Both the position numbers and the translations under genes were made by a program. DNA of 61,125 nucleotides, counting the filler, from Basidioascus undulatus (lineage: Eukaryota): the NCBI GenBank assembly GCA_000826855.1. It is 5 parts of 5 records of this genome, joined end to end, with 100 filler letters (N's around TTAATTAATTAA, not from the genome) between each part and the next. Parts side by side here need not be neighbours in the genome. Positions count along the whole stretch, not along the records: positions 1 to 12,166 come from JTLS01000940.1; 4 more parts are not named here. One strand, written 5' to 3'. The notes beneath the pieces were generated by a model. That model saw nothing but the letters and a program-made list of their open reading frames with translations. It made no database searches and had not been told where the DNA came from. Shown piece by piece: positions 1 to 61,125 of the stretch (positions are counted from its first letter, which is position 1; every line of letters begins with the position of its first letter).

Positions 1-240
1 TGGTGGGCGAGGTGGGGTGGGGCGGGGGTGTGAGAAGACTCGGTTTTGGGGAAGGTGGAAGGAAAGACACACAGTTTACCACCAAGCAGCTTCGCATTGA
101 GCGTGATCACGCACGACCCGATCGAGACGAGGCTGACGACGCCCGTGAATACTGCGAGGGACTGTTTTTCGGGAGCCTGGTGGGCGAGGTGGGGTGGGGC
201 GGGGGTGTGAGAAGACTCGGTTTTGGGGAAGGTGGAAGGA
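1..240. repeat. 63-bp exact direct repeat (1-63 and 178-240) forming the 3' portions of two consecutive Yip4 introns
   Basis: TGGTGGGCGAGGTGGGGTGGGGCGGGGGTGTGAGAAGACTCGGTTTTGGGGAAGGTGGAAGGA occurs identically at both positions. Confidence 0.9.
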
Positions 241-963
241 GGGAAAGGGATAGGGAAGGGGAACGGAGGAAGGGAGCGAAGACACACGTTGATGGAGAGG
301 AGGATGGCGAGTGCTAGACAGAGGATGAGCGGGCCCCAGAGGTCCCAGTCCTGCTCGGGGGAGACGGGAGGTCAGAAAGGTTGACGGAGGAAGGCTGTTA
401 GGTGGGGACAGGATGGGGGATGGGAATTGGAATGGGGAGAAGAGGAAGTGCGCACTTGGAGGACGTTCTCGTCTCGCGTCGGCCGGAGGACCTGGACGAT
501 CTTGGTCGATACCGCGCGGAGGTCGCGCATCTGCGGACCGGGGACCGCGTCTGAGCTGCCCATCAAGATACTCTACGCAAGAGGAGAAAGACACACGATC
601 GTAGCTGATACAGGTTCATCAAGCGTATTCACGCCGGAGTACCTTGTCTGTCCCCTCGCATCCCATCAGCATCTCCCTCTCCCCGCTCTCCAACCGACAC
701 ACCTCAGTCTGCACCCCGCCGAACCGCTCCCTCGTCGGACCATGTCCCTGACCCCCCGGCGCTGATCCAATGTTCCCCGAGGGCGCAGCGGACGGCGGCG
801 GGGCGGCGGCGGCGGACGGGGAGGGCGCGCCGAAGCCGGGGAGGTGCTCATCGTCGTCGTCGTCGTCCGCCTCGATGATACCCCCGCCGCTGTGGGCGGG
901 CGGGGAGACGGAGGAGACGAATGTGGATTGCGCGGTGTGCGGGGTGGGCGGGTCGGCGGACAT
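1..963 (-). CDS. YIP4: Yip1-domain Golgi membrane protein (Yip4/YIPF6-like), multi-exon, 3' end runs off the contig
   Basis: Spliced minus-strand translation from ATG at 963: ...TRYSGVNTLDEPVSATI / MRDLRAVSTKIVQVLRP / WDLWGPLILCLALAILLSIN / APEKQSLAVFTGVVSLVSIGSCVITLNAKLLGGK. TLDEP and WDLWGPL are Yip1-family motifs. Introns are GT-AG. Confidence 0.85.
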
Positions 964-1285
964 CGCTGTACGTTGGGATTCGGATTGATAGAGTGAGAGT
1001 ACGCTGGCTGGGACGTGACCGCACGACGCGACGGCGAGGCAGGCGTGCTTACGTAAAATATAGTGGTTTTCATAGAGATTGAAAGCAGCGCTTGAATTCG
1101 TGCAATTCGCGAAAGCCGGCCGGCGAAGCTCGGATCGGGAAGGGCGCCCTCTCGCTGCTGCTGCTCTTGCTCCTGCCGTCGTCGTTCTCTCTAACTCCGC
1201 GGGCCCTCTTCCTCCCACCCCCGCCCCCTAGCCCCCCTTCTCCTTCTCTCTCTCTCGACCAAAAATACAAAACACCAAAAAGGCC

Positions 1286-2076
1286 ATGTTCCGCCCCGCC
1301 CTCCTCCGCACCACCGCCCGCCGCGTCCCCTCCGCCGCCGCGCGCCGCCAGGCGTCCTCCAACGCCGGCGAGCAGGCGGGCAAGGCCGCTGAGTCCGCGC
1401 AGAAGGCCGTCGGCGCCGTGACGGCCAAGGCGTCTGAGCTTGCTGGCGCTCTGGGGAAGCGCGCTGAGGGGCTTCTGGGTGGTGAGTGCGACGTCTTCTT
1501 CGGGCTTCCCTTCCCCTTCGTCCTTCCCTCCCTCCTTCCTCCTCCTGCTCCTCCTCGCCTTCTTCCTCTCCTCTCTTGTCCCTTTCCTCTTTTAAGAGAA
1601 GCTGAAACGGAGGCTGATTGGGACCCCGCAGCCTACCGCGAGCCCGTGACCTACAACCTCTCCGTCTTGAAGGAGCTGCTCAAGCAGGTGTACGTGCGCG
1701 AGCGGCTCGCGCCGCCGCGCTCGCTCTCGGACGTCCTCTCCACGTACGCGTCCATCGGCGCGCGCGCGGCAAACCCGCAGTGGTGGGCCAAGGCCTGGAG
1801 CGAGGGCGCCCTCCTGTCCGCTGGCGTCGTCGCCCTCGAGGCGTACGGCATCTTCAAGGTCCGTCCCCTATCGTCGCTTTTCTTTATTCCCTTCCCTTCG
1901 CCTTGCTCTTTCCCCTCTCCTCCCCGTTTCCCTTCCTTCTCCCATTTTCGTGCTCTATTCTTTGCTTCCGGTCCGGTCCTCATTGACCTTCCTCCTTTTC
2001 GCGTCCCCAGCTCGGCGAGATCGTGGGCAAGAGGCGTCTGGTCGGCTACGCCCCGAAGGAGGACGCGCACCATTAG
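1286..2076 (+). CDS. ATP20: Mitochondrial F1Fo ATP synthase subunit g; exons 1286-1481, 1632-1858, 2011-2076
   Basis: Arg/Ala-rich mitochondrial presequence, then YREPVTYNLSVLKELLKQVYVRERLAPP ... VALEAYGIFK/LGEIVGKRRLVGY, matching the subunit g GEIIGRR..VGY signature. Splice sites are canonical and in frame. Confidence 0.92.
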
Positions 2077-2910
2077 AGGCGACCGATCGGGCTGGCAGGG
2101 GTTGGTAGGGAAACTTCTATTTGTACAGGGAGAGAGGGAAGGGAGGTGGGACCGGAACCATATCCTGCATCCTGCATCGTGCTTCTCGATCGTGCTTCGC
2201 TTCATGTGTCTCCGCCGCTCACTCAACCCGCAAGCGCACGGTCGTATTCGACCGACGGCACGCATCCCTCGATCCACGGCCTGCAGATGGTACTCACGAA
2301 CAGGTGTACCGGACGTTCACGTTCTCTCGCTCGGTCGCTCACTCACCTACCAACTGCCCTGCCCTCGCATCTCCACGTCGCGTTGGCGTCCTCCCCAACC
2401 TCGACGTCATAGATCACTCAGCTAGATATGCACTGATACGGCGCGTGCACCGGCCGCGTTCCTCCCGACCGACTGCACACGCAGACGTGGAGGAACTAGT
2501 TAACAGACAAGACAGACTGGCCGACCGCCCGATCCATCCGTTCCAACTCGGTCCTCTCGCCCTACGCCGCCGCTCGCCCGCGCTCCGTGCAACGGTGCGT
2601 CGTCTTGCGTGCGATGACTACTCCGGCGCCCAGACAAACACGGTTGGTGCGTCTTCCGGGCCACGCACTACCAGTCGGAACGCGTGTAGATAAGCCCGTA
2701 AACAATCATTGATGTCGACTTGTTCGGAGCAAAGTAAGCCATGCATATTGACCGCATAGCGACAGTACACAGCCATTCACCATGTGGCTCCGCGCCGTGT
2801 GTTAACTGGCTTGTGGATCGCGACGCGCCAGTCCTTCGACCATTCTCCTCCCCGCACCGCGGCGAAACCAACAAATCTGCGCTGGCGCGGGGACGGTTCT
2901 TCTCTTTGCT

Positions 2911-3834
2911 TTACCGTGCTTCCCCCGCTGTCCGCAGGAACGGCGTAAGCGGTCGCCGTGTCCCCGGGCATTCGTCGTCCCCCCACACCCACTCCCCTGC
3001 CAACAACTTTCTCTGCTGTGTGCCTTGCATTACATGCAGACGTTCATCCATACTCTTGAACTTTTTAACCGATAGCCTCATATGACGCGCGGCTTCTTCC
3101 ACCGCAGCAAGCTTCAGCTTCGCCCATGCTACCGCCTCCTGAGCCGTCGCCTTGGGGTCCATCCTGCAGCACGCCTCCGACAACCACGCCATAGGGCCTA
3201 CAAACCGCGGATGTTTGCCCTCCAAGCACGCATCAATACGCTCGTCGTCGCTGGACCCATCAACGCTCATGCCGGTCATGAGCTCGAACATGGTCACACC
3301 AAGAGCGTACATCTCCGATTTGGGCGTGTAGGGACATCGTGTGCGCCAGAGCTCCGGGGCCGCCCAGCCGGGGTTCCCCCCCACATCCATCTGCCACAGG
3401 CGTCGGGGGCTCGTGCCGCCGGGCGTGAGAATCCCCCCCCGGTCGAAGTTGATCAGGACGAGCGAGCGTGAGTCCTCCTCAACATGATGTTGTACGACTT
3501 GAGGTCGCCGTATGTGACACCGCGGGTGTGGATGTGCGCGATGACTTCGCAGATCGCGACGACCCATTCGCAGCGCTGCTTGACGCCCTTCGGGCCTTGC
3601 GTGGACTTGAGCGTGTCGAAGATGGATATATCGTAGCGCTGCATGACGAATCCCTGCGGTAGTGGGCGGAGAACTCGGACGAGATGGGGATGAGGCGGGA
3701 TTGCGGTGAGAACTGAGTATTCGTGCTTGGCCCGCCAGCCGGTCTTAAAGACCTCCTGGCCGTGAAACCGCAGCTTGTGTAGAGAAGAGAGGAAGGGGAC
3801 TTGAGAACGAAGACGTCGTCAGAGGGACGGTCAT
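2911..3834 (-). pseudogene. Divergent protein kinase-like gene, frameshifted
   Basis: EVFKTG...HEYSVL...HPHLVRV...HIHTRGVTYGDLKSYNIML in one frame. It continues in another frame as LVLINFD...GNPGWAAPEL...YTPKSEMYALGVTMFELMTG. A second frameshift lies near 3800-3830. Confidence 0.7.
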
Positions 3835-5077
3835 TTCGATCGAGGATACAGGGTGAAAGCAAACGAAGAGGTGGAGGAAGACTGAAAGAGTAGAGTCGGA
3901 AGCAAGAACGAAATGCTGTCCACGTCGGAAGACTGGGAACGTGGAAGGAGGCTGTGCGCGCTGCTCTACTCGTACTGAAAGTAACAAGACTTTTGAAGTA
4001 GATTAATAAAAGTAAGCGGTTACGAGTGACTCTGCTGATATAGCGTTTGAGGGCCGAATACCATCACCCCAGCGAGCCTGTAGCCAATTCGAAATACCAG
4101 TGTCATGACGTGGGGTTTTAGGCTCTATATCCCACAGAAGACTCCAATAGATTAGCTTAATGATATACGCCACGGACATTTGTGAAGCGATTAGACCGAT
4201 CTTTTACCGTCCTCTGCGTACAAACTGCCCTGACTTGAGCCCATTTGATGTATCACCATCACTGTATACCCCTCCACAAAAGACAGCATTTTCAAAGACG
4301 GCAACAGCGGAAGTTGTGAACCCCTTGTTCCATTGGGGCAAAGGCGTCGGTACTGATGCATGCAAGCTGCTCCGCTGTGCATGCAATACTCAAATACAAG
4401 GTGGCTGGGAAACCAGCACCGCAACGAAACATCACATTGAAAGGATTCATAGGAGTTCCGTCGGGCCTTCCCTGACCACATTGACGTCGTAAGTTTAAGT
4501 TTATTCAGATTGTAAGAAAACTTCTTAACTGTGCGGAGGCTGACATAGCTGGGGCGGTCAAACACAGCGCGCCCGGTGTTCAGGGCGTTTGGGAATCCTC
4601 CCTCGTCGCACGCTGGCTTTGGAACCTGCACATTTCACTGCGGGGCTGGATGGATGAAAAGCCGTATTCAACTCGATCAGACTTCTCAGGCCCCCTATGC
4701 GCTAGCTGCGCGCCCACATCGGCGTGCAACCAACGCCGACCAGAAGTGAAGCAATGGCCGAGCTCCCCTGGAGCTCTCAATCGATCAGAGGATACCAGAA
4801 GGGGATAGTGTCTACTTATACATCAACTTGAAAACGCGTCAATCAAATAACAGGGACATAAGAAGCGGGCAGGCACCGGGCAGCTGGGTAACGAAGGCAG
4901 GAATTGGTAGGAGAGGGTGGGTGGGTCACTAGGACGGGTAAAGAAGGAGAGATGCATTGCATTGAGTGATGGGACGAAGGAAAGTGGGAAGGAAGGAATG
5001 TGTGGGGGAGGGTGGGTGGTCGGGTAACGATGTTGGGCGGGTGCGGCATAGGCGGGCGGAGGGGGTCGAGCGGCGGA

Positions 5078-6255
5078 TCACAAGATGACGCATTTCCTCC
5101 GCGTCGATCCTCTCCTTCTCCACCGCTCCGCCCCGAGCGCGCTTCCGCTCGCGACGACCCTCCTTGCGGCCTCCTCGAACGCCTCCTCGACATTCACGCG
5201 CATCTTTGCGCTCGTCTCGAAGAAGGGGACGCCGTCCCACACTGAACGTCCGGCGGGTTGTGATTGGAGGGCGGGGGAGGAGGAGGAGGCGGAGCGGGCA
5301 GAGAGCGGGATGGAGGAGGGGTTGAAGGGGGACGGGAAGGCGCGCTCGAAGATCAGGTCGGACTTGTTCCCTGCTAGGACCATCGGTAGCTGGGCGACGG
5401 GAACAGCCCAGTCAGGTTCCGAGGCAGGACGTGGGGATGGGTAGTAGGCGGGGCGCACGGGTTTGGATCGATCATACTCCTTTATCCGAGCGATGTCTTC
5501 CATGATGGGACCAAGATCGCGGAAGGTAGAGAGGTTGTTGAGCGCAAAGACGAGGACGAAGCCGTGCGCATGTCGGATATGCGACTCGCGTAGGGAGACC
5601 ATTTGCTCGACTCTGAAACCATCGTAACCACCGTCAAGAGAGCGTCAGCTAGGGTGTTGGGGAACAGGAGGGTCGGGGGCGGCCCGACGCACCCTGCCGT
5701 ATCGGTGATCTCTAACCGGAATCGGTCCGAGTCGATGGTCCGCTCTGCGGTGTACGCATCCTCGACAGTCGGATCACTACACAGCTCTCACCCAGTCCCG
5801 TCAGTTTGCTCATTCATGGCATGAGGAGCGCAGGGATTCAGTGTTGGGATGAGAGTAGATGGACGCACTAGCTCTCGAAGTATGCGCCCGTTACAAACCG
5901 CACAGTCTGTCGCGATGGGGAAATCCGAAGAGTGATGAGCGTTCCCGGGTCCGACGACTCAGTTCACGATCCCAAAGGGTGCAGTACGGAGAGCGAGACC
6001 CAAGAAAAAGAAGAGAGTGCAACCGCGACATCGCAATGCAAGCCGCTGACGCCTCCTCCTTCTTCCTTGCAAAATCATCTCCCAAATCTCTCTCTGATCA
6101 TGATGAACCGCAGGCAGCTTGACCACTCACCATACACGACTTCCCCACTCCTCCCGCTTTCCTCCGCACAAGCCCCGCGATCAGCCGGGCCAGGACATGA
6201 AGGAATAGCCGGAGGACGCACCTCCGAGCACGCAGAGCCTGATCGTGCGCAACAT
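5078..6255 (-). CDS. RSR1: Ras-family small GTPase, Rap/Rsr1-like, multi-exon with a 26-nt P-loop exon at 6131-6156
   Basis: Spliced: MLRTIRLCVLG/AGGVGKSCM/TVRFVTGAYFESY/DPTVED...EITDTAG/VEQMVSLRE...LAGNKSDL...FFETSAK...KCVIL*. G1-G5 boxes and a CaaX end are present. Confidence 0.88.
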
Positions 6256-8468
6256 CGCGGGGTTGGGCGTACGGCGGTCTACCGCGCAGAGATTCGAGGA
6301 GAAGGAGGTGATGAAGGTGAGGAGGAGAGCGGCGCAGGGGCGAAGGGGCCGAGGAAGACAGTCGTGGAAGTTGAATTGGGAGTGTGCGTGCGTGCCTGTG
6401 CGCGAGAAGAGCCCGCGACGGTCGGCGAGTGTAATTCAGAGCCCCGGACGCGCGCACGTGCGAATTGCTGAAAGCGCAAAGAAAGGGACACTGTCTGGAA
6501 ATCAGACTGCATCTGGGAAGACGTGCAGAAATGCACAGAACATGTAGATGCTGCGCTTTTCAAGCATATCGATATGAGGGAACGCTGGACAGTTAGTGGG
6601 TGTCTGCCCCACAATAGGAGTCCCATAATAGGGTCCTTTCGGTACCTGGCTCAATATGCATGCGCCATTTTGCGCGACGGAGACTTGTTCTTGCCTTGTT
6701 CAGTGCTGTTCTCCTGTGGGAAGGGCACGGAAGTTTGCCTCTTTCATAGGGCCATGTGTTCATGGATCCGGTATGGAGAGTTGTTACAGATCGGCATGAC
6801 CCTCTTGCTCTCACCCGGCCGGCAACACGCAGAAAGACGTAGACGTGCAGTGTATTTCAGACCAGTGAAAACGGTCAGGAACCTCCACACCAAGGGCACT
6901 TTCCTATCCTGTCCGCAGGCCTCGTCCACTCCCGTCCAATATGGCCGCATTGAAGAGCCTCCGCCCAATCTCCAATTGCAGCGTGAAGGCATAAAGCCCG
7001 GAGTGTGCTTTGTCAGTAACAACTGTACCGATCCGATGGGTCGTGAGATCTAATTCTAGACTGATCCACCAGAAAAGCTTGGATGAGTGGAGATCTTGGG
7101 AGACCGAACAGCACAGGAGCATTGCGAGACGTGTAAAGGCCAGCGAGAAGCGCTAGGATGCACTCACGAGCAGTGCGTATAAATGTATTGATGATCATTG
7201 TAGGTTTAAGCATACTCTGAGAAGACGACTAAGAAGCTTGATGCGCATGAGGTCCGCCTTCCTGACGGAGAGCTTGCGGGAACCTCGGGCGACGTTGGCC
7301 GACGTCGCCCTCCGTGCACACAGACACGACACTATCGTCTTTCTAACCGCTGTCAATCAAATTCACTCAGGCTTTGGATCTTCTTGACCTCTGGTACTTC
7401 AAGATAATTCTAGTGAAAGGCTGGGGAATGCCATGCTGGCCACACCAGGGCGGGCAACACATATGCGGACTGTGTTGCGACATTCGGAAAAGAGGAAGAT
7501 TCTGTGATACATACGAAAATTAAACAAGCAATTCCGATGCAGGATACGACCCTCTAGCTGCACAATTTGCCCAGTGCTGTCTCACTCCTCAGCAGCCGGC
7601 GACGACAGTTGTCCTCGCGCAGAGTGCTGCATACTGCAACCCTATTTATATTCAGCAAAGGACTCGGATCTCACCAATGTCTTCAATGAAACATTCTGTT
7701 CCTCGCTGCACTGCGTAACCATCGGCAGGGGCTCCCATTCACGCGCTGAACATCGTGCACATACACGTAAGTTACACATACGTGCACTCGAGCAGCGTCT
7801 CACCCCTAAACGTACGGTCCCTCACCCGCTCTTTTACCACACCCTACTATTATATATCTCACAGATACACGCCGTACTCACCCACCCGTATCTCGCGTCC
7901 CGCCGCCAGCCTTCTCAAACTGCGCACACACCCAGGCCGACCTCGATTGAATACCGCATCGGACAGGTGATGTAACTGAGATACTTAGAGTAAAATTCCA
8001 GATACATACTCAAGTGACGAGGAAGTCGGCCGGGGGGAAGATTGTTGCCAGTTGGGTGTTGGGAGTGTGCTTCACAAGGCGCAGGCTACAATGCAGAAGA
8101 GGTGCAGTAAGCCACTCCGACACTGAGTGATGTTTCGCTCTCACCTTGAGCAGAAGCGCAATAAATTGAAAATAGGGGGCGGGGGGGGGGAGGCTTTTAA
8201 TCCGGGACGCGTTCAGGTTTCGCTGGCAGTAAAACTCCGCAAGTTTACTGTCTGGGTGATGATAGGGTGTGGTGAAAGTGGGCATTGGGAAAAGGAACAC
8301 AACATTTGGTGGGCAAACCTGTCAATATTCGACAACCCAATTTGCCCACTGAATGCTGAAGCTAAAAATGCATGATCATCTCTGTCGGGCTTCCTGCCGA
8401 GCTATTTGAAACGTGAAAGAAAAATCGAATTTTGATTGCCGTCCTCATTAATCTGATGGACAGCCGAT

Positions 8469-8540
8469 TACCAAAGGTTGCGCGTTCGAGTCGCGTACCG
8501 GTCGGGCCGGTTGGCGCAATGGCAGCGCGTTGGTCTTCGG
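8469..8540 (+). tRNA. Circularly permuted tRNA-Arg(UCG): 3' half (positions 38-73) at 8469-8504, then 5' half (positions 1-37) at 8505-8540
   Basis: 3' half: T ACCAA AGGTT GCGCG TTCGAGT CGCGT ACCGGTC G. 5' half: GGCCGGT TG GCGC AATGGCA GCGC G TTGGT CT TCG G. All four stems pair when the halves are swapped. Confidence 0.88.
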
Positions 8541-8545
8541 TTTTT
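8541..8545 (+). terminator. Putative RNA polymerase III terminator (T5) directly after tRNA position 37
   Basis: TTTTT immediately follows ...CTTCGG. Confidence 0.6.
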
Positions 8546-8849
8546 GCTCCTTAATTTTTCCCCCACTTAAAGTGGGATAGTAGTTTTCGTTAGTAGTTAT
8601 CGGAGTGTACAGCTCAGAGATACATTATTGGTCCCCTGGTGAAGAAGCTGTTCAGCCTGGGGAATTCATTAGAAAGACTTGTCGTTTGTGGTCGGCCCGT
8701 TCCACGTTCAATTCGAACCTAGTCACTCAATGGTGACCCTCTTTGGAAGCTCTGTGACGACTGCATGTATCTCTCGACTTGTCTATAGCTCGAGGACACC
8801 CATATTCTACATCGTTCCCCCTATCCATATAATACCGCATAAGCAAAGT

Positions 8850-9806
8850 CCAGATGCTCTTCATGAAGACTTCCCCGCGGAGGACGCCGACCTGGTGTTG
8901 GTATCGTCCCATGGTATAGCTTTCAAGGTAAGTACCGAGCCCCGTTGCTCGCTGAAGCACGAATCGAGAGTGATTCCGGTGGAATAAGGTCCATCGCGAC
9001 TACCTCAGAGCGGCCTCGTCCGTCTTCAACGACATGTTTTCCATGCCGTCCCCAGAGGCTCCTTCCCCCTCGACAATGTCGCTGGACGCACCCTCTCTCG
9101 AGCTCACGGAGACGTCCGACGTCCTAGCCTGCGTCCTTCGCTTCATCTATCAAGGCCTTATCGATTTACCAGGTCTTCTCGAGCCCTTCTCTCTCACTCC
9201 TGCGGGGTGGGCGGACCTCGCCAGCGCAGTTGATGTCTCCCGCGCCGGGGAGAACGTGTCCCTGTACCTTTTCGGCCTCCACGCCGAGCAGAGGGACGAG
9301 CCGGGGGTAGTTCACCGAGTATTCGCCTGCGCCGCCCTCGCAGGATGCACACGCTCGCCCGCATCGCTTTGCGCCGGCCGCCCAAGCATGGGGGCATCCT
9401 CCTGGTCGACCGGTTCTGAGAGATCTGGCGTGACGCGCTGCCCACGTCGTACCTCCTCGGGCTGCATCAATTTCACACCCTGCACGCGGCATTCTTCGGC
9501 GATCTCCACGCGGACGACTCGACCTGCGTCTGAACCGCAGTGGACTCCGAGCATGTCCTGGCGGTCTGGACACGCGTCAAGGGGCGGCTCGCGCTGGTCC
9601 TCGAGCCTGTGGGGCTGTCGTTCAGCCGGGAGGAAAAGGAGGCGGGGAAGCCGCAGTTGGAGATTGAGGGCCAGCTTCCGGAGGCGCGTAACTTGGGGCT
9701 TCGCCAGCTGCTGTTGGTGTCACGAGGGAGTTTTGGCGGCGGTGGCAGGAACTTCTGTCGGAGGTGCAGGTCAAATGAAGAGCTCATTGAAGCTTGTGGG
9801 ATGTAG
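8850..9806 (+). pseudogene. BTB/POZ-domain protein, probably degraded in its 3' part; start uncertain
   Basis: DADLVLVSSHGIAFK/(intron 8928-8988)/VHRDYLRAASSVFNDMFSMP...LELTETSDVLACVLRFIY is a typical fungal BTB domain. The downstream coding-like sequence shifts frame and has an in-frame TGA near 9531. Confidence 0.65.
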
Positions 9807-10485
9807 TTATTCTTTAATCTACTACCGTAGCTTGGGCAATGAGCATGCTGCATCTCGACACCGAGTTTCGGATCCTTGAAATTGACTGCAGCCAGCGCAC
9901 CGTTTCGCGCTGCAGACCGCAGGATGCTAGGTGATTATGAGCTGCCACCGTAACGTGTGCATCCATTACCCTTGTACATAAGTGCCTTACATTCAGTAAG
10001 AACTCAAGACTGAGGAAAGTCTGCCATCGACGATCGTGAGGCAACCGAGATGACTATCTGCCTCACCCGGAGATCTTGAACCTCTATCGTATGTCCACAG
10101 AATCTGAAGAAGATTGAAGTGACTTGTAGTCTTCGGGATCATGGAAGAGGGAGGGACGAGGGGTCCGCAATGCTGCTCAGCTTAGTGGCAGTCAAGGTGA
10201 AAGGGTGGCGAAGGCCAGCCTGTCCAAACGGGCAGTCTTTCGCTCTTCGGTCTGAGACTGGCCACCTCCAGAGTATATAGACGGTGTATGTTATGGTTTA
10301 TCAAAATCTACAAAGTTATGCCTGTTGGACTTGCACGCAGCCGGCAACTTGCTGCTTTTTGACAACGTACGACGGGCCCGCTCTAGTACTACTACACCTA
10401 GCCGAGCGTGACCTCAATCCGCGACCGACGCGCCTTCCCTCCTTGCCATCAACCTCGCTCTCCTTGAAAGCTCAGCTCGCCCAGC

Positions 10486-12166
10486 ATGGCGCCAAAGCCG
10501 CGCGTTTTCATAGATCTGTACGAGTACCCAGCGTCTTCCACCAGGAATATTGCGCTGACGTGCTCCAATGTGCAGCGCGATCGAAGGCCAGCCGGTCGGT
10601 CGGTACGTCTGCTCTTTTGAGATCTTCGCCGAGGGCGGATCCGCTGACGCAGGCTTGTGGGTTGAAACAGGGTGATATTTGAGCTGCACACCGACACAGC
10701 GCCCAAGACGAGCGAGAACTTCCGCGCGCTGTGCACGGGCGAGAAGGGGCTCAGCGCCGCGGGTGTGCCGCTCTATTACAAGGGCAGCATCCTGCACCGG
10801 GTCATTGCCGGGTTTATGGTGCGTCATGATTGTCAAGACGGGGACTTAGTGATGGTCTTCTAATGAAGTGGGAGTGCAGGTGCAAGGCGGTGACTTCACT
10901 GCGAGGAATGGGACGGGAGGAGAGAGCATCTACGGCGGGACGTTCGCGGACGAGGACCTCAAGACTCGCATGCCGGACGCTGAAGGGTGCGTTTGCCGGT
11001 TCATATGGGGGGTTGGTGTGTCAAGAAGTAGCTTACGGCGAGTACCACAGGCTTCTGGTGATGGCGAATCGCGGACCAAACACCAATGGATCGCAGTTCT
11101 TCGTCACGCTCCGGCCGTGCCCTCAGTGCGTCGCGCATGCCGTTCATCATTCTCCCTTTTCTAACCCCTTTACCTTTCAACAGTCTCGATGGTAAGCATG
11201 TCGTCTTCGGGCGCGTCCTATCGGGCTACGAGCACATCGTCCGCATCTCCAAGATCCCTGCGGACGAGAAGGACCGGCCGATCCAGCTAGTCTCGATCTC
11301 GCACTGCGGCGAGCTTGTGCCTAAGCGCAAAGCTGGCGCACCCGCACCAGGTAAGCCTTGCCTTCCGCCCGGGTTGGCTATGAAGTTTTGAGACTGGGAC
11401 TGAGATGGATGCCTGGAATAGCTTCTCAAGCGGGGGACGAGCGCCGCGGACGGAGCATGTCCCGCCCGTACTCCTCCTCTTCGCGTTCTTCTTCCAGAAG
11501 CTCCCGCTCTGGGTCGGCCAGCAGCCGATCAGACTCGCGCTCGCGTTCCCGCTCCATCTCGCGCTCTCGTTCGCGGCGCTCGCGCTCCTACACCCGTTCG
11601 CGCTCCCGCCGCGCACGCTCCTACTCATCTTCCTCCTCGGCTTCTTCTCGCTCCGGTTCCCGCTCCCACATGCGTTCCCGGCGCGCGCAGTCCCCCTCGC
11701 GCTCGCGCTCTCGTTCTCCGACCCCGCGCAAGCGCTCCCCCACTCCTGGCCCGCCCGGCCCGCCCACCGAGGCGGACCTTCTGCGCGAGCGACTCCTCGC
11801 GGAGAAGGCCGAGAAAGAGCGGGCCGAGAAGCTCGCGCGGTTGGAGGAGCTCAAGCGGCAGCACGAGGAGGAGCGGCGGCGGGAGCGGGCGCGGGGGCTG
11901 TGGGACGAGAGAGAGGACCACCGGCGGCGGGAGGCGGAGGTAGATGAGGGTCAGTCCAAGATCAATTATCGCGGGCGGGGGTTCATGAAGTACCGGGAGG
12001 ACGACGCGGATGGCCGCGGGAGGCGCGGTGGCGGCAGTTGGGGCGGCAGGGGCGGCGAATATGGGGGCTATGACGGGAGGAGGGGCGAGAGGAACGGGAG
12101 GGGCGGACAAGGGAGAGGGACAGGGAGGGGACAACGTTTGGACGCGCTGGAGTACCATGTGGCTGG
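10486..12166 (+). CDS. Cyclophilin-type peptidyl-prolyl isomerase with C-terminal RS-rich and charged region (PPIG/SR-cyclophilin-like), truncated by contig end
   Basis: [11 protein letters not shown]...[25 protein letters not shown]...[34 protein letters not shown]...[16 protein letters not shown]...[11 protein letters not shown], followed by an SR-dipeptide tract at about 11460-11730. Confidence 0.92.
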
Positions 12167-12266
12167 NNNNNNNNNNNNNNNNNNNNNNNNNNNNNNNNNN
12201 NNNNNNNNNNTTAATTAATTAANNNNNNNNNNNNNNNNNNNNNNNNNNNNNNNNNNNNNNNNNNNN
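12167..12266. other. Artificial contig-join spacer (N44-TTAATTAATTAA-N44)
   Basis: N runs flank a six-frame stop linker; the same structure occurs four times. Confidence 0.97.
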
Positions 12267-12838
12267 AAGAGGAAGGGATGGGGAAGGAGGGAGGGCAGGG
12301 ATGGTGGGAGAGGAAAGGGAGGGACGCACTGAACGCTTTGTGCTCGTGCCCGGAAGTGACGGCGTAGCGCGGGAAGACGTAGAGGTCTGCGGTGCGTCCG
12401 AAGAAACTTGTGTGAGCGGCGGGGCGGGCGAGCGAGAGGGAAGGAAGGAAGACGCACGGTTATGATGCCTTTTCGCAATCCCACCATCCAGCCTACTCAG
12501 CCGCTTCCTCCAGCGCGGGTAGTGCAGAATAAACTCACGAATTCCGATCGACGAGAATGACCCGGTGCGTCTTGGGCAGGCTCTGCGCGAGGAGCCGCGC
12601 GGCGCGACCGCCTGCCGACGACCCAAGCGTGCCTTAGCATCATCCTCCACAACGCGCTGCCGCATGGAAGAGGGAGCTACGCACCGCCGTAGGAACCCCC
12701 GAGCACAAACACGTTCTTGATCGCCGTCCGCGAAGCCATATCCTCCGTCTGGCTCGTCGTCGTCGTCGTGGGATTGCGAGAGTGTGGAGCGGCCGTAGGA
12801 GTGCGCGATGCAGTAGTAGACGAAGTAGGGCGGCTCAT
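12267..12838 (-). CDS. AMID/AIFM2-like FAD-dependent NAD(P)H oxidoreductase, 5' part only
   Basis: KNVFVLGGSYGG (Rossmann GxGxxG variant) ... AQSLPKTHRVILVDRNS / ... FPRYAVTSGHEHKAF, typical of fungal AMID-like proteins. Runs into the spacer. Confidence 0.75.
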
Positions 12839-14719
12839 CGAAATAGTTCTCGTTATCAGGACGCAGGTGCAGCCCCCGTGTTGTTCTGGTGCGTTGTCGG
12901 CTGGTCGGTGGTGTGTGAGCGAGATGAAGAGGGAGAGGGAAGAGAATGATGCGATCGGGCAGAGAAGACCTCTCGTCCCCCGCGCCACTATACTATTACT
13001 AGGTAGGCGGTAGCCATCTGATAAGCATCTCAGCATCTTAGGGCGTCGGAAATGGCCGTGCCTGGCCGGCCGTTTCGGACTTGCGCAGGGGGCAGTTTTC
13101 GACAGAGCAGTTGTTTGCTTTGCGCAGAACTGCGGGTCGCTTTCATTTTGTGTACGAGCAACAGCCGTAGTCGGATATGCGTGTGGGCCAGGATGGATGC
13201 CCCTAGGCCTTGATAGTAGGCGCGAAAGCTAGCGGTTGTGCTCGTACCGCCCACTGGCCTTTCAGCCCCAGCGTAGCCGCTTTCGAAAAAGCATCCATAT
13301 GTTTCCCAGGATGATACGATTACCGATGGGTTGTATCAACCGCACACGGTCGTAGATAAGCGGCCTTGGCCCCTGTCCGTCAGCGAGATTGCCTGATCAG
13401 AGCGGGCGATGAAGATGAACATAGGGGTGCAGCGGCCAAGCAAACACAGGCATCGAAGTATCGTAAGTATGTAGGGGTTAACTTCTAAGACAGCTCGGCT
13501 GCGTGTCAGCCCGGCGTCTGGGAGGATCGTCGGCGGACGGGCGAAGATGCAAAGACCAGGTGGGATGAGCGAGCATCGCCGGTGCCTCTGCCTGTGGGCA
13601 AGCTGCAGCGGCTTGGCGGCTGGCAGGGTGGCATAAATTCACCGAAAGAACTGGAGACGTGATAATGGAAAGAAGTGAGTGACGAACTTGGAAAGCTGGG
13701 ATGTACCGGTGCGTGCGCGTTGGAAGCCACCTCCGCAGGTGGTGATGGATCCAGCCGTTGTTTTGAAGGCATACCTCTCGACCCAGCATAAGTTGCAGGG
13801 CTCTTTTGAGGCCTTTGAGGTAGTTGACCACTCTCAGCGCTCGCGGATGACGCCCCAGCATCGGACACTCGCTGGCGCTTGCAGTGTGCGTGGCCGCGAC
13901 GGTGCCTCGCTGGGACCGGGTGGGAAGCTCAGTAAAAAGCTTATATTGAATATTTTAATGGACCTGAATTATACCGGCGGTTATATCTTGTATAGGCCTG
14001 GGCAGACTGATGGGTTTTGTCCATTTTTTTCTCGGCCAAGGAGGACAGCCACTCCAGGTCTCGGCGTCCCCGTGTATAACTTGTTCAGTGGAACTCTCCG
14101 CCATGTCATCCCCACAAAATTATCAGATAAAAGAAACAATCGAGCGTAAAGCACCTGTACAGCACCGAGCCGTTCCACACAGCTGGTCAACGACCCGTCG
14201 GACGTACAACCCAGTATCGCCATCGCTGGTACCATGCCCTTGTCGCGCCTGTTGAATATGCGCATGTTCTCAACGTTTCTCATTCCACAAATAGAATCTA
14301 CAAATATCAGTCAGCCATTTGAAACACGCACACGAATGGTACATTCTACATTCCAGTCGTCATCCGCCTACCACTCCGCTCGACTCGCTCGCCACTCGCC
14401 ACTCCCTCCCTCCTAAAGACTCTTCTCTAGTCTCGTTTTTAGCGCTCCACCCCCTCCTCTCGCGCTTCCCTTGGGTCGTCGCTGCTCTACGGAGCTTTAC
14501 GATAGTGCAGCTGTCCCACTCACGAAGCGTTCCAACTCCTGCTCACTATCCCGCTTCAATACCCATTAAAACCCCGGCGCACAACAAAGTCCCAGATCAA
14601 GAAGCAGCTTCTTCCGCCTTGTAGCGCTTCCCCCGGTTACCGCTGCTGTGCGGAGGCTGTCTCACTAAACCTCTGCCCGCAGATCATCCACCAGTTCGCT
14701 CGCTGTCCCAAACCAAAAA

Positions 14720-17700
14720 CAAGCATCAGATCGAACGACTCGGTCGGGTTGATCCTCAGGAGTATTACATGTTATTCAACTTCGAAGATGCAGGAAGACG
14801 CAGGTGGGAGCTGGCGGTTGGGCATAGATGAGCGCTGATGTACTGGGCTGTCAATGCCGCATGGTGCGCGATGTCGGCCAGGTTCTCAGCTGACACGCTT
14901 CTGCCCCAACTGTTGGCATGCACGATCTCAATCTTGGCGCCCTTCGCAAGCTGCGAAGTCGAAGAGACGTGATCGATCTGCTGGGAGTTCTGGTCGTTCA
15001 TGTATCTGCGGTACAGAAGGGGAGCTAATCAGTAAGAGCGATAGTGAAGGAATGAGATCAGCGACGCACGAGTAGCGCTCAGCCGGTTCAGATGGAAGGA
15101 CCTCCGTGAGCGAGCGGCTAAGCTCCCGCAGCGGCTGGACACCCGAAAGTTCGTTGAAATCTCCGACCAGGATGACGTGCGCATGTTTCTGGGTTAAGCC
15201 TGTAGCGCATAAAGTCCGTGATAGCGGGCTACTCACATCTGACTGCACCTGTTTCACCTGCGTCACAAACTCGCCGACCACCCTCGCCTGCTCCGTGCGC
15301 TGCTCGACGCCCCCATTTACAGCGGGCTGCCAGCGCCCGTACATCTCCGTCGATCCGCACTTACTGGAGAAGTGAGCGACGAGTGTTACGAATCACACAT
15401 TCGGTTTGGCTGCGAGGCGGAACGCGGCAGACAGCGGCTTGAGACTCGGTACAGGCGGGGCTGAGCGGGTCGATGCGGCCTGGGTTAGCGCAAACGTCGC
15501 CCGACCGTCAATCGGGTCGCGCAGTACGCGTTGTGGGGCGGTCGAGTTGCCGACGGAGGAGGAAGGGTCGAGGATGAGGCGGTCCGGGCGATAGACGAAC
15601 GCGACACGGGCCGCCGGGGATGCCGCTGCCATCAAATCCGGAGAGAGACGTAAGCGCAGAGCAGGGAAAGAACGGAGGCTCGTAGGCGCGCCCATCCTGC
15701 TTGTCAACCGGGTCGATAACGAGCGGCTCGGACTGAACGCCGCCAGCCGCCACGACGGCGTCGGCGATGAGCTTGAGCGTCCGCATGCTGGAAACGTTCC
15801 CGGTATCGATGTCCCCATCTACCCGGATCATTGCGGGAGGAACTGCTATCACAGTACGAATAACCGCACTGTCGTTCTGGATCTCCTGCAGCGCGAACAG
15901 GTCTTGCTGCTTGAGGAGCTGGACGATCGGCGCGCCTATGCGGCCGATGCGAACTTTGTTGCGCGCTGACAGGTTCTGTTTCTCAATTTTGAAGATAATC
16001 AGTTTGAAGGAAGAATGACAACGGAAGGTGCAACAAGCAGCCGCACCTCGACGTTCTACGTCCCAACGCTGACAGCGTCGCACGTCCCCGTCGAGATAAG
16101 CCAAGTCGGGGCTCTCGGACAGGGGAGTGGCGCTCCAGAGGAGCAAATGGATCTGAATGCAGGCGGTAGGGTAAGAGTGGAACAGAGGCTGACGCAGGGA
16201 AGGGCGAAGGCGCGCACAAATCACGGGAAAGCAGTCCACGAAGGACACCACGCCGGTCATCTCTCGAAGCGAATGCCATGACAATGCTGTTCAAAATCCA
16301 TTGCCGGATGATCCGCCCAGGAAAAGAAGGAGGGACAGGAAAATACGTACTCCTTCTGGTGTCGCGAACCATCCAGCGGAGGCATGATCAACACCGCCTG
16401 CGAGCGTTCGTCAGAAAGCATCAGTCTCCCTTGCGCGCCATCAAACTACGTCGAGAGCCTGATCAGAATTACAAGCGCACCTCTGGATTGGTGTTCCCTG
16501 CTCATCTCCGAGCCCACGCATCAGTTCACCGCTTCTTGCTCAAGGCTCAAGGCCGTCCGTCGGAGACATACATTCAACGTCCCAAAATCTCCACCACCGT
16601 TTCCCTCTCCAAGCCAAGGTCAACACGCCTCGAGCGTTCCTGCCTTGATCCTCTCCTTCCGGAACGGCCCAGATATGACCCCACGAGCTACCGCGAGCGA
16701 CAGCGCGCGGGTGCGGGATGGAGACGAGCATGCTCGAGAGACTCCCAGAAGTCAGCGCTGTACTTGCGGGGCTTCAACGACGAACGACATGTAAGCTCAA
16801 GTCCTTTCACCCGTCTAACCTAAGTCGATGAGGCAGCTATGGGTCAAGCATCGCTTCGAAGCGTGACGATTGCGAGACTCGGCAGCGCGAACGTGTTGTC
16901 AACGGCAATGCGGTCCCTTGGTGGGCTCCGGTCTCCGCCGGGGCTGAGTATTGCCGGCTGTAAGAGCGCGTTTCCCGACGAGCGGACGGTGACTTCACGT
17001 GGGTGATCTTCGTCAGGCGGAGGGAAGACGCGTCGGGCGCGTACTCGACGACTTGGCCGGAGACGGAGATGGCGTCGCCGGGGGATGGCTTGGGAAAACG
17101 AGACCCGATGTAGACCTGAGTGGGTACCAGATGAAGGTGATCTGGTCTCAGTGAAGGAGCGCATCGCACTGAGATGGCGAGAAGACGCACAAATAGAGCT
17201 TCGCTCGTTCGCTCACCTCTATCCGAGTCTGCGGACTGGAAGTAGAACCCATTTTGCCTGCCAACGACCGGGCCCGTATCAACCGCATCAGCCGCTCGTT
17301 TGTCCTCACAGTTGGCGACCCCAACCCCAGGGAGCGCTCACGCGACCGCCGTCGCCACTCCCTCGACACCTTGAACCCCCTGTCCAAGGAGAGGAGATAC
17401 AAATCCAGCGCCTTGTACAATTACGTGGTGAGACGTTCTGGGACCGCGCGTGCGAGACCGAGGACCAGTGGGGAATGAGCCCCTCGGCGGATGACGCGAA
17501 GAAGTGCGGCGCGAGCCCGCTGCCGAAGCCGTCGAAGAGTGACAAAGCGAAAAGGGTGAGGCCCAGAAGTGGGAGTATGAGCATCTTCGATATTCAAAGT
17601 GCGGTGGCGCTGTTATAACGCCCGTGGGCATGCGATGCGTGCCAGCGTCGAGATGAGTGCAAATTGATCACCGCTCGATTTGAACTCGGGAGGAGTGGGT

Positions 17701-17722
17701 CACTATCACTCGGCTTGGGCAT
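14720..17722 (-). pseudogene. Degraded secreted endonuclease/exonuclease/phosphatase-family nuclease (ExeM/NucH-like), with stops, frameshifts and about 0.8 kb of unrelated internal sequence
   Basis: Fragments appear in order but in different frames: hydrophobic segment MLILPLLGLTLFALSL; VQGAGFVSPLLGQGVQGVEGV; GDAISVSGQVVEY; DLFALQEIQNDS; RVAFVYRPDR; HVILVGDFNE; NSQQIDHV. Confidence 0.7.
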
Positions 17723-18218
17723 TGTGAGTTTGCAAAGGCAGAGAGAATGGCTGAGCACCAGAAGAGTGCGAGGGGCTCGGCTGCGGTGTTCGATTGAACG
17801 TGGGAGTCCGAAGGGAGATGGTGGTCGAAGGAAGAGCTTCAGCGGAGGCCGCGTTCGCTCTTTGACCTCTTGGCTTTCATGTCTTTCACCTTGGGAGGCA
17901 GGCTTAAGATTTCGGGACCTACTCAAGCACAAGTGAAACATTTTTTACTCAACAATGACTTGCAGACGATACCTAATAAGCGGCGGCAAAGGCGTAGCTC
18001 TAGCAATGCAACGCGTCGCAACGGCTCTTAGGGAAGTCCTGCACGCTCGGTGCTTATAGGACTTCATTCGAGCCAGCATGGAGTAATGATCCCCGGTGAG
18101 GATTTAAAGCCTTTCCCCGTTCTGAAATACCCGGAAAGTAGACCAAGTGCCGCCGTTCAACCGCCGTCGCGCACCAGCCCACATCCCGACCCCCAAACTT
18201 CACCCCAGTCCATCTCCC

Positions 18219-18584
18219 CTAGTACCCCTCCCCCTTCAACTTCCCACCTCTCGCATTGTCAAATCCCTCAAACCCATCGTCAACCGGCTCTTCTTTCACC
18301 CTCTCGCCTTCCCTCGGCGGGGCAGGCGGCTGCCGGAAGTCTTCCCTGGGCGGATCAAGCCCGCTCATTGCGTCGTCCAGCGCGAGCTCCGAGCCCGTGA
18401 CGGGCTCGCCCTCCGGAAGTGGGGTGGGACGCGGGGTGGACGGGTCGAGTGTGTCTGTAGTCGGAGAGACGCCGCCGCGTACTTTATGCTCTGGGTTCAG
18501 GTCGTCCGCTCGAGTACCGTACAGTCTGAGAGGTGTTTGGGCGATTCTCCCGGTTTGACGAAGGCGGAGGACAGATGTGCGCAT
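18219..18584 (-). CDS. Hypothetical 121-aa protein with a mitochondrial-type presequence and an acidic, Pro-rich body
   Basis: Single open frame MRTSVLRLRQTGRIAQTPLRLYGTRADDL...GEGY* with coding-like composition. Confidence 0.5.
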   Translation of the reverse strand: MRTSVLRLRQTGRIAQTPLRLYGTRADDLNPEHKVRGGVSPTTDTLDPSTPRPTPLPEGEPVTGSELALDDAMSGLDPPREDFRQPPAPPREGERVKEEPVDDGFEGFDNARGGKLKGEGY

Positions 18585-21500
18585 GATGGATAGGTTGGGC
18601 TGGTGCTTGTGGGTTCGACCTGGACAGACAGGGAAGAACGGCAATGGGAGCACAAGCAAAGACACAGCAGAGGCTGTCATCGTTTCAGGCTTCGACCGGC
18701 ACGCACGACCTCGAGGTCTTGCAAACGCGGCTATCACTTGAGTTTAGCTGAATTACTGAATGAAGTTGTTAATGTGGTACATCTTTGAACGTGCTTTTGC
18801 GACAATTGGACTAATCCAGATAGACGTTCGGCTGTCCTTCGGTGCCGGCACGGAAGAATTTGTGGCAAATGTACGCTTGCATCAAACGAGAGCACCGTTA
18901 CTGGACATCCTCTTTTAGGCTGTATCCGTAAATTTAGTTGTACAGATATATACTACTGTACAGTACAGGGGGGCTATTGGAAAATGCGAGCCTTGTCTCC
19001 ACGTAGCATGCAGCGGCGCGGGCTCAGGACGCCATCACGACAACTCAAGCTGCACGGTACTACTCGGTGATGAGAGAGCTTGGTGGCGGAATCATAGGTC
19101 CAAAAGGGGGTTGCGACGGTCTTGGACTCCAAGTCGAGCGAGTATTGGCCGCCGATCGAGGGGTCGACGAAAGAGCTCACGCTGACATCGGTAGAGGACG
19201 CACCGGGACTCGCTGGAGTGAGTTTCATAGCAAGGAAACAGGTTCAGCAAGCTTTTTGAAATGCATGGGAGCGATTATCGTACTCTGTTGCTGGGCATAG
19301 CCCATTCAGGTCGAGGAGCGCCCGTATTGGGTGTAGCGGATCATGGCAAGGTAGCTGTAGTCTTAGAGGTTCTTTGTGCCAAACATAATCCACGAGGTCC
19401 AGAAGGAATTTTTTGAAGGTGAGATAATAAGTAGTGGGCAGAAAAGAAGACACAAATGCGCCAGCAACAATCCTATATGCGAGCGGCTGTAGGACTACGT
19501 ACCAGGACCCGCACGCTGATCCCTCCCGTAGTGCCTTCCGAAAGGGCCTCAAACGAGATGGCTATCGGGGGAGAATCCGGCCAGTTGCCATACTGGTCGG
19601 TCGTAGGGCTGTCCGTGCCCGCTTTTAAGCCTCAAGCAGCAATTGAAGAGGAAGCGCAAGGGGTTCCCACTCACAACCCGTAATCGTCCGTGAGTGTACG
19701 CCAATAGCCGCTATACTGCTGATAATAGGCGTCGTAAGGCTTCATCAAGCCGGTATACCTGTATGCGTCGTGTAATAAAGGGCCGTTGGAGGGCTTGGAA
19801 GACGAAGGGCTTACGTCTGGACAACGGTCGGGGTCGCTGGAGGACCGCTTCGGCAAACGTGGAGTGCCTGCACAAGGAAACTAAGTTTCGAGACTTATGG
19901 GCAGGAAATTAACACCTGCTGCTCGATGATAGCCGACAGACCTGCTTTGAAGTGATTGCGTGGTTCTAGTGGTGCCAGACCGGCAGCCAGCCTAGGCGGC
20001 GAAGCGGGTGCAGTTGAGTTAGAATCCTCATGTTCTTCGTTGCGCAATTCTCAAAAATGAGACAGGCTTGAACGTTCACCTCTTAGCATTGCTGTCAAGG
20101 TATACATGCCGAAGACGGTTGAAGTTGCTGGTGCCCTTCTATTGTGTACGCGTCGGACGACCGAGCGTGTTCGCTGCAAAAATGAGGAAAGGGAAGATTG
20201 TCACCATTTGGTCACCGGAAAGGCTCTAAAGGATGGGAGGAGTTGATGGTGTGGGTTGAAGATGGCCGTGGGCAATCGCGAAGAAGAGGAGAGGAGACAA
20301 CGTATGCTTCGGCAGAGCCATCATTGCAAATAGTAGAATCCACAAGTCCCAGCACTCAGGAAGACAATAGAGATGGAAATTTTAAGAGCTTATTGATCAA
20401 ACGGTTCAATCGAAGCAGGTACGGCAGACGGTGCCGTGACCGAGGCATGGAGTTGCTTTGATGCACTCCAGCTCAGGCCGTCTATGTGTTCAAGGGGGTG
20501 TCATCAGCTGGCCCCCGGAAGGGAGCTCGTGTGAAGCCTTCGTCTCAATTCTATGACTCATATCAATCTAATAGCTTGATGCAAACGCGGAAGTGAAGTG
20601 TCTCTAGTACATGGCTTGTACGCAGAAGCATCAGGCGAGATGGGGAACCGTCCCTGGCCAAGTGCATAGAGCGATCCATTTTTTCCACTCCCCATTCCAC
20701 GTTTATTGCAGGCACCAGATCCGAACGACCACCTTTGTTTTTTAGAAACCTCTGCAAAATGTTAAACGCGAGGTAACGTTTCGTGGGGATGCCTACATGG
20801 TCGTTGGTTCGAATGGTTCCGCCCCCTGCCAGGCTATCGTGCCCGCTCCTTGCCGCCGCTCCTTTTGCATGACTAATATACTTTCGGTGACAGACAATTC
20901 AATTCGTTTACAGATTATACCATCTTTGCAGCAGGTCTCCGCTGCGTATTGAGGCTCTGGTACGACGCTGAGCTGCATCTTTGTACAATCTTGAACTTAG
21001 TGCATCATCTGTCAGATTGTTGGGATGAGCATAAGCGCAAAAGCTCCCTATATTTCCAAAGAAATTGCTTGAACAACTCGTTGATGAGCCTCGAGGGCAG
21101 CCAGGCTGTCGAGACCACCCGCATTGTTTCACGCCGGTTGGGGTGATGTGCACAGCAGCGCCCGTTTCATTGCGTTACAGTTATATCTAGGAAAGAATAC
21201 TTACCGTAAGGAAAAAGGTTCACCACTAGGGTGTTTCGAAATGCAGAATATCGCGATAACGCTGTGCACCAGCTGTCATTTCGTGCAAATTCTTGAACTT
21301 CCGGATGCTTGCCATCAATGCAGAACAACCACCTTTGGAATACGTATTCAGAATCCAACACCTAAATACTGAAATGCCCATCACGAGGACCACGATCAGA
21401 AAACTTAGCGCGGGTCCAGAAGCGGTTCACACAGCTGAAAAAATGGAACAAGAAACCCAATTAAAATTTCACGAGACTTACGGAGATGTCAAAGCCCATC

Positions 21501-23568
21501 TGCAAAGCGGCAGTTCTGAATGCGACGAGCATCTCACAGTCCTATAACCTTTGCCTTGCGCGCCAGCCTCATGTTTGAGAAGATTGCCAAGGAAGGATAG
21601 ATGTTCAATTTTTCCCGACCTGACCAAATTTAACTGACTAGCCAAGGAGGCTGGAAAGGCCGGAAAGGCCGGGTAGTTATGCGTGGCGGAGTACGGACTG
21701 CAGCGCGATGCTGTCGGTCGGACGGTCCGCGACGGCATTTTCCCCCAGGAAATGAAGAGAAGTGGGGTTCGGAATCTCTTCCATATAGTGGCATACGGGA
21801 AATGGAAGAGTGGTGCTATGGAAATCGCGATGACCGCGAGTGCCCTTCTTCACCTTCGACCAGCGCCTCGTGTTCCTCCTCGCACCGCTAGTGCCCCACT
21901 CCCGCGCATCCAAATCCTCCTCACGCTCACTGATGGTTCTCCGGAGCTCCTATCGCTCGCGCCGCTCTCAGCGCACGCCTGAACACCTCCGCACTCCTGC
22001 GCATAGCCTCTTCTTGCTCGCTCTCGCCCTCCCCGCCATCCTACGCCCTGATGCACGCCGTCTGCCCCTCCTCTTCTCCTCCCGTAGAAATGGATTCACG
22101 AGCTCTCCCTCTCGCTCGAAGAGTCCCCGGACCCGCCCAATATTCGAACAAAGACGACGCGGTCGGAAGTGCAGCTCATGCGGTTTTTCGACTCACCTCC
22201 CACATCTGCGTGTGCCCCCGATGTTTGCCCTTGATGAGGAGGGGAGGGAGTTCGGGACGCGGTGAATTCTTATGAGATAGGCTGAAAGTGTACATGTGGA
22301 TTGGAGGAAGGTGGACCTCCAAGGCTCCCTGGGCTAGGAGAAAGATGGCCGATCAGCTCCATGGTCCCCGCTAAACTCCCTGGGAGTCGCCCCTCCCATA
22401 TCGGTTTCGGCCTCCCTGCTCGATCATATTGATGAGCGTATCCCCCGCCGCTGTCGGGGCCGCGGGCCAGGCCATATCGATCTCCGGGAACTGCTCACTC
22501 CAATACCTCGCGCGCAGCGCTGTGCCTGATGAGTTTGAGGACGGGCCATTTCCCATCCATCATGATGATTTGGACCCATAGAAAGGAAACGAGGAATTCA
22601 ACCTCCTGGGGTGCGTCTCCTTCCACTCCCCCGCGCCGCAGTGCTAAGTCCTTCGTTCGCAGTATCATCGACCGGACCAGCCACCGCATCACCCTCCGCC
22701 TCCCCCTCCCCATGTTCGCCTCCGCTGTCCAGCCCCTCTTCTCCCCTCTTGATCGCCCTTACTTCCTCTCGCACCATCAATCCCACGGGAAACTTCGTCA
22801 TCGATCGTCCTCCCCCACCCTGCAGGCTCGCGGACTTCGCGACCCATGCAAAGGACGAGGTCCCGATCCTCCACGCTGCGTGGACAAGCCCGATCGTGTG
22901 TGAGAAGGTACTGCAGGATGCAGGGGGAAGGGCCAGTCTGCGGGCGTTGGGATTGGCGCAGGAGGTGAGCGAGGAGGTGCTGGAGAAGTTTCCGCTTGTG
23001 GCGGGAAGGAGGGGATGGTTGAAGCGAGGCGGATCATCCGATTGCGCCTTGGGGAGATGGAGTGAAGTTGTAACTTTGAAGAAAAACGAACTAGAAGACG
23101 TTGCTATCTGCAAAAGCGATGGTTGGGACTGCCGACCAAAGTCGTATCTCAAGTCCAGCGGCAACGCCTCCACGGGCCGTCCAGACGGTGGACGCACTTG
23201 CTAGGTCTCAACACCAACTTCTGAACTTCCCCATAAACTTAAACAGCTCCTGCCCACACATACCGTGCTTCTACCGTGCTTCCACACGTCAGCTACGGAC
23301 ACGCGGACACGCGGACACGCGCCGACGTCTCATGCCGAGTCTTCCAGAGCCCATCTCCCAGAGCCCATCTCCAATCCCGTACGCGCCCATGCTCTCAAAC
23401 TCCTCGCCCAACGTTCACACAACCAAGTTCCCGCCCTTCAGCACGCGGCGCAACCATTTTCAGTATTCGCAGCATCGCCAATAATGCACAGCGCCCCTCC
23501 CGCGGGCAAAGTGTACAACTTCTTCCCCACCTCCCTTCACCACGCAATCCGATCCTCCGCTGAGGAGC

Positions 23569-24414
23569 TCAGAAGTCGTCCTCGTCCCCCTCATCCCACC
23601 TCCCGCGCTCCTCCTCGTCCTGCCCCTGTTCCTCGGCGGCGGCGGCGGCGGCGGCGGGTGCGACAGAGGCTGCGGCGGGGACGGCGGAAGCAGGTGGGTT
23701 GGGGAGGGTGGAGGACGTGGACGTGGGTGCCGCGGTAGGGGCGGGCGCGGCAGTCGGACCCGGCGCCCACGCGATCTGCACCTGCCCGAGCTCAGGGATG
23801 GTTGACCCCTTGCTGAGTGCCTGTCCCGCTCCCCCCACTCCCCAGATCAGTTTCTCAAACCGAAGAAAGCACCGATGGAAGGGGAAGAGGAAAAGGGGAA
23901 CAGGGGGCAGGGGAAGGGGAAGAGAGGAAGCCGCACAAAAGTGCCTTCTTTAGGTCTGCCTCGCGGTCGCGCTCAGCCGCGGATTGTAGTTGCTGGGCGT
24001 TGGCGTTCAAATTCGGGAGCTGCGTGGGAAGGACGTCAAACTAGAAATGCATCGCAGGTCGAGCAGACATCGCAGAAGACATACTTCAGGCCCATCAGTC
24101 TGCTCAGCCTTCGGATCCTCCTCCCGCCCGCCCTCAGACTCCTCAGAAGCACGGCGCTTCATAGGGCGCTGCTCGCCGTCATGTTCGTGGGGCGACAGCG
24201 GGTGCTTGCGCTGGTTCTCGGAGCTCGCGGGCCGCGGCGGAGGAAGCGGCGGGTCGGAGAACCGTACATGCCGGAGCTGCGGCGGGGGCGGTGGTGGGAG
24301 TGGTGGGGAGCCGAGCTGGCCGATATGCCGTGTGGGGGAGGGGAGGGCGTGAGCGGCGGGGTGGTAGAGCGGGAAGTGGGCGTGGGGTGCAGGAGCCGGT
24401 GCTCGGTCGTCGCT
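23569..24414 (-). CDS. 3' end of a low-complexity protein, possibly RBM26/27 (Rmn1)-like RNA-binding protein
   Basis: Pro-rich and charged exons, then ...ADLRRHF and ALSKGSTIPELGQVQIAW (resembles the end of an RRM) and an acidic tail. I could not reconcile exon phases across 23822-23942. Confidence 0.4.
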
Positions 24415-24514
24415 NNNNNNNNNNNNNNNNNNNNNNNNNNNNNNNNNNNNNNNNNNNNTTAATTAATTAANNNNNNNNNNNNNNNNNNNNNNNNNNNNNN
24501 NNNNNNNNNNNNNN
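24415..24514. other. Artificial contig-join spacer
   Basis: N44-TTAATTAATTAA-N44. Confidence 0.97.
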
Positions 24515-25434
24515 TGACACGGCGGGGCTTATTGGGCAGGAGGACCGACCCCGCCGGCAGCTCTTCTACGCATGTCGGATCTGCGACCACCGCGAGCCGG
24601 CAAAGGAGGCGAGGGTGTATGTGAATAATCTTAGGGCGGGGGGCGAGTGCGTTTTCCTCCCTTCCGGCCCTTCCCACACCTTCCCTCTGCCACCTTCCCC
24701 GCCCTCCCTCCCGATTCCCGCCGTTGAGAGGTTCCTGATGTAAGGGATGGACAGGGAGGAGACCGGCCTGACAAAGGGGATCTCGAAGGACCCTACGCTT
24801 GTACGTTCCCTCACCACCATGCTCTTCGTGCTCTGACGAATTCTGAACTGGTTGTGGGGGTAATAGGGGCGGCGGATGATCTACTGCCCCGGAAAGTGCA
24901 GGACTTTCAACCCGTGAGTTTCTTTTCACTCCTTGTCAATTTCCAGGAGGTCGATCTGGGGTGTTGATTGGTGTGCGCGGACGGCCGGACAGCTGCGTCT
25001 ACTTCCAGGACCAGTCTCGCCGCACCACAACGGGAATGACGCTCTTCTACGGTACGTCCTGTCCTGCACTTCGTCCTCCATTTCATTTTTCTCTCCCTCT
25101 CTCCCTCTTGAAAAGCTGATATGGGTTGGGTGGGGTGGGGTGGCGGATAGTCTGCACCCAATGCGAAACAGTCTTCAAAGACCCGAAGCTCGAAGGGCGG
25201 GAGGTTCCGGAGCCGGAGGAGGAGGCGGTGTGGGTTATGGAGAAATACAAGGATGCGGGGGGGTTGAAGGCGCCGGAACAGGTAAAAGGAAAGGGAAAGG
25301 GGAAGGAGAAGGAGACGGAGGTGGAGCAGGAGAAGGAGAGGAAGAAGGTAGTGAGCGAGGAGGAGGCGGAGGCGGAGGCGGCGCGGGCCAAGCCGGAGGC
25401 TGTTAAGGCGTTGATGTGGGGGATGTGGGATTGA
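24515..25434 (+). CDS. RPB9: RNA polymerase II subunit Rpb9-like protein (5' truncated), divergent, with a charged C-terminal extension
   Basis: Spliced: EDRPRRQLFYACRICDHREPAKEARVYVNNL.../GETGLTKGISKDPTL/GRRMIYCPGKCRTFNP/CVYFQDQSRRTTTGMTLFY/VCTQCETVFKDP... DPTL, FQ..RR...MTLFYVC..C and both zinc ribbons are recognisable. Confidence 0.82.
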
Positions 25435-28393
25435 GGGGGAGGGACCGCCGAAGGTGACGGGGGAGTTGGAGAGGCGCGGCTGGGTTGGGATGGGAGGAAA
25501 TGCGAGTGTCCGGTCCAGGGTGCGGGAAGGTGTTGGAACTTGGATGGACTGAACGGAGTGCATCGGGCTGCCGAGCTCGCAGTCGACCGAGTAGTTTTTC
25601 CTCTTTTGAAATATCACGCATTACTGGAACTCTGATAGGACAGAAAAGCCGTCTGGGAATAGTATGGGAGTCCGACACTCCTCGAAGAATGCATCGTCGC
25701 GGGCATAACCTGTCAAGTACTCTGCAAGGATCTTCGAAAGGAAAAGGTCCTTGTGCTGTCAGATCTACAGTCTTACGCTGAAGTTGCTTAATTTGTGATA
25801 ACCTCCTGCTCACAGCTGGTCTAGCTGGTAGAATGGGAGCCCGGAGCTTTTAAGCACATGCTGTCTCCTATTCACTCGTTTGACTGCGCCCACATCACAT
25901 GACGGAACCTTCTACTGCTCTTCTACGTGTCCAAGTAATATTGCGATACTTCTGCCGTGCAAGCGTGGCGGCGTCGTACCGAAGTTAGCCAGCTGCCGAC
26001 GTGTCATCATTGCAACGTGCAGCCGGTTGCGCGGCACTGATGCACGCCCATGCAATTTTGGACAAGCTCCTCATGCAGGTCTGAGACCGTATGCTCGTAT
26101 TTGATGTAATGCTTAGTCTAGAATGATCAAGCGCGACGAACAGGGAACCACTCCGGCCCTTTACCCCTCCTCAAAAGCCCACATTCTCCCACAGCAAAAC
26201 AAGTTGAAGCACCTTAATCGGCTTTCTCTCCTTGGAGTCTGATTCGAGCAGCAAGATAATATTAACACATCCTACCCAGAGCCAATAGGTCTCCCGGTCG
26301 CGGGAGGCCAATCTGCAAAGGAGCGGTGCGTCATAGCGAACCAGGCTGGACACGCTCGGGTCTACTTCTCAACGAGATGCAATACTCCCTCGCTTGACTA
26401 TCTCCACTTTTTGAAGGTTAAACCCTCCCACTGGACTTTCCTCAGTAGCGGACGCTCGCCCAGTGCCACGGCTTGTGCGACTCGGCGCGTTCGTCAAGGC
26501 CCAGGAGTTGTCCACCAGCGGCGGCAACTGGGAGGATTGCTTCAAATACTTTGGTTGAGGCGTATGGCAGAGCACAGTCAGGATGTGGAAACTAGAGTAT
26601 ATGGGATTCAATCTAGTCTTTCCATGTTCCACGGTTGTGACTGCCGCACAAGAAAATGCCAGTCAGTCGTCCTCCAATTGGAAAGGACGAGCTGCACCGT
26701 CCCAAGCGAAAAGCCTCTGTGACGGGTAGATGTTTCGTGAGCTTGACTGGCAATCTATGGTTGATACAGATATCCATTCATGCTTCAGTAAATCTAATTC
26801 CACCGGAGACATGTCCAATTGTTTTCACACATTGCTGCTTGCTACAGTCCGGCAACCAACCATGTGCAATGAGCCTGCCGGCACCGCGCGCCTTGCGTAT
26901 GTTATGTGACATGCCTCCACAGATGATTATTGTACCACGAACGGACGTGCGGGGGAAGTACTTTGTCCAAGTAGGTCAGAGCCACAGTTTAATATCGCAG
27001 TAAAAGTGGGGAACAGAGTTAAACGAAACTCGCAGTCCGTTCGTGCGCAGCTTGATGAACCTGTGCAGGTCGTATGCTTTTTCGTAACAACTCTTCACTT
27101 GCACCAACTTCTATCAGACCTGGCACTAAAATCTGCAGCCCCACCAAAGCCGCCGCCGTGTTATGGGTGCCCTGCCCCATGTTGCTTTTCAAAAAAGAGA
27201 TTTAAAGGTATGAAAGCGTGAGGTTGGAAAGCGATTTGTTTTCAAAGCGCAGAACTCACCGGTTGTGGCGCTGGAGTTGACCTCAACGATCTGGAACAAA
27301 CTCATGAGCGGGCTTTGGGAGGTCTAATTTCACGAAGTGGTTGCTCTTGTACACAGAGCGCATCCTTCCTGAGTATCTCACGTTTTCTGAATTGCATTTG
27401 CCGTTGAGCCCAGAAGATCACAGTGCGGCCTTCCCCACCTTCCGGCGACATGCCGCGCCCTCCTGAGCTCACCTGTTCTCAAACCCTCTGCGGTAACCGG
27501 CAGCGGGGCCGAAGAACTCGTGTTTGTGGGGACAAACTTAGGGATATAGAATAGAAGGAGGACGCGGAGAGGTTGCGGGACTGCGACACTTGGGAGATAC
27601 TGTCGAAGGCTTGCAAGTCTTTATGTGTTTTGATCTTGTTTGCCTTCTCTGACGCTGTCCCCGATAGACTTGTTTGAGCCACCTCCATTACCCATACTAT
27701 GCAAAATGGCTAAACCCCTACAGTCATCAGCTCAGTCACCGATTGTACCCACCTTGGACTGGGAACTTGCTTCCAGGCAGCTTCGGTAAGCAGCCCTCGG
27801 TTGAGGTCTCGCTGCTGGCAAGGCATCCTTTACCTGCTCCCAGCTATGGATATATTTCGTATATAAAGAGAGATATTCACACCCACTGCAGCCTGGCCTC
27901 TTTGAGGCTCTAAGCAGTGCAACGTGGCGCATGTACCGGGAGAAAGAAGTTTACCTTCCTCGCGAAAACTGAGTACGCAGCCTGATTCAGCTTTTGGGGA
28001 GCTTTTTTCCTCTTCCGGGTAAGCTGAAAACGAAACCACTGTTGAAAGTATGGGAAGGAGGCAAACGAGTGGAAGCATCGTGGTTGCCATTCTGATGGAT
28101 GTTCACATGCGCTGCCTCACGCGGTTGGGCACATTGTGGTATATGACGCGACTGTCACAATAATATGCTCTGTCCGGAAGTACGAAATATTAAACCAGGG
28201 CCTAAGCGCGGTGCCTCGTTGCTGATCCGAGAAGTGCCGGAAACGCTGCGAGGATCGGATGAGGACTGCACTGCGGCCGCGCGTGCCTGTTGTCTCCCGA
28301 CCGCCACCATCTCCATCACCCCACGCATTATCAAAGCCGCTTCTCGCCCGATCGAACCAACCTACCCTCACACCTGGACAAAGTACTTTGGAA

Positions 28394-29170
28394 ATGGTCC
28401 TCGCTCATCTCTTCCCGGAGACTCATGCCCTCATCATCGCCGAGGTCGGCGCCCTCTCGCACCCTCTCGCACCCTCTCGCACCCTCTCACACCCTCTCGC
28501 ACCCTCTCGCACCCTCTCGCCTACACCCGAGACACCGCCACTCTCGCTTCGTTCTGCCCCGTATTCCGCGCTTTCAACGGGGTCGCGACCCGGCTTCTTT
28601 ACAACTCGCAGTCTCTTAGACAGAGGCTCAGGTGTTGAAGCTCGCACAGACCGCAAAGAGCAAGCCACAGCTACTCGCCCTGACTCATTCGCTTCTCATG
28701 AGCTTCGCCTCATATCTCCTGAACATGAGATTTCTCCCGGCAATATGTAACCTGCGAAGAGTCTACACGAATATTTCACATCTGGGCAACCCCGACCCTC
28801 CCCTCACCCTGGAAGAATGCTCGTTGCCGTCTTTCCGAAATGCCTGGGTTCACGCCGGAGACAGTCATGCGCTTTGCGCTGTATTTTATCACCTTCGACA
28901 TCGGCATCGAGGTGGATTCGCTGCCCGAAATGTCTTGCCTCACTCCTGTCGCTGTCTACCTTGCCGCCAAGCCTGACGAGCAATACCTGAGCGGGCTGTT
29001 GCGCTTCGTGACCAGCGCGCCTGCGCTGCGCAAGCTTATTTTAGACGACGTGTTCCGACGACGTGTTCCCAGACTGGTTGGGTCTCCGGGACAGAGCGAA
29101 AAACGCATTGCCTAAAGCTTCCGAGACAGTTTCTATAACGCATACCCAGCTGAAAGAAGAGGGCAAGTTT
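28394..29170 (+). pseudogene. F-box-like hypothetical gene, copy A, frameshifted
   Basis: MVLAHLFPETHALIIAE...ATLASFCPVFRAFNGVATRLLY...KLAQTAKSKPQLLALTHS...EQYLSGLLRFVTSAPALRKLI spread over several frames. Paralogous to 30600-31388. Confidence 0.6.
28451..28520 (+). repeat. 10-bp minisatellite (ACCCTCTCGC) x7
   Basis: gccctctcgc accctctcgc accctctcgc accctctcac accctctcgc accctctcgc accctctcgc. Confidence 0.95.
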
Positions 29171-30599
29171 TTTGCTGCTCGCATCCTTGATAGAACCCTG
29201 TGGGAGCTTGGAGAGTAGGTGGACGTGGGGCTGTTTTTTATCTGGGTGGGACGCTTGCGGTTCGTGGCATCCTGAGAGCGAACCGTCCTCATCTGACCTT
29301 GCCGCGATGACCCTCGTGCCGTTTCGCAAGCATCGGCCACGCTGCCTGCCGACTCTTCTCTACAATAACGTAATGCACCTATGCCGCTGCACCGAAAACG
29401 CAAGATGTATTGCGCCCACAGCGCACAGCATTGAGCGTTACGGCCGGGCCGTAGGGAGGAAGAGCTGCTATTCAGCTCAGCGAGCTCAACACCACGCGCC
29501 AGCATTTGGTAGGGCTGGAATGGAGGAAGATGGAGATGTGATGGCTCTAAACGTTTAGAAGGCGAGTCCAGCATCAACTCGTCTGTCCAGCATCAACTCG
29601 TCTGGTGCCTGCGTGAACTGCAGGACGGCGAGTGCTGGCCATGTAAGTATTCTTGAAACTGTGAAGGTGGGAGGAATTACCTGTATGTATAAGGAAGTTA
29701 CCGTATAGGAATGAAGGTATGACTGCCGACAACTGGCAGCAACGCGGAGGGGGATAACGGGGAGGGAGGGAAAGAGGTGTGGACGCTGGGAAGGGGCGCC
29801 CTGGGGAGGTGCGTTGAATGGGGGGTGGAAGGGGGAGAGTGGGTGCCGCGCGGAGCGATAAGTGGGATTGGGATAGGGGCGAAGGACGTTGAAAGTGGAT
29901 TGTGATTGTGGATGCTTGTAGTCGGTAGATGTATCACGTCCTTCCTTTGGATTTTGTCTTCCCGCGGGTCAAAGATGCGGTCCAGCTGCAGCTGGCCACA
30001 ACTTGGCGTCCACTTTACATCATCTGTCCACTCTGTCTGGCCGCGTACACGAAGCGGTTTGTTTCAGCACAGGCTCACCGCTTCTCCGGAGAGCGGCAAA
30101 CACCGCTTCCTCTACCCCGCTGTTAGGTCAGGCCTGCTTCGGCGCAATGCGCTCAAGCGAGGTTAAAACTACCCGTCGTTGGGGTTCATGAAGCAGTCCT
30201 TCCACAAGACCTTTCGACTTTGTCTTCTAGAGTTTCTGGCTTAGGTAGCTGGATCATCTGAGTAAGCTAAACAGTGAGCACCGTCACAGGCGTTGAGTGT
30301 ACTCGGATGCACGGTGCCACAAGGCAGACGCCCGCCTTGGTCATGCGGCAGTGTGAAAGTCGGGTGGAATATGATTTGAGGGGTAGGACCATCTACAATG
30401 TACGAGTAGCACTTGAACTTGACCGACTTGCAATGCGCAATTTTGCAGGTGCAGCACAGCCCACGCTCATACACTTGCGACTTTCGAAGAGAGCCTTGCT
30501 CGTTATGTACGCTTCGAGTTCTGCCCAGCACTACCGACACAAAGACAGCCACAAGCGCCGCACCCCTATGAAAGGCCGACGATATCCACCTACTCTCTG

Positions 30600-31388
30600 A
30601 GCTCCCCAGCGTTCCGTCAACGACATGACCAATGAAACGCCTGCCTGCTTCTTTGTAGCTGGGCGTGCGAAATGACAACCACCTTTGCTCGGAACGCCGA
30701 ACGCCTTAGGCAAAGCCTCCTTCATCATTACAGACAATTCTTTCCCTTTATATCCTGAGGGCGCAGTAATGTGGGCGCTATAGGCAAAAATGAGTTTACG
30801 CAGCGCAGGCGCGCTAGTCACGAAACGCAAGATGCCACTCAGGTATTGCTCCTTGTACTTGGCGACGACGTAGACAGCGACATGAGTGAGGCGATACATT
30901 GCAAGTAGTGAATCCACCTCGGCCGCAAGATTGAAGGAGGGCCGCTACAGCGCAAGGCGCTGGACCGTCGCCGGCGCGGACTCCAAGACTTCAAGAAGAT
31001 CGGCGTAGGGCATGGAACACTCTTCTAGTGCGAATGGAGGGGCGGGGCTTACCGGTGACATGGGGCTGCATCAAGAGTCTCTTCATCTCACACATCCCCG
31101 AAAAGAGAACTCCACTTTCGTGATGTGACAGGTACGTCTGTGTCAGAAACGAATGAGTTAGAGCGAATAGCTGCGGGTTGCTTTCAACGGTTTTTGCGAG
31201 CTTCGAGACCTGAGCCATCGTGGAGAGACTGATCGACTCATAGAGCAGGCGGGTAGTCACCGCGTTGAACGAGCGCGAGATGAGGCAGAGCGAGGCGACA
31301 GTGCGGGGCATCTCGGGTGTAGGCGAGAGGGTGCGAGTGAGCGTGATAATGAGGCGTGGATCTCGGGGAAGAGCTGCGGCAGGACCAT
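30600..31388 (-). pseudogene. F-box-like hypothetical gene, copy B, frameshifted, convergent with copy A
   Basis: MVLPQLFPEIHA...TVASLCLISRSFNAVTTRLLYESI...KLAKTVESNPQLFALTHSF...EQYLSGILRFVTSAPALRKLI, closely similar to copy A. Confidence 0.6.
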
Positions 31389-31959
31389 CTCGAAGTTATT
31401 TTGTGAATTCTTTAAGGTCGACGGATATGCTTTCGGTGGCGGTTGGCAGCGAGGGACGCGCGATGTCGGCGATGGTGGTGGGCAGGGGAAACACGGCACG
31501 TGCAGCGGCGATGCTATGACCTGCGTTCTCGCAGACCCCGACGGCACTTCGAGAAAGTATCAAACAGTTGTTATTGCTCTAGGGTCAAGTTTCGAAAATT
31601 ATCAAAAACTGGGCAGCTAACGCGAGGATCTCGTCAGCACCAACGATGTACTCAACTGAACACACGAGCTTTGGCGCCTGCGCTCAAGGCGTCCAAGCGA
31701 TCGAGATGTTTGTTGAATTAATGGAATTAGGTTATGACATCTTTATCTTATGAGTGCCCGCCTGGCTGTGGGGATTAGGGAGGACATCAGCTCGCTGGTC
31801 TGCAAGCATGGACAGGTGCTGAAGGTCAATCAGATCATGATAATAATCCCTCGTCTGACATCGTGTCCGTTTGAATACGGCGCACGGCCGGGAGGCGTTC
31901 TTGAAGTTCGTCCGACAGAAGGAATGACTGAAGGGGCACTCGCGCGGCTGACTCCCAGA

Positions 31960-32862
31960 CATTGACCCAAATTTCGAGGGTCTCGATCAGCGAATGACGA
32001 ATGTGCGCAAAGAATCATCGAAGAGACCGTCTGGGCCGACTTCGAGGTGCCGAAGATTGGGGCAGACGCCCGCCAGAGAAGCGAAGGTGACCATTCCGTC
32101 GAGACGCAAGCGACGAATGCGAGACCCAAGAGACGCGAGAACGCTCAGCAGGTTCTATATATGACCGGCGCCAGGGCTGAGGCTGATAGACAGCTCCTCC
32201 AGAGAAGGCAGAGAAGCGCATGCGAGTAGCAGGTTGATTGGACTCATGGTCCCAGGACGAATACTCGAGTGTTCTGGGAATTGGAAGATCGAAATTGCAG
32301 TCGGATTTGACAGGTTGGCTATCCTCTGCCACGTAAGGCAAAGATAGAGGACTTCGAGCTGTTTGCAACGCGACAGCATGGGAAAGACAACACCGGACTA
32401 ACCCGTGAGACCGATTTCGAGATGGCGAAGTAAGCTCGAATGGTTAGTCAATGACGAAAGAAGACTGATAGAATGGTGCACCGAAGGTCCAGAAAAGCCC
32501 TGGAGCGTGAACCGTTGGATGCGCCGCGCGAGAATGATGATCATTGCAAACATCGCGTCTACAGCGATCCGATCGGATAGGTCTGGGCCTTGATTGTACA
32601 CGTCCAGGGTCTGAACGCAATCAACAATAGCTGAGTCGCCCCTGGAGACGAGCATGAGGCAGTGACGATGAAGCTTGCGAACGTGCGACAGGGTGCGCAG
32701 TTCGAGATTCCGAAGCAGCAGCGGTGCAGCTGTGATCTGGGAGGGAAGCCCGCACACGTGAGCCCACGAAGCAGGATAATGGGAGACAGATTCATATCTC
32801 ACCTTCAACGCTTTGCTCACTACCACCAACGCATGAGTGGTGCAACGCCCAATCGGCTTCAC
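31960..32862 (-). pseudogene. F-box/RNI-like leucine-rich-repeat protein remnant
   Basis: One long frame with LRR-like strands (VQTLDV, IQRFTL, LRHLEI, LEVLYL, LEELSI) interrupted by in-frame TAG codons at 32398 and 32155. Confidence 0.5.
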
Positions 32863-33031
32863 CGTTCACACGGTAGGGAGTTGACTCCGATGTGCAGTCG
32901 CCAACGGTCGCTCATACAGTCGGTCGTGTAGTTGCAGTGAATCGCACGAGGCCAAAAGGAAAAGGAGAAGAAGCGAAGAATATATCGAAGTCATAGAGTA
33001 GAATAGACAGCGCATCAAGCACTCTGCCCGC

Positions 33032-36000
33032 TATCGCCCAGCGCCGCCCAACGCATCTCCAGGAGCATAGAGTGACTCGGGCCTGTAATGGTGGAGACGA
33101 GACAAGCGATCAGTTCCCCGCTTCCCATATTGCTGCACTGGAATCGGCGACTCACCGCTTTCCAAACAATGACTGAATCCTGGACAGCCTGTCTTCGTCG
33201 ACGGACGAGCGTACAGATGGAGAGGTCGGGGGAAGCTGATCAGCTGAGCAGGCTGGGGACATCGGCGTGCCGCCTAAGGAAAAGCGATCTGCACGAACAA
33301 CGTGGTTCTTCTATCAGCCCCACCGCGCTGCAAGACGAGAGCGTAGACACCAACTTACTCGGCGTCCCGCTGGAGTAACGGGGGTTGTTGGCTGTCGACG
33401 GCGAGGCTGGCGCGGTCGGCGTCGCAGCGCCGCCGCCGTTACGCTCCAGGTCTTCCGCCGCGTGTCGCGCGAGCACACGGCGAATAAACGCATTGAAGAC
33501 GTCACCCAAGTCTGCCAAGCGGCGCTCAATCCGCCCGGCATACTCCGGGTGCGCCTTCTGGAATTGGTAGAGCTCCGCGATGCCCTGTAACAGGACGAAA
33601 GGTGAGCGAAAAATTGCACGCTGCTCAACATTCGAGCGCACTACGCACCTGCTTGTTCGTCTCGCTCTCCGAGATCCGGTCGAAAATGAGACGCAGTTGC
33701 TCGCTGAGCTCCTCATCATCGCCCGACGCCGGGCTCGGGCCGGGGCTCGCCGCGACAGCCACAGCCGGCTGGACAGTCGCAGCGGACAGGGACATGCGCG
33801 ACGGCGTACCAAGCTTGAGGCTGGCTGGCCGAGCGAGGCGGCTCGGCGTACCCGACGAAGGTCGAGGCAGGCCGGACGACGCAGCAGGCGTGCCGCGCTC
33901 GGGCGTTTCCGGTCGGCCGTCGTCCGCGGTGGGCGTGGAAGCGGTGCCGTTCGCAGGTGCGGGGTGGGGTTGGAGACCGAGCGCGCCGGAATCGGTCGCT
34001 GAACCGGCTGCGGTGTTGGAGCGGTTGATGAGTCGGAAGAGGTACATGTAGATGTTCGAGTCTTCGGGAGCGGGGAAGAAGTCCATCTTCTCGTACACGC
34101 CCTCGCCGTAGACGGCTACATGGGAAAATGGCAGTCAGACACACTCGCTCTACCTAGCGAACGCGGCGCTCGTTTCTCACCGACGATGCTCTGCACGATC
34201 GTCTTGACGGTTCTCAGCGGGGTGTCGCCCAAAGCCGTGTCCTCCGCCGCACGAGTACGCCATTCCATCTGCATGTGGCCGGCATCAGTCCAATCCCTAT
34301 CCAATAGCGCGGCTCAGCGTAAAGACTGACCGGAGGAATCTTCTGCAGGAACTTCTCGAGCGTCCAGAGGAGCTGGCTGGGATCAAGGCGCTCGGCCATG
34401 AGGTCCTCCTTGACGTTGCGCGCCGTCTTCCACACGCATTTGAGAACGAGCTCAGGCAGCTTCGCCTCGGGCGCGTCGGACGTGACGCCTTGCTCGCGCA
34501 GGCCAATCGTCGCAGCCGCGAGCAGGTCGAAGAGCGCACTGCGGAACGAGCCTAATTAGCATCACGCGCAGACCAGGAGGGAAGGGCGGCGGAACTGGCT
34601 CAAACGCACTCGAAGATTGCCGAAAGGTCCCCATGCGTGAACAGCCGAAGGAGGAGCATGTTGATGAAGCGCGACAGATCTTTGAGATCAGGGTTCTCGG
34701 CCGTCTGCAGAAGCCGCGTCGTGAGCTCCTCGAGCAGTGCGCGAAGCGAATCCGTCGAAAGCGAGCCAGCGAGCGTGGGCTGGTCGATAAACGCGTTGAG
34801 CGTTTGGATGAGGTGCTTCGCCAGCCGCAAGATCGGCTTCGTCCGCGCCTCGTCGTCGAGGACCTCGCGTAAACGCTCGAACGTGTGCATCATCTGCATC
34901 GTGATATTGGTCACGAGCCGATCGGCCTGCGCGGTGAGGTAGTCGGACGGTGACTCGAGCGCGCGTTGGATCAGCTTGAGGGAGTCGACACAGCGGTTCG
35001 GATCGTCGAAGTCGTTGATGATCAAGTGTAGCGCCTCGTTGAGCTCGTCCTCCGCTGACCTCGGCCGTCGAGGCGGCTGGTGGCTAAGCCTGTTCGGCTG
35101 GGTCACAGGCGGCGCCGACATGAGGTCGTCCTCCTCCTCGTATACGTCCGTCCGCGGTGGCGGCGCGCGAGCGATGGAGGGGGCTCGAAGCCTCGAGGAG
35201 GGAGCCGTGGGGAGCGAGAACGACGACGCGCTCGAACCGCCCGACTGGGGCAGCGCAGACGGACCTGGTCTGCCGAGCACCGAGGGCGGACGGATGCCTC
35301 GCGGACCACCGATTCTTGAAACGCCGGAAGGAGCAACGATTTTGCGGGGCGTGCCTTGACTAGAACCGCCGCCGTTGGCAACAGCGGGCGACTCGGACCG
35401 TGCGACGGACCGGGCGGACAGACGCGACTCGGATCGAGAGGAGGGAGCGGGAGAGACGGAGCGGACGGTAGCGGGGGAGGCCGAGCGGGCGAAGGCAGGA
35501 GAGGAGGGGTGAGCAGCGGGTTGAGCGAGACGGGAGACGGTGGCTGGTCGCGCGGGGGTGTTGGTGTCGGCCTTGATGGGGATGCGCTTCAAGCGCTCCT
35601 CGAGCATGCTGTGCTCTTTGGGAGGTAGCTTGCCGACGTACGACCATACTTGATCGCCAAGGATCTTATACGCCTCGCTGCAGATAGAATCAGGTGTTAG
35701 ACTTCGGTCGCAGCCGGGCTAGAGAAGGAAGACGGACCCTAGAGCGCCGAGTGCAGATATTCGGACAGAGGAATCGCGGTCCGAGATGAAGGCGGCGATG
35801 GCCGGGAGCGCCTTGCTCGGGTTGCAGACGTTGAGACCGTGGCGGTTGATGAGCGCGCCAAGCTCTTCGAGCGACTCTGCGCGGGTGCGAGCGTTCTTCG
35901 ACTTGACGCCGTGGTCGAGAAGCTGCAGGAGGATCTTGCTCGGGGCGAAGATGCGCGCCATGTTCTTCATGATCGCTCGGATACGAGCGCGGATTGCCTC

Positions 36001-36658
36001 CTTCGGGTCGCCAGTCTGGCAAGCACCACGGGCATCAGCACGTCGTCGCCGAGTACAAGGGAAAAATGACCGACCTTCGCAATGAAGGCTGGCAAAAAGG
36101 CGTTGGCCTCGTAGTCGCTGAGCTGGGCGTTCTGCTCGTCGATGAGGGCGACGGTGTGCTCGACGACGTCCAGCGACTTGATGAGGATGCTCGTATTGGT
36201 GTCGGGCAGCCGGAGCGTGACGTATTTCAGGATGAGGTCGGCGTTGGCGATGAGCACAGCGCGCGCTTCCTCGGTGCCGAGCCCGTACTTGTCGGCGTCC
36301 GCGAGCGCGTCTTGCAAGGCGTCGTCCATGAGCGAAAGACCCGCGAGATGATCTCGTTCGGCATGGTGGTCGGTGCTGAAGAGGAGAGCGCGGAGGGCGG
36401 GGCTGGCGTGCGCCTGCATCTGATGCTCGAGATGGTCGACCAGGTCCGGTCGCGGACCGCCGCCGTCCATATTCCACCGAGCGCCCTCCTTCGCGGCACG
36501 AGCCTTCTTCGCGTTCGCATCGGCGGTCAGGAACGGTGCTGATAGGCCCGCGTCCGGCGTCGCAGATGCCGAAGACGTAGCAGCGGTACTGCTGGACGCG
36601 ATACGCGACGAGGGGGCGGGTATCAGCGGTGGCGGGTAGGTCGTCGTGGGGATAGCAC
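33032..36658 (-). CDS. STU2: XMAP215/ch-TOG microtubule polymerase (Stu2/Alp14 family), C-terminal half
   Basis: TOG5-type HEAT repeats: DLILKYVTLRLPDTNTSILIKSLD, EANAFLPAFIAK/TGDPKEAIRARIR, KSKNARTRAESLEELG, IAAFISDRDSSVR. The conserved C-terminal helical region follows (DTPLRTVKTI; QGIAELYQF). Multiple introns. Confidence 0.9.
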
Positions 36659-36758
36659 NNNNNNNNNNNNNNNNNNNNNNNNNNNNNNNNNNNNNNNNNN
36701 NNTTAATTAATTAANNNNNNNNNNNNNNNNNNNNNNNNNNNNNNNNNNNNNNNNNNNN
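36659..36758. other. Artificial contig-join spacer
   Basis: N44-TTAATTAATTAA-N44. Confidence 0.97.
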
Positions 36759-36768
36759 CTTCCGATCT
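36759..36768 (+). other. Probable Illumina adapter remnant at contig start
   Basis: The first ten bases are CTTCCGATCT, the 3' end of the Illumina adapter (reverse complement AGATCGGAAG). It interrupts the adjacent minus-strand frame. Confidence 0.7.
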
Positions 36769-38487
36769 AGAGCTTCGCGACGCAGAGGTCGCCTTGCGGG
36801 GAGGGCGTGAGCAGGTAGTTCTCGGTATTCTGGTGGGGCGGGAGGAAGAGGAGGCTGTGAGATACGGTTTCGCGGGTGGGGACGCGGGGAGGCGGCGCGT
36901 GTGGATGGGAATGGGAATGGGGATGTGGATGTGAGGCGCGACAGGAGGGATGCGGACGAGATGGGAAGGCAGAAGGCGAGGACGCCCCGAGATGCTGCGC
37001 CGCATGCCCGCGTGCCGCATGGCCGTCCTCCGTTCCTCCGCCAGGCCAGCCCCTGAGACTGTCCGCCTCGCCGGCCGCCAACGCACACCGCACCCCCGCC
37101 GGATCAGACTCACATAATTGGTATGCAAATAGGAGTAAAGGACGTTCGATGGCTGCCCTGCTCGCGTGCAAGCCATCCGGTCAGTCGGTCTGGCGCTGAA
37201 AGGAACGCGGAAGACAGGCGCGGGGAGGGCGCACCGTGCGGGGTGACGATGAGCGTGGGCAAGTGGTTGGGTATCGGAGCGTGGTTGGGACTAGTGAATA
37301 CTGTCCCCATCATCCACGCATTCAGCTGGTATTCTTTTTGTGTAGCAAAGCCACGGAAGACGAACCGGTGTACACAGCTGTTTTGGCAGCAGCCCCCCTC
37401 GATCACAATCAGCCTCCCATCCTCGCTCTCTCTCTTTCCCAGCGTGTCCCCCGCACACGTACCCGCCATGGGGTATATGTGAATATCGATGCAGAACGAG
37501 CGTAAGGAATCGAAAACGAAAGAGTAGCAGTTGATCGAGTAGTGTGAGCGCGAAGGGGGGGCGAGGGCGAGGGCGAGGGCGAGGGCGAGTAAGGCAGCCT
37601 TAACTAGAGTGTCGGAGAACAACGTTGTTCAATGAAACGCGGGATGGCTTGCCGTGACAGTGAGACACGGCCTCGTGAGCGTTTCGGCGTTAGTGAACTC
37701 TGTTATGATTTCGTGAACCATTCACGAAAGGGCGTTGTATACTGCGTTTCTGTTTTCGAAGACCACTGCGCAAAGGGCACCACAAAGACAAAGAAAGAAC
37801 ACAGTCACTGCAAGGCACAAGTTAATCAGGCTTGAAATAAGAAAAGGAAGCGGCGGCGTCCTTCCGGGGTCGACCTCCTCGCAGGAGTGTCTGCGCATCG
37901 ATCCGACGATCTTCGATACTTCAACCGTAGCTACGAATTCACATCTATGCTGATATTTCGACAAGATGCCTCAAGAGATCCCCTCAAGGTCGCTTGCGGA
38001 GGTGCCGCGGCCACCATCAGAGTCCATTCTTCTATCGACACTCGCATCAATGCACATCAATGCACATTCTCCCAGAATCCTGCACCCTCTCAACGCCAGC
38101 GTCCGCTTCTCACGTTCCCCGCCTTCCACGGCCAGAACGTTTCTCTCCTTTGCAGCGGCCGTGGACCCGAAAATACTATACTCTTGGTTGCATCTGTCCA
38201 AAATTGGCGGAGGTTGCGTGCGACAGCTCCGCGGGGCCGGACAGCGCTGACAAGAAGCCCCATCGCCCATCGATGACCTCACAAGCGTGCAACTCGCGTC
38301 CTATTGACACCCCCGCCTCCCTCACCTTTGCCAACTGTCTTCTCCCCTCCAGCCCTGCCTTTCACCCTCCAGCATATAAAGAGGCACCTTTCCTCGCAGC
38401 AGACGATCCCCATCCAATCCACCCATCCCCCCCTCATAGACACAACACACCCACTTCCCCTCCTACTATTTCTCTTATCGCTTCGAC

Positions 38488-41375
<2,888 letters not shown>

Positions 41376-41819
41376 GCTGATATTCACATAGACTGTCCTG
41401 TTTCGTTTCGTTCTTGCATGCCTTCGATAATCTCCGAAGTATAGTTCTCGTAGCACAGCAAAGCAATCGCATCTATTCCTGCTTCTTTATAACATTGCAG
41501 TTGCTAAGCCCATGGCTGAGTACCAGCCCTCCATGCCTAGGTACGGCCTCTTAACAACCACACTCTCCAGAAGCAGGATATTGTCTGTCTGAGCAATGCG
41601 ACGGCGAGCAAACGTCGACTCAGTACGCGCCTCAGGCCACCGCTCCTGCTTCCTTACGGTACATTATTACGACCTGCACCGCTAGTATGAAGCTCATTCA
41701 GTCGTTTTAGGGCTGCGCCAATTTCAAAAAAACCAAGAAGGCACAAATGCATTGAAAGCAGGCCCAAGAGGAGGACCGACGCCAGAGAGGACCACCCAAC
41801 CAAGAAACTCGACGAGCAT

Positions 41820-43348
41820 TCATTCCCAAGCGGCCGAGACACAGCCGTGTATAGCGCTGATGACCTTGCTGGGGGCGTCCTCGCCCGCACCCGCAGCGAC
41901 GTACAGCGGCACGAAGTGATCTGGATGAGGGTGCGCCGCGCGATATGCGGGGTGCGAAGTGAGCGCGAGGAGGGCTTTCGAGCGGATTTGCGGCTGTAAT
42001 CATACAATCCCCGCTCGTTAGCGAGTGAATATGTTGCTGAGGAAATTTGGGGATAAAGACGGACGTCGGAAATGGAGATGGCGTCCCGGATGGCGCCTTC
42101 GAACTGGAACAGCTCGCCAGGGCAGGTGCACGGGTTAAAGAAGTCGAAGCGGCGGAGGTTGTGGATCGTCAACCCGCCGGAGACTAGCAAGATACCCTCG
42201 TCGCTACATGCTCATTTCAGCATCTTTCCCAGGATGAACGGACATGGCACGCTCACGCTCACCGAAGAGGCGCGAGTGCCTGGCCGAGCTTGATCTCGTC
42301 CTGGGGACTCAGCGAGCCGAACATGGATCTGTTAAAAGCGTGATGTCGTCGAGTTCAGCGTTTCTGATGAGCTTAGCGGAAGAGAGCGAGGCTGGCTACG
42401 GACACTTCGATGATGGGGATGTCGAGTGGCTTGCCGCCGACTTCGTTGGCAGGAAAGGCGATACGGAACGGAATAAATACACCGTGGTCAAGCCTGGTGG
42501 GTAAGAAGAAGAAGAAAGAGATGAAGCATCTGGTCAGCGACTTCATCTTGGAAAGCATACAGCGCCTGTCAGCATACCCCCGAGTGGTGTTCGGACGGGA
42601 TGAGATTCCGGCCTGACAGAGGTGAAAACGTAATATGATGAGTTGGCATGCAGAATTCAAAGTCTGGTAGAATGTGGTTTACGAGGACATACCTTGGCCA
42701 GCAAGTCCATTACGTGCTGCGCAAGCGCTGGATCGCCGACACTGTTATGGGTGATCTCGTACATCTGGGGCAGAACAACGTCAGCAGTGTCGTCCAGTCG
42801 TCACATTAAATAAGTCAGTATGTACCTCGGGGGGAAAGCCGTAGTAATCATAAAGACTACAGAAGGGTGAGTGAGCGCGCTCAGTGAGGGAGATGCCCAG
42901 AAAGCTCCTCACATCTCGTTTGGCCCGTCGCGGCGAGTGACTAGTATAGTTTTGAGTACGTTGTGCAGATCAGTCAGGGTTAGTATGTGAGAAACTTACC
43001 TTCAATCCCGTTAGGCGTGTCCCAGTGCGCCGAAATGACGACAATAGCCTTCGGGTTGTAGCGCTCCCTCACGAACTTCCCCCAGTAGTCGAGAAAGCGA
43101 GCGAGCGCGCCGCGCGGCCCGCTAATCTCGCCCATCCGCGCTTCTACGTCGTCGGTGTCGCCTTGCCACTGAAGCATAGGGCTGCCATGCGCGATGAAGA
43201 ATACCGGGATGCGACCGCCGCCAGGAGGGAGCGACTGCAGCGCGGCTTCCCAGTGCGCGTCCTTTCCGAGAAGGGTCGGGGTGAGTTCCGGTTTCGAAAC
43301 GGAGGATGACTGAGTGCGTGCGAGGAGCTGCTGAAGCAGAGAGGACAT
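41820..43348 (-). CDS. LigB-family (class III) extradiol ring-cleavage dioxygenase, 4,5-DOPA dioxygenase-like
   Basis: PVFFIAHGSP; KAIVVISAHW; DYYGFP; LDHGVFIPF; DIPIIEVS; SGGLTIHNL; AHPHPDHFVPLYVAAGA. The metal-binding His motifs of LigB/DODA are present. Confidence 0.92.
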
Positions 43349-44872
43349 GGCGGGACGGGCGAGGGAACGCGATCGAGGGTGTGGACGTGAAGGCGTGAAC
43401 GTGGAGAAGGTCAAGGTCACGGAGCGAGTTAGCCGGCTCGAGGGTGGGTGATACGCGAGGTTGAGCAAACTCGATGAGCGGACGAGTGCTTTCGGTGAGC
43501 AGTTGGTGGGAAAGAGATGAAGTTGCATGGAAGAAAGGCATCCCTGACGGTGTGCTGCTGTTGAAGCAGCCTCGAGGTGTAAGTCAGCCCTCTGGCTGGC
43601 AACGTCAGCATGTACACGTGAGCGGCTGGGTGCCTATCTTTTAAAGTTTGATGTCGTCAAGACTTGCACATCTGTTCTTCCTTTCCTCACGTCCCAAGCA
43701 TCTCGCTATTGATTGTGTTATCTCCTAGAATAATCTCGGCATTCATACCTGCCATGCCCTCCAGCAACCCCGGCGACGTCGACCCCACATCCACCGTGCT
43801 TACGCCGGACTCGCTGCTCCAGCACCCGCACTGAAACGTGCAGACTGTCTGCCATGTCACCTACGCTCAGTCAATCTCGACCCGAGGTTGCACACGAACC
43901 ACCCACTGGAGGACCCCTCTTCAACTCAGCGCTTACCTCGCGTACAGGGATGCAGGTGGGAGGGCGTGGGACCATGGCTCCCCCGCGAGTATGACAGGGC
44001 TCCCAACAAGGCCTCGTTCTACCCTCTTCGCAAGTTCGACAACCCCTTGCGCTGGTCCTTGGCGGAGCCGGGGCTATGCATTGTACGAGGAGAAAAATCA
44101 CGGAGCGTTTGAACGGATCAAGGGCGCTGGCAAGGGCGATTCGGCAACCGTTGCGGGGTTGGACACTGGGATTAGAGGGAAGGGTGGGCTGCCTGGGGCG
44201 GGGGTTGGTGTTTATTGGCCTCGGTACGTAATGGCATCAGAGTTGGAAATGTTATATCTGAACGCTCCTCAATACTTCCATGTCTGGTATCGGCTGGACT
44301 CTTCCGATTGCTGGCCAAGAACCCTTGAAGGCATTGCGCATCCGCCGTCGCAGCTTTTTGGTCACCGGCTTTCGGGTTCTCTTGTGGATATTTCAGTGAC
44401 CTACAAACGTTATGTATCTTGAAGGCGGCGCTTGGATATTATTCGTGTTGATTTCTGAAGGCAGCGTCCACTCGATACACCCAGCTGGATTCACCGTGCC
44501 CTCTTCTACACGGGTGTAGCAAATTCACAGTGCACCAACAGGTATAAAGCATGCGTGATAAAGCTGAGGATTTCAAGTGAAATTTGTCTTTCTTGCATCA
44601 ATACGAGGCTGACGGCAATGCATGCACGGTGTAGACTGAAATGCCACTGTGCGCCCCAGTCTTCCGAGGCCTCATTGTGGTCACCTGTTGCCGTTCCCAG
44701 GGCTGTCTTCGTTGGACATGACCCCTTAAAGATTTCCGGTTCACGATTTTTCTGCAAACGATAATTTACTAAGATGTAGTGCAGGTATACGTTGTATGCG
44801 GGTATCGTCGTTGCTGCATCAACCCTAATCAGTCTCCCCAGTGTCCATGCTCCTCTCTCGAGCCTCCCACCC

Positions 44873-45150
44873 TCAGGACTTGTCCTTAATGGGGACGTCC
44901 TTGCCGGTAAATTTCTTGAGGAGGCTGCGAACGCCGTCGGAGATCTTCTCGGTGGTTTGCGCGTCCTGTAACACGTCAGACGCACTGGATTAGTACCCTT
45001 TCATGAGGACAGATCGTTCAAGTGTGTTCCATGACTTACCGTGGTATGGCCGAGCTTCTTGGTCAGCATTGAGATACCCTTGTCGAGCGCGTCTTGTTGC
45101 GGCGCAGCGGGAGTCTGAGCGGCGGGGACAGTGGCGGCGGGGGCGGACAT
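44873..45150 (-). CDS. Small (67 aa) hydrophilic hypothetical protein; exons 45040-45150 and 44873-44965
   Basis: MSAPAATVPAAQTPAAPQQDALDKGISMLTKKLGHTT/DAQTTEKISDGVRSLLKKFTGKDVPIKDKS* with an in-phase GTAAGT...CTGAC...CAG intron and an upstream TATAAAA-like site (about 45245-45251). Confidence 0.7.
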
Positions 45151-45972
45151 TACGGATAGGGCTAGCTGAGCGGTCAAGGTGCAAGATGAGGGGTGGATGG
45201 GTTTGTAGATGACGGAATTTGGGAAGTCCACTGGGCAATCGAGCTTTTATAGGAGACCCAGCGCCGTCAGCAAGATGCAGGAAGACTGGTCGGAGGTAAA
45301 CCGAGGAGGCGCTGTAATATCGAAGCCAGGCCCGCCTGGCTTCGCCCTGCCTCGCAACTGCCTCGCCTCTCGCCTCAGTCTCGGCACCTACGCTATCAAA
45401 ATTAACCTGATTCCCTAGACTTTTAGGGGAACCTATTTTACCGTTTGAAAGTGTTCCTGCCAAGGTGAACTTCTTTTAAGATGGATCTTCCAGCAATGTG
45501 CCCGTCGCACGCGGCTGTGCGTAGACACTGGGATGCCTGTCGCTGTTTGATTCCTGACACAATCAACCAAGTTAAGCCGCTTGTTGTGAATGACCATAAA
45601 CATATAGGCAGGTAGTGAGATGCGATAAAGGATAACTTGCTACGATCTGTTGCAGCGCTTTTGATTGAGTCTCGCGGTGTATTAACGTTCCGTTGGACCT
45701 GGTGAGCTCGGTCGTTCAATATCCGTCAGCGGTCTCGTCGGGTTCGCAAAGTGGTATGCATACCTTTTCGCGTTTGGTATCACCTTTAGCTACTCAAGTG
45801 CATCAAGGGGAGGGAAGTGTTGTTGAGAAAGGCGATAAGGGTAACGCTTTTCCCGCGCTTGCTGTCCGGCCGGCATCGCTCCAGCTGCCGATCGTCGCAC
45901 CTTGCCTTCCTCCTCTCGACATCCATACTTCAATCTTATCGATTCACCCTCATCTTCCTAATCACAATACCA

Positions 45973-48024
45973 ATGCATCCCACTGACCCACCAAATGCTC
46001 GTTCGAGGCTATCGTACCTCCCTTCATGCTTCAGCATCTTGCTCAATTCGTTTCGTCATTCTCGCATCGTCTCCCGCCGTCATTCCAGCTCCTGCCTGTG
46101 GGCTGACCGTTTCGCTGTAGACTCACGGCTGGCGCGATTTTTTGTTTTCCACTCATTGGACCTGGGCTTCAGCGGGACTTCTCATTGTCAGTGCTTCTGG
46201 AATACCGACGTCGCCCAGTGCCGTGGAGTGGTACTGACAACGGCTGAGCAGGGCCACACGGGAGCTCAACTCGATCGCCGTCGGGTAGGCACATTCACTC
46301 GAAAGATCCATTTCGTCTTATTGAGGCTTAGTCTGTCTGTTAGAGGGACTCTAGGCCAATATGCGACTGCAGTGATATTCGGCAAACTCTGTGATAAGCG
46401 CGGACCCCAAATGTTCGTGTCTTCGACTCTGCCTCGGATGTCCGCCGCTGATCTATCACCTCCAGCGTCTCCTTCTTAGCCTCGATCTTGTTTTTCTGCG
46501 GCTACTTCATCTTCTCCGCTGCGATCCAGCCCGAGTCCTGGATCTTCGGCAGCCCGCATATATACGCTCACCTGACTGCGCTGTACTTCGTTTGCGGCAT
46601 GGGCACCGCCGCCTCGTGAGTGCGGCGGATCGTAGATTGATGGGTTACCCAGGGCTGAACGGGCTTCGTCTTCAGCTATTTCTCCGCTGTGTCCTGCTCC
46701 TCAAAGACCTTCCCCAATCATCCGGGGCTGGCGATCAGCTTGCCGACGAGCTTCTTCGGTGCGCTGATTTCCCACCCTGAGACTCACGCCGTTATCCTAA
46801 CAATGCAGATTGATGTCCCCCAATGCGCCAGGCCTCTCCTCCCTCTTCCTGTCTACCATCGCCTCCAACTTCTTCATCGTCCCCTCCTCCTCCGGGTCCG
46901 GCGGCGAGATCAACACTCCCTCCTTCCTCCGCTTCCTCGCCTTCTTCCTAGCCGCCGTGAACATTATCGGCGCACTCGGTCTGCGCGTATACACCGCGGC
47001 CGACCATTTTCCCACCGAGCCGAACGATGACCAGGCCGAGCCGTCCGAGCGCACTCCGCTCGTTCGCACGCGCACGATGGCGAGCGCCACCCCGCCGCGG
47101 TACCCGCCTGCGTTCGGCCAGTCGAGGCCGCTTAGCGTGCTCCTGTGGGACGGCGGGCTGTGGGCCCTCATGCTGGTGGTCTTCGTGACCGGCGGATCGG
47201 TACGTCCAGTTTGCACATGCTCTCATCAACGTGGTTGACCCTGTTTCGCTTCGCAGGGCGAAATGGTCATTGCCTGCCTGGGCTCCATCGCATCCTCGCT
47301 CCTCCACTCCACAATCACCGGCCTCCCCGCGGCCCTCTCCGCCTCTGCCGACCCCGCACTGTCCATCAGCTCTCGCCAAGTGCAGCTCCTCGCCCTATCC
47401 AACACGTCTGCGCGCCTCCTCTTCGGCTTCCTGAGCGACTTCCTCGCGGTGAAGCCCGCCTCCACAGCAGACGACAACGACGATTCGGACGACGACGAAT
47501 CCCCCAAAGCCCGCTTCCGCGTCTCGCGCCTCACGTTCCTCCTCATCGCCACGCTGCTGTCTACCGTCGCGTTCGCCTGGGCGTCGTTCAAGCTGTCCAG
47601 CGTCCACTCCCTCTGGATCGTCAGCGTGGGTACCGGCCTCGGCTACGGGGGGCTCTTCAGTCTCGCGCCCGCGGTCTGCGCGCAGGTCTGGTCCGTCGAA
47701 GACTTTGGGCGGAACTTCGTACGTCCTCCCATCCTCCCTCCTCAACTTCCCACGTTCTTCGCTTATGCGCTTCGCGTCGCTTATGCGCCTCGCTTTCAGG
47801 GCATCCTGGCCTGGGCCGCCGCGGCGGGAGCGACGGTTTTCACGATTCTGTACGGCGTGGTCGCGGACGCCGTGGCGTCCCAGCAGCCGTCGATCCCCGA
47901 AGGCCCGCGCCTCTGCTCCGGCAAGGTCTGTTTCACGCCGACCATGCTCGCGTGCTTCATCCTGAACGCAATGGCGTGCGTCGTCGTCTGCTGGCTCTGG
48001 CGGCGCTGGCGCGGCAAGCTGTAG
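45973..48024 (+). CDS. MCH1: MFS transporter, Mch1/nodulin-like
   Basis: Hydrophobic helices with FGKLCDKRGP, SKTFPNHPGLAISLPTSFFG, NTSARLLFGFLSDFL and GLGYGGLFSLAPAVCAQVWSVEDFGRNF/GIL, ending CSGKVCF. Confidence 0.8.
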
Positions 48025-48235
48025 GCTTCCATCTCTTTCGTTTCGCATCATGTTGATACCCTACATGCATGTGCGCACATGTACCTTACCCTGTCCAGAC
48101 GAGGAATAACTTGATTCAATTGACTGTGTTGTAGAGCTTTCGCCGCACAAAAGCGAGCCATTGGCATCCGATGTGCACTCATTGAAGCTCAAGTCTGTCA
48201 CATATGATGAGCCTTCAAAAATGATATGCATGCAT

Positions 48236-48899
48236 CTAGTTTTCGCGCGTAAGCTTTTCGGATTTTGCTTGGGCTGTTGCAGAAAGCGAGTCAGCGTCCA
48301 GTCTCTGCGCAGTTCAACGAAACAAACGTACTGTCCGCAATGATCTGCGCCCCTCCGCCGACCTCGCAAAGGGTGAGCGCCGCGCGGTCGCCCACGCGCG
48401 CGCCTCTGCAGACAATGCAGTTGTCGAGCTTGGCCCTGCCCCCACACACCATCGTCAGCCTCCCACTCATCAACCAGGCGAAACGAGATGAGTCGAACGA
48501 CTCACCCGTCGCAGATGACTGCGTCGTCCGCGATGACACAGCCGATGACCCGCGCGCCCTTGCCGAGGACGACGTTGCGGCCGATGACACTCTTTTTGAC
48601 CAGCACCTTCTCGCCCAGCTTCGTGCCGGCGCCGATGAGCGAGTCGGGCGCGGGGGCGCGCCCGCCGGGTGCCTGAGCGGAGACGGCTGGGCGTTGGGCA
48701 CGGAGGATCTGAGTGGGGTTCCGAACCGTTTAGTCTGAATGACGAAGTTGAGCAGGGAACGAACGCTCACCTCGCGGTTCATCTCGGCGTAGCCACCGAG
48801 CGTGTTGGCGCGCGCGAAGAAGCCGTCCTGTGCGCGGTGCACGAGCAGCGCGACACGGACGTCCCGCCGCGGGCCGAGGGGCGCGTACGGGTTCTCCGC
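48236..48899 (-). CDS. GCD1: Translation initiation factor eIF2B gamma subunit, 3' part (left-handed beta-helix)
   Basis: FFARANTLGGYAEMNRE/...DSLIGAGTKLGEKVLVKKSVIGRNVVLGKGARVIGCVIADDAVICDG/AKLDNCIVCRGARVGDRAALTLCEV hexapeptide repeats. Confidence 0.82.
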
Positions 48900-48999
48900 N
48901 NNNNNNNNNNNNNNNNNNNNNNNNNNNNNNNNNNNNNNNNNNNTTAATTAATTAANNNNNNNNNNNNNNNNNNNNNNNNNNNNNNNNNNNNNNNNNNNN
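48900..48999. other. Artificial contig-join spacer
   Basis: N44-TTAATTAATTAA-N44. Confidence 0.97.
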
Positions 49000-50747
49000 T
49001 GCCCCCGCCCCCACCGCGCCATACGCGGCTATGCACGGTCTGAAACCGCCTTCGTACCTCACTGTGCGTCCCCCCGTTCCCTCTGCGCCCTCCTTGCCTT
49101 CTCCCGTCCTTCGCCTTCTTTCCTCTTCTTCGCTATGCTCACCTATTGCGAGCGGAACAGGTGAACAACATCCCCTACATGCGCCTGGACGACCTCGGCA
49201 AGGGCGGCTCGTCGAAAGTGTACCGCGTCCTGTCGGCCTCGAACGAGCTCTTCGCGATCAAGAAGGTCCGCCTCGACAAGTGCGACGCCGAGACGGTCAC
49301 GGGCTACTTGAACGAGATCAGCCTCCTCCAGCGCCTGAGGGGGAACGACCGCATTATTAGGCTGTGGGACTGGGAGAGGCAGGGGAATAGGCATTTGTAT
49401 ATGGTGCGTTTGCGTGTGCTGGCAGGGAGGAAAGAGGGGATGGTGGGAGCTGATGTGTGTTGGTGTTGGTGTGGGTGTGGGTGGTGCGTGGGGGAACAGC
49501 GATTGGAGTGCGGGGAGATCGACTTTGCGCGGTTGTTGGCGGAGCAGCAGGGCAAGCGGCTCAACATGAACTTTGTGGGGCTGTACTGGGAGCAGGTGCG
49601 TCCTTCCCCTTCTTCTGCCCTTTTCTTTTTACAGCGACTCTCATGCACCGTAATAACTCCACCTGAATCGTCCGCCCGCAGATGCTCCGCGCCGTGCACG
49701 CGATCCACGAAGAAGCGATCGTCCACTCGGACCTCAAGCCCGCCAACTTTGTGCTCGTCAAGGGCTCGCTCAAGCTCATCGACTTTGGGATCGCAAAGGC
49801 GATCCCGAACGATACGACGAATATCCATCGCGAGAGCCAGGTGCGCTTGCCAGGGAGAGAGGGAGAGAGAGAGATGGAGTCGGCTGACGGTTGGGTGCGG
49901 GAATGGGGATTGGGATGGATGGACAGGTCGGCACGATCAATTATATGAGCCCGGAGGCGATCACGAATCCTTCTTCGGCGCTGAGCGGGAAGCGGGGGCT
50001 GAAGGTCTGTTGCGCTTTTCCCATATCTTAAAGAGCAAGGGACAAGAAACTGACGCTCGCTCCGCTCGCCGCAGTTCGGCCGCCCCTCGGACGTCTGGTC
50101 CCTCGGCTGCATCCTCTACCAGATGATCTACTCGCACCCGCCCTTCTACCACTACCAGAACCTGCACAAGAAGCTGTCCGTCATCCCCGACCCGTCCGTG
50201 CCCATCGACTTCCCCGAGTTCTCCGTCCCCGTCACCGCCCCCCCGCGCGGCGCGCCCCCCACCGCGGGCGGGCCGCTCGAGCCCGTGCGCCACGAGGACC
50301 TCAAGGTCCGCGTCGGCGAGGACGTGCTCCGCACCATGCGCAGCTGTCTGCAGCGCGATGCGAAGCGGCGCATGACGATTCCGGAGCTGTTGGATGAGGA
50401 CCCATTCTTGCAGCCGTGGAAGAAGGAGCGAGGTGCGTTTGCGGAGAGGACGGGAGAGGAGAACGTGGGCAGGGACTGATGTGGGGTAGGGGGGGGAGGA
50501 TCAGGCATGTCGGCCGACGCGCTTGGGATCACGCAGGGCCAGATGCACATGCTTGTCAAGCAGGTCATGCAGTTTGGCAAGGCCCAGGCGAGCGCGTCGG
50601 GCTCGATCAGCAAGGAGCTGATCCACTCTGTCACGCAGGTGCGTTGCCCCCTCCCCTCCGTTCCCCTTCCTTTGCTCCGTCTGACGTCTCGTGCACGCTC
50701 CCGCTCCGCAGAGCCTCTGGAAAGAGCTCGGCAACGCCCAGTCATGA
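49000..50747 (+). CDS. MPS1: MPS1/TTK spindle-checkpoint kinase, kinase domain and C-terminus (5' truncated)
   Basis: [90 protein letters not shown]. Confidence 0.95.
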
Positions 50748-51758
50748 CGCTCCCTCTTCCGTCTTCCGTCTTCCCCTTCCCCTTTCGTACTCGGTTCATT
50801 TGGATACCGCCTTTCGATTTTCCCCTCTTCCCATTTCGCATCATCTCCTTGCTAGGACTTTACCAGGTGTCTACCCCTTCATGCCCCGCCACGACAACGA
50901 CCACGATCACTACCACCCGTATTTCTTTTATCTTGCTTTGCATGCTCTCCGTGGGTTCTTCCTAGTATGGCTACCGCGCCTTGTATACCATCTATTGGCC
51001 GCTGGCGCATCGCTTGCTTTACCTACTGCTCGAACGCGCGGAGTGCTGAGTGACTTCGCTGTTGTCTAAACATCGCCAAATTCGCTTCTCGCACAAAAGA
51101 CCGATGGCAGCGCTTGAGTACAAACCTCAATGTGACGCCAGACAGCGCGACAGCACCTCCATCCCGCCATGCATTCAGCTTGATTCAGCTTTCGTCGCTT
51201 CACGTAGCCACTGTCCGCTTTACTTTCATCGTTAGCGTACAAAAGCGTTTTCTTCCTTTATCTTCGCTTGGAGTACTCTTGAGTACTCCCTTAGAAGCGC
51301 GGAGGGTTATTTAGCTGCCACAGCCGGAGCGCATGCCGCCAGTCTCCTCTTTGCCGTGCCGCTCTTATCACATCTGCTGCCAGCACGCCTCGAGATGCCC
51401 CATCAAGAATTGTCGATCAATTCTGACACGAAGGACCTTCGCATCATGATATGCCTCGATAGAAAAAGCCACCACCTGGGGGCGCGTGCCGGACTAATAG
51501 CGATCGCGGCCGCGCTTGCTTTTAATGATGGACGATCGCTCAACCGGATCCGCGCTTCCTCCTCGAGCTCCCTTTTAACACCCACATCCACTTTCTCCTT
51601 CTCTGGTTCTTCCTACCGTCTGCGACGCTTTCCCCATTCCACCAGACGCTGGCCGTCACTACCGCTTCACACTTTTGACACATTCTCATTCGCCCCGGTT
51701 GCTCTTTTCACACTTTTCACGCTTCGTCCACTTCTTCAGCCAACTCCGACGCGGTAAC

Positions 51759-54416
51759 ATGGCTCCCGCGTTGAAAATGGTCCTCCTGTTGCTCACCCTC
51801 GCGGGGACCGTTCTGGGTCACGGCATGGTCTTCGAGCCGCAACCTCGAATGGTACGTACTCCGCCGACCTGTACCTACTGCCGCTCCTCAACCGTTTCTG
51901 ACGCTGCGCGTTCAGCCGGGGCCGAAGTACGTCGAAACTTGCGGCGAGGGTTTCACTGGAAAGGTATGGAGCAGACGAGCATTTAAGCCCAGCCTTGAAG
52001 CGGTGCTCATGCCTACTCTCGAAGGTCCTGCCGCAAGAAAATCTGCGCGGACCGCTGCAATGGCAGGTACGTCGATCGGCTGTCTCTTTTGGAATGGCGG
52101 CGAGCCTGCATACCGACCTTTTTTGTTGTCCGGATAGTACGGTAGTATTGCCTACACTGCAGCAACGCACCAGGAGAGCCTCCGTCCGAAGCCTGGATGT
52201 GACATGTTCAAGGTACGTCTTCCTCGATCGACTGCAGAGGAAGACAAGGTTGCTCACCACGAAGAGACATCACAGTGCCACGGTGCGGTTGCGCAACTTA
52301 GCCCTGCAAGCAAACCCTTCTTACCCTTCCCATGCAGGCTATCATATTGAGGACGACAGCGTCATCCACGAGTACCACGCGGGCCAGGACATCCCGTTCT
52401 ATGTTGATTTCGAGGCGCAACATCGCGGCATGTGAGTACATCTTGCCAATGACGTTGCAAAACAGGGCTGACATAGTCCTCTTGCAGTGCTAATGTATCG
52501 GTCATCGACCTGGCCGAGAACAAAATCATCGCGACGCTGAGAACCTGGGTGAACGGGACCTACGGAGGTACGGTGCTGCTTCCGACTTCGCCAGACGCGT
52601 CCATTTTCTGACGTTCTCCATGGCAACTCCTAGCCTGGGATCCGGCATCCTACGACCGCACACGCCTCAACCAGAACCCGTCCTACTTCCACGACAATGC
52701 CTGGCTCAAACAGAACTACCCCTCCCTGACGGGCGCGCCGCTCCTTGCGCGCCCGAACCTCATGCCGCTCGACAACCGGAACTTCACCGTCACGATGCCT
52801 GATCTGGGAGACCGGTGCGCGCAGAAGGGAGCTTGCGCTATTCAGGTACGTCGGTCTTCTCGCGACGCACTTTGAAGAACTTCACTGAAATGAAGTCTGC
52901 GTGGTCGGCAGTGGTTTTGGACGGGTTACTACGACGTGGCGGACCCGCAGCAGTACTCCAAGTGCGTGCAAATCTCGTTTCTAGATTCTTTCGGTCTGCT
53001 GATATTCATATTCGATAGCTGCGTTGACTTCGTCATGGCCGGCGCGGCTGCTCCCTCGTCCGCGAGCACTACGAGTTCCACGACTTCTACAACGATTGCT
53101 GCCCCCACCAGCTCTTCTACCACGAGCTCCGTTCACCCCTCCACTACCAGCTCAACCTCCGCGGAGCCCACGACGACCAGCTCCAGCTCCTCGGCGCCCC
53201 AAACGACTAGCACGTCGACGTCGAGCTCGACCATCGCAGCGCCCACTGCGACTGGCCCGACGGTGACCGTCACTGTCGTGCGTTTCTCACGACCCTCTTG
53301 ACTGGCTTCGAATTCTCAGCCAAACCAACAGAAACCTTTCGCGACGACCGTTCTCCCTTCCACTACGAGCGTCATTGTTCCCCCCGGCGTCTGGTCGATC
53401 TCGTGCGTTTCCGCTTGCATTTGGAAACGAAGGATGAAACTTAACTTGCTTATTTTGGAATATAGGACGGCCTATCGGACTGTCACCCGCCCCGCTATCG
53501 TCGGTGCTACGCCGGCGCCTCAAGCGGGCGTCGAGACTGTGACTGTCGATCTGGAAGGCAACACTGTTCAGCCGGTCGTGTCCACTGGGTGCGTTATCTT
53601 CGCGCGTCTGCGGTATACCCTGACCGACTCTTTATATTGCCCATCCGTAACCCAGAATTGCCAACGGCGGAATTTGGGTCACTACCACGTCCTATGTGAC
53701 GGTCGGCGGACCGCAACAGTCCGCTCCTGCCGTTGCGCCTGTGGCAACGACGTCCTCTTCGACCTCCACCTCCATTTCCACTGCTGTGGTTTTGACGTCC
53801 AACTCCACTGCTGCTCTCTCGACGTCCAAGTCTCCCGCTGCCCTTGCCTCTCCCGCACCGACGTCTTCGTCGACGACCTCCAGCTCCACCCCCTCGCCTA
53901 CCTCTCGGCCCACTCCGACGACCACTTCCTCTCCTCAGGCAACGGACGGCACGGTCACTCTGACGTTGGTACGCTACCGCAACCTTCATTGTGTTCCACC
54001 TTCCAACCTTCTGAGTTGCTGATCTCCTCCTACCCGCGATGCAGATCCCCAACGCAGTCCAGACCGTGCTCAGCACGCAGAGCGTGATCGTGCCCCCAGG
54101 CGTGTGGTCCGTCTCAACCTCAGCGATGACCGTGACGGGCACGGGCTTCAGGGGCCCCACCCCCGCGCCCAACCCGGCTGTCTCGACGGTCATCGTTGAC
54201 CAGCAGGGGCGCTCGATGAGCGCGAGCCTGACGAGCAGCATCGTCCCTCCGGGAGTGTGGGCAACAGGGTACGTCGTTTTGAGAGGCATTATCGTAGTGT
54301 TGAGGCTAACATAATGGTTTATCTGCAGGACCGTCTGGATGCCCGCGCCCACTTCTGGTTCCATGCGCCGGCGCGAGCCGAAGCGCAGCCCGGAGCGCTT
54401 GCAAGGGCGGCACTAG
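51759..54416 (+). CDS. Secreted AA16-like lytic polysaccharide monooxygenase (His-brace) with Ser/Thr linkers and repeated C-terminal modules
   Basis: Signal peptide, then H1-GMVFEPQPRM/PGPKYVETCG...CDMFK/CHG/YHIED...FYVDFEAQHRG/ANVSVIDL...NFTVTMPDLGDRCAQKGACAIQ/WFW...QQYSN/CVDF. His1, the second His and the axial Tyr match the AA16 pattern as I recall it. Confidence 0.8.
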
Positions 54417-55479
54417 AGCGTTTTCGTGGACATGAGCAGGCTGTTCCGGCTTTTGTTATACCCTTATTATTATAATTTTTGTTATCATGTGTACGCGGAG
54501 TGAGACTGCCTCTCGGACATTGCTCACTACGGACTTCATTGAGCCAGCTCGAACAAACACGGTCAGGTCTCACAGTCCAGGACGCCCCGTCTTCTATCAG
54601 CTCGCCGAAGCAGCCCTATATAACAAGGTAAAAGCACCCCAGCTTTTCTGCCACTTGGACCCCACCGAGACAAACTTCACTACCGGTAGGACTTACAGAT
54701 CCGGCATCCGGCTGCAATCCCGATTGCAATTGGCAAACCAGCAAGGGCTGTTACCTGCGTTACTGCGTGTCCGGATGTTACTGTAATTATTATGTGACTG
54801 AAGTCTCGCAACTCAGAGGAGTCATCGCCTGTCCTGCGTCAGGGCTGCAAGCACTGCATCGCGCAGGTCGGCGGGCACTTGGTGACGTTTCTTGGACCAT
54901 CAATGACTTCGAGTCGACGACAATGTTAAATCAAATATACTGAGTATACGCTCCCCGCCTTCACACAGCTCAGCCTTTCCACTCAGCAGCGCAGAGCGCA
55001 GCTAACTTACCGTCGCGGGTCTTCAATGGAAGCTCACCGTTGCGTGTCGTGACAAGGACTCAAGCATCGCTGGCGGGGTTAAAGTCAAAGTCTCCACTGA
55101 CGCCTTGCGTTATACGGGGAAGGAAGAGGACTAGGAGTGGAGTAATGCTTCTGTGCGAGGCGTGGCGGGACAAAGGATGGGGGCAGTGGCTCTGTCGAAG
55201 GGGTTTGCAATTGCTTTTGTTGTTAGAAAACGCATGTTTTGATTGCGTGATCAGGTCAATGATGTGATTGAGGATTTCCCAGTACTTCTCATGGCTGTTG
55301 ATTTTCGTGACCGTACAGCTATGCCGCATCCTCCTCGAACACACAGTTTCTTGCAATCAGGGTACCACGTGCCATAAAGCGTCAGGGGTTAGCGTGGCAA
55401 TTCATCTCAGCTGTTGAAGTATCATAGGATACCTGAAGCATATGAGAATGTGGAGGAAATGCAACCTTTAACGAAAAAT

Positions 55480-58300
55480 AGACCTAAAAACAGGGGATCA
55501 GGGCGAGCATAGCCATGACGACCTGCGCAATACTACGTGCGGGGAAGCGGATGCTGAAAGCATAGAATGCAACAAAATTGGGTCCCCCATATTGATCTGA
55601 TCGAGCTAGTGAACGACCATCATGCCAGAGGTTGCCTGCTGTCCGGGGAAGCTCAACAGCAAGGCCAGTCCAGCCAGTCCGCAGGTAGTAAACAGCGCAG
55701 CCTGTTAACGGTACATGTGTCCGGTCAGCAAGCGAGTGCAAGTAGATATGCAAAGGGGCTTAGACATACCGAATAACCCTCCATGATTCACCGACGGGGT
55801 GTTATGCGTCGCCACCGGGTGCTTGTTGACGACTGAGGACGAAACGATGGACGTGATGGCGAGGCCGACACCGCTCCCGATTTGAAACGCCTGGGGAGCA
55901 TTGAGGGAGGGGATCGTCAGAGATAGTCCAATTATTCATCATCAAGGACGCTTGTAAGTGGTCACGACGCAACTGTGTTGACTAGACCTCCTGCGAACTT
56001 GGCCCCGGGCGGGACAGCCGATACGAGCGCAATCGAAATCACATTGTACACGATTGCAACGGCGGCGACACCGAGGAGGGCCGTAGGCAGCACCAGGCTG
56101 TACGGCCCATGAATGACTGTAGATTACTGTCAGCAATGCGGGAGTAGTGGGCCGACCAAAGAAGAGCAGACGCACGCCCAGAAGTTACCATCGGCTTTCA
56201 GAAACGTCGCAGGGAGTGGAGCGACTGCGCAGAGAACAAGTCCGCCGACGAGGAGAGGCTTAATTGAGAAGCTGGGTGATATGGATGAATGACTCTCAGT
56301 CAAAGTTCTTGGTCCAGGAACGTAATTTGGGGAAGTACTGTTCAACAACCCGACCCATTGACACGGAGACCACAAAGCCGACAAGTCCCATGGGCTGAGG
56401 CAGTTGTTCGGGGCATCAGCGTGCCGTTGAGGCGACAGTATGGGGTGCCTGATAAACGGGACAGTACGCAGAGGAAAGCGTAGGGCGGTCCCGAGGGGTG
56501 AGATGAGGAGCACTTCCTGTGCAGGCACCATGCTGGGGTCAGCACGAATACGGCAAGAAGGAATAGCGGCGCACCTGGGCGATGAGATTAAAGTAATACA
56601 CGACGCTGCCGATCGACATGTATCGGGTCAATAATATGTTCTGTGTAACAGTACAAGGCAAACAACTTACGATGACCACCACATGTACAACAGGAAGCCC
56701 GAGCACCAAAGGCCAGCGAAGGAGGGTAGTTTCCACAGGTATAGCTGTTTTCACCGTCATCTTTCAGTGATTGATCCGGCAAGTAATCAGGAAGTGAGAC
56801 GTACAGGCATGATAGCATTCTTGACTTTCTTCTCGGAGTAGGCAAACACGAGTATCACCAGCACGCTGACTATCAGAGGGGCGATGATCATGGGGCTCTT
56901 CCACCCAGATACCTCTGACTGGCTCAGTGCGAAAGTGAGGAGAATTATTACGCTGCACCATAGTTCCCCGCTTACCACTTTGAGCCGCCAACAATGAGGC
57001 CAAAGGGGCAAAGCTAGCGCACCTTGTCCCCAGGGCTGCACCGAGGAAGTCGAGCGCTGGCTTCGGCCCGTCGTGCTTCCGCTCTTTGGGGAAGCTGAAC
57101 CACGCAATGACGGCGGGGGCAAGGATGACGGGGGCGGTAAAGTAGAAAAGGTATCTGTTCAGTAAGGAGTGTTTGCAGCGAACTCAGCGTAGGGAACAAA
57201 ACGAGTGGGGGCGCCGGAAACACACCGCCAGCCTAGGGTTCCGCTGAACAGGCCTGCGTCACAGATAGGGCAGAATATGGGAGTCCGAGCGGTTGCATGG
57301 GTACGGGAGAGCGCCTACCGCCAAGGATCAGGCCGAGGACGAAACTGCACGAAGAGCGTCAGTACTCATCGTTCATAGGGCTGCTTGGATTGAAAGATTG
57401 CCATTGCCCGATAGCCCCTGCTGCGCCAAACACAGACAGGACCCGGTATCGCCCATTGCCGAGGAAGAAGTTAGACAAAACTTCCGTGCGGAGGGCACAG
57501 TGGCGGCTGCGCCGAGACCATGCAACGCGCTGTAAACCCGAAGATCGGTCAGTCGGTGGTCTGTCCTGAGCAATACAACAACGGAAAGAGAGACTCGGAC
57601 ACATCGGAAGATGATGCACTGTACGTCGGTCTTGCTTAAACCCACAGCCACTGTGAAGATCGACATCCAAGCCATCATGCCCGCTAGTTGCCTCCAAGCA
57701 TCTCAGAAGGAGCTGGCGAAGAAATAGTGAGAATGTGGGTGGGGGACTTACCACAGAAGACTGGCCTACGTCCATAGCGGTCCGCCAGCACTTCGGCCAG
57801 GAGCGAGAATCCACCGAAGGTCAAGGTATACGCTGAGATCAGCCACGTGAGAGAGCCTTCGACGAGGCCAAGCTCCTCGCCGATGTGGGGAAGGGCGACT
57901 GCATACGGGTAGGGGGATGAGCATGTGGTATGTGGAGGAACTCAAACTGGAAACACACTGTTGACTCCAGTCATGTACACTGCAAAGCCAGCAGCTGTGA
58001 GTTCCGTGCGCAGCAGGTGAACCTCCGCAGAGCGCACCGTTGTCGAGACACTGCGCCGTGCAAGTCAAGCACTGCGTATCCCCCCCCGCATTTGAGCCGG
58101 CCACTTCGATGTACTCACACCGCACCTAACAACCCCATACTCACCAGCACCGTCCCCTGGCACTCCCGATCGTACGGGTCATCCTCGGATCCTCCGGCTC
58201 CTCGACGCTCATATCCGCGCGGGCAGGCGCGGGGGTTGAATCCTCATTGATCCTGCCCTCCCATCGGACGGCCAATCCCTTCACAGCCGCCTCTTGGCGG
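55480..58300 (-). pseudogene. DHA2/Atr1-like MFS drug efflux transporter, degraded
   Basis: Fragments: LADRYGRR, CIIFR/ALHGLGAAATVPSA, SVFGAAGAIG, WR/YLFYFTAP, LDFLGA, ILLTFALSQSEVSGWKSPMIIAPLIVS. Stops and frameshifts occur in several exons; ends are approximate. Confidence 0.65.
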
Positions 58301-60841
58301 ATGCTCCGTGCTCGTCGTTGACGGCCTGCGCGCGCTCAGACTGTCCGACTCCTTCCGCAGCGCCGTGACTGCAGGCGGGAGCGGCTCGAGTCCCACTCCC
58401 GGTCCCGCGCCAACGATCGAGCTCCGGTGGCGCTCGCTATTGCGTACGCTGCTAGCGCGGTGCACAGAGTGTGCTGGGACGTGCGCCGCTCGGAGGGTGT
58501 AAAGAGCCCACCCACTTCCTTGTTCGTCGCGCCCCGAGACTGCTTGGAATAGCTGAGATTGACGCATACGCCTGCGGGTCGGCTTCATAGTCAGAAGGCG
58601 TATCATCAAGTGCGGAGTCTGGGAAGCGGTCGGCGATGACCACTTCAGGTGGGGGGGCGGGAGTCGCCCTGCGAAGACAGAATCTCAGTCCGCTACACGT
58701 TGGCTACAAGGGCTGGCAGGTCATCAGCTCGAGCACGTACATATTTTTCTCGGTGAATTATGAAAGGGTTTTTTCGGTGGTTATGCAACCCTCAAATGTT
58801 AGCGGCGCGGAGAGAGGCACGTCAACAACGAGAATGTGGAGACACTCTGCTCGCAGCCACACTGTCAGTTCAGCTCGAGTCGCCGTACGATTGCTGATGA
58901 GGGGTTGCAAGGTCACAAATGCCTTACGGGAAAATACAAGGGAGTGGAAAAAGCTGGGGTTCATCTCGTCGTTGTATAAAACAGCTACGGACGACGGACC
59001 GGCCTTCCGGGGTTGCCATCAAGTCCGCGCTGTCGGCTCTGCCTCTCATCAGCACAGAACACATGCACACTTGTGTCCCATGCAAGCACTTCCACAACAA
59101 ATATCAGGCCCAACTTCTAGGGATGCCCCAGCAAAGAAGTAAAGGGCTGGTCGAGCCGGCTCCCTGCTGCCAGCTTACAGTGCAGATCACGTTCGCATAC
59201 AGTCAGCTTCTTCTCATGCATAACAAAGTACCTAACGGAAGACCTGGGAAACATTAACACGGCACCCACGTGCCCTAGGGCACAATCTAGTACCGCACGT
59301 TACGGTTCTGTATGAGCCTGTATCCATGTTCACGGCCGCTTCCGAAGCGTTGCTTGCCACTCCGGGACGCCTCAGGTCTGCAGTTGGCATCCCGGCCGAG
59401 ACGCGTTGACGAGGAGCCGAAGCTTACAATGGACCCAATGGAAGATATATCTAGTAGTTCTAAGATTGTCCTAAATGTATAAAGGAGAGGATTGGCACAG
59501 TGTTTGCTTGCTACCTTCGAGGAGCTTCAGAAGGAAGACGGCTAATTGACGGCACCAGCTGCAAGCTTTCCTGGGTCTTTTTAGACATTGAATTTGTCCA
59601 TTTTTAAGGTGATGTATGGCATTTGAGGTTTCTAGAGAGGGAAGGTGCGTGGATAGGGAAGGTGCGTGGATGCTGGGGTCAAAAAGCAAACGATCGCAGG
59701 CTCATGTCCTCGTTGCCTTGCTTGCCTTTTGCCATAGATCACGAGAAAAGGAAAATTATCCAGATATTATGAAGTGTCGATACTGTGACATGAAAGCAGA
59801 ATTTGACCTACAGAACCTGTGCTCTGACGTTGCACTGCGGCAACGCGGAAAAAGACGGACTGTACCGTGAACGTCCCACATCTCACAGAACAAGTTATAG
59901 AAAAATGTACAGGAGCTGGATCCATCCACGAGGTAGAACCTGACGCATTGGACGATTTCCTATCCCCCTGAGCGTATTGGCAAGCCGAGACCGAACCGCT
60001 TACCTATCATGCACCTCGTTCTTTCCCAGCGCCGATGATCGTACTTGAACATGTTCATGATTGTGCAGATAGTGGGTCTCGGACATGATGTCAATGAGGT
60101 CAATGGAGATCAGGCAGACACTGAGGTCTGAAGTCCTGCAACCGAGATGAAGAGGACCCATTGTTGTCTGGATAAGGCCTGAGAGTAAATATATGCAATG
60201 TGTGAACTGTGTTTCAAGCAATTGGAGATATTTTTGACCTGCAGCTACAGCTGATCCCAGACAGCATGCTGATTCCCGAAGAGCATAGTTGCAATGCAGC
60301 ACGGTGAGCGACGCAGGTGTGTTCCAGGTTCAAGAAGGGGTACATTCATAGCTCTTGAATAGAGGCTTTCGCATACAGCCTTTAGATTTTCCAAAGCTTT
60401 TATGTTGCACATGAATTGTCCTGAATAAGTACGAGCATGCATGATGGCTGAAGAGACCACTGCAAAGTCGGACCGGCAGTGCATTACTTCATTGCACACA
60501 GCGCGCTCGGCAGCTCGACAATGTGCGCAGTACGTTCTTCATTCTAAGCTTGTTCTCTGTACACTGTTATTCCTTATACAATTTATACCTGGTTTGACTC
60601 TGGTATGAAAGTGTTGATTCGCAAGTAATGATAATTGCTGAAGGATGGCGGACGCAGGCTGCATGTCGCACGTCACGGCGTCGTCCGGCCCGCGTTACCT
60701 TCACATCCACATCGCTGTTCTTCGTCCACGCTCTCGCTCGCCGCGCTCGCCACGCAGGCACCGAGTACCGAACACAGCCTCGTCTGATTCGAGCACGCCC
60801 ACGAGACAGACCGCACTCGAGCAGAGCAGAGCACAGCTTCC

Positions 60842-61125
60842 ATGGCGTTCATCCCGCCCCGCAAGAGCCCGCGCAAGCCGGCGCTGAGCCCTGCCAAGGT
60901 GCGTCTGTTGCTCGAACCGCTTTGTACCCTCCCGATATTCACGACAAACTAAACACCCCGCTTGGTCTGGCCTACACAGCTCTTTATCCCCCCAGGAAAT
61001 GCGCCGGGTATGTCGGACAGCGGATCCGACGCCGGCTGGAACATCACCTCGGGCAGCTCGAGCATGAGCAGCGGCTCCGGCTCCGGCGCAGCGAGCCTCG
61101 CGCCTCCGCCCATGACCCCGACGAG
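60842..61125 (+). CDS. 5' end of a hypothetical Ser/Pro-rich protein, truncated by window end
   Basis: MAFIPPRKSPRKPALSPAK / GTGCGT...CAG intron / LFIPPGNAPGMSDSGSDAGWNITSGSSS... in frame. Confidence 0.55.

What the first reader, a model, noticed from the sequence alone, without database searches (positions are those of the whole stretch)
8469..8545. Circularly permuted tRNA-Arg(UCG) gene in a basidiomycete fungus
Seen: the 3' half (T38, ACCAA, AGGTT, GCGCG-TTCGAGT-CGCGT, ACCGGTC, G73; 8469-8504) lies upstream of the 5' half (GGCCGGT, TG, GCGC-AATGGCA-GCGC, G, TTGGT, CT-TCG-G; 8505-8540), followed by TTTTT. Swapping the halves gives a 72-nt cloverleaf: 7-bp acceptor stem (one G:U), 4-bp D stem, 5-bp anticodon stem, 5-bp T stem (one G:U), with U8, G18G19, U33 and the TTCGA loop intact. 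The break is at 37/38, the canonical intron site. I found no other 5' half upstream or 3' half downstream nearby. Established: permuted tRNA genes matured via a circular intermediate are described in Cyanidioschyzon merolae, some prasinophyte green algae, a chlorarachniophyte nucleomorph and Thermofilum pendens; I know of no fungal example. Inference: this may be a functional permuted tRNA that standard scanners miss, possibly the only decoder of CGA codons here.
Basis: partly seen in the sequence, partly recalled or inferred. Interest (0 to 1): 0.95.

Follow-up and report, generated by a model that had tools for sequence, protein, structure and literature searches.

The report
Back-to-front arginine tRNA gene in fungus
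A fungal-type contig carries a complete arginine tRNA gene with its back half written in front of its front half, a layout reported only from a few algae and archaea; its flanks look like those of a working gene, but no RNA data or related genome could be checked.

Summary
Window 8469-8504 is tRNA positions 38-73 and 8505-8540 is positions 1-37, with no base between G73 and G1 and TTTTT straight after position 37. Swapped by coordinates, ARAGORN calls a 72-nt tRNA-Arg(TCG); in native order it and Rfam's thresholds find nothing. Rotating every 72-mer of the window gave calls at this locus only. Contigs of two sequencing runs (2014, 2025) cross the locus without a difference, so a mis-join is unlikely.

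The flanks look gene-like. The only two TTTTT runs in 2.4 kb of spacer lie at +1 and +15 after the 5' half. One of the two most A/T-rich 22-mers lies 32-53 nt upstream. Leader base -3 (G8466) can pair with C32, as splicing endonucleases need at a 3' splice site.

Best reading (0.5): a working type II (37/38) permuted tRNA gene, the first in a fungus and the first with a zero-length intervening sequence.

Main rival (0.33): an intact-looking rearrangement relic.

I could test neither expression nor conservation: no genome is held, no RNA run is listed, and no fungal relative turned up. That it is the only CGA decoder is unsupported.

The parts
8416..8437 (+). A/T-rich patch (18 of 22 A/T), 32-53 nt upstream of the 3' half: candidate TATA-like upstream promoter element (inferred)
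   Evidence: one of only 2 of 2380 22-mers with at least 18 A/T in the 6500-8900 spacer; top 0.12% of 22-mers in the window. Upstream TATA-like elements are the proposed promoters of algal permuted tRNA genes.
8460..8468 (+). Leader to be cut off. G8466 (-3) can pair with C32 (8535), leaving a 3-nt bulge A8467-U8468-U8469 that holds the would-be 3' splice site. Alternatively 8462-8467 pairs with 8537-8542.
   Evidence: Sequence. [quoted passage not shown] The alternative 6-bp helix is in the minimum-energy fold.
8469..8504 (+). 3' half of tRNA-Arg(UCG): positions 38-73, with the T arm and a B-box-like stretch at 8483-8493
8504..8505 (+). G73|G1 junction with zero intervening bases: the single cut needed to make both mature ends (inferred RNase P site)
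   Evidence: The junction is carried by the contigs of two runs.
8505..8540 (+). 5' half of tRNA-Arg(UCG): positions 1-37, with an A-box-like stretch at 8512-8522 and the anticodon TCG at 8537-8539
8541..8545 (+). TTTTT straight after position 37: candidate RNA polymerase III terminator
   Evidence: TTTTT starts on the + strand at only two places in 6500-8900, namely 8541 and 8555; 59 starts in the 61125-base window.
8555..8559 (+). Second TTTTT, a candidate back-up terminator

Best explanation
A working, circularly permuted tRNA-Arg(UCG) gene of type II (break at 37/38) in a fungus, with a zero-length intervening sequence.

Inferred pathway:
1. RNA polymerase III starts a few bases upstream of 8469, directed by the A/T-rich patch and/or TFIIIC on the intact A and B boxes, and stops in the T-run at 8541.
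2. The RNA folds into the tRNA body. Its two ends meet in an open anticodon loop. The leader supplies the C32:G(-3) pair and the 3-nt bulge.
3. The ruler-type splicing endonuclease removes the leader (before U38) and the U-tail (after G37).
4. The fungal Trl1-type ligase and Tpt1 join G37 to U38.
5. One RNase P cut between G73 and G1 makes both mature ends, so tRNase Z is not needed, and CCA is added.

The RNase P cut may come after ligation, giving a circular intermediate as in algae. It may also come before, giving a two-piece, split-tRNA-like intermediate. The second order would fit end maturation before cytoplasmic splicing, as in yeast.

Shown: the DNA layout and the flanking motifs. Inferred: every RNA step.
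For: The swapped halves give a flawless 72-nt cloverleaf, tRNA-Arg(tcg). There is no stem mismatch, only two G:U pairs. It is unique among all rotated 72-mers of the window.

The two parts add up to exactly one tRNA, joined exactly at G73|G1 and broken at the canonical intron site. Random duplication and deletion would rarely give this.

Flanks. The only two TTTTT runs on the + strand of the 2.4-kb spacer lie at +1 and +15 after position 37. One of its 2 (of 2380) most A/T-rich 22-mers lies 32-53 nt upstream. Leader base -3 is G and pairs with C32, the same C32:G pair as in yeast pre-tRNA-Phe; this pair is needed for 3' splice-site cleavage.

Eukaryotic endonuclease finds its sites by distance from the tRNA body and needs no strict BHB motif. 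Fungi have the Trl1 pathway. An engineered permuted tRNA that begins and ends in the anticodon loop was circularised by RtcB in vitro.

Contigs of two runs from two studies cross the locus with 0 differences and without breaking. From that I infer that no second locus shares a 31-mer with either half, so there is no identical conventional copy.

CGA codons are in use: 6 of 60 Arg codons in 641 homology-supported codons.
Against: No RNA evidence of any kind, and no related genome to test conservation or compensatory change.

I found no precedent in fungi or any opisthokont.

No known permuted tRNA has a zero-length linker: the table quoted gives 1-74 bp, and at least 5 bp in eukaryotes. With only G73 between C72 and G1, the 1:72 pair cannot form before the cut. 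Whether RNase P can cut a closed acceptor loop is stated as unknown even for the longer loops.

The leader and trailer do not form a canonical helix-bulge-helix-bulge-helix. Only 2 of the 4 central pairs are possible. The energetically preferred helix (8462-8467 with 8537-8542) puts the 5' cut at a helix position.

The A and B boxes are in reversed order, which is unsuitable for standard TFIIIC binding.

The precursor fold is not more stable than shuffles (z = -1.51).

If the rearrangement happened in place, the T-run and the A/T patch could be inherited from a former ordinary gene at this spot.
Confidence: 0.5

Rival explanations
1. A non-functional relic. One route: an ordinary tRNA-Arg(UCG) gene was rearranged in place (tandem duplication, then loss of the outer halves). 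Another: a permuted or circular tRNA-derived RNA was copied back into DNA. It still looks intact because the event is recent. At most it binds TFIIIC through its B box.
For: Nothing shows expression or conservation. No RNA-holding run is listed, and no relative was found. The zero-length linker and the weak BHB depart from every described working permuted gene. The duplication-and-loss model is the accepted origin of permuted genes (recalled from Soma 2007 and Maruyama 2010, which I did not read here). An in-place event would keep the old promoter and terminator without any selection. Earlier notes of this scan describe scrambled tRNA pieces that look like recombination relics in phages (unchecked).
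Against: Neutral duplication and deletion would have to hit G73|G1 exactly, leave two parts that add up to exactly one tRNA, break at 37/38, and place TTTTT straight after 37. An RNA-copy origin explains the exact ends but not the two T5 runs, the A/T patch and the G at -3. Taken as independent, these come to roughly 8e-4 x 0.025 x 0.25 by my own estimate. There are no target-site duplications or remnants of the lost halves in the flanks. There is not one disabling change in 72 nt.
Confidence: 0.33
2. A transcribed tRNA-like RNA that does not decode. Examples: a closed-acceptor tRNA mimic of the YrlA or Y-RNA kind, a mimic of a nicked tRNA, or a source of tRNA halves.
For: The only Rfam match in the window at E up to 1 is YrlA (RF02553): 40.6 bits, E = 1.5e-5 for the whole window. 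It aligns T arm, capped acceptor-like stem and D arm in this same order, inside a stem made by the two ends. In the unprocessed RNA the acceptor would be a 6-bp hairpin with a 3-nt loop. Polymerase III signals would fit this reading equally well.
Against: The score is far below YrlA's gathering threshold of 69. Model positions 12-22 and 90-104 are deleted in the alignment; I take these, from recall, to be the Ro60-binding stem. The match therefore rests on the tRNA-like module alone. Unlike such mimics, this sequence keeps a complete anticodon stem, every anticodon-loop base and the discriminator, split exactly at the splice position. That is needless for a mimic. Ro60 in this fungus could not be checked.
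Confidence: 0.1
3. An assembly artefact: a mis-join or a collapsed tandem array.
For: The assembly is fragmented: the window is five pieces of about 12 kb joined by spacers. The two runs that hold the stretch may themselves be the source of the assembly.
Against: Logan's own contigs of two runs from two studies (2014 at word depth 17.8; 2025 at 47.1) each carry 8300-8700 in one piece with 0 differences, 0 gaps, no joints and no loose ends. By my inference about de Bruijn assembly, a tandem array of the 72-nt unit would make a cycle and break the contigs. They run 2571 and 10720 nt through unique flanks.
Confidence: 0.03

Closest known systems
Type II (37/38) circularly permuted tRNA genes of Cyanidioschyzon merolae, Ostreococcus, Micromonas, the Bigelowiella nucleomorph and Auxenochlorella (Soma 2007; Maruyama 2010; passages of PMC3978253, PMC13578239 and PMC12633428)
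   Same: The 3' half lies upstream of the 5' half on one strand. The break is at 37/38. No CCA is encoded. There is an A/T-rich stretch upstream and a T-run downstream. The halves swap into a canonical cloverleaf.
   Different: The organism is a fungus, not an alga. The intervening sequence is 0 nt, against 5-74 in the eukaryotes of the table. The trailer is only the U-run, so there is no outer helix and no proper BHB. No circular intermediate or mature tRNA has been shown.
L004, a metagenome contig with a permuted tRNA-Arg(TCG), found here; its organism is unknown, and I guess it is algal
   Same: Same isoacceptor. Same 36 + 36 nt halves. Identical D arm. Break at 37/38. The same C32:G(-3) pair with a 3-nt bulge. 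A T-run follows (T8).
   Different: L004 has a 15-nt linker between A73 and G1. It also has a 6-bp leader/trailer helix (CATTGC/GCAATG) outside the cut sites. The fungal locus has neither.
Thermofilum pendens permuted tRNA-Tyr(GTA) (Chan, Cozen and Lowe 2011; table and passage of PMC3978253)
   Same: It has the shortest described intervening sequence (1 nt), so it raises the same question of how a very tight acceptor loop is opened.
   Different: It is archaeal. Its break is at 59/60. CCA is encoded, so its loop is longer. It has a BHB-dependent endonuclease and also an intron.
YrlA / Y RNA-like A (Rfam RF02553)
   Same: The order T arm, capped acceptor-like stem, D arm, enclosed by a stem formed by the RNA's two ends. 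It is the only Rfam model that matches the native sequence.
   Different: The score is 40.6 bits against a threshold of 69, and the stem positions of the model are deleted in the alignment. YrlA is bacterial and Ro60-bound and has no anticodon. This locus keeps a full anticodon arm.
Ordinary intron-containing fungal tRNA genes (Sen endonuclease, Trl1, Tpt1; passages of PMC4090602 and PMC8479045)
   Same: Cut sites at 37/38. A C32:G(-3) anticodon-intron pair. A 3-nt bulge at the 3' site. The same enzymes would suffice.
   Different: What is removed is not an intron but the two ends of the transcript. The acceptor ends are covalently joined instead.

Membership tests
[quoted passage not shown] 2007) | 3' half upstream of 5' half, same strand, adjacent | tested here: met
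   8469-8504 is positions 38-73 and 8505-8540 is positions 1-37.
[quoted passage not shown] 2007) | Swapped halves give a canonical cloverleaf with the conserved bases | tested here: met
   ARAGORN tRNA-Arg(tcg), 72 bases; all 16 of 16 calls on rotated 72-mers are at this locus.
[quoted passage not shown] 2007) | [quoted passage not shown] | tested here: not met
   G73 is directly followed by G1, so the length is 0. Table 1 of PMC3978253 lists none shorter than 1.
[quoted passage not shown] 2007) | Leader and trailer form a BHB motif at the junction | tested here: inconclusive
   the C32:G8466 and C35:G8463 pairs and both 3-nt bulges are possible, but the two middle pairs are U/C mismatches and there is no outer helix. 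A competing 6-bp helix is more stable. Eukaryotic enzymes do not need a strict BHB.
[quoted passage not shown] 2007) | Upstream TATA-like or A/T-rich element and downstream T-stretch | tested here: met
   T5 at 8541 and 8555 are the only two in 2.4 kb. The A/T-rich 22-mer at 8416 is one of 2 of 2380. Function as promoter and terminator is inferred.
[quoted passage not shown] 2007) | Precursor, circular intermediate and CCA-tailed mature tRNA detected | not testable with these tools
   no RNA-holding run listed. DNA contigs only.
[quoted passage not shown] 2007) | Needed to complete the tRNA set, or kept in relatives | not testable with these tools
   no genome held; no relative found. The unbroken contigs only hint that no identical conventional copy exists.
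YrlA (Rfam RF02553) | Score at or above the family's gathering threshold, with the stem positions of the model present | tested here: not met
   40.6 bits against 69. Model positions 12-22 and 90-104 are deleted in the alignment.
Conventional tRNA gene | Detected in native order by tRNA scanners | tested here: not met
   nothing found in native order.

The most novel reading that the evidence does not exclude
A fungus makes a decoding tRNA-Arg(UCG) from a back-to-front gene with no spacer at all. One RNase P cut creates both acceptor ends, and the ordinary ruler-type Sen endonuclease with Trl1 closes the anticodon loop. This may run through a two-piece intermediate rather than a circle. It would be the first permuted tRNA gene outside algae and archaea. 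It would show that standard opisthokont tRNA enzymes can mature permuted precursors, so such genes may be hidden in other fungal genomes where scanners report a missing isoacceptor.
Probability: 0.45. Interest if true: 0.88.

Novelty: new variant of a known kind. Interest (0 to 1): 0.72.

Why it matters
In the passages I read, permuted tRNA genes are treated as an oddity of a few algae, a nucleomorph and one archaeon, tied to BHB-type processing.

A working one in a fungus would:
- extend the phenomenon to opisthokonts;
- test whether the yeast-type ruler endonuclease, Trl1 and RNase P can handle a permuted, spacer-less precursor;
- show that tRNA inventories made with standard scanners can be incomplete in fungi.

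The zero-length linker is a clean natural test of the question left open in the 2014 review: can RNase P open a closed acceptor loop?

Even as a relic it would be informative. Ends defined exactly at 73|1 and 37/38 would point to an RNA-level or circle-based origin.

Tried and rejected
Whole genome: none is held. I could therefore not look for a conventional Arg(TCG) gene, other permuted genes, Ro60 or the tRNA set.

Sequencing runs: 3 rows, 2 of them DNA holders; no RNA holder is listed. X3 laid nothing.

Metagenome scan with the T-loop and D-arm motifs and a gap of 19-49: 14 loci, none with the zero-linker length. By my reading:
- 10 are ordinary tRNAs closely followed by another tRNA (L001-L003, L008-L014);
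- 3 are unclear (L005-L007);
- 1 is a permuted Arg(TCG) with a 15-nt linker (L004).

No fungal relative was found, and the cap forbade a second scan.

Prokaryote genome scan with the zero-linker form: 0 matches.

Earlier findings of this scan: nothing for this genome, this sequence or look-alikes. The word searches gave only algal, archaeal and phage cases.

Taxonomy:
- The Atlas would not read the window's own protein, so I used the stored homologue P0001.
- The first 120 residues of the ORF at 8974-9876 found no homologue.
- Pfam on 133 ORFs of at least 130 aa gave only Ras and Pkinase, on 3 ORFs.

Second GTTCGAGTC motif at 34054: not a tRNA.

Remnants of the lost halves or target-site duplications in the flanks: none significant.

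Fold stability of the precursor: z = -1.51, uninformative.

I considered and rejected a repeat or SINE (single copy in the window, contigs unbroken) and a tRNA on the minus strand.

Full report
WHAT IS THERE.

On the + strand, 8469-8504 spells tRNA positions 38-73. These are U38, the 3' strand of the anticodon stem, a 5-nt variable loop, the T arm with a TTCGAGT loop, the 3' strand of the acceptor stem and G73. Without any base in between, 8505-8540 spells positions 1-37: the acceptor 5' strand, U8 G9, the D arm with G18 G19, G26, the anticodon stem 5' strand and C32 U33 U34 C35 G36 G37. TTTTT follows at 8541-8545.

In native order ARAGORN finds no tRNA in the window. Rfam finds nothing at its gathering thresholds. 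When a script swapped the halves by coordinates, ARAGORN called a 72-nt tRNA-Arg(tcg) with no stem mismatch and two G:U pairs.

As a control I rotated every N-free 72-mer of both strands in the same 36/36 way (roughly 1.2 x 10^5; the call did not print the number). ARAGORN made 16 calls, all 16 at this locus and its mirror image.

No other copy of either half or of the T or D arm is in the window. The 200-nt flanks hold no remnant of the "missing" halves: scores were reached by 320 to 990 of 1000 shuffles.

IS THE DNA REAL?

No whole genome is held. The window itself is five pieces of about 12.1 kb joined by N44-TTAATTAATTAA-N44 spacers. The contiguous context is therefore only 1-12166.

Two public runs from two studies (2014 and 2025) hold the stretch. 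Logan's contigs of each run carry 8300-8700 in one piece, 2571 and 10720 nt long, at word depths 17.8 and 47.1. There are 0 differences, no gaps, no joints and no loose ends.

These runs may be the source of the assembly, so they are not fully independent. But they are separate k-mer assemblies. A tandem array or a second locus sharing 31-mers with either 36-nt half should have broken the contigs. That is my inference about such assemblers, not a tool result. A mis-join is therefore unlikely (0.03). An identical conventional copy elsewhere is also unlikely, though a slightly different one cannot be excluded.

WHOSE DNA?

The cyclophilin gene in the same piece has 58-64-nt introns with GTGCGT 5' sites and a CTAAC motif, which is fungal in type (my reading).

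A Ras-like exon in the same piece has 2 homologues. The best is named by NCBI as a Wallemia ichthyophaga protein, at 35% identity. Wallemia is a basidiomycete.

An ORF in piece 3 has 26 homologues, the best at 38% identity. The nearest Atlas clusters of that best hit are "commonest Basidiomycota", with the phylum known for only 2-4 members each.

So fungal is well supported. Basidiomycete is probable but rests on distant hits.

FLANKS.

The locus sits in a 2.4-kb spacer of lower G+C (about 6500-8900).

On the + strand of that spacer TTTTT starts at only two places, 8541 and 8555. These are at +1 and +15 after position 37.

Only 2 of 2380 22-mers there have at least 18 A/T. One is 8416-8437, 32-53 nt upstream of the 3' half.

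The leader base at -3 from the would-be 3' cut (G8466) can pair with C32 (8535). This leaves the 3-nt bulge A-U-U38 with the cut after its second base. Passages of PMC8479045 describe this geometry as the one conserved feature of eukaryotic tRNA introns: a pyrimidine at -6 from the 5' site paired with a purine at -3 from the 3' site. The pair is needed for 3' cleavage, and in yeast pre-tRNA-Phe it is also C32:G. A G at that place has about a 1 in 4 chance (local G frequency 0.254).

These three features are what a polymerase III unit that starts just before U38 and ends just after G37 would need. They are indirect evidence only. If the gene was rearranged in place, the promoter-like patch and the terminator could be left over from an ordinary ancestor.

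HOW IT WOULD WORK (inferred).

1. Transcription runs from a start about 5-14 nt upstream of 8469 to the T-run.
2. The RNA folds into the tRNA body with an open anticodon loop. The cloverleaf-like permuted fold evaluates at -23.8 kcal/mol, or -33.7 with the end helix. The minimum-energy fold is -37.1.
3. The splicing endonuclease cuts before U38 and after G37. It finds its sites by distance from the body rather than by a strict BHB (passages of PMC4090602).
4. Trl1-type ligase and Tpt1 join G37 to U38. This is the fungal pathway, and most basidiomycetes lack RtcB.
5. RNase P cuts once between G73 and G1. This yields a 5'-phosphate on G1 and a 3'-OH on G73, ready for CCA addition.

In algae ligation comes first and gives a circle. 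In yeast the splicing enzymes sit in the cytoplasm. End maturation precedes splicing there by my recollection; I did not check that here. So here RNase P might act first and leave a two-piece, base-paired intermediate. I cannot tell which order applies.

DIFFICULTIES.

- No described permuted tRNA has a zero-length linker. Table 1 of the 2014 review lists 1-74 bp, with 5 bp the shortest in a eukaryote.
- With only G73 between C72 and G1 the terminal pair cannot form before the cut. The fold shows a 6-bp hairpin with a 3-nt loop.
- The review says it is not known whether RNase P can cut a closed acceptor loop at all.
- The leader and trailer give only a relaxed BHB. C32:G8466 and C35:G8463 can pair, the two pairs between them are U/C mismatches, and there is no outer helix. 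A competing helix (8462-8467 with 8537-8542) is more stable.
- The A and B boxes are intact but in reversed order.
- The precursor is not unusually stable (z = -1.51).

RIVAL READINGS.

(a) An intact-looking relic (0.33). It needs no new biology, and nothing shows expression. But neutral duplication and deletion must hit G73|G1, 37/38 and the T-run exactly. An RNA-copy origin leaves the flank signals to chance.

(b) A non-decoding tRNA-like RNA (0.1). The only Rfam match at E up to 1 in the whole window is YrlA: 40.6 bits against a threshold of 69, E = 1.5e-5. YrlA's tRNA-like module has this same T arm, capped acceptor, D arm order. But the model's stem positions are deleted in the alignment. 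This locus also keeps every anticodon-arm base, which a mimic does not need.

(c) An artefact (0.03), discussed above.

COMPARISON WITH WHAT IS KNOWN.

It works like, and by layout belongs with, the type II (37/38) permuted tRNA genes of red and green algae. It fails one listed feature, the presence of an intervening sequence. Two defining features, processing intermediates and necessity or conservation, could not be tested.

The metagenome scan gave a useful contrast in L004. This is a permuted tRNA-Arg(TCG) with the same 36 + 36 halves, the same D arm and the same C32:G(-3) pair. It differs in having a 15-nt linker, a 6-bp leader/trailer helix and a T8 run.

I found no report of a permuted tRNA gene in fungi:
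- 'permuted tRNA' + 'fungi': 16 papers, 12 listed.
- 'permuted tRNA' since 2015: 46 papers, 40 listed, none fungal by title.
- 'permuted tRNA' + 'basidiomyc': 2 papers, 1 listed, and it concerns ligases.
- 'circularly permuted' + 'tRNA gene' + 'fungal genome': 1 paper, unrelated.

A 2026 review and a 2025 preprint still name only algae (passages). The tRNAscan-SE 2.0 paper mentions permuted tRNAs only for archaea. I read passages of these papers, not whole texts, and no supplements.

THE CLAIM ABOUT CGA.

CGA is used: 6 of 60 arginine codons among 641 homology-supported codons. But an inosine-34 tRNA-Arg(ICG) normally reads CGA too (recalled). The tRNA set could not be inventoried. "Only decoder" is therefore unsupported.

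VERDICT.

The DNA-level finding is solid, and I found no published case like it. The gene-like flanks and the exactness of the permutation make a working gene the best single reading (0.5). Without RNA or comparative data it remains a hypothesis.

If it works, it is a new variant of a known kind: a new lineage and a zero-length spacer.

Noticed in passing
window 12167-12266, 24415-24514, 36659-36758, 48900-48999: The window is not one contiguous stretch. Five pieces of 12166, 12148, 12144, 12141 and 12126 nt are joined by N44-TTAATTAATTAA-N44 spacers. It looks like separate contigs sorted by length. Context arguments therefore hold only within piece 1 (1-12166).
   Followed up: yes
L004, minus strand, about 283-369 in the reverse-complement coordinates: A metagenome contig (G+C 0.43) carries a permuted tRNA-Arg(TCG): break at 37/38, 15-nt linker, leader/trailer helix CATTGC/GCAATG and a T8 run. 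Arg(TCG) is not among the permuted genes in Table 1 of the 2014 review.
   Followed up: partly
window 8461-8546: Rfam's YrlA model (RF02553) is the only family that picks up the native permuted tRNA (40.6 bits, below threshold). At relaxed thresholds it may serve as a crude detector of permuted tRNA-like genes.
   Followed up: partly
window about 10743: If the Logan contigs of both runs are colinear with the window, both end at the same coordinate, about 10743, just upstream of the cyclophilin exons. This suggests a repeat or heterozygous site there.
   Followed up: no
window 10853-12166 (+): A cyclophilin domain followed by a long Arg/Ser-rich tail (an RS-cyclophilin type gene). The cyclophilin part has 58-64-nt introns, GTGCGT donor sites and a CTAAC motif.
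   Followed up: partly
window 8300-8358 and 8578-8602: An 18-nt inverted repeat (83% complementary, 23 nt apart) lies about 110-170 nt upstream of the tRNA. A tandem 12-mer (TAGTAGTTTTCG / TAGTAGTTATCG) lies about 40 nt downstream. Their meaning is unknown.
   Followed up: no
L003, L008, L009, L010, L012, L013, L014: Seven metagenome contigs carry nearly the same pair of closely spaced tRNA genes. By my reading of the anticodon loops these are a CTT-anticodon tRNA followed 6-11 nt later by a CCA-anticodon tRNA. They are ordinary tandem tRNAs, not permuted.
   Followed up: no

Follow-up and report, generated by a model that had tools for sequence, protein, structure and literature searches.

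Permuted tRNA genes, where the tRNA's 3' half lies upstream of the 5' half, are described in the literature that we searched only from red and green algae, from chlorarachniophyte nucleomorphs and from one archaeon; in every case described there some bases have to be trimmed from between the mature ends. A total of 34 permuted genes are listed in Table 1 of a 2014 review (PMC3978253), where the intervening sequence measures 5-74 bp in algae. The corresponding range given by Chan et al. 2011 (PMC3218864) is 5-85 nt. The intervening sequences of Thermofilum pendens are 7 and 1 bp long with CCA encoded, and removal of the 1-nt link was called an open question in the same review (PMC3978253). Algal type II genes, which are permuted at position 37/38, are known from Cyanidioschyzon merolae, Ostreococcus, Micromonas and the Bigelowiella nucleomorph (Soma 2007 and Maruyama 2010, as cited in PMC3978253). 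The only recent additions found were from Auxenochlorella (PMC12633428) and from the nucleomorph of the chlorarachniophyte Amorphochlora (PMC4494063). No report of a permuted tRNA gene in a fungus was found in the literature searched, the reach of which stopped short of many subscription papers.

A second described system with a comparable order of arms is the bacterial tRNA mimic YrlA, the tRNA-like part of Ro60/Rsr Y RNAs, which is encoded beside an rsr (Ro60, TROVE) gene in bacteria or phages. In vivo the closed seven-pair acceptor hairpin of M. smegmatis YrlA is cleaved at the RNase P site, M1 RNA cleaves it in vitro, and the cut RNA then acquires CCA. Cleavage was not seen by the same authors for YrlA stems of six pairs, and RNase P cutting was linked by them to seven pairs (Chen et al., PMC4201824). 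In the crystal structure of S. Typhimurium YrlA a closed 15-nt acceptor module folds as the L-shape of a tRNA, and YrlA RNAs are mostly thought to remain closed (bioRxiv 10.1101/312249). An engineered closed permuted tRNA has been reported to mimic a nicked tRNA (PMC10159003). Metazoan Y RNAs are described as being without a YrlA-type tRNA-like module (Chen et al. 2014, PMC4201824).

Here we describe a locus in Basidioascus undulatus, located within a stretch of 61,125 bases which was analyzed in full and is referred to below as the window. From its sequence we read the locus, with a probability of about one half, as a working, single-copy, circularly permuted nuclear tRNA-Arg(UCG) gene of a basidiomycete-like fungus.

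Layout of the permuted unit

The junction ACCGGTC-G-GGCCGGT, which an earlier note on this DNA had singled out as lacking any spacer between the two mature tRNA ends, was found to have the sequence described there. A single G separates its two heptamers, which form seven pairs out of seven, G-U in one case. A near-palindrome of this kind is common by itself, and it is non-random here because of the tRNA-arm context on both sides (Table 1). The complete tRNA-Arg(UCG) is contained in a 72-base unit (8469-8540) in which positions 38-73 are placed directly ahead of positions 1-37. The halves, each 36 nt long, are permuted at 37/38, where tRNA introns canonically lie. As in type II permuted genes, both halves lie on one strand with the 3' half upstream, and together they make one complete cloverleaf. 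With respect to the spacer, 0 nt separate G73 (8504) from G1 (8505), as compared with the 1-74 or 85 nt published for genes of this type. CCA is not encoded at the locus, and a zero-length link without encoded CCA is outside the published range. When numbered manually, all invariant and tertiary positions were found to be kept (U8, A14, A15:U48, G18G19, A21, G26, U33, G37, G46, G53-C61, T54T55C56 and A58).

Table 1. Features of the candidate permuted tRNA-Arg(UCG) locus, in order of position in the window
Feature	Position	Strand	Detail	Basis
Leader strand AGCCGA	8462-8467	+	Pairs with UCGGUU, 8537-8542	Minimum-energy folds
3' half, positions 38-73	8469-8504	+		Sequence; ARAGORN cloverleaf of swapped halves
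U38	8469	+		Sequence
Anticodon stem, 3' strand	8470-8474	+		Sequence
Variable loop	8475-8479	+	AGGTT, 5 nt	Sequence
T arm	8480-8496	+	Loop TTCGAGT	Sequence
Flagged junction	8497-8511	+	Acceptor 3' strand, G73 and acceptor 5' strand, spacerless	Sequence, folds
Acceptor stem, 3' strand	8497-8503	+	ACCGGTC; then discriminator G73 at 8504	
5' half, positions 1-37	8505-8540	+		Sequence; ARAGORN on swapped halves
Acceptor stem, 5' strand	8505-8511	+	GGCCGGT; U8-G9 next	
D arm	8514-8528	+	Loop AATGGCA; then G26	
Anticodon stem, 5' strand	8530-8534	+		Sequence
C32 U33 U34 C35 G36 G37	8535-8540	+	CTTCGG; anticodon UCG 8537-8539, G37 8540	
T5 run, likely RNA polymerase III terminator	8541-8545	+	Begins at the base after position 37	
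Second T5 run, possible back-up terminator	8555-8559	+	10 nt further	Sequence

Detection, controls and assembly check

In its native order the 61,125-base window yielded no tRNA when analyzed with ARAGORN, and none when introns were allowed or thresholds lowered. After 8505-8540 had been joined to 8469-8504, ARAGORN reported a tRNA-Arg(tcg) of 72 nt whose four stems were fully paired. The whole window was then covered by a swap scan, in which 60+60 nt were exchanged around every one of 61,005 junction positions, the products being searched with ARAGORN on both strands. Matches were obtained at 8 adjacent positions among the 61,005, all of them at this locus. The same 8 matches and no others were recovered using arms of 110 nt, a length which would also catch permuted genes bearing a spacer. 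From ten dinucleotide-shuffled versions of the window 2 single matches were obtained in total, both with mismatched stems and abnormal loops and neither at the junction. When the whole window was searched against Rfam in gathering mode no family reached threshold. In E-value mode one notable match was observed, to YrlA at 8461-8546 (40.6 bits, E = 1.5e-5), and the E-value of this match was 1.1e-7 when a region of 421 bases was searched alone.

Over 8200-8800 the assembly was compared with contigs built from the DNA runs X1 (2025) and X2 (2014). Neither differences nor indels were observed, at word depths of 47 and 18, an agreement which is not fully independent since X1 or X2 could be the source of the assembly. 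In a third DNA run (X3) next to none of the words were present. There is no sign that bases were lost at the junction during assembly; the contigs of the two runs hold none of the extra bases whose loss the earlier note had considered. Contigs of X1 and X2 presumably break at repeats of at least 31 bases. If this rule holds, the unbroken course of both contigs through the locus means that there is no second copy of either half and no identical parent gene. Elsewhere in the window no other copies or remnants of either half were found beyond chance words of 9-13 nt. The contigs of both runs which cover the locus stop at about 10,743 in the window, which suggests a repeat or an allelic branch point at that position.

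Predicted fold of the uncut RNA

The acceptor stem had been described in the earlier note as closed by a single G, a geometry which proved untenable. A helix is not closable by a one-base loop, and the stem of the uncut RNA is therefore limited to 6 bp, with C72-G73-G1 (CGG) forming a triloop in the predicted folds. Pairing of G1 with C72 becomes possible only after the cut. The permuted cloverleaf has a predicted energy of -33.2 kcal/mol, which is 3.4 kcal/mol above the predicted minimum of -36.6. Real tRNAs often have a cloverleaf above the predicted minimum energy.

Leader, trailer and promoter elements

In the minimum-energy folds the leader forms a helix of 6 bp with anticodon positions 34-37 and the first two U of the trailer, set off from the anticodon stem by a 2x2 internal loop. 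Of 19,989 random 10-mers from the window, 84 folded as well as the observed leader when the anticodon stem was kept fixed, so that the leader is better than 99.6% of them (p ~0.004, a post hoc figure). Runs of T5 or longer number 41 on the plus strand of the 61,125 bases, a frequency of about 7e-4 per position which is likewise post hoc. Both figures therefore overstate the case, yet the two features still favor a purpose-built transcription unit over a random insertion, and no target-site duplication is visible around the locus. Directly behind the second T5 run there is a hairpin, CCCAC-TTAAA-GTGGG (8563-8577), followed by 1.9 copies of a 13-nt unit (8578-8602) which is the sole tandem repeat near the locus.

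The strict bulge-helix-bulge (BHB) motif for the 37/38 junction is not formed. Opposite positions -3 to -6, positions 32-35 give C:G, U:C, U:C and C:G, which amounts to two pairs of a possible four, and the stable leader helix is displaced by 2 nt from the strict register. Application of the archaeal strict BHB cleavage rule to the stable helix was rejected, as it would yield an anticodon loop of 8 nt. C32 and G8466, a base situated 3 nt ahead of the 3' cut, could form a pair with a 3-nt bulge, and we take this to be the place of the eukaryotic anticodon-intron pair (the -3 position). The eukaryotic tRNA-splicing endonuclease is described as using a ruler mechanism which measures from the tRNA body, so that a strict local motif is unnecessary (PMC4090602). 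The locus is therefore compatible with eukaryotic splicing, though no motif in it predicts splicing.

In the permuted order the B box is upstream of the A box, and for this reason the usual internal promoter would be unable to work normally. Inspection of the sequence upstream of the locus revealed no clear TATA-like element, only A/T-rich patches. A scan for bacterial-type promoters and terminators returned no sites; its models are bacterial and not relevant to a eukaryote.

Host context and search for relatives

The window contains short open frames only, with protein-kinase, Ras and thiamine-enzyme domains present in pieces. The locus itself is intergenic, with a frame that ends near 7972 on one side and a BTB-like frame that starts near 9034 on the other. 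All named protein matches from it were to Basidiomycota, and the gaps between tblastn segments, corresponding to introns, measured 53-80 nt. The host thus looks like an intron-rich, basidiomycete-like fungus. With respect to codon usage, 9 of 79 Arg codons within 1,030 aligned codons were CGA. Protein-kinase genes in pieces were located at 49143-50401 (+) and 2914-3818 (-), the former being Mps1/TTK spindle-checkpoint-like with matches in Hermanssonia and Vanrija. A divergent Ras-family GTPase exon at 5081-5644 (-) had one database relative at E <=1e-5, in Wallemia, with 35% identity. A pyruvate-decarboxylase-like gene at 38506-41282 (+) comprised at least 5 coding segments with measurable gaps of 53-62 nt, and the best matches of its exon were in Microbotryomycetes (43-51% identity). 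Conventional tRNA genes detectable with ARAGORN were absent from the 61-kb window.

Two metagenome scans, one for the junction allowing a spacer of 0-30 nt and one for the stretch from the D arm to the anticodon, gave no matches. A distant-mode search of a phage collection was also without a match. Scanning a collection of genome contigs for the same spacing of T loop and D arm gave one match, in a Hyphomicrobiales MAG. This was treated as a chance match and not as a relative, as it lay in an apparent coding sequence and had neither acceptor pairing nor an Rfam match.

Comparison with described systems

The locus has in common with the algal type II genes a 3' half upstream on the same strand, the 37/38 junction, the lack of an encoded CCA, a T stretch after the 5' half and a leader which pairs with the trailer side. 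In contrast to these genes, as far as they are described in the sources cited above, its link is 0 rather than 5-74 nt, the strict BHB is not formed, there is no clear TATA-like element, the host is basidiomycete-like and not an alga, and the locus is known here from DNA alone. The permuted tRNA-Tyr(GTA) of T. pendens resembles it in that extremely few bases link the 3' and 5' ends (PMC3218864, PMC3978253). That gene differs in being archaeal, in having a 59/60 junction and an extra intron, and in carrying CCA before the 1-nt link, so that 4 nt lie between N73 and N1. The earlier note had taken it as established that permuted precursors carry an intervening loop which is cut out by RNase P and tRNase Z. 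Of this, the intervening sequence is indeed published, while its removal by the two enzymes is presented as proposed and not proven (PMC3978253, PMC3218864).

The order of T arm, closed acceptor hairpin and D arm is shared with YrlA (RF02553), as demonstrated by the Rfam alignment. The lengths of these modules are 17, 15 and 15 nt, respectively, and are the same as those of S. Typhimurium YrlA, the acceptor module of which spans nt 50-64 with 6 bp (bioRxiv 10.1101/312249). As in YrlA, the ends of the RNA make a stem at the anticodon side. M. smegmatis YrlA is the closest member, and it provides a precedent for a single RNase P cut of a closed hairpin followed by CCA addition (PMC4201824). Unlike YrlA, the locus scored below the 69-bit gathering cut-off and has no Ro60/Rsr-binding stem, the alignment having deletions of approximately 11 of its model positions at the 5' side and approximately 15 at the 3' side. 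It also differs in its eukaryotic host, with no rsr gene in view, and in keeping the full anticodon stem and both halves of the anticodon loop. No TROVE/Ro60 domain was detected in the 189 reading frames of at least 115 aa in the window, which is a weak test since introns or small exons could hide the domain.

Discussion

The reading of the locus as a working gene draws on the complete cloverleaf with its tertiary positions kept, on anticodon-loop halves which retain C32, U33 and G37, and on a unit which is unique in the window and was not approached in quality by any shuffle. It is further favored by the T5 run placed exactly after position 37, by the intron-like leader helix with its C32:G8466 option, and by a latent G1-C72 pair which would be needless in a permanently closed mimic. 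The apparent lack of an identical parent copy, as judged from the unbroken contigs, and the use of CGA codons are in keeping with it. Precedents are available in the RNase P cut and CCA addition of M. smegmatis YrlA, in the ruler-type endonuclease and in the L-shaped closed 15-nt module, as these are described in the sources cited. Against this reading stand the lack of a strict BHB, the placing of the B box before the A box, the lack of a clear TATA-like element and a cloverleaf above the predicted minimum energy. No relative was found in the metagenome and phage scans, and fungal permuted tRNA genes are absent from the searched literature. The closed stem has 6 pairs as against the seven-pair stems to which RNase P cutting was linked by Chen et al. 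(PMC4201824), and the flank probabilities are post hoc.

A more specific form of this reading, which we advance tentatively from the sequence, is that the basidiomycete tRNA-Arg(UCG) may be encoded only as a spacerless permuted gene. A closed 72-nt circle or a hairpin-capped precursor would then be opened by a single cut where the specificities of RNase P and tRNase Z coincide. The cut of RNase P falls 5' of position 1 and that of tRNase Z falls 3' of position 73, both enzymes leaving a 5'-phosphate and a 3'-OH. At this locus both sites fall on a single phosphodiester bond, and one cut by either enzyme would therefore make both ends. The earlier note had argued that one cut must create both ends and that this implies unusual processing. 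The logic of the single cut is sound if the gene is used, but the processing need not be exotic given that both sites are one bond.

In the pathway which we propose, RNA polymerase III would start upstream and stop at the first T5 run. The RNA would fold as a tRNA body with its acceptor hairpin closed and with the leader lying on the anticodon like the 3' part of a tRNA intron. Splicing endonuclease, its sites set by distance from the tRNA body, would release the leader ahead of U38 and the U tail behind G37, and tRNA ligase would join G37 to U38 to give the 72-nt circle. One hydrolytic cut at G73|G1 by RNase P or tRNase Z would then produce 5'-P-G1 and G73-3'-OH, upon which G1 would pair with C72 and the CCA-adding enzyme would complete the tRNA. 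Opening of the acceptor before ligation, as an alternative order, would lead to the same product.

Three other explanations were weighed against the working gene. The locus may be a dead relic, that is, a non-functional permuted copy such as a reverse-transcribed, CCA-less circularized tRNA which had been cut in the anticodon loop, or a once-working gene that is now unused. Such a relic would explain a lone locus to which nothing related was found in the metagenome, phage and contig searches, which has no strict BHB and no working order of A and B boxes, and which belongs to a class of genes not described in fungi in the literature searched. We nevertheless consider it unlikely, as all stems and tertiary-pair positions are intact and as neither the T5 run exactly after position 37 nor the leader helix, at the post hoc frequencies given above, would be expected at a random insertion site. 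The unbroken contigs also argue against an identical parent copy, and neither a target-site duplication nor a remnant of outer halves is visible. With respect to the two origins offered in the earlier note, reverse transcription of a circularized tRNA fits poorly with the non-random flanks and the apparent lack of a second copy. Head-to-tail duplication with loss of the outer halves finds no backing in the window, where no remnant of an outer half is visible. Chance resemblance, or an assembly error which deleted a spacer, is highly improbable. Apart from the frequency of 7-bp near-palindromes nothing speaks for it, and it is opposed by the swap-scan controls, by the Rfam E-value and by the identical contigs of the two DNA runs, of which one or the other may have supplied the assembly.

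The locus could instead specify a closed tRNA look-alike, an RNA polymerase III transcript of approximately 84 nt (8462-8545) combining a tRNA elbow with an acceptor end that is capped, a U tail and a stem formed by its own 5' and 3' ends, built like the YrlA module or like a mimic of nicked tRNA. The Rfam match to YrlA, in the region and in the window alike, speaks for this, together with module sizes identical to those of the crystallized S. Typhimurium RNA and a non-random end-to-end stem. The view that most YrlA RNAs stay closed (bioRxiv 10.1101/312249) and the resemblance of an engineered closed permuted tRNA to nicked tRNA (PMC10159003) are also in its favor. The YrlA score is, however, under the cut-off, with the Ro60-binding part of the model deleted in the alignment, and the tRNA-like part of that model would match any spacerless permuted tRNA. 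Such a look-alike would have no need of a 5-bp anticodon stem, of C32, U33, an Arg anticodon and G37, or of a G1-C72 pair which depends on a cut. The weak test for a TROVE/Ro60 domain was negative for the frames covered, and the one prokaryotic match to the spacing of T loop and D arm was a chance one inside a coding region. A closed look-alike is in our judgment distinctly improbable, more so than a relic.

The significance of the locus hinges on its expression. Should the RNA stay closed, a eukaryote would have a counterpart of YrlA, the tRNA mimic of bacteria. Should the spacerless gene be a working one, fungi would have their first permuted tRNA gene, which would extend the phenomenon to opisthokonts, and it would be the first in any organism without intervening bases to remove. 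It would also mean that standard tRNA finders miss real fungal genes, ARAGORN having been blank here in the native order. A working gene would in addition offer a clean natural substrate for the handling by RNase P and tRNase Z of a closed, almost loopless acceptor stem, which is the question raised by the 1-nt link of Thermofilum.
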